The position numbers and the translations under genes were made by a program. From positions 15,351 to 79,350 of the forward strand of contig CAJWHW010000004.1 in assembly GCA_913040915.1 (NCBI GenBank): a stretch of DNA of 64,000 nucleotides. Reading direction: 5' to 3'. This document shows positions 1 to 64,000 of this stretch, one piece after another; within the stretch, counting starts at the first letter, position 1, and the number at the start of each line of letters is the position of its first letter. Below the pieces are notes generated by a model. The model did no database searches and had not been told where the DNA came from. It worked only from the letters and a program-made list of their open reading frames with translations. The DNA is from an uncultured Fidelibacterota bacterium (GTDB lineage: Bacteria; Fidelibacterota; Marinisomatia; Marinisomatales; UBA1611).

Positions 1-151
1 ATCAGTTTTGACACAAATGATATTATTATCCTATTGTTAGGATTGTGTTAGGGCATGGCGTTTTAAAATGGTTTTTCGAGAAGGGTCCCTATTGATAATT
101 ATCGGTCTTTGCTAGAATGCTATTATGACCTAGACTCCCCTAGTAAAATGT

Positions 152-1705
152 TTAGTGCTTAAAGCATCGAGTGCCTGTAAAGATCATTGCGAACCCATGT
201 TCATCACATGCGTCAATGACCTCTTGGTCTCGTATCGAACCCCCAGGCTGGATTACGGTACCAATACCCGAGTCTTTTATTATATCAATACTATCTCTAA
301 ATGGAAAGAATGCATCTGATGCCAAAACCCCACCCTTGACACCTTCCCCACCTTTTTTTAATGCCATGTGAACTGCATCAACTCGACTTACCTGACCTGC
401 GCCAAGACCGATAGTCGTACCATTTTTTGCTATTAGGATTCCATTGGACTTAGCATGCCTTAAGACCTTCCAGGTGAAAAGAGCAGTATTAATATCTTGG
501 TCAGATGGTTTCTTTTTTGTGACGATGGTCAGATTGTTTTTTGTTAAGATCTTTGTATCTGTATCTTGAACAAGAATACCTCCATCCACATTGCGTATCT
601 CAATTTTTTTCTCTCGTTTATTAAACTTTCCAAGTTCTAATATTCTAAAATTTTTCTTCTTTTTGAATATTGCAAGTGCTTCTTGATCAAAGTCTGGTGC
701 GATGACTATTTCAACAAAAACTTTTGTAATGGCATCTGCCACTTCTTTGGTACATGTTCGATTAAATGCAATAATTCCTCCAAACGCAGAAAGAGAGTCA
801 GCATTGAAAGCGCGGTTGTAAACATCTAACAGGTCATTACCGGTAGCTACACCGCAGGGATTGGCATGCTTCACTACTACGCATGCTGGCTCATCAAATT
901 CCCTAACACAAGCCAGAGCAGCATCTGCATCCATAATATTATTGTAGGAGAGTGTTTTACCTTGGTGAATAGTTGCATTCAAAATATTGGGCTCAGTATT
1001 TCCAGGGATCTTATAAGACGATGCGGACTGGTGTGGGTTTTCTCCATAGCGCATTGTGGAATGTTTTTTAAAAGTCAGGGAAAGTTCATCAGATAGATTT
1101 TGATCTTTAACATAATTATGAATAATTGTGTCATATTGAGCAGTATGGCCAAATGCCTTTGCTGATAGTCTACGGCGTGTTTCAAAGGAAACTTCTCCCA
1201 ATGCCATTTCATCTGCAATGGTATCGTAATCATTCGGGTCAACCACCGCACAGACCCAACCCACATTTTTAGCTGCTGAGCGAATCATGGTTGGACCGCC
1301 AATATCCACATTTTCCAGCGCGTCTGCTAATTCACAACCTTCTTGAGAAATAGTTTTTGAAAATGGATAAAGATTACATATCACAAGATCAATCCATTGA
1401 ATTTTATTGTTTTCCGCATCGGTATTATGTTTATCGCGGAGACCCAGAATACCGCCCCCCACTAGTGGATTAATTGTCTTTACACGGCCGTCCATGATTT
1501 CCGGAAACTGGGTGTAGTCACTTATATCCTTTACAGGGATATCCACTTCTCTTAATGCTTTAGCTGTGCCGCCGGTGGACAGTATCTCCACATTATTAGC
1601 ATGGAGAGATTGCGCAAGTTCAATGATGCCGGTTTTATCAAAAACAGAAATAAGTGCTCGATTAATATTTATGGGATTTTTGTTTAAAGACGGATTATCT
1701 AACAT
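152..1705 (-). CDS. purH: Bifunctional AICAR transformylase/IMP cyclohydrolase
   Basis: RALISVFDKTG, STGGT, GRVKT, ENVDIGGPTMIRSAAKN, RYGENPHQ, KHANPCG, SDAFFPF and C-terminal RCFKH motifs; last gene of the pur cluster. Confidence 0.97.
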   Translation of the reverse strand: MLDNPSLNKNPININRALISVFDKTGIIELAQSLHANNVEILSTGGTAKALREVDIPVKDISDYTQFPEIMDGRVKTINPLVGGGILGLRDKHNTDAENNKIQWIDLVICNLYPFSKTISQEGCELADALENVDIGGPTMIRSAAKNVGWVCAVVDPNDYDTIADEMALGEVSFETRRRLSAKAFGHTAQYDTIIHNYVKDQNLSDELSLTFKKHSTMRYGENPHQSASSYKIPGNTEPNILNATIHQGKTLSYNNIMDADAALACVREFDEPACVVVKHANPCGVATGNDLLDVYNRAFNADSLSAFGGIIAFNRTCTKEVADAITKVFVEIVIAPDFDQEALAIFKKKKNFRILELGKFNKREKKIEIRNVDGGILVQDTDTKILTKNNLTIVTKKKPSDQDINTALFTWKVLRHAKSNGILIAKNGTTIGLGAGQVSRVDAVHMALKKGGEGVKGGVLASDAFFPFRDSIDIIKDSGIGTVIQPGGSIRDQEVIDACDEHGFAMIFTGTRCFKH

Positions 1706-2279
1706 AAAAATTATTTTGTATTAATTGTATTGCTTCAATGAAGGCTTCACCTTCAAGTGACTGAACTTTTGTTTTTAGCGATTCTACTGTTTCATCGATA
1801 GATACTTCACATTTTTTCTGTACTAATATAGGTCCTGAGTCTAATTCATCTGTTACAAAATGGATAGTGCAACCTGTTTCAGTATCACCGTTGGTTAGTA
1901 CCTCCTGATGCACGTTGGTATCCATACCACCTGCATATTTTGGCAGAAGTGAAGGATGAACATTCAACAGACGGTCTTTCCAAATATCACAAAATTCTTC
2001 AGATAGGATGCGCATAAAACCAATCAGCAAAACAAGGTCCACATTATGGTCCTGTAAAACTACTGTCATTTTCTGGTCAAAGTCTTTCCTCTCTTTACCC
2101 AGGTGAGGGATAAAAATGTTAGGTATATTGTGGTTATTGGCTCGTTCTAAAATGTAAGCGTTCTTTCGATTTGAGATGACTACAGATACTTCTGCATTTA
2201 ATGTACCTGCACTAATAGCATCCAGTATAAACTGTAGGTCAGTGCCACTGGTTGAGCCTATTATGCCAAGCTTTATCAT
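1695..2279 (-). CDS. purN: Phosphoribosylglycinamide formyltransferase
   Basis: GFMRILS, NVHPSLLPKY, TGCTIHFV and LDSGPI motifs; pur context. Confidence 0.95.
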   Translation of the reverse strand: MIKLGIIGSTSGTDLQFILDAISAGTLNAEVSVVISNRKNAYILERANNHNIPNIFIPHLGKERKDFDQKMTVVLQDHNVDLVLLIGFMRILSEEFCDIWKDRLLNVHPSLLPKYAGGMDTNVHQEVLTNGDTETGCTIHFVTDELDSGPILVQKKCEVSIDETVESLKTKVQSLEGEAFIEAIQLIQNNFYVR

Positions 2280-3589
2280 CGTAATGAATTCATATGGTCA
2301 ATGCGTTGCTGTACTACACTTGCTGTGCCTATATCTCTGCGATGAAACAAGGGACCTTTTACTGCGGATATTTCTTTTTCTGCAATTGCTTCTGCTTTAG
2401 ATATTGTATCGGCCATCCCTACAACTGCCACAGTGCGGCTACCAGCTTCTATCAATTGACCATTTTTAATATCTACTGAAGCGTAAAAAAGACCATCCCG
2501 GTTTTCAACACTGGACACATCGATCTCCTGGCCTTTTATCGGGCTTTCTGGATACCCTTTTGGAACGGCATATTTACAAACGGTAGCCTGGTTGGAAAAT
2601 TGAACATTGATCTGATCCAAGGTGCCTTCTGCAATAGCAATGCAAATATCAATATAATCTGATTCCAATAGGGAAAGTACATTCATCGCTTCCGGGTCAC
2701 CCAGGCGAGCATTATATTCGATCAGCTTCACGCCGTTAGCAGTGGCCATAAAACCACCGTAGAGAATACCCTTATAGCCTTCACTAAACTTAGCCTTTAA
2801 AGCTTTGGCGGTTGCAAAATTGATAGCTTTGGCTTCCGCGATTTCATTATCATTCAAAAAAGGCAAACCATGATTCGCATCAGAATAAGTACCCATTCCA
2901 CCAGTGTTGGGCCCTCGGTCTCCTTCGTAGGCCCGTTTATGATCTTGAACAATAGGCATATGCTTCAGGTTATCTCCATCACAAAAGCTCATAAGAGAGA
3001 ATTCCTGTCCCACAAATTTTTCTTCGATCACAAAGCTGCCACCATTATCTGTCAAATCTTGGCAGTAGACTAAAGCTTCATCATGGGAATGTAAATGATC
3101 TCCTGATACTTTTACTCCCTTGCCACCCATAAGACCATCATATTTTACTACGTAATTTTCTTTTAGCTCTTTCAGGAATTCTGCTACCCCGTCCATGGAA
3201 TCAAAGGTCTGGTATTTAGGACCTCCAGGGATTACAAATTCCTTTAATAAATTTCTGGTGAACGCTTTAGATGTTTCCAGCTGCGCAAGTTTTTGTTTGG
3301 GCCCTACAGTTTTTACGCCGACATTCCAAAGGGCATCGGCAACACCGTTTTCCAGTGGATTTTCCGGGCCTATGATAGCCAGAGTTGCGGCGGTCTCCTG
3401 AGCATAGTTTACGACAAAGTCTGGATCACTCATCTTACCCACTGTTAATTCATCGCAGATTTCTGCAATCCCTGGGTTCATATTGGACGCGAGGCAGTAA
3501 AGCTCTTTTTCTTGTGGAGATCTGTCTAATGCACGGACAATGGCATGCTCCCGGGCACCGGAACCTATGATTAAAATTTTATTCACCAT
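2276..3589 (-). CDS. purD: Phosphoribosylamine--glycine ligase
   Basis: IGSGAREHA, GPENPL, LETSK, GGKGV, QDHKR, GPNTGGMG and EYNARLGDPE motifs. Confidence 0.96.
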   Translation of the reverse strand: MVNKILIIGSGAREHAIVRALDRSPQEKELYCLASNMNPGIAEICDELTVGKMSDPDFVVNYAQETAATLAIIGPENPLENGVADALWNVGVKTVGPKQKLAQLETSKAFTRNLLKEFVIPGGPKYQTFDSMDGVAEFLKELKENYVVKYDGLMGGKGVKVSGDHLHSHDEALVYCQDLTDNGGSFVIEEKFVGQEFSLMSFCDGDNLKHMPIVQDHKRAYEGDRGPNTGGMGTYSDANHGLPFLNDNEIAEAKAINFATAKALKAKFSEGYKGILYGGFMATANGVKLIEYNARLGDPEAMNVLSLLESDYIDICIAIAEGTLDQINVQFSNQATVCKYAVPKGYPESPIKGQEIDVSSVENRDGLFYASVDIKNGQLIEAGSRTVAVVGMADTISKAEAIAEKEISAVKGPLFHRRDIGTASVVQQRIDHMNSLR

Positions 3590-3599
3590 TCGATTCGTT

Positions 3600-5162
3600 T
3601 TATAAAATATTTTTTCTTTTTAAGAATGGATCTTTACTTTCAAGACCTCTTATTCTATAGGTAATCGACTTATATAAAGATTTTAAATTTTTATATTTAT
3701 CAACATAATTAGGATCTGGATTACAACGTAATTGTTCATCATATTCTACAAAATTATCTGTGAGCTCGGTCAAATTAATATTTTTATTACCTGATTCTAA
3801 TTCCCAAACCCATGCTGCGTGTATCGCGGCACCTAAAGCAGCTCCTTCACCTATTACTGGAACAGCTTGACAATTAAAAATATTTGCTATGGTTTGACAC
3901 CAGCTTTTTGATAAAGACAATCCGCCTGTTAAATGGAGTATCTTTGGCTTAACTGGCATTCTTTCAAAACCTTGATTTAAGTTAAGTATGTGACCTTCAA
4001 GTATTCCCCTTGCAATGGATTTTTTATTAAGGTCTTTAAATCCAAATCCAAAATATAGTGGTGCTGCATTAGGTATATCAGGCGTTCTTTCACCTTCATA
4101 CCAAGGTACAATAATGTTACCATTATTACATGGCTCTGTCTTGGAAATCAAATCTTCAAAATCTAGATGAGATAGAGAATGTTCTTTTAAAAATGTATTA
4201 TATCCGCCTGACATATTTGAGACACAAAGAAGCGGCATATAGTTTCCAGTGCTATCACAAAATAAAGCAATCTCTCCTTCTTCATCAACATATGGGTTTT
4301 CTAATATTGTAAACGCAGTCCCACTGGTACCGAGACTAATTGTAACAGTCCCTGGTTTTGTATTTGCAGTACCAATGGCACTGTACATATTATCACCTGA
4401 TCCGGCATCAATTTTACATTGAGGATTGAAACCATACTTGGCAACTAATTCTTCTGAGATATTTCCAATTGATTCTGTAGATGAAGTAACATTTGGTAAT
4501 TTTTCTAACAAATCATCAGAAATTATTTTTATTAACTCTGTTGACCATGTTTTGCTTACAGGATCCCATAGACCACTACCAGAAGCATCTCCCGGCTCCA
4601 TAGCGATTATTCCACCTGTTAAATACCAGTTAATAAAATTATGAACCAGTAAAAATGAATCTGTATTCTCATAATATGATTTCTCATTTCTATACATATG
4701 AAATATTTTTGATGCAGTATATCCTGTCCGTTGAGTATTGCCAATTTTTGCAATCATGGCACTTACTCCACCTAATGAATCTGTTAATATTTCACATTCA
4801 CGTTGTGTTGAAAAATCATTCCAAAGTTTGGATGTTGGTTTGGTCAGTTTACCAAATTTATCCAGTGCAACTAAACCATGCTGTTGGCCAGAAATAGATA
4901 ATGCATTTATTTTATGTAATATTTGTCCTTCAAGTTTTAATCTTTGGAAAATAATGTTGAGAGCTTCAATCCACATATTGGGGTCGGACTCTGAGATCCC
5001 CAGTGAGTTATCCCCAATTGTGCCATTTATGGTACGATAAGTTGGTAAATCAGTATCATAAACCAGCGTATCCTGATATATTATAGAATAATTGGAAATA
5101 TTTAATACGGAGATTGTTAGACTTTGAGTTGAAACATCGATTCCTGCAAAAAATTTATCCAT
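3600..5162 (-). CDS. xylB: FGGY-family carbohydrate kinase, probably xylulokinase
   Basis: GIDVSTQS, ISGQQHGLV, KLWND, GSGDN, ISLGTSGT and GERTP motifs; AT-rich relative to the flanking pur genes. Confidence 0.8.
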   Translation of the reverse strand: MDKFFAGIDVSTQSLTISVLNISNYSIIYQDTLVYDTDLPTYRTINGTIGDNSLGISESDPNMWIEALNIIFQRLKLEGQILHKINALSISGQQHGLVALDKFGKLTKPTSKLWNDFSTQRECEILTDSLGGVSAMIAKIGNTQRTGYTASKIFHMYRNEKSYYENTDSFLLVHNFINWYLTGGIIAMEPGDASGSGLWDPVSKTWSTELIKIISDDLLEKLPNVTSSTESIGNISEELVAKYGFNPQCKIDAGSGDNMYSAIGTANTKPGTVTISLGTSGTAFTILENPYVDEEGEIALFCDSTGNYMPLLCVSNMSGGYNTFLKEHSLSHLDFEDLISKTEPCNNGNIIVPWYEGERTPDIPNAAPLYFGFGFKDLNKKSIARGILEGHILNLNQGFERMPVKPKILHLTGGLSLSKSWCQTIANIFNCQAVPVIGEGAALGAAIHAAWVWELESGNKNINLTELTDNFVEYDEQLRCNPDPNYVDKYKNLKSLYKSITYRIRGLESKDPFLKRKNIL

Positions 5163-5425
5163 ATATTATTTTCTTATTAATTATGATTAAGGAGTATTTC
5201 ATTAAAAAGGCCTCAGCATAATAAATGAATAACCGAAGATACAATTGCCCAAAAAAAGAAAAACTGTTTATGGGTTTAAAACATCTCAATAAAATATTAT
5301 GCTTATTTATATTAGAAATTTTATGATAGTATCGTTTGTAAACAATCAATTTCAATTATATATAATTGTTTAAACTGAATTTTGATCATCTATTTGTATA
5401 TTTAAATGATCTATTATAATTGACT

Positions 5426-7057
5426 ATGACTATTTTTACTACATTTGACTGGATTGTACTGGCTCTCTTTTTTGGTGTGCTTGGTTATATTATTTGGTGG
5501 GTTATCAACCAAAAACAAGATTCCACTGAAGAATACTTCTTGGCCGGAAGAAACTTAGGCTGGTTTGTAATTGGAGCTTCAATTTTCGCCTCTAATATAG
5601 GCTCTGAACACATTGTTGGATTAGCAGGAACAGCTGCAAATAGCGGTATGGTTATGGGGCACTATGAATTACATTCTTGGATTATTCTGTTACTGGGTTG
5701 GGTATTTGTACCATTTTATTTACGCAGTACTGTTTTCACAATGCCCGAATTTATCGAGCGTAGATATTCTGAAGAGTCCAGATGGATTTTGACGGTTATT
5801 ACCCTGATTAGTTATGTTCTTACGAAAGTGTCTGTTACGGTGTATGCCGGAGCTGTTGTTTTTCAAACTCTAATGGGTATTGAATTTTGGTCGGGAGCAC
5901 TTACAATCGTTATATTGACAGGCCTATATACTGTCCTTGGCGGATTAAGAGCAGTAATCTATACTGATGCAATTCAGGCCATAGTCTTATTAGTAGGATC
6001 AGCAACCATTACTATTTTGGGCTTAATAAAGATTGGAGGCTGGAATAATTTAGTTTCTGGAATTGAAGCATCACATTTTAACATGTTTCTGCCAGCAGAC
6101 CATCCGGATTTTCCTTGGATCGGTATGGTTTTTGCTCCGCCGATTATAGGTATTTGGTATTGGTGTACAGATCAATATATTGTACAAAGAGTTTTATCAG
6201 CGAGGGATGAAACACAGGCAAGAAGAGGGACCATTTTCGCAGGATATTTAAAGATATTACCTATTTTTATGTTTTTTATCCCAGGGTTAATTGCTTATGC
6301 CCTATCTAAATCAGGTCAAATGAGCTATGGATCATCTGATCAAGTTTTCCCAATGCTTGTTAGAGACCTTTTACCCTCTGGTATCCGCGGTCTGGTAGCT
6401 GGCGGACTTTTAGCTGCTTTGATGAGTTCTCTTTCTTCAGTTTTCAATTCTTGTTCCACATTATTTACAATGGATATTTATAAAAAACTTAATCCAAATG
6501 TTGAAGAAAAAAAGCTAGTATTTGTTGGCCGACTAGCTACAGGTATTGTGGTGTTAACTGGAATATTGTGGATACCTTTAATGAAAGTTGTCAGCAGTGG
6601 TGGGCTATACAAATATTTGCAAAGTGTTCAGGCATATATAGCACCACCAATTGCAGCAGTATTTTTACTTGGGATATTCTGGAAAAGAATCAATGCAAAC
6701 GGTGCTCTGGCTACCTTGATAAGTGGTTTTTCAGCTGGGATGCTGCGCCTTTTTCTAGAGATAAAGAAGGAAACTCTTTCATCCGGTTTTTGGCTCAGCG
6801 TTGCAGAGCTTAATTTTCTCTATTTTGCAATTTTCTCATTTTTATTTTCAGTCATAATATTGATAGTGGTAAGTCTATTTACTCCTGAACCTAATCTGGA
6901 CAAACTACAGGGGCTCACTTTTGGCACAGTGACACAGGAAGATAAAAAATTGTCACAACAAAGTTGGGTTAATTCAGATTTAATCCATTCTGTAGTAATT
7001 GTTCTCATCCTGATATTAATATTGGTTTATTTTTCGCCGCTTGGCATTGGAGGTTAA
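5426..7057 (+). CDS. Sodium:solute symporter (SSS/SGLT-like sugar transporter)
   Basis: EEYFLAGR, SNIGSEH, TMPEF, GGLRAVIYTD, WYWCTDQYIVQRVL and AALMSSLSS motifs; many hydrophobic segments; ATG at 5426 (alternative TTG at 5420). Confidence 0.92.
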   Translation: MTIFTTFDWIVLALFFGVLGYIIWWVINQKQDSTEEYFLAGRNLGWFVIGASIFASNIGSEHIVGLAGTAANSGMVMGHYELHSWIILLLGWVFVPFYLRSTVFTMPEFIERRYSEESRWILTVITLISYVLTKVSVTVYAGAVVFQTLMGIEFWSGALTIVILTGLYTVLGGLRAVIYTDAIQAIVLLVGSATITILGLIKIGGWNNLVSGIEASHFNMFLPADHPDFPWIGMVFAPPIIGIWYWCTDQYIVQRVLSARDETQARRGTIFAGYLKILPIFMFFIPGLIAYALSKSGQMSYGSSDQVFPMLVRDLLPSGIRGLVAGGLLAALMSSLSSVFNSCSTLFTMDIYKKLNPNVEEKKLVFVGRLATGIVVLTGILWIPLMKVVSSGGLYKYLQSVQAYIAPPIAAVFLLGIFWKRINANGALATLISGFSAGMLRLFLEIKKETLSSGFWLSVAELNFLYFAIFSFLFSVIILIVVSLFTPEPNLDKLQGLTFGTVTQEDKKLSQQSWVNSDLIHSVVIVLILILILVYFSPLGIGG

Positions 7058-7098
7058 TAATATATTGCCAGTGTTTACGATTAGGTAAAAAGAACACG

Positions 7099-7126
7099 TA
7101 GCTTTTGACTAACTCAAATAAAGCTA
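7099..7126. terminator. Possible bidirectional terminator hairpin between the convergent SSS and cupin genes
   Basis: TAGCTTT...AAAGCTA inverted repeat with an inner TTGA/TCAA pair; weak and AT-rich. Confidence 0.3.
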
Positions 7127-7135
7127 GGGCACATT

Positions 7136-7495
7136 TTAAATCCAGACATCGTTCTCAGTTGTGAGTGAACCACCAGCGTCTCCAGTATTGGTTACCCCTT
7201 TTGGTTCTATGATCATAATCTGGCATTCGTTCTGTGCTGCCGGTTTGTGTTTCATACCCTTGGGAACAACAATCATTTCACCCTTTGACAGTGTTACGGT
7301 TTTATCAGGGAATTCAATGGTCAGTTCACCATCCAGTACGATGAATGCTTCGTCCGTATCTTCATGAGCATGCCAGATAAACTCACCATCCACCTTTGCA
7401 AGTTTGAACTGATAATCATTCATTTCAGCGATTACCTTTGGTGTCCAGTGATCCGAAATTTTTTCGAGTTTTTCAGAAAGATTGATTATTTGCAA
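7136..7495 (-). CDS. Cupin domain protein
   Basis: GEFIWHAHEDTDEAF and VVPKGMKHKP cupin motifs; TTG start. Confidence 0.85.
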   Translation of the reverse strand: MQIINLSEKLEKISDHWTPKVIAEMNDYQFKLAKVDGEFIWHAHEDTDEAFIVLDGELTIEFPDKTVTLSKGEMIVVPKGMKHKPAAQNECQIMIIEPKGVTNTGDAGGSLTTENDVWI

Positions 7496-7503
7496 AGGAT
7501 GTC

Positions 7504-8991
7504 CTAAGTAATCGGGTTTCCCGTATTGCGATCATTCACACGCATGGTTTCCATTTCAACTACCTTGGCTGCATCAATATCATTAGCCACGTAATTTCCA
7601 TCCAGGCAGGCCATACATGGTCGGTCAATGTGATGATCCCCTCTGCGGGTTACTGCCTCCACAAGATCATCGATGGTTTGATAGAGCAGGGCATCCACTT
7701 CCATATATGCTTCAATGGCATCTTCTGTCATATTTCCTGCGATAAGTTCATCCTTGGTAGGCATATCCACGCCGTAAAAGCAAGGCGATTTCACAGGAGG
7801 GCAAGCCACAGCGAAATAGACTTCCTTTGCCCCGAAATCTTTAAGCATACGAACGATCTCCCAACTGGTATTCCCTCGGACAATGCTGTCATCCATGATC
7901 ATGACTTTTTTATTTCTGATTTCTAATTCCTGAGGTACCAGCTTGTATTTTACAGATTTTTTCCGTTCCGCTTGCCCTGGCATAATAAAGGTTCTGCCGA
8001 TGAACGTGTTTTTGTACAGGCCTTCCGAATAACGAACACCAAGTTCATGAGCAAAGGATAGTGCAGCGGTATTGGCCGTGCTCGGTGCAGGTATCACAAT
8101 ATCCGGTATTTTATTTGGATATTTTTTTTGCCAGGCTTCTGCCAGATTTTGCCCCATGCGCAGGCGTGCCCTGTATACACTCACATCATTCAGGGTGGAA
8201 TCAGGGCGGGCAAAATATACATATTCAAAAATGCAGGGATTGAATTCCTTCTTTATTAGGCGCTTGTTGAAAACCTGTCCACTTTCATCCACGTAAATTA
8301 ATTCACCGGGCAGTACAGTTCCGGTGGGCTCATATCCTAGTGCATAAAACATGGTGTTTTCGGAAGCAAAAATATAATCTTTTCTGCCATTACCATTCGA
8401 TCGCTGCCCCTTAACCAGAGGACGAATCCCCTGGGGGTCTCTAAAAACAACAAGTCCTTTGCCAATAATAATACATGTAACGGAATATGCCCCCGTTACT
8501 TTATTAAAAATATTTTTGACTGCTTCACATAGCAGTTCAAAGAATTCTTCACTAGTTTGGGGAGGAATTTCTTTATGCAATGCGTCAGCAAATAAATGCA
8601 ATAGCACTTCTGAATCACTGGTTGTATTTAGGTACCTTGTTTCTTTTTTTGTTACTTCAGAAGCCATCTCATTATAGTTTGTTAAATTGCCGTTATGGGC
8701 TAGTGCAATACCGTAAGGAACTGATGTCCAAAAAGGTTGGACCTCTCCATGACTAAATCCGCCGTGAGTAGGATAGCGGTTGTGAGAAATACCAATGTTC
8801 CCCGTTAGAAGCTGCATGTTTTCTTTATTGAAAATTTCTTTGGCTAGGCCGACCCCTTTCTCTTTATGCATTCGGTCGTCATAAGTCATGATGCCAGCGG
8901 CGTCTTGTCCTCGGTGCTGTAGGTGAATTATACTATCGTAAAGCTCAGCGGCAACAGGTTTATGAGAAAATATTCCGGCGATTCCGCACAT
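7504..8991 (-). CDS. purF: Amidophosphoribosyltransferase (4Fe-4S type)
   Basis: N-terminal MCGI, QHRGQD, HNGNLTN, CIFEYVYFARPDS, PRPP-binding DDSIVRGNT and Fe-S Cys (PCFYG, CMAC). Confidence 0.97.
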   Translation of the reverse strand: MCGIAGIFSHKPVAAELYDSIIHLQHRGQDAAGIMTYDDRMHKEKGVGLAKEIFNKENMQLLTGNIGISHNRYPTHGGFSHGEVQPFWTSVPYGIALAHNGNLTNYNEMASEVTKKETRYLNTTSDSEVLLHLFADALHKEIPPQTSEEFFELLCEAVKNIFNKVTGAYSVTCIIIGKGLVVFRDPQGIRPLVKGQRSNGNGRKDYIFASENTMFYALGYEPTGTVLPGELIYVDESGQVFNKRLIKKEFNPCIFEYVYFARPDSTLNDVSVYRARLRMGQNLAEAWQKKYPNKIPDIVIPAPSTANTAALSFAHELGVRYSEGLYKNTFIGRTFIMPGQAERKKSVKYKLVPQELEIRNKKVMIMDDSIVRGNTSWEIVRMLKDFGAKEVYFAVACPPVKSPCFYGVDMPTKDELIAGNMTEDAIEAYMEVDALLYQTIDDLVEAVTRRGDHHIDRPCMACLDGNYVANDIDAAKVVEMETMRVNDRNTGNPIT

Positions 8992-10343
8992 TAGATTAGA
9001 TCCACTAGTTTAGGGGCAATGCCTACATATGTTTTGGGAGATAAGGATAATAGAATATTCTTATCTTCCTTAGAGATATTCAATCCCGACACAAATTCTG
9101 CCATGGATTCAGCATTGATGGTTTGTCCGTGAGTCAGTGATTTCAATTGTTCGTAAGCGTTTGGTTTCCCTGATTTTCGTAAAATGGTCTGTACTGCTTC
9201 TGCCAGCACTTCCCAGTGGTTATCCAGCTCATTCCCCATCTGTATTTTATTAATTGTAATTCTCCCCAAGCCTTTTAAAATATTTTTAAGAGCTAAGTAA
9301 GAATGCCCTAGAGATACACCCTGATTACGCAGAGTGGTAGAATCTGTGAGATCGCGCTGCATGCTTGAGATGGGTAGTTTTACCGCTAGGTGATTTAATA
9401 AAGCATTGGCAATCCCCATGTTCCCTTCCGCATTCTCGAATTGAATGGGGTTAATCTTATGGGGCATTGTGGAAGAGCCTACTTCGCCAGCTACCTTTTT
9501 TTGCATCAATACTCCCCGGCTTATGTAAGCCCAAATATCACGGCACAGGTCAGTCAGAATAGAGTTTACACGTACGATCTGGTGATAACTTTCTGCTAAA
9601 GAATCATGGTCTTCAATCTGAGTAGTGATAAGATTTGGTTCAAGCCCGAATGATTTAATGAATCTGGATGCAAATCGTGGCCAGTCTGTTTTTGGAGATG
9701 CAGTCACATGGGCAGACCAGGTGCCGGTAGCACCGCCAAATTTCCCCATCAGAGAATGAGTTTTTATTTTTTTGATTTGTCGATCGAGCCGACCGTAGAA
9801 CACTGCCAGTTCTTTACCAAATGTAGTGGGGGTGGCCGGTTGGCCATGTGTCAAAGAGAGCATGGGAACATTCCTGTACTTACGAGCCAGTCTCTTTAAA
9901 TACTTATTTATCGCTTGCAGTGCTGGTAGATACACTTGTTTTAATCCATCCTGCCACATGAGCGAATAGGATAAATTATTCACATCTTCCGATGTCAGAG
10001 CAAAATGGATCCAGGGATGGATGGATTGTTTAATTCTGCCCTGTATGTAATATTCAATTGCTTTCACATCGTGATTAGTTGTTGATTCAATATTCTTTAC
10101 TTTTTCTGCAGCAGCAGTGTTGAAGTTTTTATAGATATTCCGTAGGCGGGCCTGTTCATCTTTGGAAAATGGCGATAGTTCTTGAATGCTCTTTTCATGG
10201 CCCAAGGCTATGATATATTCTATCTCCACTTTTAAACGGTATTGCATAAGAGCAGATTCAGAAAAGTATGCAGAAAGGTCCTCTACGCTATTGTTATAAC
10301 GTCCATCAAGTGGTGAAATTGCATTGAGTCGACTAGACACCAA
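8991..10343 (-). CDS. purB: Adenylosuccinate lyase
   Basis: AISPLDGRY, TNHDVKA, THGQPATPTT and signature GSSTMPHKINP. Confidence 0.96.
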   Translation of the reverse strand: MVSSRLNAISPLDGRYNNSVEDLSAYFSESALMQYRLKVEIEYIIALGHEKSIQELSPFSKDEQARLRNIYKNFNTAAAEKVKNIESTTNHDVKAIEYYIQGRIKQSIHPWIHFALTSEDVNNLSYSLMWQDGLKQVYLPALQAINKYLKRLARKYRNVPMLSLTHGQPATPTTFGKELAVFYGRLDRQIKKIKTHSLMGKFGGATGTWSAHVTASPKTDWPRFASRFIKSFGLEPNLITTQIEDHDSLAESYHQIVRVNSILTDLCRDIWAYISRGVLMQKKVAGEVGSSTMPHKINPIQFENAEGNMGIANALLNHLAVKLPISSMQRDLTDSTTLRNQGVSLGHSYLALKNILKGLGRITINKIQMGNELDNHWEVLAEAVQTILRKSGKPNAYEQLKSLTHGQTINAESMAEFVSGLNISKEDKNILLSLSPKTYVGIAPKLVDLI

Positions 10344-10719
10344 AAATGCGTTTAACAGCTAACGCACAATTACCTGGATCAACCACAGTAAGTACCGGTG
10401 TATTGCTGGGCATTTGCAGAGTCGAATGAATGTTCACCAGCATATCCGCCTTATCTGAAAAAGGCGGACAGCCTAAGGTGGGAAATGCAGAATTGGCAGC
10501 CACGAATCCGGACAGGGCATTGGATCGTCCGGCGATAGTGATATACACAATATCTTTATTATCTTTATTAGCATTTAAGATATCCAGAACTTTCAGAGGC
10601 TCCTTATGTGCTGATGCTGCATGCTGTTCCCATGCAATTCCGTATTCATCCAGTTTGTCAGTAATTTTTTTCGCGTGGGGTTCATCTGATGTTGAACCCA
10701 TGATAATCACTGTTTTCAT
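10333..10719 (-). CDS. purE: AIR carboxylase, class II-like PurE
   Basis: IIMGSTSD, SAHK, AGRSNAL, CPP and STLQMPS motifs. Confidence 0.9.
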   Translation of the reverse strand: MKTVIIMGSTSDEPHAKKITDKLDEYGIAWEQHAASAHKEPLKVLDILNANKDNKDIVYITIAGRSNALSGFVAANSAFPTLGCPPFSDKADMLVNIHSTLQMPSNTPVLTVVDPGNCALAVKRIFGV

Positions 10720-11702
10720 AATTCATCCTTTAAGTTTGTGTTAATGCGTTTCTGTACTTCCTTACCGGTCTCTGGAAAAGGGAAGGCGACCCCAGTAATG
10801 GTTTCGTAGAGATATATATAGCGACTGGAAAGTTCAATCACCAAATCAGTCGGGGCCTCCGGCAATGTTTCATCGTTGTAGGGGTCACAATTATCCACGA
10901 ACCACAGGCGTAGGAATTCTTTATCAATATTTTGAGGCTCCTGCCCATTGGAAATACGTTGTTCGTAGGTTTCAGCAATCCAATATCTGCTGGAATCTGG
11001 AGTATGGATTTCATCAATCAACACAATATTTCCATCGGCGTCTCGTCCCATTTCATACTTAGTATCTACCAAGATCATGCCGTGTTCTGCTGCTTTCTGC
11101 TGGCCGAAGGTAAAAAGTTCCAGAGCCTTCTGACTGCAGTAATCCCAATCTTTCTGGTTCATCCATCCTTCGCTCACAATCTCTGCCGGTGCAATGGGCC
11201 GGTCATGGTGTTCCTCCTTTGTAGTCGGTGTAAGCATATTAGTATCTAGTTTTTGGTTTTTCTTAAGCCCTTCTGGTAGAACATTACCACAATATTGTCG
11301 ATCACCATTATTATAAACCGTCCACAGCGATGTGCTGGTACTACCTGTAATATATCCGCGAACCACAAATTCAATGGGGAAAACATCGCATGTTTTTACC
11401 AATGTTACATTGGGGTCTGGCACATGAAGCACATGGTTTGGAATAATGTTTTTTGTCTGATCAAACCACCAGGCGCTAGTTAGGTTAAGGACCTGTCCCT
11501 TAAAGGGAATAGCAGCCAGCACGCGGTCAAAAGCACTTTGTCGGTCCGTGGTTATCAACGCAATTTTATCTCCCAGGTTATATTGGTCTCTAACCTTGCC
11601 GGTCTTTTTGGAACCACTGGGAAGATTTGTTTTAGTGAGGGTGTTATTTAATTCCGCCTCGATGCGGTCTTTGTAGTGTTTAGTTGATTCGATAGCATTC
11701 AT
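10716..11702 (-). CDS. purC: SAICAR synthase
   Basis: GKVRD, TDRQSAFD, IPFKGQVLN, EFVVRGYITGS, LVDTKYEMG, DEIHTPDSSRYW and DKEFLR motifs. Confidence 0.96.
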   Translation of the reverse strand: MNAIESTKHYKDRIEAELNNTLTKTNLPSGSKKTGKVRDQYNLGDKIALITTDRQSAFDRVLAAIPFKGQVLNLTSAWWFDQTKNIIPNHVLHVPDPNVTLVKTCDVFPIEFVVRGYITGSTSTSLWTVYNNGDRQYCGNVLPEGLKKNQKLDTNMLTPTTKEEHHDRPIAPAEIVSEGWMNQKDWDYCSQKALELFTFGQQKAAEHGMILVDTKYEMGRDADGNIVLIDEIHTPDSSRYWIAETYEQRISNGQEPQNIDKEFLRLWFVDNCDPYNDETLPEAPTDLVIELSSRYIYLYETITGVAFPFPETGKEVQKRINTNLKDEL

Positions 11703-12936
11703 GAGATAGTGGGTTGTATAGTATATTAGTGTTTAATATGTCTTGTAAAACAGTGTTTAAATTACCGCTATTTACGGATACATTCCATATGACACCACGC
11801 TTTAATTTGGTAAGTTCTTGAATTTCAAACCGTTCTGTAAGGGATTCAAATTTTGCACGCCCATGCATATCTTCTTTCTGGCGCACTAAAAAAGACACTG
11901 TGTTTTTATCTGCTTTTGTTTGACTGATAAATTCTTTGTTTGAATTATAAAGCTCTCCTGTGGCATCAATGCGTTTTAAATTTGCATCCCGGTCGCCACT
12001 GGTAGAAATTTCCCAATGAGTCTGGCGGGAAATAGTGACATCGTGACCAAGTTGATTTAGTGCATTATGTACTGACGCTGCTTCGTTATCGGTAATAATC
12101 ATATCAATCACCCATTCTGTTGCCTTCGGGTTTGCTATATGTTCTTGCACTTCGTATTGGGGACGGTCATAGAATAATTTATGTTTTGTGATCGGATTTC
12201 CAAGTTCAATAAACTCTTTCATAGAAGAAAAAATAACATCTCCGTTATCCGTTCGTTCCGGATGAGGCATCATGGCCATAATATTTCCCTGCGTATTGCA
12301 TACAGCAGCTAGGTTATACATAGATCCGTTGGGATTCGTAGGAAACTCATCCATCACGTTTCCGTTGTCATCGCAGTAGCGGTAAACGGTTTGCTCATTA
12401 GCAATCATTTTTTCCAATAATTCTTCTGGAATGATAAAACGTCCTTCGCCATGGGCTAGCGGTATATTAATAAAATCACCAGTCTTTAAATGACGTGTAA
12501 ATGCACAGCGTTCAGGTGAAATAGACATTTGTAGATTAGCCCAGGTATTGTAATAACCCACACCCACAACATGGCCACCTTTTACCCGCTTGTTATCTGT
12601 GAGTGCCAATCCGACTCGGTGATTTGCCATCCCGGGGACGAGCTTGCTTTCTACCAGAATCTGGGCTCCATTGCAGATGCCAAGTACTGGCTTCCCTTTA
12701 TTTGCCTCAATTTTGATCTTCTTCATGATGGGATCCAGGGCCGCAATAACGCCGGCACGGGAGCGGTCTTCATAGGCAAATCCGCCCACAATTATATAAC
12801 CATGAAAATCTGATAGTTTTTCGGCCTGCTCATTCCATAGAAATTCAATTGGGTTCAATCCCACGCGGTGGCAAGCCATGATTGTTTCACGTTCTGTATT
12901 GGAACCAGGGAATTGAATGATTGCAATTTTTGCCAT
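11680..12936 (-). CDS. purQ: FGAM synthase glutaminase subunit PurQ with a C-terminal extension of two PurS-like domains
   Basis: FPGSN, GGFAYED, GICNG (catalytic Cys), AHGEG, NPNGS and MMPHPER in the first ~245 aa, plus a ~170 aa extension; ATG at 12936 (alternative GTG at 12945). Confidence 0.9.
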   Translation of the reverse strand: MAKIAIIQFPGSNTERETIMACHRVGLNPIEFLWNEQAEKLSDFHGYIIVGGFAYEDRSRAGVIAALDPIMKKIKIEANKGKPVLGICNGAQILVESKLVPGMANHRVGLALTDNKRVKGGHVVGVGYYNTWANLQMSISPERCAFTRHLKTGDFINIPLAHGEGRFIIPEELLEKMIANEQTVYRYCDDNGNVMDEFPTNPNGSMYNLAAVCNTQGNIMAMMPHPERTDNGDVIFSSMKEFIELGNPITKHKLFYDRPQYEVQEHIANPKATEWVIDMIITDNEAASVHNALNQLGHDVTISRQTHWEISTSGDRDANLKRIDATGELYNSNKEFISQTKADKNTVSFLVRQKEDMHGRAKFESLTERFEIQELTKLKRGVIWNVSVNSGNLNTVLQDILNTNILYNPLSHECYRIN

Positions 12937-12941
12937 AGAGC

Positions 12942-13652
12942 TCACAGAGAACTATTTAACCAACTATATATTTTTGTTATTGTTTTTTTACTCATTTCGT
13001 GACCAATAGAATCTTCAAAGTATTCAGCATTAGCCCCCAATCCATCAAAAAAGGCTTTTGCCTGTATTGACCATTTTTTACTAAAACTATCTTCTGTTCC
13101 ATGCAAAATCAAAACATTCAGATCTTTATAATCATCTTCAGAGTTTCTTAATGTATATTTAATTGGAATACGTGCACTATGAGCAAAGATACCTGCAAAA
13201 TATTCTGGATGGGATAGGCCCAAATTAAAGGCCATAATCCCTCCTTGGCTAAAGCCACCTATAAATACATTAGAAATATCATAATTGTATTGTTTGTTGA
13301 TTGTGTCAATAGTAGAGAGTATTCTTTGTTTACTATGTTCGATCTGTGTCTGATTGGATGCAGTATCTCCATCAATAATGCTAAACTCATACCATCTATT
13401 TAAAAAGCCCAACATAAATCCATAAGGTGCTTCTATGGATACAATAAGAAACCGATCATCAATAATTTCAATTACATCATTAAATTGATTTTTATTGCTC
13501 CCGTATCCATGTAATAAGAATAACACAGGCGGTTTTTCTCCAACATCTTTATGCATTTTTAATTTATATTGTAATGGTACATTGTTACTCGTGGCAAAAA
13601 GCACACAAAACACAATAATTAATACTAACAATGATGATAATATTCGTTTCAT
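12942..13652 (-). CDS. Alpha/beta hydrolase (phospholipase/carboxylesterase family) with an N-terminal signal or anchor
   Basis: LLHGYGS, GFSQGG nucleophile elbow, HGTED and GHE motifs; ATGA overlap with the purM stop. Confidence 0.85.
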   Translation of the reverse strand: MKRILSSLLVLIIVFCVLFATSNNVPLQYKLKMHKDVGEKPPVLFLLHGYGSNKNQFNDVIEIIDDRFLIVSIEAPYGFMLGFLNRWYEFSIIDGDTASNQTQIEHSKQRILSTIDTINKQYNYDISNVFIGGFSQGGIMAFNLGLSHPEYFAGIFAHSARIPIKYTLRNSEDDYKDLNVLILHGTEDSFSKKWSIQAKAFFDGLGANAEYFEDSIGHEMSKKTITKIYSWLNSSL

Positions 13653-14686
13653 TTGAAGCTCACTATACTGCTCCCAGCTACTATGGTACCTATATCATAA
13701 ATATGAGTTAATTCTTTCAGCGCATCTTTCACTAATTTCACATCGTTTGCATCCACAATAAAGACCATTCCAATACCCATATTAAAAGTACGAAACATTT
13801 CATCTTCATCTACATTACCGATGGTTTGCATCACATCAAAAACCGGTAGGATTGGCCAAGATCTTTTTTGAATTTCTACTCCGCAGCCATCCGGTAAAAT
13901 GCGTGGCATATTTTCTACCAATCCGCCGCCGGTGATGTGGGCAACCCCTTTGATATCAACTCCGGCATCAAGCGTTGCAAATACATGCTTTGTATAATTA
14001 ATATGGGGTTCAAGCAAAGTCAACCCAACAGACTTATCCAATCCAGGAATGGGGTCATTCACATCATATCCGCCAATTTCAAAAAAGAGTTTTCGGGCAA
14101 AGGAATATCCATTGGTGTGTAATCCATTAGAAGGCAACCCCAAGACCGAATGACCAGGCACAATTTTTTTGCCGTTAATAATGTTATCTTTTTCAACAAC
14201 TCCAGTAATAACGCCTACTAAATCGTGCTCGCCAGGCAGATATGTGTCAGGCATTTCTGCTGTTTCTCCACCCACCAAAGAAACACCTGTATCCTGACAG
14301 GCTTTCACCATTCCAGATACAATCTCTTCAATAATTGTCGGATTTAGTTTGTCGTTTGCAATATAATCCAAAAAAGTGAGTGGTCGGGCACCCATGACTA
14401 AAATATCATTGGCGCAGGCGCTTAACAGATCAATGCCAATTGTATCGAATTTGCCTAGCTTTCTGGCAATGATGATCTTAGTACCTACACCGTCAATACT
14501 TTGCACCATGACAGGATTCTTGTAACCATTAAGAATAGATTTAAGATCATAAAGGGAACCGAAACTGCCAAGACTAGTCAGCACATTAGATGTAAAAGTG
14601 GACTTTACGCCATCTTTGATGCGATTAACTGCTTCATTACCGGCATCAATATCAACGCCAGCTGATTTGTAGTCCAGCTTGCTCAT
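13649..14686 (-). CDS. purM: AIR synthetase
   Basis: YKSAGVDID, DGVGTK, GGETAEMP, SNGLHTNGYS, HITGGG and TFNMGIG motifs. Confidence 0.97.
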   Translation of the reverse strand: MSKLDYKSAGVDIDAGNEAVNRIKDGVKSTFTSNVLTSLGSFGSLYDLKSILNGYKNPVMVQSIDGVGTKIIIARKLGKFDTIGIDLLSACANDILVMGARPLTFLDYIANDKLNPTIIEEIVSGMVKACQDTGVSLVGGETAEMPDTYLPGEHDLVGVITGVVEKDNIINGKKIVPGHSVLGLPSNGLHTNGYSFARKLFFEIGGYDVNDPIPGLDKSVGLTLLEPHINYTKHVFATLDAGVDIKGVAHITGGGLVENMPRILPDGCGVEIQKRSWPILPVFDVMQTIGNVDEDEMFRTFNMGIGMVFIVDANDVKLVKDALKELTHIYDIGTIVAGSSIVSFK

Positions 14687-17015
14687 AGCTTATCACGCAA
14701 ACCATTCGCCCAAGCTTCCACTGCATCAAGAACCGCAAGATTCACCGTTTTATTGATGTTAATTGTTGTACCACCGGTAGTTCCTATATCAAAAGGTCTC
14801 ACACCATAGTTTGAAAAAATAGCTTGGACTTTTTCAATATTACCTTGATGCGTTTCTGCTAAAAAGCCACCTGTTTCAGAAAACAGAACCTTGACAAGGG
14901 AAAGGTCACTTTCAATATGGACTTTACAGCCGATATTCTTTCCAAAAGTCATTTCTGCGAGAGCTGATGAAATTCCACCATCAGCAATATCATGGCATGA
15001 CAAAAACAACTCTTGATCAATACAGTCGGTAACCGCAAATATCTGGTTTTTCACTTCATTTAAATCAGGTTTCGGTATTTGTGCTCCCAGCTCATCATAG
15101 AGAGAATAATACACCGACCCCCCCAGCTCATCTTTCCGTTCGCCAATCATTAAAATCACAGAATCCGTTTTTTGAAAATGCATAGGTACAGTACGACGCA
15201 CATCCTTTATACGACCCAGACAGCTTACAATAGGACTAGGAGGAATGGCCCCGTTTTTTGATTCATTATAAAAACTCACATTTCCTGCAATAATGGGTGT
15301 GGCGTCATGAGGGTTATCTTTCAGTGTAATTGTATGGCAGGCATCAGCAATGCCCCTGGCACTTTCTACAAACTCCCACATCTGGTGAGGCTTCTCTGGG
15401 TTGCCAAAACATAGACAATCTGAAATAGCATGTGGTGTGGCGCCCACAGCTGCAACATTACGCATAGCTTCTACAACAGCATTCACCCCACACCAATATG
15501 GATCTATTAGACCATGGCGTGGATTATTATCTGTAGAAAGTGCTATACCTACATTACGAAGTTCTTCCGGATAATTTTCAGAATTAAAGGGAGCCAAGAC
15601 TCCTGCATCAGCTAGACCTGTTTCGGTATAGATTCTTCCCTGAACCTGTTTGTCGTACGTTTCAAAAACAGGCTCACGGCTGGCCATATTTTCATGGGCT
15701 AAAATTTTCAGCATTATTTCATTATAATCGAAACCCTCCACAATCTCTGGTTCTGTAAATTTTTGTTGCCGTGCTTCGTAAGGGCGATCGTATAAAAAGC
15801 CTTTAGTTACTTCTGATGCTGGGGCGTTGATAATTTCTTCATCACCGCTGTGAACAATATACTGACCATCTCTGCGGATTTTGCCTATGACAGATGCCTG
15901 TGCACCTTTACTCACGCCGGGCAGGTTAAATACATTATTATAATGATCTAGTATCATTGGTGTCACCTCCGGAGGTGACACCCACATAAAACGCTCTTGG
16001 GTCTCGCTACACAGGTAAACCGATGGGTGGAGGTTTTCCATACCAATATGAATTTTGTCCATCCACACTTCAGAACCATACCCCGATGTTTCTGCCAGTT
16101 CGACGCTTGCACAGGCAACACCACCAGCCCCTAGATCCTTAAAACCCATTTTATGGACTAGTCCCTTTTCTTTTAGGATATCAAATAAGGCGTAAGATGA
16201 TTTTAATAGATGGCGCTCCAGAAAAGCGTTAGGTTCCTGAACAGCACCCTTGTTTTGTTCCTTTTTATCTTCTTCTAGTTCTAGAGATGCAAAACTTGCA
16301 CCGCCAAATCCGCTATTATCGGTAGGCTTACCAATGAGAATTAGGTCATAGCCATCAGCATCCTTCGGGGCGTAGGAATGAAGGATGTGGTCTTCGCGAA
16401 CTATACCCAATGTAACTAAAGTGACTAAACAATTTTCATTATATCCTTTATGGTAATAAATGTCTCCACCAATGTTTGGAATACCTAATGGATTACCGTA
16501 GCCAGCGACGCCTGCCACCACGCCGTCATGAATCCATTTAGTTTTATTACTACTAATTTCTCCAAAGCGAAAAGAATCGGTGCAGGCAATCACCTCTGCG
16601 CCCATACACAAGACATCCCGGACATTCCCGCCAACGCCAGTAGCCGCTCCTTCGTAAGGAACAATTTGGGATGGGTGATTGTGTGATTCGTGGCTCATGA
16701 CCACACACCATCGGTGACCTTCATTATCGGTTGCAACCGATACCACGCCCGCATCTTCTTTGGCACCAAGGATTACGTCGGGTCCTTTAGTAGTAAATTG
16801 CTTTAAATGGATGCGGCTACTTTTATAGGAGCAGTGTTCAGACCCTTGGATGGAGAATAGAATAAGCTCCGCCAAAGATGGAGCACGCCCTAGCATATTA
16901 TTTTGAATTTTAAGAGCTTCTTCAGCGGTAAGGGGAATGTTCAGATCATGTAGTCTGCTATTGATAGCTTCATCATTGAGCCCGTTGAAATCAACAAGTT
17001 CCTGTGTAAAGGGCA

Positions 17016-17016
<1 letters not shown>
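14683..17016 (-). CDS. purL: FGAM synthase subunit PurL (small type)
   Basis: SEHCSYKSS, ESHNHPS, GAATGVGG, DLGAGG, SETQER, FGNPE and GNVSFYNE motifs. Confidence 0.96.
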
Positions 17017-18347
<1,331 letters not shown>

Positions 18348-18411
18348 TCACGAAAAATAGAGTAAATATTATTCGAATATTATAGAGATAACAATATTAA
18401 AAAAACCGCTA

Positions 18412-18609
18412 TTAAAAATCTTTTTTATTTAATCCGGATTTCTTTTTTGCCCATTCCAGCACGCGCTTTACTGGTGGAAAATAATCTGCCAAGATAATTA
18501 ATCCGGGAATACCAAACATCCAGCCTTGAAAAACTGGAATCAAACCACCAATCAATCCAACTATCAAAAGGAATATTCCCAATGTGATCCGGATTGTTTT
18601 TCTGATCAT
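18412..18609 (-). CDS. Small membrane protein (PGPGW-like family)
   Basis: Two hydrophobic stretches around IPVFQGWMFGIPGL; ATGA overlap with the upstream gene. Confidence 0.65.
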   Translation of the reverse strand: MIRKTIRITLGIFLLIVGLIGGLIPVFQGWMFGIPGLIILADYFPPVKRVLEWAKKKSGLNKKDF

Positions 18610-19982
18610 TGAACTTGCTCTAAGTTAATGTGATTTAACAAAGAATAAAATTTTGAATCTGACAGGCCTAGCAAATAAACATTTAAATACTCATAGACTA
18701 TATTATTAAGTAAATCTATCGAAATATCAGTGGTTAAGTGACTCACATCTCGCATTACCCAGTGAATAATTGGAGAAAATATGGGGACATCTGAAAAATC
18801 TAAATGTTCTGATTCTTTGACAATGTATTGATGATACTGTTCTTGAGAATTTAAAATCAATGTATCCAGTGTCTTATAATTATTTGGATAATCAGAATTA
18901 TGCCAACTCGGTCTCATCAAAAAAAGTTGTGGTATTTTCAATCCTGAATTTAAAATAACCTTTGGTACAGGACTTATCCAAGGGTCTAGCCCAAAACAAG
19001 TCTTGATTCTTGGATCCCAAAAGGATGATACTAGCGCTGTTGCGCCACCATATGAATGGCCGCCAACCGCTATCTTATCCATATCCAACTGGCTATTTAA
19101 ATTAGATTGAATTTGACCTAATTGAATTTTTTTCATTTGATTAATGATAAAAGATATATCTTTACCACGAGTATTTATTTGCATTTTACGTAGAGCGAGA
19201 CTATCTGGATGCCCAGTAATGTTTGAACGATAATCAGCCATGCTTCCATCTGGGAAAATAGTTAAATTGGCATCGTAGCTATGATCTAGGGCCGCTATAA
19301 CGAACCCCCGGCTTGCCAAATATTCGTAGAGGGCCTGATGTAAATGACGAGACCCAGTTATCCCGTGAGAAAATACTAGGATAGGTAATTTAAACTTTGA
19401 GATTATAGCCGTTGCATTTAAATGACTATTAGTGGAAATATAATTTAAATGTTTAGGAAAAAACTCAGGAATGCCTCCTGCCCTAGCTAAGGTTTTAGCT
19501 CTCAATTCAATATAGTCCATATAGGGTTCTGTCTTTTTTTCACTTTTAAGATCTGCAGGATACCAAATTTGGATCATAATTTGGCGAAAATCGGATTTGT
19601 TTTCTGTAAACAACTCGGCTCTGCTTGAATCAATCCAATGATGTACTTCTGTCCCTATTGAATATTTGCCCCCGGGGTTTGGTAAATTAAAAACTGGTAT
19701 AATCCAAAGAATAGAACCCGCAAGAATTAACCAACTCATTAACAAAGTTTTTGTTGTAACATTAATCTCCTTTGCTTTTAATTTGTGAGCAATATACATT
19801 GCCGGTAGAAAATATATAATAAAAGTAAATTGCCATCTGATGCCTTCTATAAAAAACTGCATCAGGATCGTTAGTATAGCACCAAAGATAAGGTAAAGAA
19901 AGATTCGCCTATCTTTATGGTACAATAAAGCAGTTAAAGCGCCAATTGTTAAAATCAACGTTAGAATTTCAAAAGTGCGCAT
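18606..19982 (-). CDS. Membrane-anchored alpha/beta hydrolase (PAF-acetylhydrolase-like)
   Basis: N-terminal TM segments; QIWYP, FSHG, GHSYGG, GLDPW and HLDFSD motifs. Confidence 0.8.
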   Translation of the reverse strand: MRTFEILTLILTIGALTALLYHKDRRIFLYLIFGAILTILMQFFIEGIRWQFTFIIYFLPAMYIAHKLKAKEINVTTKTLLMSWLILAGSILWIIPVFNLPNPGGKYSIGTEVHHWIDSSRAELFTENKSDFRQIMIQIWYPADLKSEKKTEPYMDYIELRAKTLARAGGIPEFFPKHLNYISTNSHLNATAIISKFKLPILVFSHGITGSRHLHQALYEYLASRGFVIAALDHSYDANLTIFPDGSMADYRSNITGHPDSLALRKMQINTRGKDISFIINQMKKIQLGQIQSNLNSQLDMDKIAVGGHSYGGATALVSSFWDPRIKTCFGLDPWISPVPKVILNSGLKIPQLFLMRPSWHNSDYPNNYKTLDTLILNSQEQYHQYIVKESEHLDFSDVPIFSPIIHWVMRDVSHLTTDISIDLLNNIVYEYLNVYLLGLSDSKFYSLLNHINLEQVQ

Positions 19983-20032
19983 TCAAAAACCATGTGTAAA
20001 TTGAACGTATAAAAACCATTATGTTTTAAACT

Positions 20033-20686
20033 ATGTCCTTTCAAAAGTTAAGATTTACAACCTTGCCTGAACCAGATATGATATCTCGATCTACATCTTT
20101 TTTAAATCATCTAATGCAACGAAGAACCATACGGGATTTTTCAGATAAATCGATTCCATTAGAAATTATAAAAAATGCCATTAAAGCTGCATCTTCTGCA
20201 CCATCAGGAGCGAACAAGCAGCCATGGCATTTTGTAATCGTTCAAGATCCTGAAGTAAAAAAAGAAATTAGAACTGCAGCAGAAAAAGAAGAAAAAGAAT
20301 TTTATAAACATAGAGCACCAGATTATTGGTTAGAAGATTTAAATCAGTTTGAAACAGATTGGCATAAACCATTTTTAGAAATAGCACCATATTTAATTGT
20401 GGTATTTAAACAGAGTTATGATTTAGGAGATGATGGTAAAAGAAAGAATTATTATGTCAATGAATCGGTGGGTATTGCTTCTGGGTTTTTATTAGTGGCT
20501 TTGCATAATGCTGGACTTGCGACATTAACACATACTCCAAGCCCAATGGGTTTCTTGGAAAGAATATTAAACAGGCCAGAAAATGAAAAAGCTGTCCTAC
20601 TTATACCAGTGGGGTTACCGGCTCACGATGCAGAAGTCCCAGAGCTAAACAAAAAATCCTTTCGGGATGTTTGTACAATTATCTAA
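20033..20686 (+). CDS. Nitroreductase-fold flavoprotein, iodotyrosine deiodinase-like
   Basis: RRTIRDFS, APSGANKQPW, EEKEFY, WHKPFLE, YYVNESVGIA and TLTHTP motifs. Confidence 0.85.
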   Translation: MSFQKLRFTTLPEPDMISRSTSFLNHLMQRRTIRDFSDKSIPLEIIKNAIKAASSAPSGANKQPWHFVIVQDPEVKKEIRTAAEKEEKEFYKHRAPDYWLEDLNQFETDWHKPFLEIAPYLIVVFKQSYDLGDDGKRKNYYVNESVGIASGFLLVALHNAGLATLTHTPSPMGFLERILNRPENEKAVLLIPVGLPAHDAEVPELNKKSFRDVCTII

Positions 20687-20698
20687 GGTCAACAGATT

Positions 20699-21184
20699 AT
20701 GCCAGTTCGAATTTTAATAACCGGTGGAACTTTTGATAAAGAATATGATGAAATAACAGGTGAACTTTATTTTAAAGATACGCACATGCGTGAAATATTA
20801 GCTCTCGGAAGATCTAAACTAAAGGTGAAAATTCGAACATTAATGCTTATCGATAGTTTGGATATGACCGATGAAGATAGAAAGTTAATTCTTGATAATT
20901 GTAATAAGATAGAGGAGGATCAAATTGTCATTACTCATGGCACAGATACAATGACGCAAACTGCTCGGACGATTGCAAATGAAAATTTGAATAAAACAAT
21001 TGTACTCACCGGTGCAATGATACCATACAAATTTGGCAGTAGCGATGGTTTATTTAATTGCGGCAGTGCCTTAGCCTTAGCTCAAGCCTTACCCCATGGT
21101 GTATATATTGCAATGAATGGGCGATATTTTAATTGGGATAAAGTAGAAAAAAATAAAAAAACAGGTGTATTTGAAGAAATATAG
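20699..21184 (+). CDS. Short L-asparaginase-family protein (N-terminal domain only)
   Basis: ITGGTFDK, DSLDM, THGTDTM and LTGAMIP motifs. Confidence 0.85.
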   Translation: MPVRILITGGTFDKEYDEITGELYFKDTHMREILALGRSKLKVKIRTLMLIDSLDMTDEDRKLILDNCNKIEEDQIVITHGTDTMTQTARTIANENLNKTIVLTGAMIPYKFGSSDGLFNCGSALALAQALPHGVYIAMNGRYFNWDKVEKNKKTGVFEEI

Positions 21185-21204
21185 TATGCATTTACACGTA
21201 TGTA

Positions 21205-22254
21205 TTAATCTTGCATTTTTCTAATCCAATTTTTAACAAGCTCTACACCTTCTTTATGAACCAGTTTTCTGCCCAGTTCAGGCATCATGATTCCAGGGTC
21301 TGTTGATTCTATTCGATAAAGCATTATTGATTTATCTGGATGCCTTGGTACAATGGTGTATTTCATATCACCCGAGCCCCGTCCTGCTGCAATAGGTGGT
21401 TTCATGATCCCTAATTTTGTTGGATCAGTTTCTTCAACATTCAAAAATAAACCTGATGTTTCTCCTGGAGCACCAAACCGATGGCAATGGGCACAGTTAA
21501 TATCAATCCAGGCCCGCGCTCGTTCAGCAACAGTTCCATCTTCGTGATTATCATAATCGGGCGTATAAGGCAATTCAGAAATTGGAGGTAGCCCTTTTAT
21601 CATATCTAATTCTGACCATTTCTGTAGTTGATTCATTATCTCATTCCCATAATCATAGTCATTATTTAGTAGTCTTACTTTTGGTCCAATAGGTACCATT
21701 TTATTGTGACTGACATGACAACCTTTACATTGATTGAAGTTGGGGACACTATATTTAAAATTGACTTGTTCGCCTGCAAAATTAGTAAATGACACATCCA
21801 TTCTGTCACCGGCAATTTCTAAGAATGCATCTGACTGCTCTTCATCCCAAATATAGGGGAAGCCCATCCAGCCATCGGGAGTATGAATAAGTAGCCTTGT
21901 CTCCATGAGACGAATATTTTCTTCAGGATATCTTAAATCAGCAGGGAAATAAAATGTTTTAATCAGTATGGACTCAATTGGAAAATCAAAGGAACCGTCT
22001 ACTTGGTAGATTAATTGTTCACCGGCTGGTAAAACAATAAATCTAGATTTTAGAGCATAATCAGAAAATAATTGAGCTGATATATTATATGGGACTATGC
22101 CATCTGCTGGCTGGTGTTGTGCTATCCGTCCTTCAAAGAAATTATAATCAGATAATTTAGGCTTTGCATATTTAAGTGGACTTATTCCAGAAAGAAGGGA
22201 AAATAGAATAAGAGAAAAAGCAAAGCGATGCACTTTTCTCAAAAAAATAATCAT
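21205..22254 (-). CDS. Secreted diheme c-type cytochrome (SO2930-like)
   Basis: Two CxxCH motifs (CKGCH, CAHCH); LFSDYALKSRF, ETRLL and MMPELGR motifs; signal peptide. Confidence 0.85.
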   Translation of the reverse strand: MIIFLRKVHRFAFSLILFSLLSGISPLKYAKPKLSDYNFFEGRIAQHQPADGIVPYNISAQLFSDYALKSRFIVLPAGEQLIYQVDGSFDFPIESILIKTFYFPADLRYPEENIRLMETRLLIHTPDGWMGFPYIWDEEQSDAFLEIAGDRMDVSFTNFAGEQVNFKYSVPNFNQCKGCHVSHNKMVPIGPKVRLLNNDYDYGNEIMNQLQKWSELDMIKGLPPISELPYTPDYDNHEDGTVAERARAWIDINCAHCHRFGAPGETSGLFLNVEETDPTKLGIMKPPIAAGRGSGDMKYTIVPRHPDKSIMLYRIESTDPGIMMPELGRKLVHKEGVELVKNWIRKMQD

Positions 22255-23438
22255 TTTTTTATTTCTAAGATCAATTGGTGTTCACTACCACAATGATGCG
22301 GAGATAGATCTTCCGAAAAATTAGAAATAAATGGTGAATACCATTCTTTAAAATTGTGTTCTATGTCTAGATTTGTAAATCTAGCGCGCCCATTATTTTG
22401 AATACATAGTCCTGCTGTTATTTTTGGATCTTGCATACCATCATAAATAATATCTGGTATGTTCCTTCCGTATTTAATTGCTAATAATTTTCCAATGTCA
22501 TAATCTAAGGTGGGGAATCCTGGCCATCGCTCATAAACATTATTATATATATGAATATCTGCTGTGTAAGGATTATATAGAGAATCCTTAATTGTTTCTT
22601 CTGTCATGAAATAACTGACCACACCAGTTCCTACACTTTTATTATTTCGAATTGTATTCCGGTAAATATATATATCTCTACAGGCTAAAATCATAATTCC
22701 TGTACCCGGGAGTACTTTTCCAACAATATTACCCGGGGGTGCGAAATTGAATAAATTATTGGATTCAATAATGTTATTAAAAACATGAATATTCCCGCCT
22801 TTTTTCTGTATCAGGTCAGGTAAATCAAATACAAGAATACCCCCCGTATTATTATAGGTATGATTTTTGTAGACTTTTGCATTATTTGAATTTTCAATTT
22901 CAATACCAGCCACATTATCAAAAACAGTGTTATAGCGCACAATGATTTCATTAGACTGACCCACATAAATTCCGGCGTCAGAAGCACCGATCGAAAGTGA
23001 ATGTTCAATTAACACATTATTACATTGCACTGGATATAGTCCATAGGCTCCATTGGTAGGTTTGGGACCTCCTGTCCATTCTGTTTTTAAGTGACGGAAA
23101 ACAATTCCATCCGTATATTGAACCTTAATGGCATCACCTTTTGAATCTTGAACTGTAAAATTTTCCAATGTTATATTTTTGGAATTAGTAATGCTGATGC
23201 CTTGCGCTCCTTCTTCTTGATTGGAAAACTGCAGGATGGATTTATCCATGCCGGATCCACGAATAAACAAATTTTCTTTTCCTTCAATTGATAAAGTACC
23301 TAAAATTAGATGGACACCATCCGGCACTGTGATGGTGTCACCGAACTCTGCTAGAATGAATTGCATTTGCAGTTCTTTTTCCAGATTCGCATAAGCTATG
23401 CAAACTAAAAGATGAAGTGATATGGTTAAATGGGTCAT
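22251..23438 (-). CDS. Parallel beta-helix repeat protein
   Basis: NGAYGLYPVQC, GASDAGIYVGQS, NVAGIEIENS and NNTGGILVFDLP motifs; coupled to the diheme cytochrome gene. Confidence 0.85.
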   Translation of the reverse strand: MTHLTISLHLLVCIAYANLEKELQMQFILAEFGDTITVPDGVHLILGTLSIEGKENLFIRGSGMDKSILQFSNQEEGAQGISITNSKNITLENFTVQDSKGDAIKVQYTDGIVFRHLKTEWTGGPKPTNGAYGLYPVQCNNVLIEHSLSIGASDAGIYVGQSNEIIVRYNTVFDNVAGIEIENSNNAKVYKNHTYNNTGGILVFDLPDLIQKKGGNIHVFNNIIESNNLFNFAPPGNIVGKVLPGTGIMILACRDIYIYRNTIRNNKSVGTGVVSYFMTEETIKDSLYNPYTADIHIYNNVYERWPGFPTLDYDIGKLLAIKYGRNIPDIIYDGMQDPKITAGLCIQNNGRARFTNLDIEHNFKEWYSPFISNFSEDLSPHHCGSEHQLILEIKK

Positions 23439-23550
23439 GCGTATAATTAAGAAATTAAGTGCAACTTAAGGTATGAATAAACATCAAAATAACGCATTCA
23501 ATAATTCCCGCATATTTTCTTTTTTAAAAATCTTTGCTTAGATTTAAAAA

Positions 23551-24267
23551 ATGAAGCCTACTCGTTTCCATTCCTGGAATGTTTCTCCTGAAGAAGCATC
23601 TGCAATTCAGCTCAATTTGCGTGATAAAGTTGAAGTTCAACCTTTGCCAAATGATATTGAATTGGTGTGTGGGACATCTATATCTCATGATCCAAATACC
23701 AATACAGTGCATGTAGCATTAGTGGTCTCAAAATTTCCAGCGATGGAATTAGTAGAGTGTCACAGTCTATCAGAAGAAACCACATTCCCTTATGTTAGTG
23801 GTCTATTGGCATTTCGGGAAGCACCGTCTTTGATGACATTGCTAAAGAGAATCCAGTACCAGCCTGATGTAATATTATTTCATTCTCACGGGCTTGCCCA
23901 CCCCAGAAAGTTTGGCTTAGCATGCCATTTAGGTGTTTTATTTAATATACCATCGATTGGTGTTGCAGACCGGGTTTTGGTTGGATACCATGATAATTTG
24001 CCGATAGAGAAAGGATGCTATGTCCCACTTAAGGATAACAAGCAAGAACTTGGACTTGTTCTGCGTACAAAGGAAGATGAGAATCCTATATTTGTTTCTG
24101 TTGGGCACAAATCGGATCTTTTCACTGCTATGGAATTAACTATGAAATGCATCACGCGTTACCGGCATCCCGAACCCATACGCCAGGCACAATTAGCTGT
24201 GAGAGCCCAAAGAGATGGTGAAAATATTGATTTAGAACATGGTAGTAATCAAGCGTCTTTATTTTAG
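23551..24267 (+). CDS. nfi: Endonuclease V homolog with substituted catalytic residues
   Basis: FPYVSGLLAFRE, HPRKFGLACHLG, PIFVSVGH and PEPIR motifs; the catalytic Asp positions are replaced. Confidence 0.85.
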   Translation: MKPTRFHSWNVSPEEASAIQLNLRDKVEVQPLPNDIELVCGTSISHDPNTNTVHVALVVSKFPAMELVECHSLSEETTFPYVSGLLAFREAPSLMTLLKRIQYQPDVILFHSHGLAHPRKFGLACHLGVLFNIPSIGVADRVLVGYHDNLPIEKGCYVPLKDNKQELGLVLRTKEDENPIFVSVGHKSDLFTAMELTMKCITRYRHPEPIRQAQLAVRAQRDGENIDLEHGSNQASLF

Positions 24268-24430
24268 TACATATTTTTATGCTCCAAATAAAACAATAAC
24301 TATAGGAATTGTAAGTTTCTAGGATAGAGGTTAGAGTTTTAGCATAATGGTCACTTATTTCTTATTTTATATTTTAGTTATTAATAATAACCTAACATTG
24401 TTTTTTTAAAGTAAAAATAAAGGAATAGAT

Positions 24431-24784
24431 ATGTCTGAATTCACCCTATATCATAATCCAAGGTGAGGGAAAAGCAGGGGAGCCGTGTCGCTCCTCAAAG
24501 AAGAAAATATAGATTTCAAAATTATAGAATATTTAAAAACACCCTTAAATAAAAAAGAAATCTTATCTATCTCTAAAAAACTGAACCTTCCTCCATCAGG
24601 TTTTGTGCGAAAGAATGAAGTAGAATTCAAAGATAATAATTTGAGTGATGAGCTTGATAATGATGAAACAATGGCAGAAGCAATCGCGAAATTTCCAAAA
24701 ATTATGCAACGTCCCATTGCTGTTAAAGGCAACCAGGCAGTCATTGGACGTCCGCCAGAAAATGTTTTAATTTTAATTCGTTGA
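24431..24784 (+). CDS. arsC: ArsC-family (glutaredoxin-type arsenate reductase-like) selenoprotein; in-frame TGA at 24464-24466 read as Sec
   Basis: SD-like AGGA at 24421 and ATG at 24431 give MSEFTLYHNPR-(TGA)-GKSRGAVSLL, continuous with the 24485 ORF; the TGA sits at the catalytic Cys of HNPxCxxSR; conserved Arg in FVRK, QRPI and GRPP. Confidence 0.85.
24477..24496 (+). promoter_or_regulatory. Candidate bacterial SECIS element
   Basis: Stem GGGGAGC/GCTCCTC with loop CGTGTC; 17 nt lie between the UGA and the loop, and the loop has G in position 2. Confidence 0.7.
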
Positions 24785-24795
24785 GAGAAAAAAAC

Positions 24796-25905
24796 ATGAA
24801 AAAAACATTATTGCTTTTTACCCTGTTTATCATGTGCTGTGAGCCATTCGTTACCACCTTCCCAGACTCATCTGATGCAGTCATGTATGAAGCTACTGAT
24901 AAGACCAATGTGGCTTATAGTGGAGAAAATATAAAAGTGATTACATGGAACATCCGTTTTGGTGTTGGACGTTTTCCATTCTTTGGCGATTCCTGTGGTG
25001 ATAGTGTTATTTTAGATGATGGTTCCATTGAAAAAATAATGTCTAACATAGCAGACTCCATTAATGCTATGAATGCTGATATTGTGTTGTTGCAGGAAGT
25101 GGATGTATCATCGAAAAGAACAGGCTACATAGATCAGGTTCAATATCTTTTGGACAATACCCACATGAATTATGGGTGTTACGCTTCCATGTGGAAGGCC
25201 GATTATATACCTAGTGGTGGCATTGGACGTGTTGATGCTGGGAATGCTATTTTATCAAAATATAAACTTACAGATGCAGAACGAATCCAACTTAGGCTAA
25301 GAACAGATCAGGACGAGTTGATTCAGTATTTTTATTTAAGACGTAATATATTAAAAGCAAAGGTCCCTGAATTATCACAAGGAGGAAAATCTTTTTATGC
25401 TGTGGATATCCATGCTACAGCTTTTGCAACAGATGATACCAAACAGCAGCACATTGATAAATATGTTCAAACTCTAGCAACTATTCATAATAATGGTGAT
25501 TATTTTGTTACCGGAGGTGATCTCAATTCTGTGCCACCTGGATCGGTTACCGATTTTTGTGAAAGTGATATGTGTGAAGGAGATGATTACCACACTGAAG
25601 GTGCTGAAGAATATCATAAAGAGGGGAGCTATTTCGAAAACTTTGATGGTGAACCTGATCTGTTGCTTCCGCTTTATAACTCTTACAATGCGGCTATCGA
25701 TTCGGCAGATGCAAATCTTCCTGGTCATTTTACCCATGGCCCGAGTACCAGTTATGAAATTAATAATATTAAATATGATAGAAAATTGGACTATCTTTTT
25801 ACGAATAAAACTTGGGTAGATGGCGCATCCAGAACGCACCAAGCAGCCTGGGCACTAAGTGATCATATGCCGGTTAGCTCAATTATAAATATGGGAGGTG
25901 ATTAA
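24796..25905 (+). CDS. Endonuclease/exonuclease/phosphatase (EEP) family protein, probable lipoprotein
   Basis: TWNI, LQEVD, GNAILSK, GGDLN, LDYLF and SDH motifs; signal peptide ending in Cys; ATG at 24796. Confidence 0.85.
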   Translation: MKKTLLLFTLFIMCCEPFVTTFPDSSDAVMYEATDKTNVAYSGENIKVITWNIRFGVGRFPFFGDSCGDSVILDDGSIEKIMSNIADSINAMNADIVLLQEVDVSSKRTGYIDQVQYLLDNTHMNYGCYASMWKADYIPSGGIGRVDAGNAILSKYKLTDAERIQLRLRTDQDELIQYFYLRRNILKAKVPELSQGGKSFYAVDIHATAFATDDTKQQHIDKYVQTLATIHNNGDYFVTGGDLNSVPPGSVTDFCESDMCEGDDYHTEGAEEYHKEGSYFENFDGEPDLLLPLYNSYNAAIDSADANLPGHFTHGPSTSYEINNIKYDRKLDYLFTNKTWVDGASRTHQAAWALSDHMPVSSIINMGGD

Positions 25906-26708
25906 TGGGCCGTATCATTTCTTCTATACTTCTTTCCTGTTATCTTATTGCAGAAACCAAAATTTGGGATTCCCATTCTGCTTACTTGCTTCCTCAAAAA
26001 CGATGGGAAATAGGTTTGTTTCAGCCATTTAGATATGGCTATTCAGATAAATTGGAATATAGTGTATATCCATTATGGTTTTTTGTCATGCCTAATATAT
26101 CTTTGAAAAAGCCTTACAAGCCAATTGGCAGTTTCACAAGTGCATTTCAATCTTCCTTGTTTTATCCAACGCCTTTTCTCAATATGATTGCTAAGAAAGA
26201 TATTTTGGGTTTCATTTCTCCAGAATTTCAAATTCCACCCATGCTTGGTCTTTCTGGTACATTCCTTATATCTAATAATATAGCTGGGGTGGATTTAACT
26301 GTAAATGGTGGTTTAGACTTAGGCCTAGTGATGGGTGATTTGGATTATCGCTCCACTATTGATCTGCCCCTCGTGTATCATCGTTTGGGCGTGTATTACA
26401 ACAATTGGGGAATGCATATGGGATTAGATATACAGAAAAGTATTTCATCAATGATAGAAATTTTAGTTGATATTGATTACAGACTATTGCCTGAATTTCC
26501 TTTAAAACAGTTAGGAAAGAATTATTCTATAGAACATAAGCTTATTCTTAGTTGGAGAAAATCAGATCACTTCCGGTTAATAACCGGTTATAAATTTGTT
26601 ATGGGAGAGTTTCCTTACGGTTCCGATATGCGATTACTACCCTATATACCCTTAGTTGAACGATGGGTACCCATAATTGAATTACAATGGGCTGGGAGAA
26701 AAAAATAA
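25905..26708 (+). CDS. Hypothetical secreted/outer-membrane protein
   Basis: Signal-like N-terminus and aromatic-rich alternating pattern; coupled to the EEP gene by a TAATG overlap. Confidence 0.6.
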   Translation: MGRIISSILLSCYLIAETKIWDSHSAYLLPQKRWEIGLFQPFRYGYSDKLEYSVYPLWFFVMPNISLKKPYKPIGSFTSAFQSSLFYPTPFLNMIAKKDILGFISPEFQIPPMLGLSGTFLISNNIAGVDLTVNGGLDLGLVMGDLDYRSTIDLPLVYHRLGVYYNNWGMHMGLDIQKSISSMIEILVDIDYRLLPEFPLKQLGKNYSIEHKLILSWRKSDHFRLITGYKFVMGEFPYGSDMRLLPYIPLVERWVPIIELQWAGRKK

Positions 26709-26725
26709 AATTAATCCAAATTCTA

Positions 26726-27448
26726 TTAGTTAAAAATTCGGTTTAACATTTCATATAATTCTGGGTTAGGGATTCCTTGCCCAAGATATATTTCATGCTG
26801 CTTGTTTTGCAGTATCATTTCCCAATGAAGATGAGATTGTTTTTTTGTCCCTAATGTGCTTGCTTTCATTCCAGTATTTCCTGACTTACCAATTACTTCA
26901 TTTGCTAATACTTTTACTCCAGGTTTGATATTTTTTTCAATGTGGGATAAATGCGCATAAATTGTAATGGTTCTAAACCCCGGAACAAGACCAAATCCAT
27001 GATCAATAAAAATTGCTTTCCCTAATAAAACATTATTAAATATATCAGAAGGCGTTGAGCCCACTTTTCTGCTAGCCTCCAGCATGTTTACTCTAAAACT
27101 TGCAGGCACTTCCATATAACCATGATCTGCTCGTACGACAACACCATTTGCAACTGCATGCACTGCTGTTCCCCAATTTGCTAAAAAATCCACACCACGA
27201 TGAATACCGCTTCGATTATCTCTAGGTGCATTTGGAAGATAACCAGACTGTTTTGGAACTTTGATATTTTTACATGGCAGAGCAAGTTGAAGAGAGTCAA
27301 CCCACTTAGGATTAAAAATCTCTTTTTTGATTTCTTTGTCCTGTTTTACTGTGATTGAAGTTATAACGGAGAGACTTGAGTTTTTAGGACTCTCAGCTGA
27401 TTGAGCAAGCATTATGGAGCCTCCAAATAATAGTATTTTTAATTTCAT
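26726..27448 (-). CDS. M23 family metallopeptidase
   Basis: HRGVD, YAHL, GKSGNTG and HLH motifs; signal peptide. Confidence 0.9.
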   Translation of the reverse strand: MKLKILLFGGSIMLAQSAESPKNSSLSVITSITVKQDKEIKKEIFNPKWVDSLQLALPCKNIKVPKQSGYLPNAPRDNRSGIHRGVDFLANWGTAVHAVANGVVVRADHGYMEVPASFRVNMLEASRKVGSTPSDIFNNVLLGKAIFIDHGFGLVPGFRTITIYAHLSHIEKNIKPGVKVLANEVIGKSGNTGMKASTLGTKKQSHLHWEMILQNKQHEIYLGQGIPNPELYEMLNRIFN

Positions 27449-27876
27449 CTTTTTTGAGATAAAAGATGATCAATACCATTAATACATGCTGCAATAGGTT
27501 GCCCAGAGAATGAATTAATATATTTCCCTGTTAAAATAGATTCTGTTTCTTTACAACCTAGAAAAAATGGTTTTTCAAAGTAAACCATAGACGTTGGAAT
27601 TTTAATCACATTTAATGTGTCTGCCACTGTCCAATCATACTTTGCCCAAGATGTTGGAATCATCAATAATCCATCAGCCCAATTTCGGTTCCGTTGTAGA
27701 AAATTAATACATTGAAATTGCTTGTGGGTTTGGAAAAATTTTAGTTTTATTTCTTTGCCATGGATATGCTTTCGAATGGCTTTATTTAATTTATCCAAAG
27801 TGAGCTGGTTCCCACTATCAGCGGATATTGTACCCAACAAATTCAGATTAGGGCCCTGTAGTATTAAAACATTCAT
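27445..27876 (-). CDS. Degenerate type II 3-dehydroquinate dehydratase homolog
   Basis: GPNLNLLG signature and matching length, but REPxxYG, NP/HTS and EVH(I/L)SN are absent. Confidence 0.7.
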   Translation of the reverse strand: MNVLILQGPNLNLLGTISADSGNQLTLDKLNKAIRKHIHGKEIKLKFFQTHKQFQCINFLQRNRNWADGLLMIPTSWAKYDWTVADTLNVIKIPTSMVYFEKPFFLGCKETESILTGKYINSFSGQPIAACINGIDHLLSQKR

Positions 27877-28259
27877 TTTAAGGGAATCATATGACCCAAA
27901 ATATACCCAATGATAATTCCGATCAGGAGGCCAAGAGTAACAATTCTGCTTTTAGCCAATTCGGTAGCATATCCCTTTTTGATTGCTATTCCTGAAACCA
28001 CATAACCCATGGCGTTAAAAAACCAAAATACTGGTATAGAAACAATTTTTATGATGATGGGGCCTACAATAGGTATCATCCCGATTAAAGCACCGAGACC
28101 AACGAACATCTGTGTAAAAATGCTAATTACAAATGTTACAAATACTACAATCTTTTTATCAATACCAAAATATAGAGAAGTACAGATTCCTATAACTGCA
28201 ATAATCCAACCAAGAATTTGTTTTTGGTATAGTTTTATAAATGATGATTTGTGATTCAT
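27873..28259 (-). CDS. Hypothetical membrane protein
   Basis: Highly hydrophobic 128 aa ORF overlapping the downstream gene. Confidence 0.7.
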   Translation of the reverse strand: MNHKSSFIKLYQKQILGWIIAVIGICTSLYFGIDKKIVVFVTFVISIFTQMFVGLGALIGMIPIVGPIIIKIVSIPVFWFFNAMGYVVSGIAIKKGYATELAKSRIVTLGLLIGIIIGYILGHMIPLK

Positions 28260-28274
28260 GTTAGAAGAAAGTGT

Positions 28275-28709
28275 TTAGTATGCTTTAGAACCTATAAACA
28301 TCTTCTTATATTTTAAAACTGAGTTAGAACTGTAGTATTCATCTGTTTCTTTTTCATCAATTATTAATGTAAGGATATTTTCATTTATTTTATATTTACC
28401 AATTGTTTTTTCTTTTTTCATATTTAAAGTTAATGCTCCGTTATTTGTTTCCCATATGCCCAATTCCGCATCTTCAAAACCTTCATAAATTCCTCGGGCA
28501 CTGAATGACCCATCTTTTCGAAATGTAAATGTTTCTTGATAATAACTACTTTTATCAGTTGTTATTATCTCTTTCGGTTCACTAAAGTAAATAGTGGTCA
28601 TAGTTTGATATTCCCAACTGCCAATGATTTCCTTATCTCTTTCTTGGGCTTGAAGTAGTATTGATAAAACTATAATACTATAACAGATTTTTGATATAAT
28701 GTTTTTCAT
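28275..28709 (-). CDS. Secreted lipocalin-like hypothetical protein
   Basis: Signal peptide, IIGSWEY (GxW) motif and beta-rich pattern. Confidence 0.6.
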   Translation of the reverse strand: MKNIISKICYSIIVLSILLQAQERDKEIIGSWEYQTMTTIYFSEPKEIITTDKSSYYQETFTFRKDGSFSARGIYEGFEDAELGIWETNNGALTLNMKKEKTIGKYKINENILTLIIDEKETDEYYSSNSVLKYKKMFIGSKAY

Positions 28710-28761
28710 TTGAATTTCCTTAGAAACAAGTCCAAATAGAAATGAATTTTTATCGCGTTTA

Positions 28762-29451
28762 TTATTCCTTAATTAGTGCTGTAATTGGAAACCAAGCAGT
28801 TTTAAGTGATGCTTGAATAATTCTTTTAGGTATTTGGTTTGAAACCCATATTTCTCTTATATTTTCCTCTATTACTATCTTTTCCATAAAATAATCAGAC
28901 TGCGCATTTATTTTTGTAGTATTATCAATGATTTTAAGATCAAGACGATAATAGTCACAAAAAATAGAATCATTACCATTCCAAACATTAACAGTATCAG
29001 CCCAAAGAAATCGTGCATTTCCAATCATACCTTCATGTTCATAAGGTAACCACTTTGTATCAATTCTTTCTGCTTCAATATTTTGTATTAAGGATAGGAG
29101 ATTCAGAATAGATCTTGTCGAGTCTGGTAAATTAATTTTGTTCTTTTTATCGTAAACTAAAACTCCAGAAGAATCTAAATGTGCATTCAATTTCTGTTTG
29201 AAGTCACCTTGCTGTATCTTTTTTCCCCAGGATTGTAAAATGTAAGAATTAGTATCATGCTGGGCCTCATAGTAATTCTTAGTTGGCCATATCAAGTCAA
29301 AAACTCCTATGCTATACGTGTCAAATTTAATTTTACCTGATTCATTAATGGTTTGCTCTACATTAGCTACTGGAAAACCCCAAATAGATATTTCATATTT
29401 TTGTCCAATGCACAGATTAAAAAGTATGGTTAAACTGTATACTCTTTTCAT
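28762..29451 (-). CDS. Hypothetical secreted protein (DUF3108-like pattern)
   Basis: Signal-like N-terminus; YEISIWGFPVA and EIWVSN..RII patterns; ATGA overlap with the GT2 stop. Confidence 0.55.
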   Translation of the reverse strand: MKRVYSLTILFNLCIGQKYEISIWGFPVANVEQTINESGKIKFDTYSIGVFDLIWPTKNYYEAQHDTNSYILQSWGKKIQQGDFKQKLNAHLDSSGVLVYDKKNKINLPDSTRSILNLLSLIQNIEAERIDTKWLPYEHEGMIGNARFLWADTVNVWNGNDSIFCDYYRLDLKIIDNTTKINAQSDYFMEKIVIEENIREIWVSNQIPKRIIQASLKTAWFPITALIKE

Positions 29452-30536
29452 GGTTTCCATTTGAACTTATTAAAAATTCCCATACAGCCGATAATGGGAA
29501 TGTAAAAAGGCTGGATAAGTGACCAAATTATATAGACACCAGGCTTGATTGATGTTTCAAAAAGCCTACCTCCTAGATATATAACTAAACCTTCAAAAAT
29601 AAATTTGATTAAAAATACAAATCCCCATCCTGAGATTCCTAATATAGCATAAAACAAAATAGTAATATTGGTCAAAAAAGCAGAAACTAAAAAAACGAAA
29701 AATAGAGGTCTAGATTGGATAATATTTCTTGAATTAGATGACCATCTAACGCGCTGATTGATAAAGTCATAGATTGTACCTACCCCAAGAGTGGTAACAA
29801 AAGAATTGGGATCGATATTTATTAACCCATTCTGTACTTTGGAAATTGATTGTACCAAATACATATCATCTCCGGATAGCTGATCTTTTACTGTTTCAAA
29901 ACCATTGATTTTTTCAAAGTATGATTTTCTATAAGCTAAATTTTGACCGGTTCCTGACCAAAAATGATTCCATCCACCAGCACCTGCGTTTACTGCAATA
30001 ATTCCTAGAAAATCAATACATTGATAATGATCAAAAAATTCTTCTCCTACAACTTTTGAATAACCAATTGAAATTCCATCAGTTTGAAAAACGCTATAAA
30101 CCATGCTTGATACCCAAAGTGATTTTACCCGACAATCTGCATCCGTAGAAATAATCACATCACCTCTTGCAGCTTCTATGCCTAGTTTAAGGGCATGTTT
30201 TTTTGGAGTCATTTCTTCTGATTTTTTCTCCACTTTAATTTGTGTAATAAAACTATAATTTTTTTCCGCTTCTTCTAAAATAGATAAAGTTGAATCGTTG
30301 GAGCGATCATTAACAATAATTACTTCTATTTTATCAGTTGGATATTCTTGCTTGACAAGATCATGAATTAAATCCGGTAGATTCTTTTCTTCATTGCGAG
30401 CAGCAATCACAACTGAAACAAATGGTAAACTCGAAATTGCATTAATGGGTAATTCTGAGTGGCGGAATAATCCTAAAATAATAAAAGAAATAAATGCAAA
30501 ATATAATCCTGCACTTATAATCAGGAAAAATGACAT
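29448..30536 (-). CDS. Family 2 glycosyltransferase, membrane-bound
   Basis: SVVIAARNEE, NDRSND, TDADC, SGDD and QRVRW motifs; C-terminal TM segments. Confidence 0.92.
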   Translation of the reverse strand: MSFFLIISAGLYFAFISFIILGLFRHSELPINAISSLPFVSVVIAARNEEKNLPDLIHDLVKQEYPTDKIEVIIVNDRSNDSTLSILEEAEKNYSFITQIKVEKKSEEMTPKKHALKLGIEAARGDVIISTDADCRVKSLWVSSMVYSVFQTDGISIGYSKVVGEEFFDHYQCIDFLGIIAVNAGAGGWNHFWSGTGQNLAYRKSYFEKINGFETVKDQLSGDDMYLVQSISKVQNGLINIDPNSFVTTLGVGTIYDFINQRVRWSSNSRNIIQSRPLFFVFLVSAFLTNITILFYAILGISGWGFVFLIKFIFEGLVIYLGGRLFETSIKPGVYIIWSLIQPFYIPIIGCMGIFNKFKWKP

Positions 30537-30539
30537 GGT

Positions 30540-31910
30540 TTAAATTGAAAGGAGGTTCCCAGCAATACCGAAATAAAGTAACACACCTAATATATCAATG
30601 CTGGTTGTAACGAAAGGTCCAGTTGCAATTGCTGGATCAACATCAATTTTTCTGAAAATAAGAGGAATAAATGTCCCCATTGCAGCTGCAATGAGCATGG
30701 ATGAGCAGATACTTAGGCCTACAACAATACCCAGCATTGGATCAGTATCCATAAAGCTAAATTTGGCAAATAAACCAAGTAAGAGCCCGTAAAGAATACC
30801 TAATATCATTCCAACCTGAATCTCTTTAAAAAGAACCTTTAATTCATTGCCAGCCTCAATTCGTCCTGTGGCGATCCCACGGACAATGATGGTGGAAGAT
30901 TGAGTCCCAATATTACCTCCCATTCCTATAATCACAGGAATAAAAGCTGCCAGTGAAATTATACTTTCCAACATATATTCAAAAGTGCCGATTACATTTG
31001 CAGCAGTGATACCGCCAATCCAAGAAGCAAATAACCAGGGTAACCGAGCTTTTGCATTGCCCCAGCTCGATTTAAGTAAAATTTCACGATCCTTACCAGC
31101 ACCTGCCATTTGTAAAAAGTCTTCGGTCGCTTCTTGACGAATTACGTCAACCACATCATCCACAGTGACAATCCCAATTAAATGATCATCTTCATCTAAA
31201 ACAGGTACAGCTAAATAATTATATTGAGCAACAATTTGAGCTACATCTTCTTGGTCAGTTTCTGGCCGCACAGAATGTACTCGTTTTACCATGATGTCCA
31301 TCAGGAGAGCATCCTGTGGTGTGGTTGCCAATGCACGGAGTGATGCTACTCCAACGAGCCGATTATCATCATCTGTAATGTAAAGATAAAAGACCATTTC
31401 TGCTTCTTCTTGATCTTGAAGCGTCCTTAATGCTTCACCACAGGTTGTATTCTGATAAAGGGTAAAAACATTTGTAGTCATCATGGCACCAGCGGAATCT
31501 CCCGGATAGCCCATAAGTTCTTCAATCTCTTCCTGTTCTTCAGTTTTCAATAAATCAATAACTGACTGTGCCTGCTCTTCTTCAAGTGTCCCTAGTATAT
31601 AGCTTTGATCATTTGTTGAAGCATATTCAATTAATCTAGCAATCCTCTGGGGATGTTCTTCTATCAATAAATTGGCTATTATAGTATCATCCAGTTCAAC
31701 TAAAAATTCAGCTGTATGTTCATTCTCTTTTAAGAGATTGAACACTTGATATTGTTCTTCATCATTAAAGTATCGAAATACAATTGCTAGATCTGCGGGA
31801 TGCGTTTTATTAATTAGTTTGCCTAGGTTCGTATGGGCATGTCTGCGCAATAATCGGCCAAAAGTATCCCTTAAAATAGTGATTTCATGCCTAAACATTT
31901 CTTTTTTCAT
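30540..31910 (-). CDS. mgtE: Magnesium transporter MgtE
   Basis: HPADLA N-domain, CBS pair (SAGAMMT, GIVTVDD), ARLPWL, GGNIGTQ and DPAIATGPFVTTSID motifs. Confidence 0.95.
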   Translation of the reverse strand: MKKEMFRHEITILRDTFGRLLRRHAHTNLGKLINKTHPADLAIVFRYFNDEEQYQVFNLLKENEHTAEFLVELDDTIIANLLIEEHPQRIARLIEYASTNDQSYILGTLEEEQAQSVIDLLKTEEQEEIEELMGYPGDSAGAMMTTNVFTLYQNTTCGEALRTLQDQEEAEMVFYLYITDDDNRLVGVASLRALATTPQDALLMDIMVKRVHSVRPETDQEDVAQIVAQYNYLAVPVLDEDDHLIGIVTVDDVVDVIRQEATEDFLQMAGAGKDREILLKSSWGNAKARLPWLFASWIGGITAANVIGTFEYMLESIISLAAFIPVIIGMGGNIGTQSSTIIVRGIATGRIEAGNELKVLFKEIQVGMILGILYGLLLGLFAKFSFMDTDPMLGIVVGLSICSSMLIAAAMGTFIPLIFRKIDVDPAIATGPFVTTSIDILGVLLYFGIAGNLLSI

Positions 31911-32704
31911 TATCTAACCTTTATTTGATTGATTTCTTTAAATCCAAAAGCAGTCGCACCTAAAGCCATAATAATAATCCAAGGCGCTACATGACCATAC
32001 CAAATATAGACACTTGATTCAGCTGTATTTGAAAATGAAAATAACATAGCTCCAGCATTATTCATCCCATGTAAGATCAAAGGAGGCAACACTGATCCTG
32101 TTCTCCAGGCTAAAAATCCCAAAAGGATTCCTAATAAATATATTTGTATAAACCAAAAAGGGTTCATGTGAATCATAGCGAAAAACAAAGCAGTAATTAG
32201 AATAGCCCGTGTAACATCTTTCCAATATTTTTCTAAAAATTGTTGGAGAAAACCACGAAACAAGAGTTCTTCACCTAAAGGTGCAATTAAAACAACCGCA
32301 ACAAATAAAAGAATGAATCCACTGACAGACTCAGGTTGGAGTAGTCCGTTAAGGTCCACAATATAATCCGGTGCCGGTATAAACATTTGTACAATTCTAT
32401 CAAGTTCATCTGATAGTATGATTACGCCAAAAGAAAAAAGAGTGGTAGATATAAATATTTCTTGAGAGATAGGATTTAATCTAAGTCGTTTGAAAAGAGG
32501 TTGTTTTTTGGAAATCAGGAACCAGAGCAAGGGAGCAACCATAAACCCTTGCCCAACAATAAAGGAAATAAATGTATAGAGCTTTTTTGAAGAATCCGGA
32601 TTAGATAAACCAATCCCCAATACCAATCCACCAGCAAAAAAGGCAGATAGAATGGATAGCACTACAATGCCGAAAGCGGTTTGGATACTGAACGTATTGT
32701 TCAT
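31910..32704 (-). CDS. CPBP (CAAX/Abi) intramembrane metalloprotease
   Basis: EELLFRG, FAMIH and HGMNN motifs; multiple TM segments. Confidence 0.9.
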   Translation of the reverse strand: MNNTFSIQTAFGIVVLSILSAFFAGGLVLGIGLSNPDSSKKLYTFISFIVGQGFMVAPLLWFLISKKQPLFKRLRLNPISQEIFISTTLFSFGVIILSDELDRIVQMFIPAPDYIVDLNGLLQPESVSGFILLFVAVVLIAPLGEELLFRGFLQQFLEKYWKDVTRAILITALFFAMIHMNPFWFIQIYLLGILLGFLAWRTGSVLPPLILHGMNNAGAMLFSFSNTAESSVYIWYGHVAPWIIIMALGATAFGFKEINQIKVR

Positions 32705-32838
32705 AAGGGTCGGATTCCTTGGAATTCATTTAACAAAAATTACGATACTGAATCAGTTTTTTAAAAAGATGATTTATTAAATATCTATATCAATTCATTC
32801 AAATAAAAATTTGACTTGATTATATTATTTAATTGATA

Positions 32839-33585
32839 TTAAGGCTCCTTTCTAGAAAATTTATACATAAGAATAGAGCCAGCTACTGAAACATTCAGCG
32901 ATTCTCCAAAGCCCTGTTTATTAATTGTTACAAATTCATGAAGTAGATTACGAGATTCATCAGATAGGCCACGTGCTTCGTTGCCAAAAACTAAAACATA
33001 ATTTTTGGGTACAGAAAATTGATCTGATGATTTTCCAGATTGATCTGCGCCAATTAAGGTATGAGATACAGTAAATTGGCTCAAAAAAACATTAGTATAT
33101 ATGGAAAGCCCAAAATGTGCACCCATGCCTGCACGTACAACTTTAGGATTAAATGGATCAACACAATCAGGTGATAATGCAATATGATTAAATCCAAAAT
33201 ATCCTGCAGATCGAATAAGTGTCCCCATATTTCCAGGGTCTGAAATTTTATCAAAAAACACCCATTTTGGTATTGATTCATTTAGTGGTTTTGGTTTTGG
33301 TAATCGACATATAGCTGCAATACCTGATGGCGATTCTGTGAAAGATAATTTTTTCATAACTTTAGATGGAATACATGTCATCTCCACTCCACAAGCAAAG
33401 ATTTTATCTTTAAAATCGGAATTATCCTTAAGGAATGAATGGGTAACATAAATGATCTCAAGGTTGGCTTGCATCTCTATCGCAGTTTGAACTAACCGTT
33501 TTCCTTCAATGAAATATTGTTGATATCTCTGCCGATATTTTATTTTTTCTAACGAATGTACTCTCTTTATTTCACTATTTATCAT
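32839..33585 (-). CDS. TrmH/SpoU family RNA methyltransferase
   Basis: IEG, DPGNMGTLIRSA, VVRAGMGA, FGNEARG and ESLNVSVAG motifs. Confidence 0.92.
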   Translation of the reverse strand: MINSEIKRVHSLEKIKYRQRYQQYFIEGKRLVQTAIEMQANLEIIYVTHSFLKDNSDFKDKIFACGVEMTCIPSKVMKKLSFTESPSGIAAICRLPKPKPLNESIPKWVFFDKISDPGNMGTLIRSAGYFGFNHIALSPDCVDPFNPKVVRAGMGAHFGLSIYTNVFLSQFTVSHTLIGADQSGKSSDQFSVPKNYVLVFGNEARGLSDESRNLLHEFVTINKQGFGESLNVSVAGSILMYKFSRKEP

Positions 33586-33709
33586 ATCTGCTTGATAGTT
33601 TTACATATTGAAAATAACAGAATCTTCAATGATAAATCTAAAGAAATCTACCTTGGTGTGTACAGCAGTCACCGGTAATTTTCCCTTCAATAATTAAGCA
33701 TTTTATATT

Positions 33710-35176
33710 ATGAGCAAAGGATTACCCAATAGAGATACTGATTTTTCTGCATGGTATACCCAAGTGGTACACCGTGCCGGGTTAGCTGATTATGGCCCGG
33801 TGAAAGGAACCATGGTCATTAAGCCTTATGGTTTCCAATTGTGGGACAACATTAAACAAGCATTTGATAAAATGATTAAAGAAACTGGGCATGTGAATGC
33901 CTATTTCCCTTTGTTTATACCAAAATCATTTTTGGCTAAGGAAGCTAAACATGTGGAGGGCTTTGCAAAAGAATGTGCGGTAGTAACCCATACACGATTA
34001 AAAGCCGATGATGATTATGGTGTCGTGGTAGACCCAGAGTCAAAATTAGATGAAGAAATTATTGTTCGCCCTACATCTGAAACTGTGATTTGGTCCATGT
34101 ATAAAAAATGGATTCAATCCTATCGTGATTTACCATTACTCATAAATCAATGGGCTAATGTAGTACGATGGGAAATGCGAACAAGGCTCTTTTTACGTAC
34201 ATCAGAATTTTTATGGCAGGAAGGTCATACAGCCCACGCGACAGCAGAAGAAGCCCAAAAAGAAACACTAAAAATTTTAGAGCTTTATCGTCAATTAGCA
34301 GAAGATTACTTAGCCGTTCCCGTTTTTATTGGTGTTAAAACAGAATCAGAAAAATTTGCCGGAGCAGAAAAAACATACTGTATTGAAGCAATGATGGGGG
34401 ATAAAAGGGCATTGCAGGCAGGCACCAGTCATAATTTAGGTCAAAATTTTGCTAAAGCATTTGATGTAAAATTTCAAACAAAAGATAATAGAGAAGAATT
34501 AGTATGGGCCACAAGTTGGGGGGTTAGTACAAGATTAGTTGGTGCTATAATCTTAACTCATGGTGATGAAAAAGGTCTCCGGCTGCCGCCTAAAATATCC
34601 CCTATTCAATTAGTGATAATCCCTATTTCACGGAATGAAGAACAGGAAAATGCTGTAAAAAATTATTTAGCTCCACTTGTTGAATCATTAAAGAAGATAG
34701 GTATACGAGTTCACCAGGATTGGTCTGATAATTCTCCCGGATTTAAATTTAATGAATGGGAAATGAAAGGTGTCCCATTACGCATGGAAGTTGGCCCACG
34801 CGATGTTGAAAACGGTAATGTGATTGTAGCTAGACGAGATACCAGTGAAAAATCTTTTTTATCTAAAAAAGATGCTTTAGATAAAATACCAGAACTATTA
34901 ACTCAAATTCAGCAGGGATTATTTAATCAGGCAAAACAATTTCAAAATAAAAATACTCATTCTGTTGAAAGCTATGATTCGTTGAAAAAAGTAATTGAAA
35001 AAGGAGGGTTTGTCCGTTGTGGGTGGGATGGGACTGATAAAACAGAAGCTAAAGTAAAAGAAGAAACCAAAGCAACTATTCGATGTATTCTTATGGATGA
35101 AAACCCGCATGGATTAACTTGTATCTATTCTGGTAAGCCCGCAAAACATGAGGTGATTTACGCTAAAGCGTATTGA
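33710..35176 (+). CDS. proS: Proline--tRNA ligase (archaeal/eukaryotic type)
   Basis: RPTSE, QWANVVRWE, FLRTSEFLWQEGH, ALQAGTSH, SWGVSTR and C-terminal AKAY motifs. Confidence 0.97.
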   Translation: MSKGLPNRDTDFSAWYTQVVHRAGLADYGPVKGTMVIKPYGFQLWDNIKQAFDKMIKETGHVNAYFPLFIPKSFLAKEAKHVEGFAKECAVVTHTRLKADDDYGVVVDPESKLDEEIIVRPTSETVIWSMYKKWIQSYRDLPLLINQWANVVRWEMRTRLFLRTSEFLWQEGHTAHATAEEAQKETLKILELYRQLAEDYLAVPVFIGVKTESEKFAGAEKTYCIEAMMGDKRALQAGTSHNLGQNFAKAFDVKFQTKDNREELVWATSWGVSTRLVGAIILTHGDEKGLRLPPKISPIQLVIIPISRNEEQENAVKNYLAPLVESLKKIGIRVHQDWSDNSPGFKFNEWEMKGVPLRMEVGPRDVENGNVIVARRDTSEKSFLSKKDALDKIPELLTQIQQGLFNQAKQFQNKNTHSVESYDSLKKVIEKGGFVRCGWDGTDKTEAKVKEETKATIRCILMDENPHGLTCIYSGKPAKHEVIYAKAY

Positions 35177-35219
35177 AGTTTTTTATAAGAAAAATCGAAA
35201 AAAACTTAATTAATTTAAC

Positions 35220-35909
35220 TTGATTATTCATACTCCTGCCATTGTTTTAAATTCATTCCCATATGGTGATACATCTCTAATTGCCAGATGTTTTACAAAA
35301 GACCAAGGTAAGGTAAGTCTAATTGTAAAAGGGGCCCGTACAAAAACCTCACCGAAATCTGCCCAGTTTCAACCAATTAGTTTTATCGATATAATATATC
35401 ACCAAAAATCAAATCGGGCATTACAAGTACTCTCTAAAGTTAATTTTCGGGAATCGTGGTCCAGAATTTTAGATGATTTAAAATCAGTCACACTAGCCAT
35501 GGCTATTTTAGAAATGACGGAAAGAACAATCCATGATGATGATCCACATCCTGGGCTATTTTCAATACTTGTCGATGTACTGAGAGCTTATAACCATGGC
35601 GAAGTTGATCCAAATTTATTATTCTGGTTCTATGAATGTAGCTTGTTATCTCACTTAGGCTTCCAACCAAACTTGGACCAAAGAGAATTACCCGGAGTGA
35701 TACTTCCTGATCCAAATCTAGGCCCTAATAGTGGAATTATTTTAGCGAGTCTTTTATCAGAAGATATAACGAAATTACCGAGAGAGGAGATTACTCCGAT
35801 TGATTTGAAAATTATCAGCGATTATCTTTGGACATTACTTCGCTATCATTTTGACAATTTGGATAAAATGAAATCTATGGGGGTGGCTAGAAAAATTTTA
35901 AATAATTAA
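35220..35909 (+). CDS. recO: DNA repair protein RecO
   Basis: AIVL..YGDTSLI, FT..GKV..VKGAR OB-fold pattern and LLSHLGFQP; TTG start. Confidence 0.85.
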   Translation: MIIHTPAIVLNSFPYGDTSLIARCFTKDQGKVSLIVKGARTKTSPKSAQFQPISFIDIIYHQKSNRALQVLSKVNFRESWSRILDDLKSVTLAMAILEMTERTIHDDDPHPGLFSILVDVLRAYNHGEVDPNLLFWFYECSLLSHLGFQPNLDQRELPGVILPDPNLGPNSGIILASLLSEDITKLPREEITPIDLKIISDYLWTLLRYHFDNLDKMKSMGVARKILNN

Positions 35910-36027
35910 ATATTCAATCATAATCTGATGTAAAAATGTACATCGAATTTATATAAATTATATAAAGCTATAAATTGAAGCTATGGAACTATTTCCAAAC
36001 CAATGAATTACTTAATTTCAAAAGCCT

Positions 36028-36855
36028 ATGAGATATCAATTTCAATCAAACCCAAGCCAATTTTCATATAAACCATCAATATTTACAGATGCGATCAAGA
36101 TACTTGTTTCTATAAATTTTGGTATATTTGTACTGCAAACCATCTCTGGTGCAGAGTCACTATTCTTTCCATTATTCGGACTGGTTCCTAAACTGGTCTG
36201 GTCCCAGTTTATGTTATGGCAGCCCTTCACTTATTTGTTTTTCCATGGAGGGGTTTGGCACGTACTCATTAATATGTTTGTACTATGGATGTTTGGTAGC
36301 GAATTAGAAAGGCTATGGGGTAAAGTTCATTTTTTGAGATTTTATTTTATTACTGGCATTGGAGCAGGTCTGCTCACCATGCTTTTTGGCCTTGATTCAA
36401 TAACGCCAATAGTTGGAGCCAGTGGGGCTGTTTACGGTATTCTTCTAGCATATGGGCTTACTTATCCAAATCGAACAATTTATCTTTATGGAATCATTCC
36501 TATTAAATCATTATGGTTTATAATTGGTATTGGCACCATTGCTTTTATATCGTCTTTTGATGGAGGCTCCCAAATAAGTCATCTTACACATTTATCGGGC
36601 ATGGTAATAGGCTACTTTGTATTAAAAAAGCCTGTTCGTTTGAATGATCTTTGGTTCAGTATTCGCAAACGGACCATGGAATACAAAGTGCAACAACAAG
36701 AAAAAAAGTTCTCGGAACAGCAAGCCATCGAACTAGACATTGATCGAATTTTAGATAAGATCCACCGCGAAGGATTTGACAGTTTAAGTGAGGAGGAAAA
36801 TGATCGTTTATACAAAGGCAGTCAATCCATCTCCCGTTCAAGGAAAAAAGATTGA
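36028..36855 (+). CDS. Rhomboid family intramembrane serine protease
   Basis: WQPFTYLFFH, HVLINM, GASG and HLSG motifs; C-terminal IDRILDKI..G..SL domain. Confidence 0.92.
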   Translation: MRYQFQSNPSQFSYKPSIFTDAIKILVSINFGIFVLQTISGAESLFFPLFGLVPKLVWSQFMLWQPFTYLFFHGGVWHVLINMFVLWMFGSELERLWGKVHFLRFYFITGIGAGLLTMLFGLDSITPIVGASGAVYGILLAYGLTYPNRTIYLYGIIPIKSLWFIIGIGTIAFISSFDGGSQISHLTHLSGMVIGYFVLKKPVRLNDLWFSIRKRTMEYKVQQQEKKFSEQQAIELDIDRILDKIHREGFDSLSEEENDRLYKGSQSISRSRKKD

Positions 36856-36914
36856 TTCACTTTTTTGGGGACTTTCTTAATTTTACCTTCTATTAAATCT
36901 ATTTTAATAAAAAT

Positions 36915-37838
36915 ATGGATAATCAAAAAGGCACAACTGATTTAGGGACTTTGATTGGTTTCTTAGCTGGCATAAGCATTATTGTGATTGGTGTTGTGCA
37001 AAGTGGTGGAAAATTATTTTGGTTTTTTAATTTTAATTCTTTGCTAATTGTTGTTGGTGGGACCTTTGCTGCTACTATGGTTAATCTTCCTTTAAAAGCA
37101 GTAGGCAATTTATTTAATATTTTGAAAAATGTTTTTAAAGGCGAAGATTACAATTATGTTGGGACCATTAATGAAATTGTTGAAAAAGCACAAAAAGCTC
37201 GCAAAAATGGGTTACTTTCATTAGAAAAAGAATTGCCAAACATGCGTGAAGGGTTTTTTAAAAATGGGATTGAGTTAGCTATCAATGAAAGAGAATCTTC
37301 TCGTCTTCGAACCTTTTTGAATCTTGAAATGAATAATATTCAAAACAGGCATATAGCTGGGCAGGAATTATTTCTTTATATGGGGTCCTATGCACCGGCA
37401 TTTGGAATGTTAGGAACTGTATTAGGTCTTATTGTAATGATGAACAATTTTGCAGGCGGTGAAATCACTACTGCAATGGCAACATCTTATGATATAGCAG
37501 ATCGTTTTGCAGAATTATTATCCGGGATGGGTTTAGCTTTAATAACAACCTTCTATGGTGTATTTATGGCTAACATGATTTTTCTCCCAATTGGCGGGAA
37601 ACTCAAACGGCGTTCCGAAAATGAAATGATGTTGAAAAGTATTGTTGTTGAAGGTATTATCAGTATTCATGCTCGAGAACATCCTATTTTAATTAAAGAG
37701 AAACTTCTGACATTTGTTCCTGCTTATGTACGCTATAAGCCCGAAGACATTATAATTGAAGATAAACCTCAATCTTCCTTATCAGCCGTAAAGGAAAAAC
37801 TAGAGGAAGAAAAAGTAAACAAAGACGAAGAAGGGTAA
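36915..37838 (+). CDS. motA: MotA/PomA-family stator A subunit
   Basis: LLIVVGGT, ARKNGLLSLE, APAFGMLGTVLGL, ALITTFYG and P.GGKL motifs. Confidence 0.88.
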   Translation: MDNQKGTTDLGTLIGFLAGISIIVIGVVQSGGKLFWFFNFNSLLIVVGGTFAATMVNLPLKAVGNLFNILKNVFKGEDYNYVGTINEIVEKAQKARKNGLLSLEKELPNMREGFFKNGIELAINERESSRLRTFLNLEMNNIQNRHIAGQELFLYMGSYAPAFGMLGTVLGLIVMMNNFAGGEITTAMATSYDIADRFAELLSGMGLALITTFYGVFMANMIFLPIGGKLKRRSENEMMLKSIVVEGIISIHAREHPILIKEKLLTFVPAYVRYKPEDIIIEDKPQSSLSAVKEKLEEEKVNKDEEG

Positions 37839-37842
37839 TATT

Positions 37843-38577
37843 TTGACGCAATTTCGTCAGCCTGTTTCCATGGATGAAAGGAAAGCTAAAGCTACTGCAT
37901 GGGCATTAACATTTGCAGATATGGTCACATTATTGCTTACATTTTTTGTTTTATTGCTTGTAATTCTCAATGATGCGGAAAAACAGATTGATGCAGTTAT
38001 TAATAAACTGTTGGATGATACTTATGAAAAAATGAATGATGATTTAAGCTCCGCTACTGTATCTGTTGATAGAGTCACAAAAGGTATTAAAATCACAATT
38101 CGTGGAAATTTATTTAAATCTACTGCAGCAGACGTTGAACCTGAATATTATCCTGTAATACATCAAATTGGTAAAATTATTAGGGAATCAGAAGTAATCA
38201 ATATATTTGATGATGCCGGTTATGCCAATATATTAGAATTAATTCATAATCGAGGCTCTCAATTGAATGTGGAAGTACGGTGTGAAGGACATACAGATGA
38301 TGAAAAATTACCACCAAATTCGGATTATCCTAGTAACTGGGAACTATCAGCAGCTAGGTCCTTGAATTTAGTGCGAATTATGAATAAATATGCTGCTATG
38401 CCTGAAAAATATTTTTCTGCCATGGGATATGGTGAATTCCGACCTATTATTGATGTCGGTTCTATTCGTAATCCAGAAGAAAAGAGAAAAGCTCGAGCCA
38501 TAAACCGTAGAGTCGAAATCTATTTAGATGCTTTCTTAAAGAAAAAGGTATTATCAGAAATTAAAATAAACGTTTAA
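37843..38577 (+). CDS. motB: MotB/PomB-family stator B subunit with an OmpA-like peptidoglycan-binding domain
   Basis: WALTFADMVTLLLTFFVLL TM with the critical Asp; EGHTD, NWELSAAR, GYGEFRP and NRRVEI motifs. Confidence 0.88.
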   Translation: MTQFRQPVSMDERKAKATAWALTFADMVTLLLTFFVLLLVILNDAEKQIDAVINKLLDDTYEKMNDDLSSATVSVDRVTKGIKITIRGNLFKSTAADVEPEYYPVIHQIGKIIRESEVINIFDDAGYANILELIHNRGSQLNVEVRCEGHTDDEKLPPNSDYPSNWELSAARSLNLVRIMNKYAAMPEKYFSAMGYGEFRPIIDVGSIRNPEEKRKARAINRRVEIYLDAFLKKKVLSEIKINV

Positions 38578-38589
38578 AATTTATTACTT

Positions 38590-38949
38590 CTAAGGTTTTT
38601 CAGTTATTTTTGGTATTACTTTAAAAACTTTTTCTCCTGGCTTTGCCATCCTAAATCGTTCACGGGCCAATTTTTCAATATATTCTAGATCATTCTCCAA
38701 TCTGTTTTTTTCAGCGATAAGTGTTTCCCTATTGGCCCTCAATTCACCAATTTTTTTCTGAATTTGCACTCTTTCTTGTTTAAGTGTATAAAGTTGGAAT
38801 AGCCCGTGGTCTCCAAAAATGAAAATGATCAGTAATGTGATACCTATCAATAACAATATACCGCGCACGAATTGACGCTGTGTTTCAGCAATTTGGTATT
38901 TAATTGTTTTTGGTTCGCCTTGTCTTTTCATTTTTGAATATTGTATCAT
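38590..38949 (-). CDS. ftsB: Septum formation initiator FtsB/DivIC
   Basis: One TM segment, coiled coil and [14 protein letters not shown] motif; directly after eno, which is the usual arrangement. Confidence 0.85.
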
Positions 38950-40235
38950 TTAGAATGCCCTAGAACATCGATTGTGGCAAACCTTGCTGATGTCCCTAAT
39001 TCTTCCTCAATTCTTATAAGCTGATTGTATTTACAAACCCTATCCGTGCGAGAAGCAGAGCCAGTTTTGATTTGCCCCATGCCCATGGCAACAGCGAAAT
39101 CTGCAATAGTAGTATCTTCTGTCTCACCAGATCGATGAGAAATTATTGCACCGTATTCTGCGTTTCTTGCCATTTCCACAGCTTGAATTGTTTCTGTTAC
39201 AGTACCAATTTGATTTAGTTTGATAAGGATCCCATTCATACTATTTTCATTAATAGCACGTTCTAAGCGATTAATATTAGTAACCGTCAAATCATCTCCA
39301 ACAATTTGAATTTTTTCTCCAAATTCTGATGTAAAATAATTCCACCCTGACCAATCATCTTCATGCAGGCCATCTTCAATAGAAACGATAGGGTACTTGG
39401 TAGCTAAGCTCCCAAGATATTGCACCATTTCTGTAGATGAAAGTGATTTACCTTCAGATTCTAAATGATACTTTCCATCCTTATATAATTCACTAGCTGC
39501 TACATCCAATGCTATATACAGATCTTTTCCTGATTTATATCCTGATTTTACAATTGCCTCTAATATTACCTCAATAGCTTCTTCGTTAGATGATAAATTA
39601 GGTGCAAAGCCTCCTTCATCTCCAACTGCTGTATTCATTTCTTTAGATTTGAGTACGGATTTCAAACAGTGAAAAACTTCTGTTCCCATCTGCAGAGCCT
39701 CAGAAAATGTATTTGCACCAAATGGGAAAATCATAAATTCCTGGATATCTACTGTATTATCTGCATGACTGCCACCATTAAGAATATTCATCATGGGAAC
39801 AGGAAGTATTCTTGCTTTGTCTCCGCCTAAATAATGGTAAAGAGGTCGACCTGTTACTTTTGCGCCAGCGTGTGCAGCAGCCATTGATACACCCAATAAT
39901 GCATTAGCTCCAAGGTTGGATTTATTATCTGTGCCATCTAATCGAATCATTAATTGATCTATTTCTACTTGATTAGTTACATCCATACCTTTCAGTGCAC
40001 TAGCTATAGTAGAATTAATATGTGTAATTGCAGATCGTACGCCTTTACCCATATATCTTTTATGATCGCCATCCCGCATTTCAATAGCCTCATGATCACC
40101 AGTGGATGCACCTGAAGGGACTGCCGCCCGCCCTAAAATATTATTTGTGAGAAAAATATCAACCTCTACGGTTGGATTCCCGCGAGAATCTAATATCTCG
40201 CGGGCATGGATTTTTTCAATAGCAGAATTCAACAA
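38946..40235 (-). CDS. eno: Enolase
   Basis: [36 protein letters not shown] and SHRSGETED motifs; AGGAG SD and TTG start. Confidence 0.98.
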
Positions 40236-40350
40236 TTACTCCTGTAAATTATATGACCAAATTAGAAATAGTGATAACCACCATTCAATAGGAATAACAT
40301 TTAATTGAGATTTTGGAACAAGTAAAAAATTACTCCATTAAACTAGATTC

Positions 40351-41316
40351 ATGTTCGAATTAAAATCATATAATCAAAAAGAAGAATCCCAGTGGGATGA
40401 TTTTGTGGGAAAAAGTAATAATGGAACCATATTTCATCTCCGCCGATTTTTAAATTATCATCCGAAAGGTCGTTTCAAAGACCAAAGTATTTTAATAGAG
40501 AAAAAGGGGAAGTTATTTTCAGTATTACCAGCTGTAGAGCATGATTTACAAGGCTCCAAGTATTTAATTTCTCACCCTGGTTCAACAGTAGGATCATTTG
40601 TTGTGGCAGAGAATTTATCTATAGCCGATGCAATGGAGATAGTATCACTTTTGATAGAATTTGCGAAAAAGAATAATTTTGATGGTGTTCGTATTACTTT
40701 ACCACCAGTACTTTACCAAAGGCGTTTATCCCATTATTTAGATTTTGCTTTTTTCAAATCAGGATTTAAATATTTAAAAAGAGATTTGACCAGTATACTT
40801 TTTTTAGAAAACTCATTGCAGCAAAACCTAGATAAGTTTAGATCATCTCATAAAAGAGCAGTACGAAATGCAGAGTCAAAAGGAGTACTTGTAAAGAAGA
40901 CAAATGATTTTGCTACTTTCTATAAAATATTAGAGAAAAATCTGAATATTAGACATGGTGTTACTCCTACTCATAATTTAAATGAATTATTGGATCTTCA
41001 TCAGCGATTCCCTGAAAGAATCAATTTATTTGGTGCATTTATTAATAATCAAATGGTAGCAGGTGTTGTGAATTTTATAGTAAATAAACAGGTCGTATTA
41101 GCTTTCTATATCAGCCATGATGAATCATTTAAAGATTACCGAGCCGTTAACTTGCTATTTTTTTCTATTTTTGATTGGGCAATTCAACAAAAGTTCAAGA
41201 TTTATGATTTTGGCATTTTTACAGTAAATGGTGAACCGAATATGGGGCTAGGTAGGTTTAAGGAAAATTTTGGTTCCAGCGGTATTTTCAGAGATACGAT
41301 CGAAATTAAACTTTAA
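40351..41316 (+). CDS. GNAT/FemAB-like acyltransferase
   Basis: WDDFV..S.NGTIFH, SHPG, YDFG and GL.RFKENFG patterns; first gene of the glycan cluster. Confidence 0.75.
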   Translation: MFELKSYNQKEESQWDDFVGKSNNGTIFHLRRFLNYHPKGRFKDQSILIEKKGKLFSVLPAVEHDLQGSKYLISHPGSTVGSFVVAENLSIADAMEIVSLLIEFAKKNNFDGVRITLPPVLYQRRLSHYLDFAFFKSGFKYLKRDLTSILFLENSLQQNLDKFRSSHKRAVRNAESKGVLVKKTNDFATFYKILEKNLNIRHGVTPTHNLNELLDLHQRFPERINLFGAFINNQMVAGVVNFIVNKQVVLAFYISHDESFKDYRAVNLLFFSIFDWAIQQKFKIYDFGIFTVNGEPNMGLGRFKENFGSSGIFRDTIEIKL

Positions 41317-41321
41317 TAATA

Positions 41322-42755
41322 ATGTCACTAAAAAGTCTTGGTAAGCAGTCACTCATTTATGGATTGGGCCATATTATATCCCGATTAGTTACATTCCTTT
41401 TATTACCGCTTTATACGAATGTTTTTACAACGGAAGAATACGGTGTTGTTGCACTTTTCTACACTTTTCTGGGATTCATGAATGTTATTATGAGATATGG
41501 ATTAGGTGCAGCTTTTTTAAAATATTATGTTCCAGCAAGTCCTAATGATAGAAATGCTGTTTTATCCAATGTTATTACTTCGCTGGTGATGACGGGAATT
41601 CCATTTTTGATTATTTGGCATTTTGCAAATGAATTACTTTCTCCAATAATACTTGGAATCAATGAGCCAAGTTACATATCCATCATGGGAGTAATTATAG
41701 TTGTGGATACAATTTGGTCAATTCCCTTGTTGGGCTTTCGCGCTGAAAATCAACCATTATTGTTTACAGCATATAGTTTACTTAATGTAGGTATTACTAT
41801 AGGATTAAATCTTTTTTTGATATTAAAAATGGGCTTAGGGATTAAAGCTATTTTCTATAGTAATTTGACTGCTTCTATCATAGTTCTGATATTGTGCCTT
41901 CCTTTTATTTGGAAACGATTTGTTATTGCAGATATTTCCTTCAATCTCTGGAAAAAGATTCTTTCTTTTGCTGTCCCTTTTTTGCCTGCAGGGCTTTTTT
42001 CTATGACTATGGAACTAGCTGATAGATATATTCTAAAAATGCTTACAGATCTTTCAACAGTTGGTATTTATAATGCTGGGTATAAAGTTAGTATGTTAAT
42101 GATGCTCGCAGTGACTGCTTTTAATTATGGTTGGCAACCTTATTTTTTGGAAGAAGGAAAACAAGGAGAAAAAAATCAATTATTTAGCAGGATCACCACT
42201 TTTGTTGTAGCAATATTGGGATTTATTTGGCTTCTTTTGGTATTGTGGGCTGATGATTTTATAAAAATAAAAATTATGGGGTATTCATTTTTAGGAGAAG
42301 ATTTTCAATCTTCTCTTTCAATCGTTCCTTGGATAGGACTGGGATATGTATTTTATGGGTTTTATGTGCTACAAACTCCTGGATTATTTTTAAAAAACCG
42401 TCCTGGGGTTGCAGCCTGGACACGGGGAGTAGGCGCAGTGACGAACATTATACTGTGTTTTTTACTAATTCCTCATTATGGTGCAAAAGGTGCTGCAGTA
42501 GCAACTTGCTTTTCTTTTATGGCTATGTTTATCATGATTTATCTGATGAATACAAAATTATATCCAATTGATTTGGAATGGAGCAAGTTAACTGCTATCG
42601 GTATCATGATGTTTTCTGGATATTTTGCTTCTCTACTCTTAAATGATCATTGGGGAGTTAATCTGATAATTACAGCACTTTATCCGATTCTTGTTTTATC
42701 ATCAAAACTGATAAAAACAGGTATGGTCGCAGAAATGATTGGTGATGATGAATGA
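41322..42755 (+). CDS. wzx: Wzx-type oligosaccharide flippase
   Basis: LLLPLYT..TEEYG, DRYIL, VGIYNAGYK and LLIPHYGAKGAAVAT motifs; many TM segments. Confidence 0.88.
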   Translation: MSLKSLGKQSLIYGLGHIISRLVTFLLLPLYTNVFTTEEYGVVALFYTFLGFMNVIMRYGLGAAFLKYYVPASPNDRNAVLSNVITSLVMTGIPFLIIWHFANELLSPIILGINEPSYISIMGVIIVVDTIWSIPLLGFRAENQPLLFTAYSLLNVGITIGLNLFLILKMGLGIKAIFYSNLTASIIVLILCLPFIWKRFVIADISFNLWKKILSFAVPFLPAGLFSMTMELADRYILKMLTDLSTVGIYNAGYKVSMLMMLAVTAFNYGWQPYFLEEGKQGEKNQLFSRITTFVVAILGFIWLLLVLWADDFIKIKIMGYSFLGEDFQSSLSIVPWIGLGYVFYGFYVLQTPGLFLKNRPGVAAWTRGVGAVTNIILCFLLIPHYGAKGAAVATCFSFMAMFIMIYLMNTKLYPIDLEWSKLTAIGIMMFSGYFASLLLNDHWGVNLIITALYPILVLSSKLIKTGMVAEMIGDDE

Positions 42756-43639
42756 ATGGGCTTCAACCTAATTTTTTTATTATAGGAGCACCAAAGTGCG
42801 GTACCACATCCATGTCAGTGTATTTATCGAGTCATCCTGATATCATTATTTCCAATCCAAAGGAACCACATTATTTCAGCAAAGATATTAATAACGGTGG
42901 TATCCGTAAAATGCAAGAGTACTTAGATTGTTTTTCATCAGTAGATAAAAAGGCCAATGCTATTGGGGAAGCATCAACGCTTTATCTTTATTCAAAAGTT
43001 GCGGTTCCAAATATATTGGCTTTTAATAAAGATGTTAGATTCATAGTTATGCTTAGAAATCCTAAAGAAGTTGCTTATTCTTATCATCAGCTTGCATTAA
43101 AAATGTTTGGTGAAACAGAAACAAATTTTGAAACAGCATGGGATTATTTAGATGACAGGCAAGAAGGTAAACATGTGCCAGCCGGCTGCCCAGATAATAA
43201 ATTAATTTGTTATGGTAACATTGCAAAATTTGGAGAGCAAATAGAACAGTTGCTTTCAATAGTGGATCATAAAAAAGTACATTTTATAATTTTTGAAGAT
43301 CTGGATAAAAATCCAAAAAAAGAATTTCAAAGTGTACTTGAGTTTTTAAATCTAGATTCACACTACCAGACAAACTTTGTAATTCATAATCCAACTCAAA
43401 CTATCAAAAATTTATTTGTTACAAAAATGATAAATAAAGCTTTCGGGATGAAAAAAGCTTTGGGTATTACAAAGCAATTCGGTATTGCAAATAAAATTCA
43501 TTCATCAAATATTAAACAGGGAAAACATAAGTTGTTAGATAATCAACTGTTAATCAAAATGAATGAATTTTTTCATGATGACATTCAGTTATTATCAACT
43601 CTGTTAGATAAAGATTTTACTCATTGGCTAAAAAATTAA
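42752..43639 (+). CDS. Sulfotransferase
   Basis: 5'-PSB GAPKCGTT, KEPHYF, GEAST and 3'-PB LRNP..AYS motifs. Confidence 0.9.
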   Translation: MNGLQPNFFIIGAPKCGTTSMSVYLSSHPDIIISNPKEPHYFSKDINNGGIRKMQEYLDCFSSVDKKANAIGEASTLYLYSKVAVPNILAFNKDVRFIVMLRNPKEVAYSYHQLALKMFGETETNFETAWDYLDDRQEGKHVPAGCPDNKLICYGNIAKFGEQIEQLLSIVDHKKVHFIIFEDLDKNPKKEFQSVLEFLNLDSHYQTNFVIHNPTQTIKNLFVTKMINKAFGMKKALGITKQFGIANKIHSSNIKQGKHKLLDNQLLIKMNEFFHDDIQLLSTLLDKDFTHWLKN

Positions 43640-44610
43640 ATATAGGTTTTATTGGCGGTACTGGGCGCTGTGGCACATCTATTTTACGCAGAATTATAGC
43701 TTCCCATTCTCAGGTTGCGACCTTGCCGACTGAATACAAGATTACTATAGAGCCAGAAGGAGTCATAGATTATTACAATAGTTTTTCTAGTAGCTGGTCT
43801 CCCTATTTAGCAGATCAAAAACTAAAAAGATTAGAATCCTTTTTATACTCCCTTTCATCTAAATCAATAGTAGATAAGTCAATTCATTATTTATTAAGAA
43901 TATTTTCAATATTTGGAATACCAATTACACCAAAAGTGTATTTAGATTTAGAACTTAGTAGATCAATACCTTCATACTTACATCATGTAGACACTTTAAT
44001 TAATGAGCTAACAGACTTTACGTATTCTGCTAATAGATTGGGTATGGATAGTTACACATTACATCCAAAGATTAGATATGCTTCATTTGCAACCAAATCA
44101 GAACTCCAACCAGTTTTTAAAAAATTTATTTCAAATCTTATTAAAGATTTTTTAAAGCACCAGAAAAAAGATTTTTTTATAGAAGATAACACATGGAATA
44201 TTCTCTTTGCTAATGATTTGTTACAAATTTTACCTGATGCAAAATTTATTTCGATTATCCGAGACCCAAGAGATGTAGTCACTTCGCTTGCAAACCAACC
44301 ATGGATGCCAAATGATAAAAGTAAAGTAGCAATCATATATAATGATATAATGTCCCATTGGCTTGAGATCCAAACAAAGTTACCAGTGAATCGTTGGATA
44401 CAGATTAAATTGGAAGATTTAACCCGTACACCGGAAAAGGAGTTAAAAAATATCTGTTCTTTCTTAGAGCTTCCATGGGAAGCTCAGTTACTTGAAATGG
44501 ATTTAACAAAATCAAATTCAGGGCGATGGAAAAAAGAAATTCATAATCACGAAACCAATCAGGTTTTGTCCCTACTACAAGAAAATATTGAATTATTGGG
44601 TTATGAATAA
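43624..44610 (+). CDS. Sulfotransferase
   Basis: GGTGRCGTS, PDAKFI.IIRDPRDVVTS, KLEDL and GRWK motifs. Confidence 0.88.
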   Translation: MAKKLNIGFIGGTGRCGTSILRRIIASHSQVATLPTEYKITIEPEGVIDYYNSFSSSWSPYLADQKLKRLESFLYSLSSKSIVDKSIHYLLRIFSIFGIPITPKVYLDLELSRSIPSYLHHVDTLINELTDFTYSANRLGMDSYTLHPKIRYASFATKSELQPVFKKFISNLIKDFLKHQKKDFFIEDNTWNILFANDLLQILPDAKFISIIRDPRDVVTSLANQPWMPNDKSKVAIIYNDIMSHWLEIQTKLPVNRWIQIKLEDLTRTPEKELKNICSFLELPWEAQLLEMDLTKSNSGRWKKEIHNHETNQVLSLLQENIELLGYE

Positions 44611-45832
44611 GGCAAATGTTGCTCTTAGGGAATTCCCATTTCCTGCTCATTGCGCGGTTGCAATATCCAGCGATATTGATAATGCAAGTTCTGTTGATTC
44701 TTTTAAAGAGATTATGAATTATTTTAATAGTTCATCTAATACAATCTTTGGTAATGGCTTAGGGTTAGAAGTTGGAAACAGTTTTTGGTTTTATACAAAC
44801 TCAAACAAACCGCAACTTTCATATTTTGAAGGTATCACAACCAGAAAAAGTAAATTTGCACCTATCATTCGTGAATTATGGAAGAGTGGCCATATTGATA
44901 CGATGCATTCTTGGGGTAATTTTGACTTGGGTGGCTTCGATAGAAGCCTGGCAGATGCTGGATTGAATGAGCTGCAAAAATGTTCAACAAAGATCCCTGT
45001 TTGGGTCAATCACGGAGTTGGTTTAAATCTTCAAAAACTAGGTAACTACCCTAATATGAAAGGAGATGATCCTAGTCATGATGCATATCATTTAGATCTA
45101 TCGGTTGAAGCTGGTTGTGAGTATTTCTGGATCGGGAAAACAACCCATATCATTGGTCAAAATTCACACCCATCAATAACAAACAAATTAAAATTAGGAT
45201 TACAATGGCTTATTAAACGCACAAAATATTACGGGACTAAAGATCCAATATATGATGATGGGAATGAACTTCTTTTTCCAATTGAATTTCGTGATGGTCG
45301 GAAAATGTGGGAGTTTATTCGATTTATTAATGCTTGGGGACAAGAACATATTTTAGATATTAATGAACTTACCAAACAGTTGAATCCTAGTATTATCAAA
45401 AGGCTCATAAAAAACCAAGGTTATATGATATTGTATACACATCTCAATGAACATGTTGATTTAGCGGGCTTGCCACAGTCATTAGTCAAAAATTTATTTT
45501 ATTTACAAGAACATGTTGTGAATGGCAATATATTGATGGGGACGACATCCAGAATCCTTAAATACAAAGAAATCCGAGATTATCTATCTTACAAGATTGT
45601 TGAAACTGATAATGAAGTTAAAATTGAAGTTCAGGACTTTATAGAAACTCCAATTGGGGTCAAAAAAATTCAAGAGAATCAATTAATGGGAGTCACCTTC
45701 TATTGTGATACTCCGGAAAAAACCACCATATTACTGGGAAAAACCAAATTAGATTTTAAAATTAACCCTAAAGATGAGACAGGCAGACAGTCCATATCAA
45801 TACCTTGGCAAAATCTGATTTATCCTAGTTAA
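44603..45832 (+). CDS. Hypothetical protein, possibly a polysaccharide-deacetylase-like fold
   Basis: AISSDID, DTMHSWG, WVNHG and LYTHL are candidate metal-binding motifs; located in the glycan cluster. Confidence 0.55.
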   Translation: MNKANVALREFPFPAHCAVAISSDIDNASSVDSFKEIMNYFNSSSNTIFGNGLGLEVGNSFWFYTNSNKPQLSYFEGITTRKSKFAPIIRELWKSGHIDTMHSWGNFDLGGFDRSLADAGLNELQKCSTKIPVWVNHGVGLNLQKLGNYPNMKGDDPSHDAYHLDLSVEAGCEYFWIGKTTHIIGQNSHPSITNKLKLGLQWLIKRTKYYGTKDPIYDDGNELLFPIEFRDGRKMWEFIRFINAWGQEHILDINELTKQLNPSIIKRLIKNQGYMILYTHLNEHVDLAGLPQSLVKNLFYLQEHVVNGNILMGTTSRILKYKEIRDYLSYKIVETDNEVKIEVQDFIETPIGVKKIQENQLMGVTFYCDTPEKTTILLGKTKLDFKINPKDETGRQSISIPWQNLIYPS

Positions 45833-45834
45833 AA

Positions 45835-46929
45835 ATGGCGATTAAAATTTTATATATTTCTCCAGAAAATACAGTTGGAACTCTCACTCTATGGAAATTG
45901 GAGCATGAATCCCGTGGTAATTATTGTCGTACAGTAACATTTTTTAGATCACCAAAAAATTTTAAAGAAGATATTTGTCTTAACCTTCCCTTTAATTTTA
46001 CAAGAAGGAATATGTCTTTTCTTCGCAATCAGCTATATAAATATTACAGAGGTGAAGAAGGTTATTTTAAACCAAAAGAAGGTTATCCACCTGCTTGGCG
46101 GCCAGAAGGATGGCTTGATACTATGTTTTTTAAATTTAAAGATTTGTTATGGAAGTCCATTATTAAAAAAGCAATTAAAGATTTTGATCTATATAATTTT
46201 GATGTGATTCATTATGAAAGTGGTTCAGATTTTTTAAAAAATGAATTTTTTGTTAAAGAAATACATCGTAGAGGGAAAAAGATAATCGCCCATTATCATG
46301 GAGAAGATTTACGCTCTAGTGGCGTTATGCCATTTTTGGATTCAGTCTCAAATTTAAATTTAACAAATGAAATAGATTTACTAGATAAACATCCAAATAT
46401 TAATTATTTATTTTTACCATATGATACATCAAAATTTTCAGCTAAAAATAAATTAAGTGATACAATTGTTGTTTCCCATGCCCCTACAAACCGATTCTAT
46501 AAAGGATCTAATTTTATTATTTCAGTTTGTAAAAAATTAGAAAAAGAAGAATTAATTCAATTTGATTTGATCGAAAATCTACCACACTCAGTTACATTAG
46601 ATAGAAAGTACAAATCAGATATTTTTATTGATCAAATAGGTGATAGAGGAGGCTGGGGTTATGGGATGAATTCCGTTGAGTCATTATCCATGGGAATTTG
46701 CACTCTAACAGAGATAAATGATCAATGCCATAATTTTATACCTGACCATCCTTTTATAAATATAAACAAATATAATCTAGAAGAAACGTTGAGAAACCTA
46801 TGCCAAAATAAAGAAGAGATTATAAAAAAGGCACAGGAGGGCAGGAGGTGGGTCGTTAATCATCATGATATTAAACAAGTTGCTAAAAAACTTTACACTT
46901 ATTATAGTATGATTGGATTGCCAGTTTGA
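45835..46929 (+). CDS. GT-B fold glycosyltransferase
   Basis: YHGEDLR, HAPTNRFYKG, DIFIDQ and GYGMNSVESLSMG motifs. Confidence 0.8.
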   Translation: MAIKILYISPENTVGTLTLWKLEHESRGNYCRTVTFFRSPKNFKEDICLNLPFNFTRRNMSFLRNQLYKYYRGEEGYFKPKEGYPPAWRPEGWLDTMFFKFKDLLWKSIIKKAIKDFDLYNFDVIHYESGSDFLKNEFFVKEIHRRGKKIIAHYHGEDLRSSGVMPFLDSVSNLNLTNEIDLLDKHPNINYLFLPYDTSKFSAKNKLSDTIVVSHAPTNRFYKGSNFIISVCKKLEKEELIQFDLIENLPHSVTLDRKYKSDIFIDQIGDRGGWGYGMNSVESLSMGICTLTEINDQCHNFIPDHPFININKYNLEETLRNLCQNKEEIIKKAQEGRRWVVNHHDIKQVAKKLYTYYSMIGLPV

Positions 46930-48017
46930 AAGCAACTGTATACAATCCCAAATATATTTTTTGGGCTAAAGTAGTAAGTTTTTTGCTATCACCATTTTAT
47001 TTTGTTTTGAATTGTATTAGGCCATCTTTTTATTTTGATCAAAATAAAATAAAATCTATCTTAGTTTGCGAATACCATCGTATTGGCGATGTGCTATTAA
47101 TTATACCAGTTCTACATTTATTAAGGAAACATTACCCTAAAGCAAAAATAACCTTGTTGTGTTGTTCATCTGCCAAGTTATTAGTGGCAGATCTAAAAGT
47201 TGTCGATGAGGTTATTGAAATTGATGTCCCTTGGACTACATGGAGTTTTTCACCTTTTAAATGGATAAGGGCTCGGTCTTATGCTCGGACCTTAAAAAAG
47301 AAAAATTTTGATTTAGCCATTGATTTTAAAGGTGATTTACGTAATAGCTGGTTTTTATGGCATATAAAAGCCAAAAAGAGTTTAGGATATACCGACACAG
47401 GCGGATCTATGTTTTATACTCATCCAATAAATCCACCTTATGGTATTCATCAAAGTAGTAGAGCATTGGCATTAATATCCCATCTTGGTCTTGACACTCA
47501 ATATTCTCCAGATAAGAAAATTTACTTTCATGATCATGGTTCAATTGTGTTACACCCTGGCGGGTCAGATCCAAAAAGAATGTGGCCAAAAGCAAAATGG
47601 GTTAAATTAACTGAATTACTCTCGAAGGAGCATACATTAACTATGGTAAAAACCCCAGATTCCAATGCTGTTGTTAAACAAATAATTGAAAAACAATTAA
47701 ATGTAGATTTCTTTGAAGACAATTTAGTTCAATTCAAACATTGGCTTGGAGGGCAAAAACTTCTTGTTTGCATCGATTCAATGCCGGGACACTTAGCAGC
47801 TTATTTAGGTATTCCGACTGTTTCTATTTTTGGTTCTCAAGATCCAAAAATAACACGGCCTCTCGGTAAATTAGTAGAAATTGTCACTCCGGATTTTCCA
47901 TGTAATCATCAACGCTCTCATTGGCGATTATGTAACTTGTGTATGGAAACAATAACAGTGGACCAAGTTTTTAAAGCAATAGAAACCTTAATATATAGAG
48001 CTGTAAGTAATCAATAA
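46926..48017 (+). CDS. Family 9 glycosyltransferase (heptosyltransferase-like)
   Basis: IGDVLL, LHPGG..KRMWP and DSMPGHLAA..GIPTVSIFG motifs. Confidence 0.9.
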   Translation: MKATVYNPKYIFWAKVVSFLLSPFYFVLNCIRPSFYFDQNKIKSILVCEYHRIGDVLLIIPVLHLLRKHYPKAKITLLCCSSAKLLVADLKVVDEVIEIDVPWTTWSFSPFKWIRARSYARTLKKKNFDLAIDFKGDLRNSWFLWHIKAKKSLGYTDTGGSMFYTHPINPPYGIHQSSRALALISHLGLDTQYSPDKKIYFHDHGSIVLHPGGSDPKRMWPKAKWVKLTELLSKEHTLTMVKTPDSNAVVKQIIEKQLNVDFFEDNLVQFKHWLGGQKLLVCIDSMPGHLAAYLGIPTVSIFGSQDPKITRPLGKLVEIVTPDFPCNHQRSHWRLCNLCMETITVDQVFKAIETLIYRAVSNQ

Positions 48018-48026
48018 ATATAAATA

Positions 48027-48054
48027 TTGCCATTATCTTCTTTATTTGTAAATT
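48027..48054 (+). promoter_or_regulatory. Candidate sigma70-type promoter for the small membrane protein pair
   Basis: TTGCCA-N16-TAAATT. Confidence 0.35.
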
Positions 48055-48117
48055 TAGTAAATAGAAAAGGGATTGCCCTTCAGTTCCACGAATTACAAAG
48101 GACAATTCATAAAAAAA

Positions 48118-48144
48118 AGAACTTTGATAAGTTATCATTGTTCT
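48118..48144. promoter_or_regulatory. 27-bp inverted repeat (operator or leader hairpin)
   Basis: AGAAC-TT-TGATAA-G-TTATCA-TT-GTTCT. Confidence 0.45.
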
Positions 48145-48175
48145 GACCAAAGAACCAAACCATGGAGGTATCGGC

Positions 48176-48385
48176 ATGGCTGACTTGAACTCAACCGTAC
48201 AAAACGCAGCGTCAGGAATCGTTGGCATTATTAAAGCACTGATTGTGCTATTCGTATTTGTCAACATTGTTTATTCCACACAATTTGACCCAATTGGTGG
48301 GATTGTTGACTTGGTAAACACATTTCTGGATGGTGGTTTTGCCGGTCTGCTAGCTCTGCTGGTTTTTCTCTCGTTTCTGGGATAA
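48176..48385 (+). CDS. Small hydrophobic membrane protein (GFAG-motif paralog 1)
   Basis: Strong SD GGAGGT; amphipathic N-terminus and two hydrophobic segments; similar to the next ORF. Confidence 0.85.
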   Translation: MADLNSTVQNAASGIVGIIKALIVLFVFVNIVYSTQFDPIGGIVDLVNTFLDGGFAGLLALLVFLSFLG

Positions 48386-48400
48386 ACACACAGGTATTGA

Positions 48401-48431
48401 CACAGGGTCTAATTTAATTTTGGGCCCTGTG
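48401..48431 (+). other. Intercistronic RNA hairpin
   Basis: 12-bp stem CACAGGGTCTAA/TTGGGCCCTGTG (with G-U pairs), no U-tail. Confidence 0.6.
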
Positions 48432-48451
48432 CCTAATAACAGGAGGAAAAT

Positions 48452-48670
48452 ATGCTGAAAGACGCATTGCAGACCGTTAACGGGTGGCTTGATCAAGTCA
48501 TTGACTTGCTCAAAACTCTCATTATTGTAGGTATTATTGTTGGAATTTTGTTTGATGACTTCTTTGGAGTCATTGCCGGATTGGGTCGAGTTATGGCTCA
48601 GTTTGGGGATGCAGGTTTCGCAGGTATACTTGCTTTGATGATCCTCGTTATGTGGTACGAAAAAAAATAG
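48452..48670 (+). CDS. Small hydrophobic membrane protein (GFAG-motif paralog 2)
   Basis: Strong SD AGGAGG; GFAGILAL motif; basic C-terminus. Confidence 0.85.
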   Translation: MLKDALQTVNGWLDQVIDLLKTLIIVGIIVGILFDDFFGVIAGLGRVMAQFGDAGFAGILALMILVMWYEKK

Positions 48671-48690
48671 AACGAATCTTATGTTCGCTT

Positions 48691-48726
48691 TAGCGCCCTG
48701 GTACTTAACTGGGGCGCTATTATTTT
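48691..48726 (+). terminator. Rho-independent terminator
   Basis: Stem TAGCGCCCTGGT/ACTGGGGCGCTA followed by TTATTTT. Confidence 0.75.
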
Positions 48727-48990
48727 AGCAAGCCTTAGTAGTACATAAAATAAGTGCTCATAACATAATAGCTGTACTTATTTTCAATATGGTATTTTAT
48801 CTCTATCCATTATTCAGAGATTTTAAATCAGGCTATTTGTAAATAATTGAAAACAAAGTTTGGGTGCTTTATTTTCCCCATATGCTAATTTTTCAGGCAT
48901 AATTATTGATCCGAGCAATAATTTTTATAATTAATTATAAATTAGTCATTATATTGTTCGGGAACAGTCAGTCAGGATAAATTCAACCTT

Positions 48991-50466
48991 ATGTATTTAA
49001 GAATCTTACTCATTTATCTGTTCATCTTAAATGTGTTACCGGGTGAAATCCATGTCTTTAATCGTAGCACAGGAAAGGAATCAGAGATCAAAACTCTTCT
49101 GGATTCTAAATTATTGTATATTTCTACAAAAGATCTTTCCAAGTCTCTATCTTCTAAGTTATATGAAAATACAGAAAGAAAGAAGCTAGTATTATACATA
49201 GCTGGTCGTAAAATAAAGATTTCAGGATATACAAGCTATATCATGATAGATGACCAGCCCTATCAAATGCATCAAATAACTAAAGTTAAATCCAATGATC
49301 TTTATGTGCCGGCACAAGAATTTTTAAAAATATTAAAATTAACGGTATTACCAGGGATTAATTTTGATTCGAAAAAAGAATTTTTAGATATTGATATTGT
49401 TCGATACAATATTACAGGTATTCATGTTGATGTAAAATCAAATGGTACAATTATTCGTCTTACAACAAGAAAACCATTTTCTGATAGAAATATTAGTTCA
49501 TTTATTAATAAACACGGGTGGTATTATTTAACAGTGGCAGGTGCAATAGTTGACACTACCAATATTAATAATGGTTTAACTAGAGGTGCAGTACGAAAAA
49601 TTGAATCCGATCAAATTGGCGAGACTGCTCAGGTGGCATTCAAATTGGGTACTGAGATAATTAGTCACGAATGGTTCCAAAGCTTAGATCCAAATGAAAT
49701 TGTAATCACATTAAGAACGCCTTTAGGGCAAGTTCAAGATAGAATTGATGATGTGAAGGACAAGTGGCGTTTGGACAGGGTGGTTTTAGATGCTGGTCAT
49801 GGTGGAAAAGATCCTGGGGCAATAGGTAAATATGGTACCAAAGAAAAAGATGTTGTTTTAGATATTACCAAACGATTAGGGCGCCTAATTGAAAAGAACA
49901 CCTCAATTAAAGTTGTATATACCCGTGATGAAGATGTGTTTGTCCCTCTGATGGATCGGACTAAAATGGCAAATGATGCCAATGGAAAATTATTTGTTAG
50001 CATTCATGCTAACGCAAACAAAAATAGAAAAATCCAGGGATTTGAAACCTACCTTTTGAGACCAGGGAAAAGCCAAGATGCTATCGAAGTTGCATCAAGA
50101 GAAAATTCTGTAATAGAACTAGAAGACTTTAAGGATCAGTATGCAGATCTGACAGGGGAGAATTTGATAATGGCAACAATGGCTCAAAGTATGTTTATGA
50201 AGGAGAGTGAAGATTTAGCTGCAATTATACAAATGGAATTAGATAAAAGACTTACCACTCCTAACCGTGGCGTTAAACAAGCAGGTTTCTATGTTTTAAT
50301 TGGCGCATCAATGCCAAATGCTTTAGTTGAAGTTGGTTTTTTATCTAACCCGCATGAAGAAAAATTATTAAAACAAAGTAAATATAAACAGTCAATTGCA
50401 GAGGCTATTTTTGCGGGTATTAAACATTTTAAATATTCTCGAGAGAAATTATTAGCAGGTGAGTAA
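48991..50466 (+). CDS. N-acetylmuramoyl-L-alanine amidase (Amidase_3)
   Basis: LDAGHGGKDPGA, EKDVVL, FVSIHAN and LVEVGFLSN motifs; signal peptide. Confidence 0.93.
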   Translation: MYLRILLIYLFILNVLPGEIHVFNRSTGKESEIKTLLDSKLLYISTKDLSKSLSSKLYENTERKKLVLYIAGRKIKISGYTSYIMIDDQPYQMHQITKVKSNDLYVPAQEFLKILKLTVLPGINFDSKKEFLDIDIVRYNITGIHVDVKSNGTIIRLTTRKPFSDRNISSFINKHGWYYLTVAGAIVDTTNINNGLTRGAVRKIESDQIGETAQVAFKLGTEIISHEWFQSLDPNEIVITLRTPLGQVQDRIDDVKDKWRLDRVVLDAGHGGKDPGAIGKYGTKEKDVVLDITKRLGRLIEKNTSIKVVYTRDEDVFVPLMDRTKMANDANGKLFVSIHANANKNRKIQGFETYLLRPGKSQDAIEVASRENSVIELEDFKDQYADLTGENLIMATMAQSMFMKESEDLAAIIQMELDKRLTTPNRGVKQAGFYVLIGASMPNALVEVGFLSNPHEEKLLKQSKYKQSIAEAIFAGIKHFKYSREKLLAGE

Positions 50467-50468
50467 AG

Positions 50469-51266
50469 ATGGATAACAGGCCTATAGGAGTTTTTGATTC
50501 CGGGATTGGCGGTTTAACTGTAGTGGAAGCCTTGGCTAATGAATTACCAGATGAATCAATTTTATATGTGGGGGATACGGCTCGAGTGCCATATGGGAAT
50601 AAAAGCAAAGACCGGATTCAGGAGTTTTCAAAACAGATTACTAAATGGCTTATCAGCAGAGATTGTAAAGTAATAGTTGTGGCATGTAATACAGCATCTT
50701 CACTTGCTTTGGATTTTTTAAGATTAAACTTTAATCTGCCAATTATAGGCGTAATCATACCTGGGATACAATCCGCTATAGAAACTACACAGAATAAACA
50801 TATTGGTGTATTGGGCACTATAGGTACAATCAAATCAGATGCTTATGGACAAAGTTTAAAAAAGATTAGTGCTGCAATTACAGTTGTAAGCCAGTCTTGT
50901 CCATTATTTGTCCCCTTAGTAGAAGAGGGCTGGGTACATGGGCATGTACCAAAATCTATTGCAAAAAATTACCTGATGACGATTTTAAACTCCAAGGCTG
51001 ATACTGTTATCTTGGGATGTACACATTATCCATTGTTAAAACCAGTTATAAGCAGCATATTAGGTTCAGATGTAAATCTGGTTGACTCAGGTGAAGCTAC
51101 TTCTGCAATGGTTAAATCTCTTTTAAAAAACAATCAATCACTTGCAGATAAAAGCCCAGGAGAAATTCATTGTTTTGTAACTGATTCTCCTGAAACATTT
51201 AAGACTCTTACAGGTAGATTTATTAAGACGGAAATTTATTCAATTCAGCACATTGACATCACCTGA
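50469..51266 (+). CDS. murI: Glutamate racemase
   Basis: FDSGIGGLTV, PYG, ACNTAS and LGCTHYP motifs. Confidence 0.97.
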   Translation: MDNRPIGVFDSGIGGLTVVEALANELPDESILYVGDTARVPYGNKSKDRIQEFSKQITKWLISRDCKVIVVACNTASSLALDFLRLNFNLPIIGVIIPGIQSAIETTQNKHIGVLGTIGTIKSDAYGQSLKKISAAITVVSQSCPLFVPLVEEGWVHGHVPKSIAKNYLMTILNSKADTVILGCTHYPLLKPVISSILGSDVNLVDSGEATSAMVKSLLKNNQSLADKSPGEIHCFVTDSPETFKTLTGRFIKTEIYSIQHIDIT

Positions 51267-52515
51267 GTTCTCATATCTATTAAATTCCCTATTTAATCTT
51301 CAGCGACACGGGCTAAAGCTGGGTTTAGAACATACATTCCAATTATTGGATTCAATCGGAAATCCTCAAAAAAAATTAGATATGATTCATGTCGCGGGGA
51401 CTAATGGAAAAGGATCGACCTGTGCTCAAATTTCAAGTATTCTATCAACTGTAGGATATAAAGTTGGATTGTACTCATCTCCCCATTTGATAAATTTTAA
51501 TGAAAGGATACGGGTAAATGGGTACCCGATTTCAGATAAAGAAATTGCTGTATTTATGCAAAATATTGAACCAGTAATCAATCAGTTACAATCCACATTT
51601 TTTGAAGTAACGACTGCAATGGCATTACACTATTTTAGACAGCAAAGGGTTGATATTGCAATTATTGAAACAGGCTTGGGAGGCCGATTGGATTCTACCA
51701 ATGTTATTGTTCCTTCGATAACAGTCATAACCCATATTTCAATGGATCATATGGATATTTTAGGAGAAGACCTGGAAAACATTGCATCTGAAAAAGCAGG
51801 TATAATTAAAAAAGGGAAACCATTAGTAATAGCAAATCAAAACCCAATTGTAAAAAAAATTCTAATTGAAACGGCTAAAGAAAAGAATGCACCAGTTGTT
51901 GAACTAGGTCAAATTTCTAAGGTAATCCCTAACATCAATGGGACACAATTTACATATGATAATGAAAGATTTTTTACTCCCTTAATAGGTAACCATCAAG
52001 CTTTAAATGGGGCATTAGCGATCGAAACAACATATCAGTATGAAAAAAGAATTTCTTTACATCAATTAAAAAAAGGATTGGAAAAAGCGTTCTGGCCTGG
52101 TCGATTACAGCAGTTAGATGAAAGAATTTATTATGATGTCGCTCACAATGAAGGAGGGATTGAAACTTTATTAACAACTATTAATAATATTTTTCCCGAG
52201 AAACAGATTATAGGACTATTCTGCCTGAAGGGGGATAAAGAATTAAATCATCTGATAAAAAAAATGAAGGGTAGGTTTAAGCGATTATTTGTTACAACAG
52301 ATTGCAATGGACTGCTATTAAAGGCAACTGAATTATCAGAAAAATTAACATCTTCAGGTCTTCCCAATACTCCTCTTGATTCCATATCTGAAGGCATCAT
52401 AACAATTAAAAAAGAACTAACAAAAGGCAGCGTAGGGATTATTTTTGGCAGCCATTACATTGCAAAAGAAATTTTTGATGAATTTGAAATATCATTTGAC
52501 ACCGGAATAATTTGA
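51253..52515 (+). CDS. folC: Folylpolyglutamate synthase/dihydrofolate synthase
   Basis: HVAGTNGKGS, SPHL..FNERI, ETGLGGRLDSTN, WPGR and DVAHN motifs. Confidence 0.95.
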   Translation: MTSPEFSYLLNSLFNLQRHGLKLGLEHTFQLLDSIGNPQKKLDMIHVAGTNGKGSTCAQISSILSTVGYKVGLYSSPHLINFNERIRVNGYPISDKEIAVFMQNIEPVINQLQSTFFEVTTAMALHYFRQQRVDIAIIETGLGGRLDSTNVIVPSITVITHISMDHMDILGEDLENIASEKAGIIKKGKPLVIANQNPIVKKILIETAKEKNAPVVELGQISKVIPNINGTQFTYDNERFFTPLIGNHQALNGALAIETTYQYEKRISLHQLKKGLEKAFWPGRLQQLDERIYYDVAHNEGGIETLLTTINNIFPEKQIIGLFCLKGDKELNHLIKKMKGRFKRLFVTTDCNGLLLKATELSEKLTSSGLPNTPLDSISEGIITIKKELTKGSVGIIFGSHYIAKEIFDEFEISFDTGII

Positions 52516-52523
52516 TGTAATTT
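52496..52523 (+). promoter_or_regulatory. Candidate sigma70 promoter for rho and the downstream cas6-like gene
   Basis: Consensus -35 TTGACA, 16-nt spacer, then TAATTT; overlaps the end of folC. Confidence 0.45.
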
Positions 52524-52598
52524 CTCATGACTCCATTATCCCCCCGGAGACTTATATTTTTACAATTCCAAAGGTTTTTTTAAATAGGTTTTAATTAT

Positions 52599-53849
52599 AT
52601 GGATCTTAATGAATTACAGTCCTTGCATATTCGTGAACTTACAGAATTAGCTCAAAAACTAAATATTGAAGGTGGTGTAGCCGGTCTCAATAAGCAGGAA
52701 TTGACTGTACGTATTCTTGAAGCGCAGGATAAAAAAGAAGAAAAATTATCTGCAAGAGGTGTTTTAGAAGTGATGCAAGACGGTTATGGTTTTTTGCGCT
52801 CCCCTGACTATAATTATTTACCCGGCCCTGATGATATCTATGTAAGCCCATCGCAAATCAAAAGATTTGGATTAAAAACGGGTCATCTCATCACTGGTCA
52901 AATCCGGCCACCTAAATCAAAAGAACGGTTTTATGCCTTGTTAAAAGTTCAAACAGTTAACGAAAAACCAATTGAAAAATTAAAAGACATTATTCTCTTT
53001 GATAATTTTACTCCGCTTTATCCTGAAGATAAATTCAATTTAGAAACAGAAGAAAAAGATCTATCCATGAGAATTATGGATTTGATGGCACCGATTGGTA
53101 AAGGTCAACGTGGACTAATTGTGGCCCAACCCAAAACTGGTAAAACTATATTACTCCAGAAACTTGCAAATGCTATCAGTAAGAAACATCCTGAAACACA
53201 AAGAATTGTTTTATTAATTGATGAGCGTCCAGAAGAAGTGACAGATATGAAGAGAAATGTGGATGCGGAAGTAATTAGCTCTACCTTTGATGAGCCACCT
53301 GAACGCCATGTATCTGTTGCTGATATGGTTTTGCAAAAAGCAAAAAGAATGGTTGAATTTGGTCAAGATGTTGTAATACTTTTAGATAGTATAACCCGTT
53401 TAGCGCGAGCTCATAATGCTGTGATACCTCATAGTGGTAAGATATTATCAGGAGGTGTAGATTTTAATGCGTTAAAAAAACCAAAACAATTTTTTGGAGC
53501 AGCAAGGAATACGGAAGAAGGTGGTAGTCTAACAATTATTTCCACAGCCCTAATTGATACTGGTAGTCGAGCAGATGAAGTTATTTTTGAAGAATTCAAG
53601 GGCACAGGAAATATGGAATTAGTTTTAGATCGTAGATTAAGCGATCGTAGAGTATATCCCGCATTTGATATTATTCGATCAGGGACCAGGAAAGAAGAAC
53701 TACTAATGGGCCGAAAAGAACTAGGTAGAATGTGGATTCTTCGGAAATTACTAAATGACATGAAAGTAGAAGAAGCCATGGAATTCATGCTTGACCGTTT
53801 GAAAAGAACTAAATCTAATGCTGAGTTTTTAGATACAATGAGCCAATAA
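52599..53849 (+). CDS. rho: Transcription termination factor Rho
   Basis: [45 protein letters not shown] and [10 protein letters not shown] motifs. Confidence 0.98.
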
Positions 53850-53873
53850 ATACCAATATAACTTTTATAAAGG

Positions 53874-54920
53874 ATGAATGAAGAGTTTCCAGATATAAGA
53901 TCAGTTGTAATTAGAGTCATCACAAATAAGCCCGTACGAAAAACACCCTACCAAGTAAAGGGCGTTTTTATGCGTCAATACCCTGATGAACCGATCATAC
54001 CCATGTTAGATGGTTCATATCGGGATCGCTTTTTGTATCCAAGAGTCCAAGTTAAAATCTTAAATGAACAAATCTATATAATAGGTGTTCATGAAGGTGT
54101 TGACTCTGTACTATCTTTGGCAGAAAAATTTAAAGAATTTGATTTTGGCAATATCACTTTTGAGGTAGAGGACACCGATATTGAAGATGTAAACCAGCAG
54201 TTTATACCATCGAGTAGATTAGTCCGCTATCGGTTTATTACACCCTGGGTTGCATTAAACCACATGACTGGTGGCCGCTATCGATTTTTAACAAACCAAG
54301 AAAAACCTTCTTTTCTTAATCGACTTTTAGGCCAAAATATTATATTCTTAGCTAATGAGGTAGGTGTGAAACTCGAAGATGATATTTTCACCAAAGTTAA
54401 AGTATCAAGTTTATTTCCTCGCCCAGTAGATGAAAATAAATGGGGTGCATTTATGGGTGAATTTAAAACAAATTTTGTTTTGCCAAATTATATTGGTGTT
54501 GGAAACGGAATAACACGTGGTTTTGGCACTATTTACGGGATGTTCAACCCTGATTCTTTTTCATTTGATGAAGAAGAATTGCAACAAGAGGTATCCAAAA
54601 AATCTAATTTACAGACAACTGAAAATTTTGATGATTTAGAAAGTGTGTCTGCGACTGATGTTCCCAAACCAAGCCGTAGGCGTCGAAAGAAAAATAAGAA
54701 TCAATCATTTCGATCCGGAAGTACAAAAAATAAACGATCAAATAAATCAAGACATCATCATAAAAAACACTATAAGAGAAATGAAACACAAAAACATCAT
54801 CTTCCTCGTACAGGTAGAGTCTTCTCCGAAGAATTTGATATTGAAGATGAAAGTAGTGAAAACCGAGAAGATGAAAAATTCAATACTTCAAAACACCACA
54901 AACGACAACATAAATTTTGA
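53874..54920 (+). CDS. cas6: Stand-alone Cas6b-like RAMP protein with a long acidic/basic low-complexity C-terminal tail
   Basis: YPRVQVK, YRFITPWVALN, FMGEFKTNFVLPNY and the Gly-rich loop IGVGNGITRGFG (GhGxxxxxGhG) in the first ~220 aa. Confidence 0.82.
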   Translation: MNEEFPDIRSVVIRVITNKPVRKTPYQVKGVFMRQYPDEPIIPMLDGSYRDRFLYPRVQVKILNEQIYIIGVHEGVDSVLSLAEKFKEFDFGNITFEVEDTDIEDVNQQFIPSSRLVRYRFITPWVALNHMTGGRYRFLTNQEKPSFLNRLLGQNIIFLANEVGVKLEDDIFTKVKVSSLFPRPVDENKWGAFMGEFKTNFVLPNYIGVGNGITRGFGTIYGMFNPDSFSFDEEELQQEVSKKSNLQTTENFDDLESVSATDVPKPSRRRRKKNKNQSFRSGSTKNKRSNKSRHHHKKHYKRNETQKHHLPRTGRVFSEEFDIEDESSENREDEKFNTSKHHKRQHKF

Positions 54921-56119
54921 GTTATCAACTCGCGGACCGTGTTCATAAGGTCCTCCCATCCTTTACATTACAAATGGCGACACGAGCCGCAGAGATGCGA
55001 TCCGATGGGATTGATGTAATAAATTTTTCGGTTGGTGAACCAGACTTTAATACTCCTTCCCATATCATAGATGCTGGAAAAAAAGCCATGGATAATGGTT
55101 TTACCAAATATACTGCCGGTCCTGGTATGATAGAATTCCGTAAAGCTATTTGCAAAAAACTTAAGCGTGAAAATGGTATTCAATATGAGCCTGCTGATAT
55201 TCTTGTGTCAAATGGAGAAAAACAAAGTCTATATAATGTTTGCCAGGCTTTATTTGGAGAAGGAGATGAAGTCGTGGTCTTTCGTCCTTATTGGGTGTCT
55301 TTCCCAGAATTTGTACGTCTGGCAGATGCTGAACCAGTTTTGGTTAATACGATAGCTGAAAATAATTTTGAACCAGACTTTGATCATTTATCAAAAAAGA
55401 TTTCTTCTAGTATAAAAGGGGTTATTTTAAACTCACCTTCAAACCCCACTGGCGGAATTTGGAGTAAAGATGCTATCCTTCAAGTTTTAAGATTAGCTAA
55501 AGAACAGAATTGGGTGGTAATCTCTGATGAATGCTATGAAAGGTTGGTGTATGATGGTGAATTTATCAGTACAGAAAAGTTGAATCGGGATTATAATATT
55601 GGTGCTGCAGTTGTTACCTGTTTAAGTCTCTCAAAAACGTATGCGATGACGGGTTGGCGTATTGGATACGCTGCGGGGCCAACAGATATTATTAAAGCTA
55701 TGTCAAAAATTCAGGGTCAAGCTACGTCCTGCGCAAATTCAATTGGGCAAATGGCAGGGATTGAAGCATTAACCGGGGACCAATCCTGTGTACAAGAATT
55801 CAAAACAGCGTTTAAAAAACGACGTGATTTAATTGTTGAATTATTAAATAACTTACCTGGTATATCTTGTTTAGTCCCGGGTGGCGCTTTTTATGCTTTC
55901 CCAAATTTTTCATCTTATCTTAACCGTGATATTAGTGGTAATAAATTCAAGGATACTTTTGATATTTCTGAGTATATTTTAGATCGTGCAAATGTGGTTA
56001 CTGTTCCCGGTGATGGTTTTGGTGCCCCGGGGCATATTCGATTTTCATATGCAACCAGCACAAAAATTATTAATGAAGGGGTGTCTCGTGTAAAAAATGC
56101 CCTTATAGAGATTACCTAA
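54917..56119 (+). CDS. PLP-dependent class I/II aminotransferase (aspartate aminotransferase-like)
   Basis: GEPDF, NSPSNPTG, SDECY, SLSKTYAMTGWRIGY and GAFY motifs; TTG start overlaps the cas6-like stop. Confidence 0.93.
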   Translation: MSYQLADRVHKVLPSFTLQMATRAAEMRSDGIDVINFSVGEPDFNTPSHIIDAGKKAMDNGFTKYTAGPGMIEFRKAICKKLKRENGIQYEPADILVSNGEKQSLYNVCQALFGEGDEVVVFRPYWVSFPEFVRLADAEPVLVNTIAENNFEPDFDHLSKKISSSIKGVILNSPSNPTGGIWSKDAILQVLRLAKEQNWVVISDECYERLVYDGEFISTEKLNRDYNIGAAVVTCLSLSKTYAMTGWRIGYAAGPTDIIKAMSKIQGQATSCANSIGQMAGIEALTGDQSCVQEFKTAFKKRRDLIVELLNNLPGISCLVPGGAFYAFPNFSSYLNRDISGNKFKDTFDISEYILDRANVVTVPGDGFGAPGHIRFSYATSTKIINEGVSRVKNALIEIT

Positions 56120-56133
56120 CATAGGAGTGAATC

Positions 56134-56382
56134 ATGAAAAAAGGCGTACACCCCGAAAATTATCGACTGGTAGTTTTCAAAGATACATCTTGTGATTATG
56201 CATTTTTGACCCGATCCACTGTAGAAACAAAGGAAACAATAACATGGGATGATGGGAATGAATATCCTTTGTGCAAAATTGAGATTTCTAACAAATCTCA
56301 TCCGTTTTTTACTGGAAAACAAAATCTGGTAGATACTGCAGGACGTATCGAAAAATTCAATCAAAAATACGGTCGTAAGTAG
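56134..56382 (+). CDS. rpmE: 50S ribosomal protein L31, type B
   Basis: [10 protein letters not shown] and [21 protein letters not shown] motifs; no CxxC pairs; SD AGGAG. Confidence 0.96.
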
Positions 56383-56398
56383 CTAAACTATTATAGCT

Positions 56399-56447
56399 AA
56401 TGGCTCTACATTCGGTTGGTAAACAGCTGAGTAGGGCCATTTTATTA
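56399..56447 (+). terminator. Long hairpin, probable terminator after rpmE
   Basis: Outer stem AATGGCTCTAC/GTAGGGCCATT, inner stem TCGGTTG/CAGCTGA, followed by a T-rich tail. Confidence 0.65.
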
Positions 56448-56579
56448 TGAAAAATAATTACTATTTATCATCAAGCCATCCATTATAGTGTTAAAAATTA
56501 TTATAAGAAAACAACTGGAAGATAATATGGAGGAAGTATCCATTATTCCACTGCGAGAAAATAGTGCAGAGGCTATTGG

Positions 56580-57656
56580 TTGAGAGGAAAACTCATAACC
56601 ATTATAGAAAAACACTCTCATCTTGCAGAACAGATGGCTGATCCTGAAATATTCGGTGATCAAGAAAAATTGACTATTATTGCAAAGGAGCATAGCTCTT
56701 TAGGAGAAATTGTTTCCGTTGGTCAAGATTATATTTCAACTCTGGATCAAATTTCTGATGATAGGGAAATACTGAATGGTGATGATAAAGATTTAATAGC
56801 AATTGCTGAGGAAGAATTACCCGAATTAGAATCCCGCTTATCTGAATTAGAAGAAGAATTAAAAGTTCTTCTTTTACCAAAGAATCCGCATGATGATAAA
56901 AATCTTATATTAGAAATACGGGCCGGAACTGGTGGTGACGAAGCTGCTTTATTTGCCGCAGATCTTTACCGCGTTTATACTAGATACGCCGAACGGAATA
57001 ACTGGAGTTTTAAAGTAATGGAATCATCTGATACTGGCATTGGGGGTATGAAAGAAGTTATTGTTTCTATGCAAGGAAAGGGTGCCTTTGGAATGTTAAA
57101 ATATGAAAGTGGTGTCCACCGTGTGCAACGTGTTCCCAAGACAGAAACAAGCGGAAGAGTCCACACTTCTGCTGCCACGGTGGCTATTTTACCTGAAGCT
57201 GAAGATGTGGATGTTGAAGTGAATGAAAGTGACCTTAAAATAGATACATATCGTGCTAGCGGTGCGGGTGGTCAACATGTAAATAAAACAGAATCAGCCA
57301 TTCGTATTACACATATTCCGACAGGCTTAGTTGTCACCTGCCAAGATGAGTCTTCCCAGCATAAAAATAGAGCCGCTGCTATGAAAGTGTTAAAGTCTAG
57401 ATTACTGGCTGCAGAGCAGGAGAAAGTGGCAGCAGAACGTGCAGCAGAACGGAAAAGTTTAGTATCAACAGGAGATCGCTCTGCAAAAATTCGCACATAT
57501 AATTTCCCGCAAGGCAGAGTAACAGATCACAGGATTAACTTTACTACATATAGGTTGAATGAAATTCTGGATGGTGATATAACAGAAATTATTGAACAAT
57601 TGAAAATGACTGAACAGCAAGAATTACTTGCCGCTGAAACAGAATCATTATCCTAA
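56580..57656 (+). CDS. prfA: Peptide chain release factor 1
   Basis: [23 protein letters not shown] (PxT), GGQ and RTYNFPQ motifs; TTG start. Confidence 0.97.
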
Positions 57657-57671
57657 AAAATCACCCTGTTA

Positions 57672-58526
57672 ATGCCAAAAATCTGGCGTATCATAGACCT
57701 TATACATTGGGCAGAATCTTACTTCCAAGAAAAAGGATTCAGAAATCCGCGAGCCGAAATCGAATGGCTCCTTCGATCTGTTTTAGACTGCAGCCGAATG
57801 GATGTTTATCTTCGCTTTGAAGAACCACTTTCTCAAAGCCAATTAGAGACTCTTCGGACATATGTAAAACGAAGGTTAAATAAAGAGCCTCTTCAGTATA
57901 TTACAGGATCCTGTGATTTTTATGGTAGAAATTATTTTGTAAATGAATATGTGTTAATTCCGAGACCAGAAACAGAGCGACTCGTTGATTGCACATTAGA
58001 AAAAGTAAAAGAAATTAATTCTCCAGATATATTAGATGTTGGCACTGGTTCCGGCTGTATTGCAATTACACTAGGGTTAGAATTGAAAAGAGCATCTATA
58101 ATAGGGCTAGATATTTCTGATTCTGCCCTGAGAGTTGCTAATCAGAATAAAAAAAAGAATTCTATACATAATGTTTCATTCCATCAGATCGATTTCCTGT
58201 GCTGTTTACCAGAAGGTGAGTTTGATTTAGTAGTTTCTAATCCACCCTATGTTTCAAAACTAGAGATGAGTGGACTTATGAAAGATGTACGAGAGTTTGA
58301 ACCAACTTTAGCATTAACTGATAACAAAGATGGACTCACTTTTTACAGACGTTTTGCTGAAATCGGTAATACATTGGTTAAAAAGGGTGGTAGTATAATT
58401 TTAGAAGTAGGAGCAGGGAAGCATCCTCAAAAAGCAAAATCCATTTTTGAACATGAAGGCTATGCTGATATTCAACTATTAAAAGATTTTAATGGCGATG
58501 ACCGTATATTGATAATAGGTATATAA
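57672..58526 (+). CDS. prmC: Release factor glutamine methyltransferase
   Basis: EPLQYITG, LIPRPETE, DVGTGSGCIA and SNPPY motifs; follows prfA. Confidence 0.95.
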   Translation: MPKIWRIIDLIHWAESYFQEKGFRNPRAEIEWLLRSVLDCSRMDVYLRFEEPLSQSQLETLRTYVKRRLNKEPLQYITGSCDFYGRNYFVNEYVLIPRPETERLVDCTLEKVKEINSPDILDVGTGSGCIAITLGLELKRASIIGLDISDSALRVANQNKKKNSIHNVSFHQIDFLCCLPEGEFDLVVSNPPYVSKLEMSGLMKDVREFEPTLALTDNKDGLTFYRRFAEIGNTLVKKGGSIILEVGAGKHPQKAKSIFEHEGYADIQLLKDFNGDDRILIIGI

Positions 58527-58604
58527 ATAGCTTTTTTCAGATTATCAATCGGTTGATTATAAGATAAATTGGTAAATTAATTCAACTAATCAACTAATTT
58601 TTGA

Positions 58605-59447
58605 ATGAGTGTACTTTATAGTCATATTAAACTTTTTCGTCCTCTAAACGTTTTTACCAGCGGTATGGCTATGGTAATTGCATCGGCTATTTTAGGCGTA
58701 CTTCATGAAATAGATATAGTTATTTCTGTTATGGCCGTTGTTATATGTTATACCGGTGCTGCTAATGCATTAAACGATATTGTAGATGCTGAAATTGATT
58801 TGATAAACTGCCCTCTTCGTCCAATTCCTTCAGGAAATGTTGCTAAAAATACGGCACTAGTATTATCAATTTTACTATTTATAGTTGGGACACTATTTTG
58901 TCTGAAATTATCAGGACTAGCAAAGATAATCGGTATTCTTATTGCCATGCCTTTAATGGTTTTGTATAGTAATTATTTGAAAGGAAAGCCACTTGTTGGG
59001 AATATAACTATCGCATTCATTTTAGGACTATCTTTCCTGTTCTGCGGAGCTGCATTTGGTCAAATAACATCTATGTTGATTCCAATGATATTAGCATTCG
59101 GACTCACTTTTGTTCGCGAACTTATAAAAGATATTGCTGATATAGAGGGTGATAAATCTGCAGGATTAAAAACATTCCCAATTACTGCGGGCATAGATCG
59201 GGCAATTCAAGTTTCTATCTTATTATCAGTCTGTATTGGCATTGGGGCATTTATTCCTTTCTTAAATGGTATTTACGGTATGTGGTATGGCATTTTATTA
59301 ATTCTTGGTATTGAGATTCCTTTATGCGTAGTTGTAGTTTCTCTATTAAATAAACCTGGAATTTCATCCGCCATCCAAGGCGCACGAATTCTAAAATTCA
59401 GTACCATTATGGGATTGATTGCCATATACGCGGGAAGCCTTTCATGA
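58605..59447 (+). CDS. UbiA-family prenyltransferase, DGGGP synthase-like
   Basis: LFRPLN, NDIVD..ID..N.P.RPIPSG and RELIKDIADIEGD..G..T.P motifs; multiple TM segments. Confidence 0.8.
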   Translation: MSVLYSHIKLFRPLNVFTSGMAMVIASAILGVLHEIDIVISVMAVVICYTGAANALNDIVDAEIDLINCPLRPIPSGNVAKNTALVLSILLFIVGTLFCLKLSGLAKIIGILIAMPLMVLYSNYLKGKPLVGNITIAFILGLSFLFCGAAFGQITSMLIPMILAFGLTFVRELIKDIADIEGDKSAGLKTFPITAGIDRAIQVSILLSVCIGIGAFIPFLNGIYGMWYGILLILGIEIPLCVVVVSLLNKPGISSAIQGARILKFSTIMGLIAIYAGSLS

Positions 59448-62400
59448 CGTCCGAATTTGTCCATTTACATAATCATTCTGATTATAGTTTACTCGATGGT
59501 GCGCAACGAATTGATCAATTGATAAATACCATTGATGATCTTGGTATGGACTCTGTTGCGCTAACTGAACACGGAAATATGTTTAGCGTCGTTCCTTATT
59601 ATAAAGAAGCAAAAAAGGCTGGTATAAAACCAATCATAGGTTGTGAGATATATGTGGCTGTAGGAAGCCGATTCGATAAGAAACCCAGAGCAGAGGGTGG
59701 TTGGGGGAATAATCATTTAATACTGTTAGCACAAAATTATACAGGATATAAAAACCTTATGAAATTAGTAACAGCTGGTTATCTGGAAGGTTTTTATTAT
59801 CGTCCAAGAATTGACATTGAATTACTTCGACAACATAGCGATGGCCTTATTTGTTTATCTGCATGTTTAAAAGGTGAAGTCCCAGAAAAAATGCTTCATG
59901 GAGATTATCAAGGAGCAAAGGAGGCTGCCCTTCGATTTTCTGAAATATTTCCTAATAGATATTATCTTGAAATTCAAAATCATGGTATTCCTGAAGAAGA
60001 AGCCAATATTAAAAATATGAAAAAATTGGCAGCCGAACTAAATCTGCCCTTGGTGTGCACTAATGACGCTCACTATGCAAAAAAAGATCATTGGGAAGCT
60101 CATGACATTCATATTTGTCTTGGCACAGGTAAAGAAAGAAGTGATCCAAACCGTCTCAAATATGCTACACCAGAATTTTATTTTAAATCTCAGGATGATA
60201 TGTTTGCATTGTTTAAGGAATTTCCACAGGCTATCGAAAATACGAGACGGATTGCAGATAGCATTGATATGACTCTACCTATGGGAGAATATCATTTACC
60301 AAATTATCCTATTCCAACCGATTCACCAACCCAAGATCCTGATGAATATTTAAAAATGTTAACTCAGGCTGGAGCTGAAGCAATCTATGGTGAAATATTA
60401 CCAGAAATACAAAAACGTATTGATCATGAATTAATGGTCATTCGGAACATGGGATTCGCCGGATATTTTCTCATTACAGCTGACTTTGTAAAATATTCAA
60501 AAAATATGAGCATTCCTGTGGGTCCAGGTAGAGGCTCTGCTGCAGGAAGTATTGTATCATTCTCTTTAGGTATTACTAGTATCGATCCACTGAAACATAA
60601 TTTACTATTTGAGCGATTCCTTAATCCAGAACGTATAAGTATGCCTGATATTGATATTGATTTTTGTATAGAACGACGAGGTGAAGTAATTGATTATATT
60701 AAACAACAGTATGGTGAAAATTCTGTCACACAAATTATTACTTTTGGGAAAATGAAGGCCAAACAGGTGGTAAGGGATGTAGGGCGTGTTATGGGTTATT
60801 CATTTGGAGAAGTGGATAAAATTGCAAAAGCCATTCCAAATGAATTGAATATTACTTTAGATAGTGCTCTAAATAAAAGTGACGATTTAAGAGAAATGGC
60901 AGAGGATGAATACAGTGAACTTATGTCTCACTCTAAAGTCCTTGAAGGGATGCATCGTCATGCTTCCATTCATGCGGCTGGCGTGGTAATTGCCCCTGGA
61001 AATTTAACGGACTACGTTCCTTTATATAAATCATCCACAGATGATGTTACAAGCCAATATGATATGAAAGGTCTGGAGGAATTGGGACTATTAAAAATGG
61101 ATTTCTTAGGCCTTAGAAATTTGACAGTGATCGATAAAGCCGTAAAACTCTTAAAAGAAAAGGGAATTAATATTGATTTAGAAAAGCTCTCGCTTGATGA
61201 TAAAAAAGTATATGAATTATTTACCAAAGGATTAACAATTGGTGTTTTTCAATTTGAATCTTCAGGTATGCGAGAATTTTTAAAAAAATTAAAACCTACA
61301 GCTATCGAAGATCTTATTGCCATGAATGCTCTGTATCGTCCTGGTCCTATGGATAACATCGATGATTTCATTGCTCGAAAGCATGGTAAAAAGAGGATTA
61401 ATTATTCTCATCCATTGATGGAACCCATTTTGCAGGAAACTTATGGAATTATTGTATATCAGGAACAGGTAATGCAGATCGCTCATGAAATTGCTGGTTT
61501 CACACTGGCTGAAGCAGATATAATGCGTCGAGCCATGGGGAAGAAGATAAAATCTCTGATGGATGAGTTAGCTGTTAAATTTATGGTTGGTGCTGAAAAG
61601 AATGGTATAAGAAAAAGAAAAGCAGAAGAAATTTTTTCATTAATTGAAAAATTTGCCCAATATGGATTTAACAAAAGCCACTCTACAGCTTATGCTTATA
61701 TCGCTTATCAAACAGCATGGCTGAAATCGTATTATCCGGCAGAGTTTATGAGTGCAAATCTTACCAGTGAAATGGGTACGATTGATCGGGTGGTTGTTCT
61801 AATAAATGAATGTAAAAAATTGGGGATTGACGTAACTCCACCGGATATCAATGTATCATTTGAAGATTTTAGACCTATTGATAATTCCACTATCTCTTAT
61901 GGATTGAACGCTATTAAAAATGTAGGTGCAAAAGCATTGGAAACTATTATTGAAGAGAGGGCGAAAAATGGAATTTATGAATCTATTTTCGATTTAACAT
62001 GCAGGGTGGATCAACAAAAAGTAAATAAACGTGTTTTAGAAAGTTTGGTTATGGCTGGGGCGCTTGATTCTCTAGAAGGTAATCGAGCTCAGAAATTTTC
62101 TGCTGTGGATGGGGCGGTAAGATATGGTCAACAAATGCAAATCGAAAAAGACCGAAACCAGGTGGGTTTATTTGGTGATGGTCCGGAGGATCTGCTCATA
62201 AAGGTACCGGATTTACAAAATATGGGTGATTGGAATGAAAAAGAATCCCTAGAAAAAGAAAAGGAAGTCTTGGGACTTTACGTTTCAGGACATCCGTTAT
62301 TAGAGCATGCAGAAGATTTAGAGGAATTCACTTCAATTGTATTTGGTGAAGAACAGAATATTTCAAAAAACGATTCTCTGGTAGTCGGAGGAATGATCAC

Positions 62401-62875
62401 AAGGATTGTAAAAAGGTTCGATCGACGGAATAGAGAAATGGCGTTTTTTAATCTGGATTGTTTAGGAGGACATGCTGAAGTAATTGCTTTTGCAGATTGC
62501 TTTAAGTCTTTTGGAAATTTAATTGTAGAGGGGAATGTTGTTTTTGTGAAAGGAAAAAATTCTGATGGAACAGATTTTTCCGATTTGAAGATTATGGGTG
62601 AAGAAATAATTTCCGTTGATAGAGTCAGAGACCGTTTATCGCAGCGTTTAAATATCAAATTTCCAATGAGTGAAACAAAGCCAGAGGATATGGATGCGCT
62701 CAGATTGATTGCAAAACGATACCCTGGTGAATGCCGATTAGTATTTCACCTCCCTAATAATGGATCTTCTCGCCTTGTGAAAGTCATGGCGCATAATATT
62801 AAGATCTCCACTGATCGTGAATTTATTCGAAAACTCAGGGAAAAATACGGCAAAGATAATGTCTGGGTAGAGTAA
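59444..62875 (+). CDS. dnaE: DNA polymerase III alpha subunit
   Basis: PHP domain HLHNHSDYSLLDG; GPGRGSAAGS, MPDIDIDF, GLLKMDFLGL and YGFNKSH motifs; internal clamp motif QVGLF; no intein apparent. Confidence 0.98.
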   Translation: MTSEFVHLHNHSDYSLLDGAQRIDQLINTIDDLGMDSVALTEHGNMFSVVPYYKEAKKAGIKPIIGCEIYVAVGSRFDKKPRAEGGWGNNHLILLAQNYTGYKNLMKLVTAGYLEGFYYRPRIDIELLRQHSDGLICLSACLKGEVPEKMLHGDYQGAKEAALRFSEIFPNRYYLEIQNHGIPEEEANIKNMKKLAAELNLPLVCTNDAHYAKKDHWEAHDIHICLGTGKERSDPNRLKYATPEFYFKSQDDMFALFKEFPQAIENTRRIADSIDMTLPMGEYHLPNYPIPTDSPTQDPDEYLKMLTQAGAEAIYGEILPEIQKRIDHELMVIRNMGFAGYFLITADFVKYSKNMSIPVGPGRGSAAGSIVSFSLGITSIDPLKHNLLFERFLNPERISMPDIDIDFCIERRGEVIDYIKQQYGENSVTQIITFGKMKAKQVVRDVGRVMGYSFGEVDKIAKAIPNELNITLDSALNKSDDLREMAEDEYSELMSHSKVLEGMHRHASIHAAGVVIAPGNLTDYVPLYKSSTDDVTSQYDMKGLEELGLLKMDFLGLRNLTVIDKAVKLLKEKGINIDLEKLSLDDKKVYELFTKGLTIGVFQFESSGMREFLKKLKPTAIEDLIAMNALYRPGPMDNIDDFIARKHGKKRINYSHPLMEPILQETYGIIVYQEQVMQIAHEIAGFTLAEADIMRRAMGKKIKSLMDELAVKFMVGAEKNGIRKRKAEEIFSLIEKFAQYGFNKSHSTAYAYIAYQTAWLKSYYPAEFMSANLTSEMGTIDRVVVLINECKKLGIDVTPPDINVSFEDFRPIDNSTISYGLNAIKNVGAKALETIIEERAKNGIYESIFDLTCRVDQQKVNKRVLESLVMAGALDSLEGNRAQKFSAVDGAVRYGQQMQIEKDRNQVGLFGDGPEDLLIKVPDLQNMGDWNEKESLEKEKEVLGLYVSGHPLLEHAEDLEEFTSIVFGEEQNISKNDSLVVGGMITRIVKRFDRRNREMAFFNLDCLGGHAEVIAFADCFKSFGNLIVEGNVVFVKGKNSDGTDFSDLKIMGEEIISVDRVRDRLSQRLNIKFPMSETKPEDMDALRLIAKRYPGECRLVFHLPNNGSSRLVKVMAHNIKISTDREFIRKLREKYGKDNVWVE

Positions 62876-62934
62876 ATATATTCTTTTAGATTATAAATAT
62901 ATAATAAACATATTATAAACAAATACTTTATTTA

Positions 62935-63378
62935 GTGATTGCTGTTATTCAAAGATGCTCCCGGGGGAAAGTTACTGTTGCGAAAAAAGTTATCAGTGAA
63001 ATCAAGCATGGTATGGTAATACTCTTAGGCGTTGATAAAATGGATACAGATACTGATGCCAATTATTTGGTAAATAAAATATCTGAGCTCAGAATCTTCA
63101 ATGATGAAAAAAACAAAATGAATTTATCTATTAAAGATGTGAATGGTACTGCTCTAGTAGTAAGTCAATTCACCTTATGTGGTGATACCCGGAAAGGAAG
63201 ACGTCCAAGTTTTATTAATGCAGCTCTTCCAGAAGTAGGGAATAGGCTTTATGAATATTTTATGGTACAGTTACAAGATAAAGGTATTCCTGTCGAATCC
63301 GGGGAATTTGGTGCTATGATGGATGTAGAATTAATAAATGAGGGGCCAGTAACCTTCGTTCTCAACAGTAAAGATTAA
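62935..63378 (+). CDS. dtd: D-aminoacyl-tRNA deacylase
   Basis: AVIQR, VSQFTL, KGRRPSF, GEFGAMM and NEGPVT motifs. Confidence 0.96.
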   Translation: MIAVIQRCSRGKVTVAKKVISEIKHGMVILLGVDKMDTDTDANYLVNKISELRIFNDEKNKMNLSIKDVNGTALVVSQFTLCGDTRKGRRPSFINAALPEVGNRLYEYFMVQLQDKGIPVESGEFGAMMDVELINEGPVTFVLNSKD

Positions 63379-63380
63379 TA

Positions 63381-64000
63381 CTAATATTTCTTCTTACTGA
63401 TAAAATTACCATCGGTATAAACACTTTCTTCTAATTTGTCTCCTCCTTTTTTCCATATAGTCCAAGTGCCGTCTCGATTTCCATTATCAGAATAATTTCC
63501 TTCTTTCCATTTTTCACCACTTTCATACCACCAAGTCCAAGATCCAACCCTGAGCTTTCCCTTATTTGGGCCCTCCGCCTTTTTTAAACCATTTTCATAC
63601 CATAAAGAATAAAGTCCGTCTTCCTGCCCTTGCTTAAATGTAGTTTCTTCTTTTTTTAGCCCCTTTTCATCAAATGTTGTCCATACACCTTCTTCTTTTC
63701 CATCTATGATTTTACCTTCCTTTGCTATTGTACCATTTTCATTGAATAAAGTATGTACTTCATCATTGTTCTTTTCAAAATTTATTTCTTTCACTTTTAT
63801 TCCATCTTCACCAAAAAACGTGTGGGATACATCTTTACCTAAATCAAAAACAATTTCTTTTTCTTTTACCCCTTTCTCATCATAATAAGTCCAAAGCCCA
63901 TCTTTCTTCCCATCTTTTAATTGACCTTCTTCTTTAGATAGGTCTTGCGTATCGGTAAAGCTGTTATCCGATACATCTGAGATAATGGCCCATTGACTGA
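63381..64000 (-). CDS. MORN-variant repeat (YwqK-like) protein, 5'-truncated by the window edge
   Basis: Repeats of the form G..EG.W..Y.ENG..K; the frame stays open upstream of the listed GTG at 63794 to the window end (...WAIISDVSDNSFTDTQDLSKEEGQLKDGKKDGLWTYY...). Confidence 0.8.
   Translation of the reverse strand, partial: SQWAIISDVSDNSFTDTQDLSKEEGQLKDGKKDGLWTYYDEKGVKEKEIVFDLGKDVSHTFFGEDGIKVKEINFEKNNDEVHTLFNENGTIAKEGKIIDGKEEGVWTTFDEKGLKKEETTFKQGQEDGLYSLWYENGLKKAEGPNKGKLRVGSWTWWYESGEKWKEGNYSDNGNRDGTWTIWKKGGDKLEESVYTDGNFISKKKY

Follow-up and report, generated by a model that had tools for sequence, protein, structure and literature searches.

Endonuclease V (EndoV) is, to our knowledge, regarded in organisms ranging from bacteria to humans as a uniform nicking enzyme that depends on Mg2+, and its Mg2+ catalysis requires two aspartates and a glutamate. 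The metal-binding active site of the T. maritima enzyme consists of D43, E89, D110 and H214 and, in the part of that paper available, D43A, D43C and D43H are the only members of the mutant panel that yielded no inosine-specific product (PMC3025561). Since only D43 mutants were fully inactive, other active-site changes seem to be tolerated to some degree when the enzyme is in excess. The accessible text of a second work assigns the coordination of Mg2+ to D43 and D110, the holding of the 5′-phosphate to K139 and H214, and the lesion pocket to G83, L85, G113, G121 and L142 (PMC4650699). When Ca2+ is supplied to canonical EndoV and Mg2+ is left out, the enzyme binds inosine specifically but does not cut, calcium being essential for the binding, as far as the available portion of PMC11273454 goes; an EndoV that does not cut can therefore serve as a reader. 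No description of a naturally inactive EndoV was found in the literature searched.

The window analysed here is a 64,000-nucleotide stretch of DNA from an uncultured Fidelibacterota bacterium (contig CAJWHW010000004.1, assembly GCA_913040915.1). It contains on the forward strand an ORF at 23551..24267 with an ATG start, 238 aa and a TAG stop, which is clearly an EndoV homologue. The PF04493 profile matches it with E=2e-61 and 207.6 bits (cut-off 23.4) over profile positions 3-197 of 198, and two NCBIfam equivalog cut-offs are missed (NF041102, 216.1 versus 300; NF008629, 203.5 versus 230). Genes of this variant type are automatically named “deoxyribonuclease V” despite failing the equivalog cut-offs, which should be taken as a warning for annotation. 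The AF2 model (pLDDT 85.6, pTM 0.85) predicts an EndoV/RNase H-like fold, with the Foldseek matches 6ozg_B, 2w35 and 4xpu giving TMq 0.81-0.87, TMt 0.92 and rmsd 1.7-2.0 Å (TMq 0.87, TMt 0.92 and 1.9 Å for 6ozg_B/2w35); mouse EndoV-RNA structures are also among the matches, and Argonaute PIWI chains come next after EndoV. The sequence is not an assembly artefact, because contigs from four independent metagenome runs belonging to four studies (X3, X5, X9 and X11) span parts or all of positions 23500-24300 and differ from the window only at 23709, 23719 and 24024, all three differences being synonymous. X3 is near-identical along the full stretch and may represent the source sample. Among the runs listed for positions 23300-24500, none of RNA holds the gene.

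The residue-by-residue alignment took T. maritima EndoV as the reference (2w35/2w36/6ozf, E about 1e-43). At the site of the first Mg-binding aspartate GVD43 is replaced by GTS43 (D43S; T42-S43, 23674..23679), and at that of the second FD110GQG reads FH111SHG (D110H; H111-S-H113-G114, 23881..23892). The lysine holding the 5′-phosphate is lost in the change from GVAK139 to GVAD140 (K139D; D140, 23968..23970), and PEPTRLAH214 is found as PEPIRQAQ214 (H214Q; Q214, 24190..24192), all on the forward strand. FRE89 (FRE90 in the window protein) and LAHPR are unchanged, and the wedge PYIPG is present as PYVSG within the segment P80-E90 (PYVSGLLAFRE, 23788..23820, forward strand), which carries the Tyr81 wedge, the pocket residues G84 and L86, R89 and the acidic E90 corresponding to T. 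maritima E89. The sequence-only reading of this DNA had reported the motifs GTS, HSHG, GVAD and PEPIRQAQ in an intact ORF, retained wedge and base-recognition segments and a terminal QASLF, and each of these is borne out by the alignment.

Forty-seven variant rows were compared with 192 canonical ones. Both sets conserve Q20, Y81, G84, L86, F88, R89, E90, G114, H117 and R119 as well as G122, G137, L143, R205 and PEP-R211, and G84, L86, G114, G122 and L143 match the five pocket residues given in the available text of PMC4650699, so that the wedge and lesion pocket are retained. Position 43 is S, N, A or G in 47/47 variant rows, none of these residues being a metal ligand. T42 is found in 100% of the variant rows versus 2% of the canonical ones, and T. 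maritima position 110 is H in 100% of the former and D in 192/192 of the latter. Residues 140 (D/T/N in the clade) and 214 (H/Q/R/N/P) co-vary, the pairs being T-Q (18 rows), D-H (13), N-Q (7), D-N (3), D-R (2), D-Q (2), T-P (1) and D-gap (1).

In the family to which the strain belongs, 11 of 11 EndoV ORFs (10 genomes, five genera) are intact and carry the variant pattern, namely S/A/G/N at 43, an invariant H at 110 and D/T/N at 139 in T. maritima numbering, and the same pattern is shared by about 50 clusters of metagenome sequences, some of which comprise hundreds of members. Conservation of the substitutions among orthologs, on which the sequence-only reading depended, thus holds throughout a family-level clade with the exception of Q214, which is private to the window strain and a twin that is 99% identical, H standing at this place in most close relatives. 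The variant clade is monophyletic (22 rows, SH-aLRT 99) and nested among canonical relatives, and its alignment of 45 rows has 48 invariant columns. No second, canonical nfi, which that reading had thought worth looking for, was found in the 10 variant-carrying genomes (the strain’s own genome is 85% complete).

Most pairs are saturated at synonymous sites, and dN/dS was taken only from pairs with finite dS: 0.095 (L018-L022, dS 1.09) and 0.070 (L022-L027) for variant pairs, and 0.124 (L008-L009) and 0.10-0.18 (close pairs of family f28) for canonical ones. Variant EndoV is therefore under purifying selection at least as strong as that on canonical EndoV, and with values of about 0.07-0.10 selection on the substitutions is not relaxed. 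A decaying gene or a strain-specific accident with no selected function would fit the change of four of the five active-site residues, an end branch (0.33) longer than any other of the subclade and the private H214Q of the window copy, and the absence of EndoV from 16/26 family genomes searched, which makes its function dispensable. This explanation is already contradicted by the clade-wide pattern of intact ORFs, the invariant columns and the dN/dS values, to which the confident fold and the purely synonymous differences among independent contigs may be added, and its probability is very close to nil. In P0033, a sister cluster of canonical type, D43 (now G) and H214 (now Q) were lost independently, which suggests that catalysis is dispensable in this lineage with its clamp-type tail.

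T42, E90, H111, H113 and G114 are invariant in the 45 rows of the variant clade and, as a dead site should drift, the constancy of T42, E90 and the two histidines indicates that the former active site still serves some function. It leaves room for the metal-switched half of the dead or metal-switched sensor proposed from the sequence, and a simply dead site sits badly with the invariant H110, H112, T42 and E89 (T. maritima numbering). The same four residues are what would be expected of a remodelled nuclease that still cuts by deaminated bases on the clamp, with E90, H111 and H113 in place of the D43/E89/D110 site; such a centre could be a 2-His-1-carboxylate site with Mn, Fe, Co, Ni or Zn, or could use His as a general base, with T42 and residue 140 in the second shell. 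The absence of H at 110 from all canonical rows (0/192), purifying selection as strong as in canonical EndoV and the loss of all inosine-specific cutting by D43 mutants only, in the available part of the T. maritima panel, agree with this proposal. Moreover, when the catalytic columns are left out of tree building, at least four origins of H at 110 are seen (the Marinimicrobia clade, P0059+P0246, P0183 and P0207), each together with a His two places on (xHxHG).

Despite that, the second His is also found in 77/192 canonical rows, and four out of four against a background of 40% makes weak statistics. Canonical sister proteins already have H112 (FDAHG/FDGHG), so HxH needed one change only in this clade. 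The other H110 lineages are small, and position 110 is L or A in the nearest rows of P0207, a state that resembles decay. P0059 was considered as a second large H110 clade and rejected as strong support for convergence because P0268 was its sole close cluster among 120 matches. The representative search for EndoV covered the best 150 of 6261 matches. It also counts against catalysis that many members have A or G at 43, the replacement by Ala being among those that abolished the specific product in the consulted T. maritima data, and that positions 140 and 214 vary, leaving just three possible ligands fixed. We consider a remodelled, catalytic enzyme the chief alternative to the explanation favoured below, but rather doubtful.

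The second feature of the protein is its C-terminus. The last helix of the AF2 model ends at residue 221 and is followed by a linker (taken as residues 219-233, 24205..24249, forward strand) in which the top residue accounts for less than 70% in most columns. The mean pLDDT is 78 for residues 221-230 and falls below 50 for residues 231-238, so the segment is predicted to be flexible and exposed. Its last five residues, Q234-A-S-L-F238 (24250..24264, forward strand), fit the beta-clamp-binding type Qxx[LM]F. The DnaN clamp-binding consensus is QL[SD]LF or Qxx[LM]F, and pentapeptides of this type are carried by Pol II, Pol IV, Hda and MutS/MutL. Among repair proteins, M. tuberculosis Nei2 has been named as clamp-binding (PMC9690074).

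Q234 and F238 are invariant in the alignment of 45 rows, and in that of 47 rows Q is kept in 46, L in 45 and F in 46, in agreement with the conservation that the sequence-only reading needed. The tail is also present on canonical sister rows (P0032, P0033, P0036 and P0038) and in families f4 and f10, and being common to canonical sister lineages it predates the active-site change. This greater age, and its occurrence on canonical relatives, go beyond the earlier reading. Canonical EndoVs of other lineages have similar ends, namely QQLSLF (P0192), AQTSLF (P0138) and RQQTLF (P0303). In the strain’s own genome 1738 ORFs are 100 aa or longer, and only 3 of these have Q..[LM]F as their ending, one further residue being allowed. 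One of the other two looks like an outer-membrane protein, and the terminal Phe of such proteins has another meaning. The sole PF00817 match in the genome, a Y-family polymerase of 390 aa, was tried as an internal example of the clamp motif and proved uninformative, having no recognisable C-terminal Q..LF.

Since no dnaN was found in the strain’s own 85%-complete assembly by PF00712, TIGR00663 or the G267 DnaN protein, a result put down to the incomplete assembly and not to a missing gene, a same-genus DnaN was used for complex prediction with residues 195-238. The ipSAE was 0.48 (0.53, 0.48 and 0.47 in the separate runs), graded as weak support for docking of the tail on DnaN, and three controls gave 0.00-0.01. 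The mark is reached by 116/157 solved complexes and 2/215 mismatched pairs, and reached at 0.60 or under by only 18/157 solved complexes and by both of the passing mismatches. At least 45% of contacts are common to the runs, with a partner pLDDT of 41-44, and the pass may reflect likeness only, because clamp-peptide complexes have already been solved. In 33 relatives little or no variation is seen in the C-terminal DnaN stretch M361-L-L-M-P-I-R367, which in E. coli beta we take to line the cleft for peptides.

It is conceivable that the Q..LF end serves another partner or an intramolecular contact, in which case the protein would have no clamp tether whatever its catalytic state. The grade of the complex prediction, for which no contacts were reported, and the low partner pLDDT leave room for this, as does the outer-membrane-like ORF with the same type of ending, and the literature searched yielded no account of EndoV with a clamp motif. 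On the other side stand the placement of a conserved Qxx[LM]F at the extreme terminus after a variable, low-confidence linker, the endings of P0192, P0138 and P0303, the near-zero controls and the constancy of the DnaN stretch, and a tail with no role at the clamp is regarded as unlikely.

The synteny of the family includes a nitroreductase, an asparaginase-like gene, EndoV, an ArsC-family gene and an exported EEP protein, with no obvious repair partner or RNA-related gene among these neighbours. The EEP protein was considered as a partner nuclease and rejected on account of its signal- or lipoprotein-like N-terminus. The lack of RNA-related genes bears on a third alternative, namely that the protein reads RNA inosine, be it tRNA I34 or that of edited mRNA, and not DNA lesions. 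EndoV family members do bind and cut inosine-containing RNA, mouse EndoV-RNA complexes are among the fold matches and, in its available portion, PMC11273454 presents EndoV as a ribonuclease that can be employed to bind inosine. However, the conserved clamp-type tail points towards DNA replication or repair and the closest sequence and fold matches are bacterial DNA-acting enzymes, so an RNA reader is judged improbable.

The explanation we favour, at roughly even chances, is that the window EndoV reads lesions without cutting and is tethered to the clamp. Among marine Marinimicrobia (Fidelibacterota), a clade at the level of a family has kept the wedge tyrosine, the pocket for hypoxanthine and the residues of EndoV that bind DNA, with both Mg2+-binding aspartates and the phosphate-holding lysine replaced, so that the Mg2+-dependent nick 3′ of deoxyinosine is most likely no longer made. 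The protein would then bind deaminated or distorted DNA without cutting it, and the flexible Q..LF, inherited from canonical, presumably clamp-tethered ancestors, would dock in the peptide cleft of DnaN and bring EndoV to newly replicated DNA. Binding might be followed by marking, shielding, stalling or the recruitment of another nuclease. The loss of nicking, the retained lesion binding, the clamp binding and the downstream events are all steps that we infer. Against this explanation stand the constancy of T42, E90, H111 and H113, the lack of an obvious repair partner among the neighbouring genes, the dispensability implied by the 16/26 family genomes with no EndoV, the weak grade of the clamp prediction with a same-genus DnaN, and the origin of the mutational data in T. 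maritima EndoV, which is another background. The clamp-tethered sensor proposed from the sequence alone is thus supported in part, and those of its refuting conditions that could be checked in silico all went in its favour. A more specific version, in which a clamp-riding non-cutting reader of an ocean-abundant lineage uses the D110-to-His change and the second His as a metal-free grip on the scissile phosphate, is put forward tentatively.

The clade appears to be a natural, selected and abundant one in which lesion recognition is kept and both metal-binding aspartates are gone, and no earlier natural EndoV of a “reader-only” or chemically re-engineered kind would then be known. It also shows that EndoV can carry a sliding-clamp-type tail, as do canonical relatives both within the order and in other lineages, and the tailed canonical EndoVs suggest clamp-coupled repair of deaminated bases in some bacteria. 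As a putative ready-made natural inosine-binding scaffold, the clade may be of use for inosine-capture methods that now employ Ca2+-blocked EndoV. No description of any of these three points was found in the literature searched.

Compared with canonical EndoV (T. maritima TM1865, 2w35; E. coli Nfi, 4xpu; PF04493), the window protein has the same fold and length at 36-37% identity and shares the Tyr wedge, the lesion pocket, the DNA-binding residues and E89, whereas D43, D110 and K139 are replaced, as is H214 in the window strain; the alignments to the T. maritima and E. coli chains end at residue 218, leaving the linker and Q..LF unmatched. Engineered inactive forms of the T. maritima enzyme (D43A, 2w36; D110N, 6ozf) have lost a metal-binding Asp and, according to their PDB titles, bind specifically without cutting, and in the available text of PMC11273454 Ca2+-EndoV, deprived of Mg2+, serves as an “anti-inosine antibody”. 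The window protein resembles a natural D43/D110 double mutant, but unlike the engineered forms its state is natural and selected, position 110 is occupied by His and not by Asn or Ala, and K139 is changed as well. With beta-clamp-binding repair and replication proteins it has in common a short, conserved Q..LF at a flexible terminus, behind a linker of changing sequence, although for EndoV such a motif was described in no paper found. Short prokaryotic Argonautes have catalytically inactive PIWI domains of the same RNase H-like superfamily, in which a nuclease fold is likewise kept as a binder with its acidic residues lost; unlike them, the window EndoV has no guide strand and no neighbouring effector gene, and would recognise a lesion and not a guide-target duplex. 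The archaeal family-B polymerase, which senses uracil and hypoxanthine by read-ahead according to the part of PMC5045986 available, is a functional analogue only, in that it detects deaminated bases without cutting and works together with the clamp of replication; there the detector is the polymerase itself, a protein unrelated to EndoV. On the more specific, tentative version of the reader explanation, the clade would provide a bacterial counterpart of this read-ahead guard, with hypoxanthine detection coupled to the replisome and not to incision.

The EndoV-like ORF lies at positions 23551..24267 (+) of the window and is intact, with an ATG start, a TAG stop and a product of 238 aa. The protein matches Pfam PF04493 (Endonuclease V) with E=2e-61, the alignment spanning profile positions 3-197 of 198, and misses both NCBIfam deoxyribonuclease V equivalogs (216.1 vs a cut-off of 300, and 203.5 vs 230). 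In the HMMER alignment to the T. maritima EndoV chains 2w35, 2w36 and 6ozf (E ~1e-43), which has one single-residue gap up to residue 110, GVD43 of T. maritima corresponds to GTS43 in the window protein, FRE89 to FRE90, FD110GQG to FH111SHG, GVAK139 to GVAD140, PEPTRLAH214 to PEPIRQAQ214 and the wedge PYIPG to PYVSG, while LAHPR is retained and the C-terminus is QASLF; all the motifs quoted by the sequence-only reading are present. The AF2 model (pLDDT 85.6, pTM 0.85) superposes on T. maritima EndoV with TMq 0.87, TMt 0.92 and an rmsd of 1.9 A. Profile, fold, wedge and pocket place the protein in the EndoV fold family, with D43, D110 and K139 replaced, as well as H214 in this strain. Because of these catalytic residues and the equivalog scores it is classed within that family as a divergent protein rather than as a deoxyribonuclease V. 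Sequencing runs possessing the gene are all marine; it was found on contigs of four metagenome runs from four studies, with three differences from the window gene, all synonymous (V53, L57, V158), and one run, X3, is near-identical across the full stretch and is possibly the sample of origin.

The variant pattern (in T. maritima numbering S/A/G/N at 43, H at 110 and D/T/N at 139, as opposed to canonical proteins with the catalytic residues kept) was found in 51 of the best 120 database clusters, with one more cluster from another lineage, P0059, having H at 110. The PF04493 search of 301 genomes of the phylum gave a match in 58, from which 59 ORFs were extracted. The distribution is patchy, with matches in 37 of the 180 high-quality genomes and none in several families, for example f3 (0/30), f5 (0/42), f24 (0/26) and f26 (0/33). 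The window organism's own family, f1, has the gene in 10 of 26 genomes and 5 of 12 genera, and E at 89 and H at 110 are common to all 11 ORFs, with S/N/G/A at 43 and D/T/N at 139; the same-genus genome G267 harbors two partial variant copies, which lie at contig ends. The same-order families f2, f4, f9, f10 and f15 are canonical (D/E/D/K/H), and families f25, f27, f28 and f30 are also canonical, having D at 214. The close canonical relatives P0047, P0054 and P0302 have the source names Fidelibacterota and Neomarinimicrobiota, the first two being nearly identical to genomes of f4, and they place the window organism in the Marinimicrobia (SAR406). No variant and canonical copies were found together among the 301 genomes searched with PF04493, and the window gene is the single match in its own genome (85% complete), so the second, canonical nfi that the sequence-only reading had suggested looking for was not found beside a variant in these genomes.

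A quick IQ-TREE tree was built from 87 rows, namely the window protein, 37 database proteins picked from the 120 hits to span the range, and the 49 genome ORFs that reach 225 aa and contain no X, with fragments and the duplicate L001 excluded. The variant proteins form a single clade of 22 rows (SH-aLRT 99). Four canonical-type clusters, P0032, P0033, P0036 and P0038, make up its sister group (support 97, joined node 100), followed outward by canonical f4, f9 and f10 proteins. The stem leading to the variant clade (0.33) is not longer than the adjacent stems, and its internal branches resemble those of canonical clades. In the sister-group cluster P0033 (17 member sequences), position 43 is G and position 214 is Q, with D110, K139 and a QTTLF tail kept; the key Asp may have been lost separately here, in the same part of the tree, or the cluster is possibly an intermediate. 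Selection was estimated by the Nei-Gojobori method on codon alignments of eight f1 ORFs (all but the three fragments among the 11), five canonical f4/f9/f10 ORFs and 14 of those from f28, with dN/dS taken from usable pairs alone as synonymous sites are saturated in most pairs. The values are 0.095 (dS 1.09) and 0.070 (dS 1.53) for the variant pairs L018-L022 and L022-L027, 0.124 (dS 1.08) for the canonical pair L008-L009 and 0.10-0.18 (dS 0.23-0.63) for close canonical f28 pairs. Constraint on the variant is at least equal to that on the working enzyme. The pattern belongs to a clade and not to one strain, and that the Mg-binding aspartates were lost across this clade under selection is a solid result.

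The alignment of 45 variant proteins has 48 invariant columns, among them (window numbering) T42, Y81, E90, H111, H113, H117, Q234 and F238. When 47 variant rows were compared with 192 canonical ones (database proteins of 180-320 aa), residues found in at least 90% of the former and at most 20% of the latter were K2, P3, R5, S8, N22, K26, T42, D47, M95, L97, H111, A216, G223, Q234, L237 and F238. Among these, several at the N-terminus and in the tail are common to the canonical sister group and are therefore lineage marks, not variant marks. Both sets conserve the residues of the wedge, the pocket and DNA binding, namely Q20, Y81, G84, L86, R89, E90, G114, H117, R119, G122, G137, L143, R205 and PEP-R211. 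Positions 140 and 214 co-vary (n=47: T-Q 18, D-H 13, N-Q 7, D-N 3, D-R 2, D-Q 2, T-P 1, D-gap 1) in a way that suggests compensation, an acid being matched by a base or a neutral residue by another neutral one; the D-Q pairing of the window protein is a rare case (2/47).

The metal-coordinating active site of T. maritima EndoV is reported to consist of D43, E89, D110 and H214, and in the 36-mutant panel described there the inosine-specific product is lost in D43A, D43C and D43H only (PMC3025561). According to the structural account in PMC4650699, D43 and D110 directly coordinate Mg2+, K139 and H214 fix the 5'-phosphate in place where the strand is nicked, and G83, L85, G111, G113, G121 and L142 form the hypoxanthine pocket. 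With Ca2+ instead of Mg2+, EndoV is described as binding inosine specifically without cutting (PMC11273454). Several points favour loss of nicking in the variant: many members have no residue at 43 that could bind metal, T. maritima EndoV is inactivated by D43 substitutions, K139 is replaced, and P0033 offers a second D43 loss in this tailed lineage. A remodelled active site that still cuts is the less likely reading. Against a simply dead site, E90, H111, H113 and T42 never vary in the variant. H at 110 also recurs elsewhere (P0059+P0246, P0183, P0207), giving four changes on a FastTree tree of 256 rows with the catalytic columns left out, and all four lineages, the variant clade included, have His also two places on, compared with 77 of 192 canonical rows. 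However, the other H110 lineages are tiny, the nearest relatives of P0207 have L or A at 110, and the second His is already present in sister proteins of the Marinimicrobia clade, leaving the convergence suggestive but weak. The small lineages (P0059/P0268/P0246, P0183, P0207) read CHAHG or VHGHG, with G/A/E at 43. Searching 1.84 billion representatives with a profile yielded 6261 matches at E<=0.001, and the best 150 of these included 147 new representatives, 128 canonical (D-Y-E-D-K-H/D) and 19 not. Both sets of facts would fit a non-cutting protein in which His111, with E90, His113 and T42, takes the metal's place as the contact to the phosphate beside the lesion, resulting in a metal-independent grip and no hydrolysis.

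The last helix ends at residue 221 and is followed in variant rows by a variable linker and Q-[TAE]-[TS]-L-F, with Q and F each in 46 and L in 45 of 47 rows; residues 231-238 have pLDDT under 50 in the AF2 model. The conservation of this clamp-type tail in the clade is solid. Since the same tail sits on canonical proteins, namely the sister group (QTTLF(E), QTSLF), f4 (QETLF, QLDMF), f10 (QKTLF) and, in a weaker form, f9 (QLIML), it is older than the active-site change and not peculiar to the variant. Scattered canonical EndoVs of other lineages end in QQLSLF (P0192), AQTSLF (P0138), KQKALF (P0176) and RQQTLF (P0303), and P0088, P0097 and P0111 have ...LFD(L) endings (Q.[AS]LFDL), so clamp-tailed EndoV may be a wider, undescribed feature. 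Some of these proteins carry Chloroflexota-type source labels. A Q..[LM]F ending with at most one further residue occurs in 3 of 1738 own-genome ORFs of at least 100 aa, one being a 340-aa ORF outside the window (C1:50660-51682, +) that ends in ...KDQQGLFE and whose N-terminus looks RuvB-like.

No dnaN match was found in the own assembly (85% complete), and residues 195-238, with the variant-clade alignment, were folded with DnaN of G267 (alignment of 33 relatives). The ipSAE was 0.48 (runs 0.53, 0.48, 0.47) compared with 0.01 for the best of three controls, graded as weak support: in the calibration 116 of 157 solved complexes reach the mark, as do 2 of 215 mismatched pairs, with just 18 of the 157 and both passing mismatches at 0.60 or under. 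The runs share at least 45% of contacts, with partner pLDDT of at least 41, and the pass may reflect likeness only, because clamp-peptide complexes have already been solved. Of the proposed catalytically dead or metal-switched sensor tethered to the clamp, the selected aspartate loss and the conserved tail stand, and non-cutting and DnaN binding are what we infer; for a non-cutting lesion binder with a clamp tether as a whole, the chances are about even.

In f1, synteny comprises a nitroreductase, an asparaginase-like gene, EndoV, an ArsC-family gene and an exported EEP-family protein. In the window, the asparaginase-like gene and EndoV are separated by the genes for a 349-aa protein without Pfam match but with CxxCH-like motifs (21205-22254, -) and a 395-aa right-handed beta-helix/NosD-like protein (22251-23438, -). 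This two-gene block is also found at L018, L022 and L050 and is absent at L032, L044 and L052, where the asparaginase-like gene abuts EndoV, and is an insertion or deletion within the family. The ArsC-family ORF (24485-24784, +; GTG start, 99 aa) covers only profile positions 16-77 of 79, from residue 34, so that its called start may be wrong or its N-terminus divergent; a 217-bp AT-rich gap lies upstream of it, within 24268-24784 of the window. No sign of a repair operon or partner nuclease was seen in the neighbourhood of the window gene and its relatives.

A second, independent EndoV-like clade is found in f21 of the same class (L053-L056, L058 and L059 from G163, G156, G134, G202, G180 and G269), in which the catalytic residues are missing: Phe stands at 43, Asn or Ser at 110, Asn at 139 and Arg at 214 (ACFVC / VNATG / GVTN / PEPLRQAR). 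It retains the Tyr wedge and E89, is without the Q..LF tail, and has a weaker Pfam match (E ~1e-36) and a very long stem branch (3.2). PF04493 matches the 1285-aa protein P0121 in three stretches (E=3e-110), giving it three Endonuclease V domains; at the five checked sites, the domain that aligns best to the variant profile has N-L-E-Y-D.

No description of a natural inactive EndoV or of an EndoV clamp-binding motif was found in the searches of open-access papers and bioRxiv preprints. Close in concept to the variant are the inosine binders obtained as engineered D43A and D110N EndoV or by blocking EndoV with Ca2+, and short Argonautes, which have inactive PIWI domains. M. tuberculosis Nei2, a clamp-tethered repair enzyme (PMC9690074), is close to the tailed variant, and the archaeal polymerase read-ahead guard against hypoxanthine, as outlined in PMC5045986, is close to a non-cutting lesion binder tethered to the sliding clamp.

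Follow-up and report, generated by a model that had tools for sequence, protein, structure and literature searches.

Gene and features at the locus

The window (the whole 64-kb stretch of DNA that was analysed) contains a plus-strand reading frame with an in-frame TGA near its 5' end. Translated from the ATG at 24431-33, the frame reads M-S-E-F-T-L-Y-H-N-P-R, TGA, G-K-S-R, and continues to a second TGA at 24782-84. In the table-11 ORF list the same gene runs from the GTG at 24485 to 24784 and encodes 99 aa. A preliminary description of this DNA had noted this late ORF start, as well as the ATG preceded by a Shine-Dalgarno sequence and the in-frame HNPR-TGA-GKSR; all of these were found again at the same positions. 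The features of the locus, all on the plus strand, are as follows.

23551..24267, plus strand: endonuclease V gene (PF04493, 2e-61), the upstream neighbour, outside the element and given for context only
24420..24424, plus strand: Shine-Dalgarno-like AAGGA, read from the sequence, 6 nt upstream of the start codon
24431..24784, plus strand: full CDS of the predicted selenocysteine (Sec)-containing ArsC-family protein, 117 aa, U at residue 12, stop codon TGA 24782-84
24464..24466, plus strand: UGA codon of the predicted selenocysteine U12, aligned with the catalytic Cys12 of ArsC
24477..24496, plus strand: putative bacterial SECIS hairpin (5' arm 24477-83, apical loop 24484-89 with sequence CGUGUC, 3' arm 24490-96)
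24485..24487, plus strand: GTG within the SECIS loop, picked as start by ORF finders (ORF list)
24608..24610, plus strand: Arg60 codon, invariant in alignment A1, aligned with R60 of 1i9d
24710..24712, plus strand: Arg94 codon, invariant in alignment A1, aligned with R94 of 1i9d
24749..24751, plus strand: Arg107 codon, invariant in alignment A1, aligned with R107 of 1i9d
24796..25905, plus strand: downstream EEP-family (Endonuclease/Exonuclease/phosphatase) gene with a signal-peptide-like N-terminus (PF03372, 1.9e-16)

A promoter scan of 24150-26100 gave 9 sites with 8.0 expected and was uninformative.

Similarity to ArsC proteins

The product matched the Pfam ArsC family PF03960 with 48.9 bits (cut-off 24, 8.1e-13). 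With C in place of U it also scored above the cut-off of TIGR00014 (arsC), by a narrow margin (110 bits versus 106.05). The score for the E. coli ArsC model NF007456 was far below the cut-off (62.7 versus 242 bits). The Spx/MgsR model TIGR01617 was not reached either (41 versus 75.05 bits), the motif being UxxS and not CxxC, and no NCBIfam match to NF041106 came up at E-values up to 0.01.

Residues 1-116 aligned without gaps to residues 1-116 of R773 ArsC (1i9d/1jzw), which places U12 on C12; the UGA thus lies at the catalytic Cys, as had been proposed. R60, R94 and R107 are conserved with respect to 1i9d, and all three are invariant in the 22 sequences of alignment A1. We take these three arginines to be the arsenate-binding triad (oxyanion site) of R773 ArsC. 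The protein therefore shares with R773 / E. coli ArsC (1I9D, 1JZW) both the position-12 nucleophile in an H-N-P-x-C-x-x-S-R loop and Arg60/94/107. It differs in having a predicted Sec instead of Cys12, in its length (117 versus 141 aa) and in its location outside any ars operon, and the E-value of the match is only 6.5e-13.

The best structural relatives were PDB entries 3F0I ('arsenate reductase', 3.5e-19) and 3RDW ('putative arsenate reductase', 5.7e-19). These short chromosomal proteins are of similar length (119-121 aa) and have the same H-N-P-[RK]-C-S-K-S-R loop, but with Cys where Sec is predicted here. To our knowledge, the physiological substrates of 3F0I and 3RDW are not established.

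Conservation of the UGA and of the upstream frame

The ArsC gene was present in 44 of 61 related genomes and in 30 of the 36 genomes (roughly 2 Mb each) of one family-level clade. Thirty loci of relatives were read at the DNA level. Codon 12 was TGA in 27 of them and TGT or TGC in the other three; TAA, TAG and TGG were not seen at this codon in any of the 30. The alternation of UGA with Cys codons, which the preliminary description had suggested looking for, is thus present among the orthologs. The loci with TGA span many genera, with protein identities of 45-75%, and the remainder of the gene is intact in them. Cys homologs were also found by sequence comparison (P0107 and P0118 among them), and 11 of the 120 best database homologs have Cys at the Sec position.

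The contigs of three independent marine studies (runs X2, X5 and X7) cover 24464-66 and show no difference there, so that the TGA stood up to the check for a sequencing error as well. The runs holding this stretch are marine metagenomes. A related-locus search of genome contigs gave one locus, a Cys form from Cellvibrionaceae with 48% identity.

Codons 7-11, which encode Y-H-N-P-R, vary synonymously among the relatives (TAT 14 and TAC 9, CAT 15 and CAC 9, AAT 14 and AAC 10, with four Pro codons and five Arg codons in use). Because the amino acids are kept through these synonymous changes, the stretch upstream of the UGA must be translated in this frame. In addition, an in-frame start codon lies exactly 6 codons ahead of the Tyr of YHNPR in 27 of the 30 loci; together with the kept Y-H-N-P-R, this indicates selection on the upstream stretch at the protein level.

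In a tree of 33 ArsC sequences whose root is unknown, the Sec/Cys label requires 3 changes (2-3 in bootstraps), and a single origin of the label may be compatible with this tree.

The hairpin downstream of the UGA

The hairpin was found where it had been described, at 24477-24496. It has a 7-bp stem and a 6-nt loop that starts 17 nt after the UGA, and its energy is -10.5 kcal/mol. The accessible text of PMC13188914 gives as criteria for a bacterial SECIS element (bSECISearch model) a loop of 3-9 nt, a stem of 4-16 bp, a G in the first two loop positions, a distance of 16-37 nt from the UGA and an MFE of at most -7.5 kcal/mol. The hairpin lies within all of these limits, with a loop of 6 nt, a stem of 6-7 bp, a spacing of 17 nt, a G as second loop nucleotide with a U after it, and an MFE of -12.0 kcal/mol (UGA plus 60 nt).

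As a single sequence the fold is unremarkable (z = -1.15; an equally good or better fold was obtained from 30 of 200 shuffles), and its significance therefore rests on the comparison with relatives. The hairpin is conserved in 24 of the 27 Sec loci, with exchanges from GC to AU at two pairs in which both sides have changed. In the alignment of these 24 sequences 85.7% of the helix cells are paired, compared with 38.7-70.2% when the 3' partners are slid, and the covariation score was reached by none of 500 shuffles. Seventeen of the 24 sequences do not form the outermost pair, so that the conserved helix comprises 5-6 bp. Synonymous variation is absent from codons 18, 19 and 20 (GCC 24/24, GTG 24/24, TCG 14/14); the other conserved 4- or 6-fold codons of the gene mostly have a normalised codon entropy of 0.8-1.0. 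Geometry, covariation and this synonymous freeze together bear out the earlier view of the hairpin as SECIS-like.

Several orthologs have hairpins that fold only at -5.8 to -7.0 kcal/mol, weaker than the threshold of -7.5 kcal/mol. Three Sec loci (L042, L043 and L045) have no hairpin at this place; theirs is weaker (-3.6 to -6.1 kcal/mol) and has a spacing of 30. They keep the TGA and the upstream frame and do not have GTG at codon 19. None of the three Cys loci has a hairpin of comparable geometry. An Rfam scan of 24300-24900 at E-values up to 10 gave no SECIS family, and its matches did not rise above chance level.

Within this clade the loop sequence CGUG does not vary. A lineage-specific CGUG loop rule was considered and dropped: the selD hairpin of the same genome has the loop GUU and a spacing of 33, and the rule is therefore unsupported.

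Selenocysteine machinery

The genome contains selB (323.6 bits) and selA (492.1 bits), adjoining on one contig (C16), and selD (385.6 bits) on another (C6), all over the curated cut-offs. No in-frame stop interrupts the open frames of selB (642 aa) and selA (460 aa). There is one in-frame TGA in selD, at the canonical site H-G-S-G-U-A-C-K; judged by this sequence, selD is itself Sec-containing.

The presence of Sec machinery, which the preliminary description had named as a check, was thus confirmed for selA, selB and selD but not for tRNA-Sec, which was not found in the organism's own assembly (ARAGORN: none genome-wide). At 46.3 bits the best Rfam tRNA-Sec match there stayed just under the gathering score (47), and according to ARAGORN it is a tRNA-Ser. 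With an assembly completeness of 85% and tRNAs for His, Ile and Trp missing as well, the absence of tRNA-Sec is weak counter-evidence. A genome of the same genus (G001) does contain a tRNA-Sec (63 bits; ARAGORN call tRNA-SeC(tca)). Synteny to the flank of this tRNA-Sec runs off the end of contig C9 of our assembly, about 0.8 kb short of the site.

The 64-kb window was also searched for further TGA-interrupted genes. Among 34 candidates, 23 were sent to Pfam and no second selenoprotein was found; the other 11 were arsC, the ORF antisense to it, and 9 long ORFs in which little sequence followed the TGA. The sole Pfam match among the 23, purL, was rejected, its TGA preceding the real start.

Alternative explanations

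The gene might really be the 99-codon ORF from GTG 24485, with the GGAG just ahead of it in the 5' arm of the hairpin serving as ribosome-binding site and the upstream codons and TGA being a leader or relic. ORF finders pick this start, and truncation of this kind affects 60 of the 120 best database homologs (56 of these begin at the loop GTG, as MSLL or VSLL). Neither the GTG nor the GCC ahead of it varies (24/24), as might be expected of a start signal. However, the GGAG ends 2 nt ahead of the GTG, and a Shine-Dalgarno sequence at such a distance is too close to its start codon. Neither the first strand nor the nucleophile would be part of the resulting 99-aa product, whereas the upstream stretch matches the catalytic loop of Cys-ArsC residue for residue, keeps Y-H-N-P-R in codons 7-11 and has its own in-frame start in nearly all loci. 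Nor would a start signal explain the compensatory changes that tie the 5' arm to codons 21-22, or the three Sec loci in which TGA and upstream frame persist when the GTG is missing. We regard this explanation as highly improbable. That the TGA arose by a nonsense mutation (pseudogene), or is a mistake of sequencing or assembly at what is really a Cys codon (TGT/TGC), is less probable still. The TGA does differ from TGT and TGC by a single base, and three orthologs carry these codons, but the same codon is TGA in otherwise intact genes of many genera, the contigs of three studies agree on it, and the hairpin accompanies TGA and is missing with Cys.

There is hardly any chance that the organism reads TGA as sense, giving residue W (Trp, table 4) or G (Gly, table 25). 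Such a reading would agree with the W at the Sec site in 47 of the 120 best database homologs, 10 of which also extend through a second W past the normal end of the protein. This shows the application of table 4 by some pipelines. The terminal TGA of the gene is found where orthologs of the same length have TAA, selB and selA contain no in-frame stop, selD contains exactly one, at its Sec site, and codon 12 alternates with Cys codons only, TGG and Gly codons being absent. The genome has dedicated Sec machinery, and Trp or Gly at the position of the nucleophile would presumably inactivate the enzyme. It is equally hard to see the hairpin as another RNA signal, such as an intrinsic terminator of the opposite strand or an attenuator. 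A terminator scan does list it as a minus-strand site (24494-24479) with a T-rich run behind it; yet with 3 terminator-like sites against 1.0 expected this is weak, the genes to the right are on the plus strand up to 26708, and no minus-strand gene on that side is nearer than the one ending at 26726, at a distance of about 2.2 kb. Moreover, the hairpin lies inside conserved coding sequence and its presence tracks the TGA.

We therefore prefer the reading as a genuine selenoprotein gene, encoding an ArsC-type reductase with Sec for the catalytic Cys at the UGA, and give it a probability of roughly 0.93. By the same sequence comparisons, Sec is very probably inserted at residue 12. The gene is then a real one that standard pipelines mishandle: truncation, which the preliminary description had foreseen, removes the catalytic residue, and a Trp call replaces it.

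A known selenoprotein family

The preliminary description was right in recalling Sec-containing ArsC-like proteins from marine metagenomes (PMC1088965, PMC2398784). As given in the accessible parts of the sources, an arsenate reductase with a UXXS motif was described from the Sargasso Sea as a new selenoprotein family with 14 sequences (PMC1088965), 77 Sec sequences were reported from GOS in 2008 (PMC2398784), and a 2026 review lists the arsenate reductase selenoprotein with TIGR00014 (PMC13188914). To the extent that these parts describe 'Arsenate reductase (ArsC) 1' (UxxS), the gene has in common with it PF03960/TIGR00014, the motif U-G-K-S, Sec at the catalytic Cys, a bacterial SECIS element right after the UGA and a marine origin, and none of the defining features differ. 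The gene is thus a well-documented member of the Sec-ArsC family, in print since 2005, and not a new kind; the finding is real but not new. The same parts of the three accounts make no mention of the near-universal presence in a clade, the pairing with an EEP gene or the scarcity of arsenite pumps.

A second family, the UxxC 'Arsenate reductase-like protein' (NF041106; cd03032 'Arsenate reductase 2' in GOS), shares the ArsC/Spx-superfamily fold and a Sec at the N-terminal redox position, but has a resolving Cys where Ser is found here (UxxS).

Proposed mechanism

Translation would start at ATG 24431. At the UGA (24464-66), the hairpin at 24477-24496 would recruit SelB with Sec-tRNA(Sec), and SelB would insert selenocysteine in place of termination. 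The second TGA (24782-84), which has no such hairpin, would act as the stop. The predicted product (117 residues) has the thioredoxin fold and belongs to the glutaredoxin-type ArsC family; in it the selenolate of U12, in the loop H-N-P-R-U-G-K-S-R, would replace the nucleophilic Cys12, with Arg60, Arg94 and Arg107 as the putative oxyanion site. By analogy with plasmid R773 ArsC, U12 may attack arsenate, giving an intermediate in which Se and As(V) are covalently linked. Glutathione with glutaredoxin, or a different thiol, could then resolve this intermediate and release arsenite.

Glutathione with glutaredoxin is a tentative choice of reductant, at somewhat less than even odds. Two glutaredoxin-domain genes are present in the genome; gshB scored 75 bits (cut-off 299), and an E. 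coli-type Glu-Cys ligase (gshA) was not found.

Genomic neighbourhood and arsenic context

The EEP gene begins 11 nt past the arsC stop codon. An EEP homolog is located directly downstream on the same strand in 24 of the 27 Sec loci and in none of the three Cys loci. The upstream neighbour differs among relatives (Endonuclease V, an AsnC-type regulator, an LRR protein or an asparaginase). The arsC and EEP genes very probably form an operon and are co-transcribed.

No ars operon surrounds the gene, its neighbours being the endonuclease V and EEP genes. ACR3 was not found in the organism's own 85%-complete genome. ArsB was not found there either, a weak negative given that the ArsB control missed E. 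coli. Among 24 genomes of the same family, ACR3 was over the cut-off in 2 and an ArsB-like match (with the same control) was present in 1. No ArsM was found over the cut-off. As most carriers show neither an ACR3 nor an ArsB pump, the physiological substrate can be named only tentatively. The preliminary description had called the product a Sec-dependent redox enzyme. The Sec-ArsC part of this claim is supported; with no ars operon or arsenite pump found, the product is a putative arsenate reductase, and arsenate has slightly better than an even chance of being its physiological substrate.

Alternatively, the pair of EEP protein and Sec-ArsC might function in phosphorus scavenging, outside classical arsenic resistance. 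The EEP protein, as a secreted or lipoprotein-like phosphoesterase, would release phosphate outside the cell at its surface. The Sec enzyme would handle co-entering arsenate or reduce another oxyanion or a disulfide, and selenium would have been favoured for the speed it gives where substrates are as scarce as in seawater. The occurrence of the gene in almost every genome of the family, the tight unit with the EEP gene and the apparent lack of ACR3, ArsB and ArsM in most genomes point in this direction; all the same, we consider phosphorus scavenging rather unlikely. On the preferred reading as an ArsC-type selenoprotein, a family-level clade of small marine genomes would spend selenium on this enzyme, and its selenium use would be tied to arsenic or oxyanion chemistry in the sea.

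In the one metatranscriptome run (X18, 0.04 of words), coverage was confined to 24939-25000, inside the downstream EEP gene, with none over arsC. The flanks of the locus in relatives contain T9SS sorting domains and SusC-like receptors, which hint at the FCB group, and the organism's own G + C content is 35.6%.

Reading frame and family assignment

The ArsC-family gene at 24431..24784 (+ strand) is very probably a genuine selenocysteine (Sec)-containing gene with a conserved bacterial SECIS element (probability about 0.93). In the table-11 ORF list the gene is 99 codons long, beginning with a GTG at 24485, in the middle of a hairpin loop, and ending with the stop at 24784. In the same frame, 18 codons upstream, an ATG is present at 24431 with AAGGA six bases ahead of it, and from here the frame reads M-S-E-F-T-L-Y-H-N-P-R, a TGA (24464-66) and then G-K-S-R, in line with the SD-preceded start and the HNPR-TGA-GKSR of the preliminary description. 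With the TGA translated as U, the product has 117 residues and the frame is closed by a second TGA at 24782-84.

The protein matched Pfam ArsC (48.9 bits, with U replaced by Cys for profile scoring; cut-off 24) and the NCBIfam equivalog TIGR00014, arsenate reductase (glutaredoxin) (110 bits; cut-off 106.05). It did not reach the cut-off of the E. coli-type ArsC model (62.7 vs 242) or those of the Spx models. The nearest solved structures were the short ArsC-family proteins 3F0I and 3RDW (approximately 4e-19). The alignment with ArsC of plasmid R773 (1I9D, 1JZW) is without gaps across residues 1–116, which places U12 on the catalytic Cys12, and Arg60, Arg94 and Arg107 of R773 ArsC are kept. We take the catalytic roles of these four residues from the ArsC literature.

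Conservation of the TGA codon

The gene was searched for in the window's own genome and in 60 relatives, 61 genomes in all, and was present in 44, including 30 of the 36 of the same family. The best 30 loci of the 44 matches were read at the DNA level. TGA was found at the exactly equivalent codon in 27 of these 30 (Sec loci) and TGT or TGC in 3 (Cys loci: L039 and L040, from one genus, and L044); TAA, TAG and TGG were found in none of the 30. This is the UGA/Cys alternation among orthologs that had been named as a sign to look for. The start codon lies exactly six codons ahead of the Tyr in 27/30 loci, and Y-H-N-P-R before the TGA is kept despite free synonymous change, indicating that the stretch ahead of the TGA is translated.

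The preliminary description had allowed for a sequencing error in a TGT or TGC codon. Contigs from three runs, each of a separate study, cover 24464-66 and all keep TGA with no difference listed there, which excludes a sequencing or assembly error. A reassignment of TGA to a sense codon was ruled out by selA and selB: neither contains an in-frame stop, so TGA is an ordinary stop in this genome. The terminal TGA of arsC is TAA in orthologs of identical length.

In a tree of 33 ArsC sequences, the ArsC of L039 and L040 (genus g13) grouped with other Cys forms; the gene may have been replaced, rather than changed in place from Sec to Cys. Its context in these two loci also differs, with a nitroreductase on the upstream side and, downstream, a SusC-like TonB receptor.

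The hairpin downstream of the TGA

A G+C-rich hairpin of 7 bp with a 6-nt loop is present at 24477-24496. The bSECIS model, as set out in a 2026 review (PMC13188914), has an apical loop of 3–9 nt, a stem of 4–16 bp, a G at loop position 1 or 2 with G or U as the usual next base, a UGA-to-loop spacing of 16–37 nt and an MFE no higher than -7.5 kcal/mol. With a loop of 6 nt (C-G-U-G-U-C), a stem of 6–7 bp, a spacing of 17 nt and an MFE of -12.0 kcal/mol (UGA plus 60 nt), the arsC hairpin, earlier called SECIS-like, fits this model in loop length and sequence, stem, spacing and MFE. The single-sequence fold is not unusual (z = -1.15), several orthologs fold weaker than -7.5 kcal/mol, and Rfam showed no family matching the hairpin region. 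The weight of the case for the putative SECIS rests on comparative evidence.

The hairpin is common to 24 of the 27 Sec loci, and the alignment comprises these 24, L042, L043 and L045 having been omitted after their differing downstream sequence had been seen. In this alignment 85.7% of the cells were paired, against 38.7–70.2% with the 3' partners slid; GC-to-AU exchanges occurred at two pairs (9 cells), and the covariation score was equalled in none of 500 shuffles. The outermost pair was unpaired in 17/24 sequences, so that the conserved helix is 5–6 bp. Codons 18, 19 and 20, which form the loop and upper stem, were fixed (GCC 24/24, GTG 24/24 and TCG 14/14); at the remaining conserved codons for Ala, Val, Pro, Gly and Arg in arsC, normalised codon entropy was mostly 0.8–1.0. 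A geometric scan of the 3 Cys loci turned up no comparable hairpin. The three omitted Sec forms lack the hairpin at spacing 17, and the scan found in them, at spacing 30, a weaker 7-bp hairpin with a similar loop (C-G-U-G-A). The genome that carries L042 belongs to the same family, yet the tree groups its ArsC with sequences of another family.

Selenocysteine machinery

The following genes were found in the window's own genome:
Contig C16, adjoining selB: selA, 492.1 bits
Contig C16, adjoining selA: selB, 323.6 bits
Contig C6, 66560-67486 (locus L006, 1411-2448), minus strand: selD, 385.6 bits

A single TGA interrupts the selD frame, at the canonical H-G-S-G-U-A-C-K site, so the genome encodes at least one further selenoprotein. 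The selD hairpin (GUU loop, 33 nt after the TGA) is unlike the arsC hairpin in shape.

Of the machinery that was to be looked for, selA, selB and selD were thus present, but tRNA-Sec was not found in the own assembly: the ARAGORN tRNA-SeC count was 0, and the best Rfam tRNA-Sec match (46.3 bits; gathering score 47) was a tRNA-Ser. Completeness of this assembly is 85%, and tRNAs for His, Ile and Trp are missing from it. About 20 of the 25 relatives searched had a tRNA-Sec at 58–70 bits, among them the same-genus genome G001 (63 bits; tRNA-SeC with anticodon tca in ARAGORN). The flank of the G001 tRNA-Sec (locus L053, contig C202) shows a match to own contig C9 that runs from 2174 down to 7, with no match in the own assembly beyond position 7; synteny breaks where C9 ends, about 0.8 kb short of the tRNA. 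A gap in the assembly at selC would explain its absence most simply. In several relatives tRNA-Sec is within about 100–600 bases of a contig end, so the locus seems hard to assemble.

Known family and database annotation

In the Sargasso Sea study, 14 sequences of an arsenate reductase with the motif UXXS made up a newly described selenoprotein family, for which a SECIS prediction is shown (PMC1088965), and 77 Sec sequences were counted in GOS (PMC2398784). ArsC-like selenoproteins of Desulfotalea and Desulfuromonas are noted in another paper (PMC1794560). Two reviews include the family, one of 2022 (PMC9312934) and one of 2026, which gives it together with TIGR00014 (PMC13188914). The gene is thus a member of a published selenoprotein family and its novelty is low; the value of the case lies in the quality of the evidence, the annotation lesson and the question of function.

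The protein search's 120 best homologs (P0002-P0121) included 60 truncated gene calls, 56 of them beginning at the loop GTG. Another 47 had W at the Sec position because TGA had been read as in table 4, and 10 of these also read through the terminal TGA. Cys was present in 11, and 2 fell outside the pattern used for sorting. The expectation that standard pipelines would miss the gene was borne out, and in this sample public gene calls of the family are mostly wrong.

Function and gene neighbourhood

From its position on the hairpin, SelB would bring Sec-tRNA(Sec) to the UGA at 24464-66, and the second TGA, which is without a hairpin, would end translation. The product would be a thioredoxin-fold ArsC-family reductase. 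Its selenolate, if it acts as the nucleophile of R773 ArsC does, would attack arsenate gripped by the three arginines, the adduct then being resolved by a thiol system. The analysis shows the reading frame, its conservation, the hairpin and the Sec machinery; we infer Sec insertion, substrate and reductant alike.

Around arsC in the window an ars operon is absent, and the neighbours are:
Upstream: endonuclease V
24796-25905, + strand: EEP-family (Exo_endo_phos) gene with a signal-peptide-like N-terminus, 11 nt after arsC

ACR3 was not found in the own genome and was above the cut-off in 6 of the 41 genomes searched, only 2 of 24 within the family. ArsB was not found in the own genome either, and ArsB-like matches were above the cut-off in 3/41 genomes (1/24 within the family); the PF02040 search was silent in its control, the genome of E. 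coli, a species that carries arsB, so these ArsB negatives are weak. ArsM gave no match above the cut-off, gshB and an E. coli-type gshA were not found, and two glutaredoxin-domain genes were present. The pump, operon and glutathione-gene results argue for caution on an arsenate-reductase function.

In 24 of the 27 Sec loci (L016-L038 and L042) the gene directly after arsC, in the same orientation, encodes an EEP homolog; this holds for 0 of the 3 Cys loci. Of the other Sec loci, L041 stops too close to arsC for a neighbour to be seen, and different neighbours are present in L043 and L045. This conserved two-gene unit is the most interesting point on function.

Large leucine-rich-repeat proteins are encoded upstream of arsC in five relatives, and dioxygenase-domain proteins with T9SS C-terminal sorting domains adjoin it in two (flanks of L024, L025, L028, L030, L036, L041 and L045), which hints at a clade in the FCB group.

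Follow-up and report, generated by a model that had tools for sequence, protein, structure and literature searches.

Why does a gene resembling cas6b, whose products are defined by a cut in CRISPR repeat RNA that yields an 8-nt 5' handle, lie directly after rho among the housekeeping genes of an uncultured Fidelibacterota bacterium? The window analyzed was a 64,000-nt stretch of this genome, in which the Cas6b-like ORF runs from 53874 to 54920 on the + strand with an ATG start and encodes 348 aa, comprising a Cas6b core and a disordered tail. It is preceded by the transcription termination factor gene rho (52599..53849, +; 416 aa; Pfam Rho_N, Rho_RNA_bind, and ATP-synt_ab), with a 24-nt spacer (53850..53873, +) when measured from the end of the rho ORF at 53849. 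Its TGA (54918-54920) overlaps a class I/II aminotransferase gene (54917..56119, +; Pfam) with a TTG start at 54917. Downstream are rpmE (56134-56382, +; Pfam Ribosomal_L31), prfA (56580-57656, +; Pfam PCRF and RF-1), and prmC (57672-58526, +; Pfam PrmC_N and MTS), and Pfam also identified UbiA among the neighbors. A sequence-only reading made earlier had described the 24-nt spacing, the stop-start overlap, and the rho-rpmE-prfA-prmC surroundings, and the ORF coordinates and the Pfam matches for Rho, L31, RF-1, and PrmC agree with it on each. It had also proposed that the gene is a domesticated, CRISPR-independent Cas6, co-expressed with Rho, which may bind or process cellular RNA hairpins.

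Family matches of the ORF to Cas6b are far beyond chance. The N-terminal RRM/RAMP half (aa 8-105; 53895..54188, +) matched Pfam Cas6b_N (37.2 bits, where the cut-off is 25; 3.3e-9), and the C-terminal half (aa 114-220; 54213..54533, +) matched Cas6b_C (84.2 bits, where the cut-off is 39.4; 1e-23). PADLOC profiles gave 9.1e-40 for Cas6b and 4.6e-40 for Cas6, no family was matched in an NCBIfam search, and phmmer matched the Cas6b structure PDB 4z7k with an E of 6.6e-25. The AF2 model has block-mean pLDDT values of 87-97 over core residues 10-222 and of 92-97 over residues 11-110 in the N-terminal half. Foldseek matched this model to 4z7k_A (E 1.1e-17, target-normalized TM 0.80), and nearly all matches beyond it were Cas6 proteins too. 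All four motifs in the first ~220 aa from which the Cas6b assignment had first been made were found in the translation, namely LYPRVQVK (aa 54-61), YRFITPWVALN (aa 119-129, C-terminal half), FMGEFKTNFVLPNY (aa 193-206), and the Gly-rich loop IGVGNGITRGFG (aa 207-218, nt 54492-54527, C-terminal half). Y119, W125, G210, G216, and G218 are invariant in an alignment of 35 sequences. With two tandem RRM/RAMP folds and the C-terminal Gly-rich loop present, and with profile and structure matches agreeing, this is a two-RRM protein of the Cas6b fold. The best match in both sequence and fold was MmCas6b (subtype I-B; PDB 4Z7K/4Z7L; PF17955 and PF17262), with which it shares Y-x-F-x-T-P-W-x-A-L-N, the Gly-rich loop, and about equal core length. 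Unlike MmCas6b, it has no H-x-H, no array or cas operon, a fixed position after rho, a clade of its own, and, in one order, an extra disordered tail of 60-150 aa.

CRISPR arrays are often missing from assemblies, and the source assembly is a MAG of 71 contigs that is 85% complete. No array was found in these 71 contigs by a k-mer finder, which as a positive control recovered arrays in 2/4 canonical Fidelibacterota CRISPR loci. Nor was there a match to Cas1, Cas5, Cas7/DevR, or RAMP anywhere in this 85%-complete assembly; in the window, a lack of CRISPR repeats and other cas genes had been noticed first. Cas6b_C was matched only once, and a scan of the source genome for the 37-nt repeats of canonical Fidelibacterota CRISPR loci, with up to 7 mismatches allowed, found none. 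In this genome, the gene is therefore not encoded alongside cas genes or a CRISPR array. Among 301 sampled Fidelibacterota genomes, 163 have a homologue and 59 have a Cas1 match, and 131 of the 163 homologue-bearing genomes are without a Cas1 match, the Cas1 counts resting on MAGs of varied completeness. In the order of the source genome, with family f3 excluded, the homologue is in all 115 genomes and Cas1 in 14. Two single-contig genomes (G186 and G134) carry the gene and gave no match in searches for Cas1, Cas5, Cas7, and RAMP. Those Fidelibacterota genomes that do have CRISPR-Cas hold a separate canonical Cas6b, with four copies sharing a contig with Cas1 at a distance of 7-9 kb and two further copies adjoining an ORF6N gene, one of the two being 2 kb from Cas12a. 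The Cas6b-like gene is not a working CRISPR part. An ordinary Cas6b maturing crRNAs in trans, for type III loci or for arrays lost from the MAG, would suit the 85% completeness, the public annotation of a clade member as 'CRISPR-associated endonuclease Cas6', and the reliance of many type III systems on Cas6 supplied in trans (PMC12669027, in the text available). It is close to refuted by the 131 of 163 genomes, by the two single-contig genomes, by the missing 37-nt repeats, by the separate H-x-H Cas6b that CRISPR-bearing relatives own beside their cas genes, and by the loss of the catalytic dyad described next.

The degenerate catalytic site I42-P43-M44-L45-D46-G47 (53997..54014, +) was located by phmmer alignment to 4z7k, in which its counterpart is V37-H38-N39-H40-R41-D42-N43 of MmCas6b; H38 corresponds to P43, and H40 falls opposite a gap of one residue. 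H38 and H40 are catalytic and jointly essential in MmCas6b, the double mutant being nearly dead (PMC3479195, in the text available). MmCas6b Y47, the mutation of which lowers activity according to the source text available, corresponds to F53 in a column that is variable across the family. In the family alignment, H-x-H is present in 0/49 rho-linked proteins versus 7/8 canonical CRISPR-linked paralogues from the same phylum. It is present in 104/134 global representatives and in 0/21 of those that fall within the rho-linked clade. The sequence-only reading had missed this loss. The Gly-rich loop and the Y-x-F-x-T-P-W Cas6b core have been retained while the H-x-H dyad has been lost, and this loss moves the odds from processing toward binding. 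By analogy, it need not mean that cleavage is lost, as SsoCas6 is without the catalytic histidine yet still cuts at ~1 per minute (PMC3652601, in the text available). The protein might thus still be an endoribonuclease in which a histidine-free active site was rebuilt, as in crenarchaeal Cas6, and act as a housekeeping cutter of cellular RNA, be it of rRNA or tRNA precursors, of operon mRNA, or of a small RNA. The SsoCas6 precedent and the near invariance, close to the former active site, of G47, Y55, P56, and R57 (family alignments) and of R50 in A1 argue for it. The loss of both histidines and the F53 substitution, set beside the MmCas6b mutants, argue against it, and we regard it as unlikely.

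Cas6 proteins from crenarchaea (SsoCas6 and others; PDB 3ZFV and 4ILL) resemble it in missing the canonical catalytic histidine (PMC3652601, same text). The two structures were distant Foldseek matches (ranks 19 and 31; query-normalized TM 0.28-0.34). Unlike the Cas6b-like protein, these belong to CRISPR loci and actively cut crRNA, and their active-site lysine has no known counterpart in it.

Pyrococcus furiosus is rich in CRISPR. Beside its catalytic Cas6 (3I4H), it has a non-catalytic paralogue, PfuCas6nc (PDB 3UFC), which like the Cas6b-like protein has a Cas6 fold without the catalytic residues (PMC3652601, in the text available). The match to 3ufc was a distant one (Foldseek rank 10; E 1.9e-6; 14% identity). 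Unlike PfuCas6nc, the present family is part of the Cas6b branch rather than that of Pfu Cas6, is passed on together with rho, and is found mostly in genomes that lack CRISPR-Cas.

The linkage to rho was found to be general. In 49/49 loci reaching that far, at 25-100% identity, rho was the immediate upstream gene, and the pair is intact where downstream genes differ (L035, L041, and L044-L046). The aminotransferase is the next gene 3' in most loci and lies directly 3' of rho in lineages without the Cas6b-like gene. A tree separated the 49 rho-linked proteins from 8 canonical ones (SH-aLRT 99), with a gene-tree topology nested by taxonomy, order within class within phylum. In a 191-row tree made of the 49 rho-linked, the 8 canonical, and 134 global representative proteins, the 49 rho-linked rows and 21 representatives formed one clade of 70 with a local support of 100, and H-x-H was in 0/70 members of this clade versus 111/121 outside. 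These trees show a single origin and vertical descent of the rho-linked proteins. The gene left CRISPR-Cas early in the evolution of Fidelibacterota (Marinimicrobia) and has since been inherited vertically directly after rho. The earlier proposal of a domesticated, CRISPR-independent Cas6 is supported by the rho linkage in 49/49 loci, by vertical inheritance, and by the 131/163 homologue-bearing genomes without Cas1; occurrence only in genomes with class 1 arrays and without linkage to rho is not what was found. A profile search for relatives beyond the phylum gave 18 proteins only, three of which carry a source name (one of the three naming a taxon, Fidelibacterota), and a search with P0139 alone gave none. 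The family thus appears confined to Fidelibacterota, in the sense of not being seen elsewhere within what was searched.

Core dN was 0.04-0.26 with saturated dS, and omega was 0.03-0.04 in 3/19 pairs, the sole computable ones. By these estimates, the Cas6b-like core is under strong purifying selection, which also counts for the endoribonuclease. Within the order, core conservation about equals that of neighboring housekeeping genes; at L032, for instance, identities were 80% for rho, 69% for the Cas6b-like core, 65% for prfA, and 73% for dnaE. Rho was found in 291/301 sampled genomes, including 28/30 genomes of f3 and 14/14 of f17, groups without the Cas6b-like gene, which f20 and g75 lack too. 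Because several lineages keep rho without it, the gene would be useful but dispensable, and such lineages are unusual for an essential processing step, which argues against the endoribonuclease.

Upstream of rho, a promoter-like element, TTTGACA ... TGTAATTT, spans the folC stop, and the rho leader beyond it contains a small C-rich hairpin, CTCC...GGAG (both within 52495..52549, +; seen by eye). A sigma-70-like match at 52484-52511 overlaps this stretch. By-eye comparison of 150-nt upstream stretches from 71 loci found both the element, a putative promoter, and the hairpin whether or not a lineage has the Cas6b-like gene, so they are not specific to it. No terminator-like site was found on the + strand at the rho/Cas6b-like junction. 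RNA-library contigs X3 (53792-54045) and X4 (53705-53933), from two studies, run across the rho stop and on into the Cas6b-like gene, although such contigs may contain DNA and a two-gene contig does not prove a single transcript. Near-identical RNA-library contigs inside the gene came from 2 runs of one study distinct from the bridging studies. The RNA-library contigs leave 54607-56200 uncovered and have no bearing on the 3' tail or on read-through into the aminotransferase gene. Co-transcription of rho and the Cas6b-like gene is likely, in line with the co-expression that had been supposed.

A search for an RNA ligand of the protein through Rfam, dispersed genome motifs, and the rho leader elements found none. 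Rfam at the gathering threshold gave 0 matches in the window, and only 33 16-mers had at least 4 occurrences in the genome. GGATTAAATGGATTTGGATA has 42 sites (≤3 mismatches) and was rejected as an RNA element because its reverse complement reads YPNPFNP, which we take to be the type IX secretion sorting-domain motif, and is thus coding sequence. TGTGGGGTTTTTTGTTT has 10 sites (≤1 mismatch), 8 of which fold as a CCCCAC/GTGGGG terminator hairpin, and these sites appear to be ordinary-looking terminators. The same search yielded no candidate substrate for an endoribonuclease, which counts against that alternative.

The tail (aa 231-348; 54564..54917, +) is disordered and charged (pI 9.8; K17 E14 S14 R12 N9 H9), with block-mean pLDDT of 41-44 over residues 281-330. 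It is found in the order of the source genome, where it is 60-150 aa long, and rho-linked proteins examined from other orders and classes are tail-less, at 219-263 aa. Comparison of tailed proteins gave DVPKP (aa 262-266; 54657..54671, +), followed by RRRRKK, in 26/33 tailed locus proteins and 99/116 tailed database homologues; residues 251-270 around it have block-mean pLDDT of 76-78, with a short strand at 256-258. A second motif, SEEFDIE (aa 318-324; 54825..54845, +; from the alignment), is in 23/33 and 91/116 of the same sets. The C-terminal FNTSKHHKRQH (aa 336-346; 54879..54911, +; from the tailed-protein comparison) is in 29/33 and 114/116, and helices are predicted at 332-337 and 339-346 (AF2). 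The three motifs resemble docking peptides for partner proteins and would have been gained with the tail in this order.

One such partner might be Rho itself. The core or a tail motif would then dock on Rho, and the protein, as a termination specificity factor peculiar to this phylum, would recruit Rho to, or keep Rho off, transcripts with the RNA site of the protein. The phylum-wide adjacency, which survives rearrangement of other neighbors, and the likely co-transcription are consistent with this, but the adjacency may instead reflect strong synteny of the region, with gene order simply inherited, rather than shared function. Predicted complexes of Rho and the full-length Cas6b-like protein scored 0.32, 0.42, and 0.48 in separate runs (median 0.42) against 0.00 for the best of 3 controls, which lends it weak support. 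The runs share at least 39% of contacts, with a partner pLDDT of at least 64, and give no interface. In calibration, the mark was reached by 116/157 solved complexes and 2/215 mismatched pairs; with scores of 0.60 or less it was reached by 18/157 solved complexes and also by both passing mismatches. Such a pass is rated as wrong in more cases than not, save where the pairing was already probable. Rho is retained unchanged in lineages without the Cas6b-like gene, with no convergent change in 7 partner-less lineages (1/214 conserved columns altered in at least 3 of them), which speaks against a partnership. No Rho fusion was found among the longer homologues, a blank rated as weak evidence against it; an apparent 672-aa frame in G023 holds an in-frame TGA that ends rho and is therefore no Rho-Cas6b fusion. 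The sole longer match, P0286 (693 aa), joins core residues 8-162 to a middle segment of a RecD2-type helicase, each part being broken off inside a domain; it is one sequence on one 5-kb contig and was read as an assembly chimera. The Rho partner is, on balance, doubtful. NusG, Rof/YaeO, Psu, and Hfq are small proteins that are proposed or known Rho modulators; in comparison, the Cas6b-like gene adjoins rho and its product has no known sequence or fold relationship to them.

We favor, with a probability of about 0.6, an exapted Cas6b-derived protein, vertically inherited and co-expressed with rho, that would bind RNA. Cas6 proteins are known for a tight, chaperone-like grip on RNA, and the Cas6b-like protein would reuse this grip on cellular transcripts. 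It would act mainly as a sequence- or structure-specific binder of these transcripts, with cleavage slow or none. Made from the rho transcript, it would follow Rho in dosage and timing, and both would probably act in the same process, the handling of nascent or untranslated RNA. A dedicated Rho specificity subunit in Fidelibacterota, which would mark or protect RNA hairpins or sequences while the tail peptides dock, is a speculative extension to which we give a low chance. Exapted CRISPR modules, including a Streptomyces I-E derivative with a STAND NTPase, haloarchaeal HRAMP, type IV, and CASTs, likewise reuse Cas proteins outside adaptive immunity, and those described in the available text are multi-gene effector derivatives tied to defense, plasmids, or transposons (Koonin and Makarova 2022; PMC8730458). 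Unlike them, the Cas6b-like gene is a single Cas6 inside a chromosomal housekeeping operon. No rho-linked or housekeeping Cas6 was described in the literature searched, with subscription journals and supplements outside its scope.

Pipelines label clade members 'CRISPR-associated endonuclease Cas6', a systematic mis-annotation that may inflate CRISPR counts in marine metagenomes. The family may also offer an RNA-binding scaffold that is ready-made, sequence-specific, and probably non-cutting. For Fidelibacterota, a phylum with almost no genetics, the protein may be a new participant in Rho-dependent termination. It would be a single Cas6 turned chromosomal housekeeping gene, kept under strong purifying selection in the greater part of a globally abundant ocean phylum, and, if the exaptation reading is true, a natural example of an RNA-binding module from CRISPR at work in core RNA metabolism.

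The Cas6b-like gene (53874..54920, forward strand, 348 aa) starts 24 nt after the end of rho at 53849, and its stop overlaps the TTG start of a class I/II aminotransferase gene, followed by rpmE, prfA, and prmC, as the sequence-only reading had laid it out. All four Cas6b-type motifs named there were found in the translation. Both Pfam halves scored above the cut-off (Cas6b_N at residues 8-105, 37.2 bits versus 25; Cas6b_C at residues 114-220, 84.2 bits versus 39.4), the PADLOC Cas6b model matched at 9.1e-40, and no NCBIfam model matched the 348-aa protein. By sequence, the only significant solved relative was Methanococcus maripaludis Cas6b (4z7k; phmmer, E = 6.6e-25). In an AlphaFold2 model made with 35 family members as input, block-mean pLDDT ranged from 87 to 97 across residues 10-222, and 4z7k was again the top Foldseek match (E = 1.1e-17, TM 0.80 to target), with nearly all lower matches being Cas6 proteins. 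The proposed Cas6b identity was thus borne out by profile and by predicted fold.

To examine synteny, proteins from the window were compared by tblastn with 50 loci, each of a different genome, with 25-100% identity over the core (the Cas6b-matching part). The adjacency to rho was kept in 49 of the 49 loci reaching that far, with rho immediately upstream; one locus ends at a contig edge. The downstream order aminotransferase-rpmE-prfA-prmC-ubiA-dnaE is usual in the 50 loci, not constant: ubiA-dnaE follows the gene in four (L035, L041, L045, and L046), and the rho/Cas6b-like pair alone remains in L044. Lineages without a homologue match were re-examined starting from rho, and two divergent Cas6b-like copies (L063 and L065) were recovered. 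The gene was missing, with rho directly followed by the aminotransferase gene and the remaining synteny intact, in families f3 (5 loci), f17 (4), and f20 (1), in genome G154 of f21 (1), and in g75 of f24 (3); f18 (2 loci) and f28 (5 loci) had different neighbours around rho. Since rho was present in 291 of the 301 sampled genomes, including 28/30 of the gene-lacking f3 and 14/14 of the gene-lacking f17, Rho does not need the Cas6b-like protein. Rho of the genome-reduced f3 (L070-L074, ~1-Mb genomes) measured 428-439 aa over the tblastn match versus 410-416 aa in all other lineages, with open frames of 437-449 aa.

The window's genome is a MAG of 1.86 Mb in 71 contigs, 85% complete, with 35.6% G+C. 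The closest homologues carry the names Candidatus Marinimicrobia or Fidelibacterota, and NCBI taxonomy places the former in phylum Fidelibacterota, FCB group. Cas1, Cas5, Cas7/DevR, and type III RAMP genes were not found in this 85%-complete MAG, which had one Cas6b_C match only, and no repeat-spacer array was detected with a k-mer finder that recovered 37-nt arrays in 2/4 canonical cas loci of the phylum as a positive control. The 37-nt repeats of those loci were absent from the genome at up to 7 mismatches. The earlier reading, made for 64 kb, had seen no CRISPR repeats or other cas genes; the same was found across the MAG. Of the 301 genomes sampled from the phylum, mostly MAGs, so that each absence means "not found," 163 had a homologue and 59 had Cas1, and the gene-bearing genomes included 32 with Cas1 and 131 without a Cas1 match. 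In the window's order excluding f3, the homologue was found in 115/115 genomes and Cas1 in 14; in f21, the counts were 9/10 and 0/10. Two single-contig genomes (G186 and G134) carried the gene and had no Cas1, Cas5, Cas7, or RAMP match. The pattern is consistent from family to family despite the MAG sampling.

Canonical Cas6b paralogues of the phylum occupy other positions. In four cases among Cas1-positive f28 genomes, a Cas6b_C match shared a contig with Cas1 at a distance of 7-9 kb. CRISPR arrays with 37-nt repeats were located at contig ends beside canonical Cas1/Cas6b loci in G010 (L085:14735-15139, 6 copies) and G022 (L086:19-277, 4 copies), with a spacing of 72-76 nt and each repeat starting GTTTCAAT on one strand. 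G243 (L076:6944-12417, contig C18) and G185 (L075:6913-8654, contig C47) have a second Cas6b copy, of the canonical type, adjoining a gene with an ORF6N domain and two ORFs without assignment; these two copies, when scanned, gave far better Pfam scores (Cas6b_N 1e-25 versus 3e-9 in the rho-linked protein). In G243, a Cas12a (Cpf1) gene, truncated at the contig end, lies 2 kb downstream of this group; a Cas6b there is odd, because type V-A effectors process their own crRNA. Among the loci examined, no rho-linked protein was in a cas locus and no canonical Cas6b was next to rho.

According to Richter et al. (2012, PMC3479195), the activity of M. maripaludis Cas6b was lowered by H38A, H40A, or Y47A alone and nearly abolished in the H38A/H40A double mutant. 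In the phmmer alignment, P43 of the Cas6b-like protein stands in the place of H38 and F53 in that of Y47, and H40 falls opposite a gap. When 49 rho-linked proteins of Fidelibacterota were aligned with 8 canonical ones, none of the 49 had a histidine at either position; the canonical proteins had H-N-H in 7/8, with N-N-H in L076. Y119, W125, N155, F193, G195, F197, P204, and the Gly-rich loop residues G210, G216, and G218 were invariant in both family alignments, G47, Y55, P56, and R57 were nearly invariant in both, and R50 was nearly invariant in the 35-sequence alignment only. The family looks to have kept the RNA-binding architecture and lost the known chemistry. Caution on loss of cleavage is needed because SsoCas6 cuts without any catalytic histidine, as given in PMC3652601, where the RNA recognition and chaperone-like side of Cas6 is emphasised.

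The rho-linked and canonical proteins were split in a 57-row tree (SH-aLRT 99), and in the rho-linked group, order was nested in class and class in phylum, as expected for the vertical inheritance that was to be checked. A profile of 33 rho-linked cores retrieved 1,636 proteins at E <= 1e-3 from 1.84 billion representatives, and the 57 rows were combined with 134 of the best 150 (at least 195 aa and alignable across the catalytic site) in a 191-row FastTree. The 49 rho-linked rows and 21 representatives formed one clade of 70 (local support 100), with H-x-H in none of its rows and in 111/121 outside. Among the deep members of this histidine-less clade, one alone (P0139) bears a taxon in its NCBI name, [quoted passage not shown] Synonymous sites were saturated even for the closest orthologue. 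Core dN was 0.04-0.26, with omega of 0.03-0.04 in the 3/19 computable pairs, and core conservation within the order was about that of the housekeeping neighbours; tail dN was 0.29-0.96, with omega of 0.17-0.6 where computable.

The tail (residues 231-348) is charged (pI 9.8; K17, E14, S14, R12, N9, H9) and mostly disordered by prediction. The window's order has it (protein lengths 296-382 aa), and it is absent from the rho-linked forms examined from other orders and classes (219-263 aa). Its length and sequence drift, and three short motifs persist among 33 tailed locus proteins and 116 tailed database homologues: DVPKP plus a basic run (residues 262-273; 26/33 and 99/116), SEEFDIE (318-324; 23/33 and 91/116), and a C-terminal FN....H..QH (336-346; 29/33 and 114/116). 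This pattern would fit docking peptides within a flexible linker.

Co-expression with rho, also proposed from the sequence, gained support short of proof. No terminator-like site was found on the forward strand between rho and the gene. RNA-library contigs were placed at >=90% likeness; three studies of marine metatranscriptomes contributed four runs (X1-X4), in which the region was sparsely represented. Contigs of X1 and X2 lay inside the gene with 0-1 differences, and the rho stop was bridged into it by one contig each of X3 (53792-54045) and X4 (53705-53933); these are supportive and not proof, because DNA can be present in RNA libraries and a contig does not amount to a transcript. A promoter-like TTTGACA ... 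TGTAATTT (52495-52549) spans the folC stop; a small hairpin rich in C comes after it, within the rho leader. The element and hairpin are conserved across much of the phylum, with or without the Cas6b-like gene, and may be a rho autoregulatory leader.

Complex prediction of Rho with the whole protein (35-row alignments each) gave 0.32, 0.42, and 0.48 (median 0.42) versus 0.00 for the best of three controls, with contact agreement of at least 39%, partner pLDDT of at least 64, and no interface given, lending weak support. In calibration, the mark was reached by 116/157 solved complexes and 2/215 mismatches, and at scores of 0.60 or below by 18/157 and both passing mismatches. Rho has 214 columns with conservation of at least 95% across 51 rows that bear the partner, and a single one of these (D216 to E) changed in at least three of seven partner-less lineages, which counts against a tight interface; no fusion of Rho with the Cas6b-like protein was found. 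On this evidence, direct binding to Rho appears rather unlikely.

Searches of the window and genome yielded no RNA ligand. In the genome, GGATTAAATGGATTTGGATA occurs at 42 sites at up to 3 mismatches (e.g., C2:3145, C3:2675, and C12:20474); its reverse complement encodes YPNPFNP, a signature of the C-terminal sorting domains of type IX secretion, and the count points to some 40 proteins of the 1.9-Mb genome being secreted or located at the cell surface. Intrinsic-terminator hairpins TTTTTTGTTT recur at 10 sites (contigs C22, C30, C31, C1, and C18) with an identical T-run and almost the same stem (CCCCAC / GTGGGG), a stem uniformity unusual for independent terminators at 36% G+C.

No description of the rho-linked family was found in the main text of articles outside subscription journals, and the available portions of the 2011 Cas unification paper, the 2025 classification, and the 2022 exaptation review do not mention it. 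The finding of a CRISPR-independent Cas6 within the rho operon is real, and there is good support for a Cas6b derivative that lacks the histidines, is inherited vertically, and is tied to rho. In the handling of RNA related to Rho, the protein would act by binding RNA, and the tail motifs may serve docking. Automated surveys of Fidelibacterota may overcount CRISPR-Cas on account of this family.
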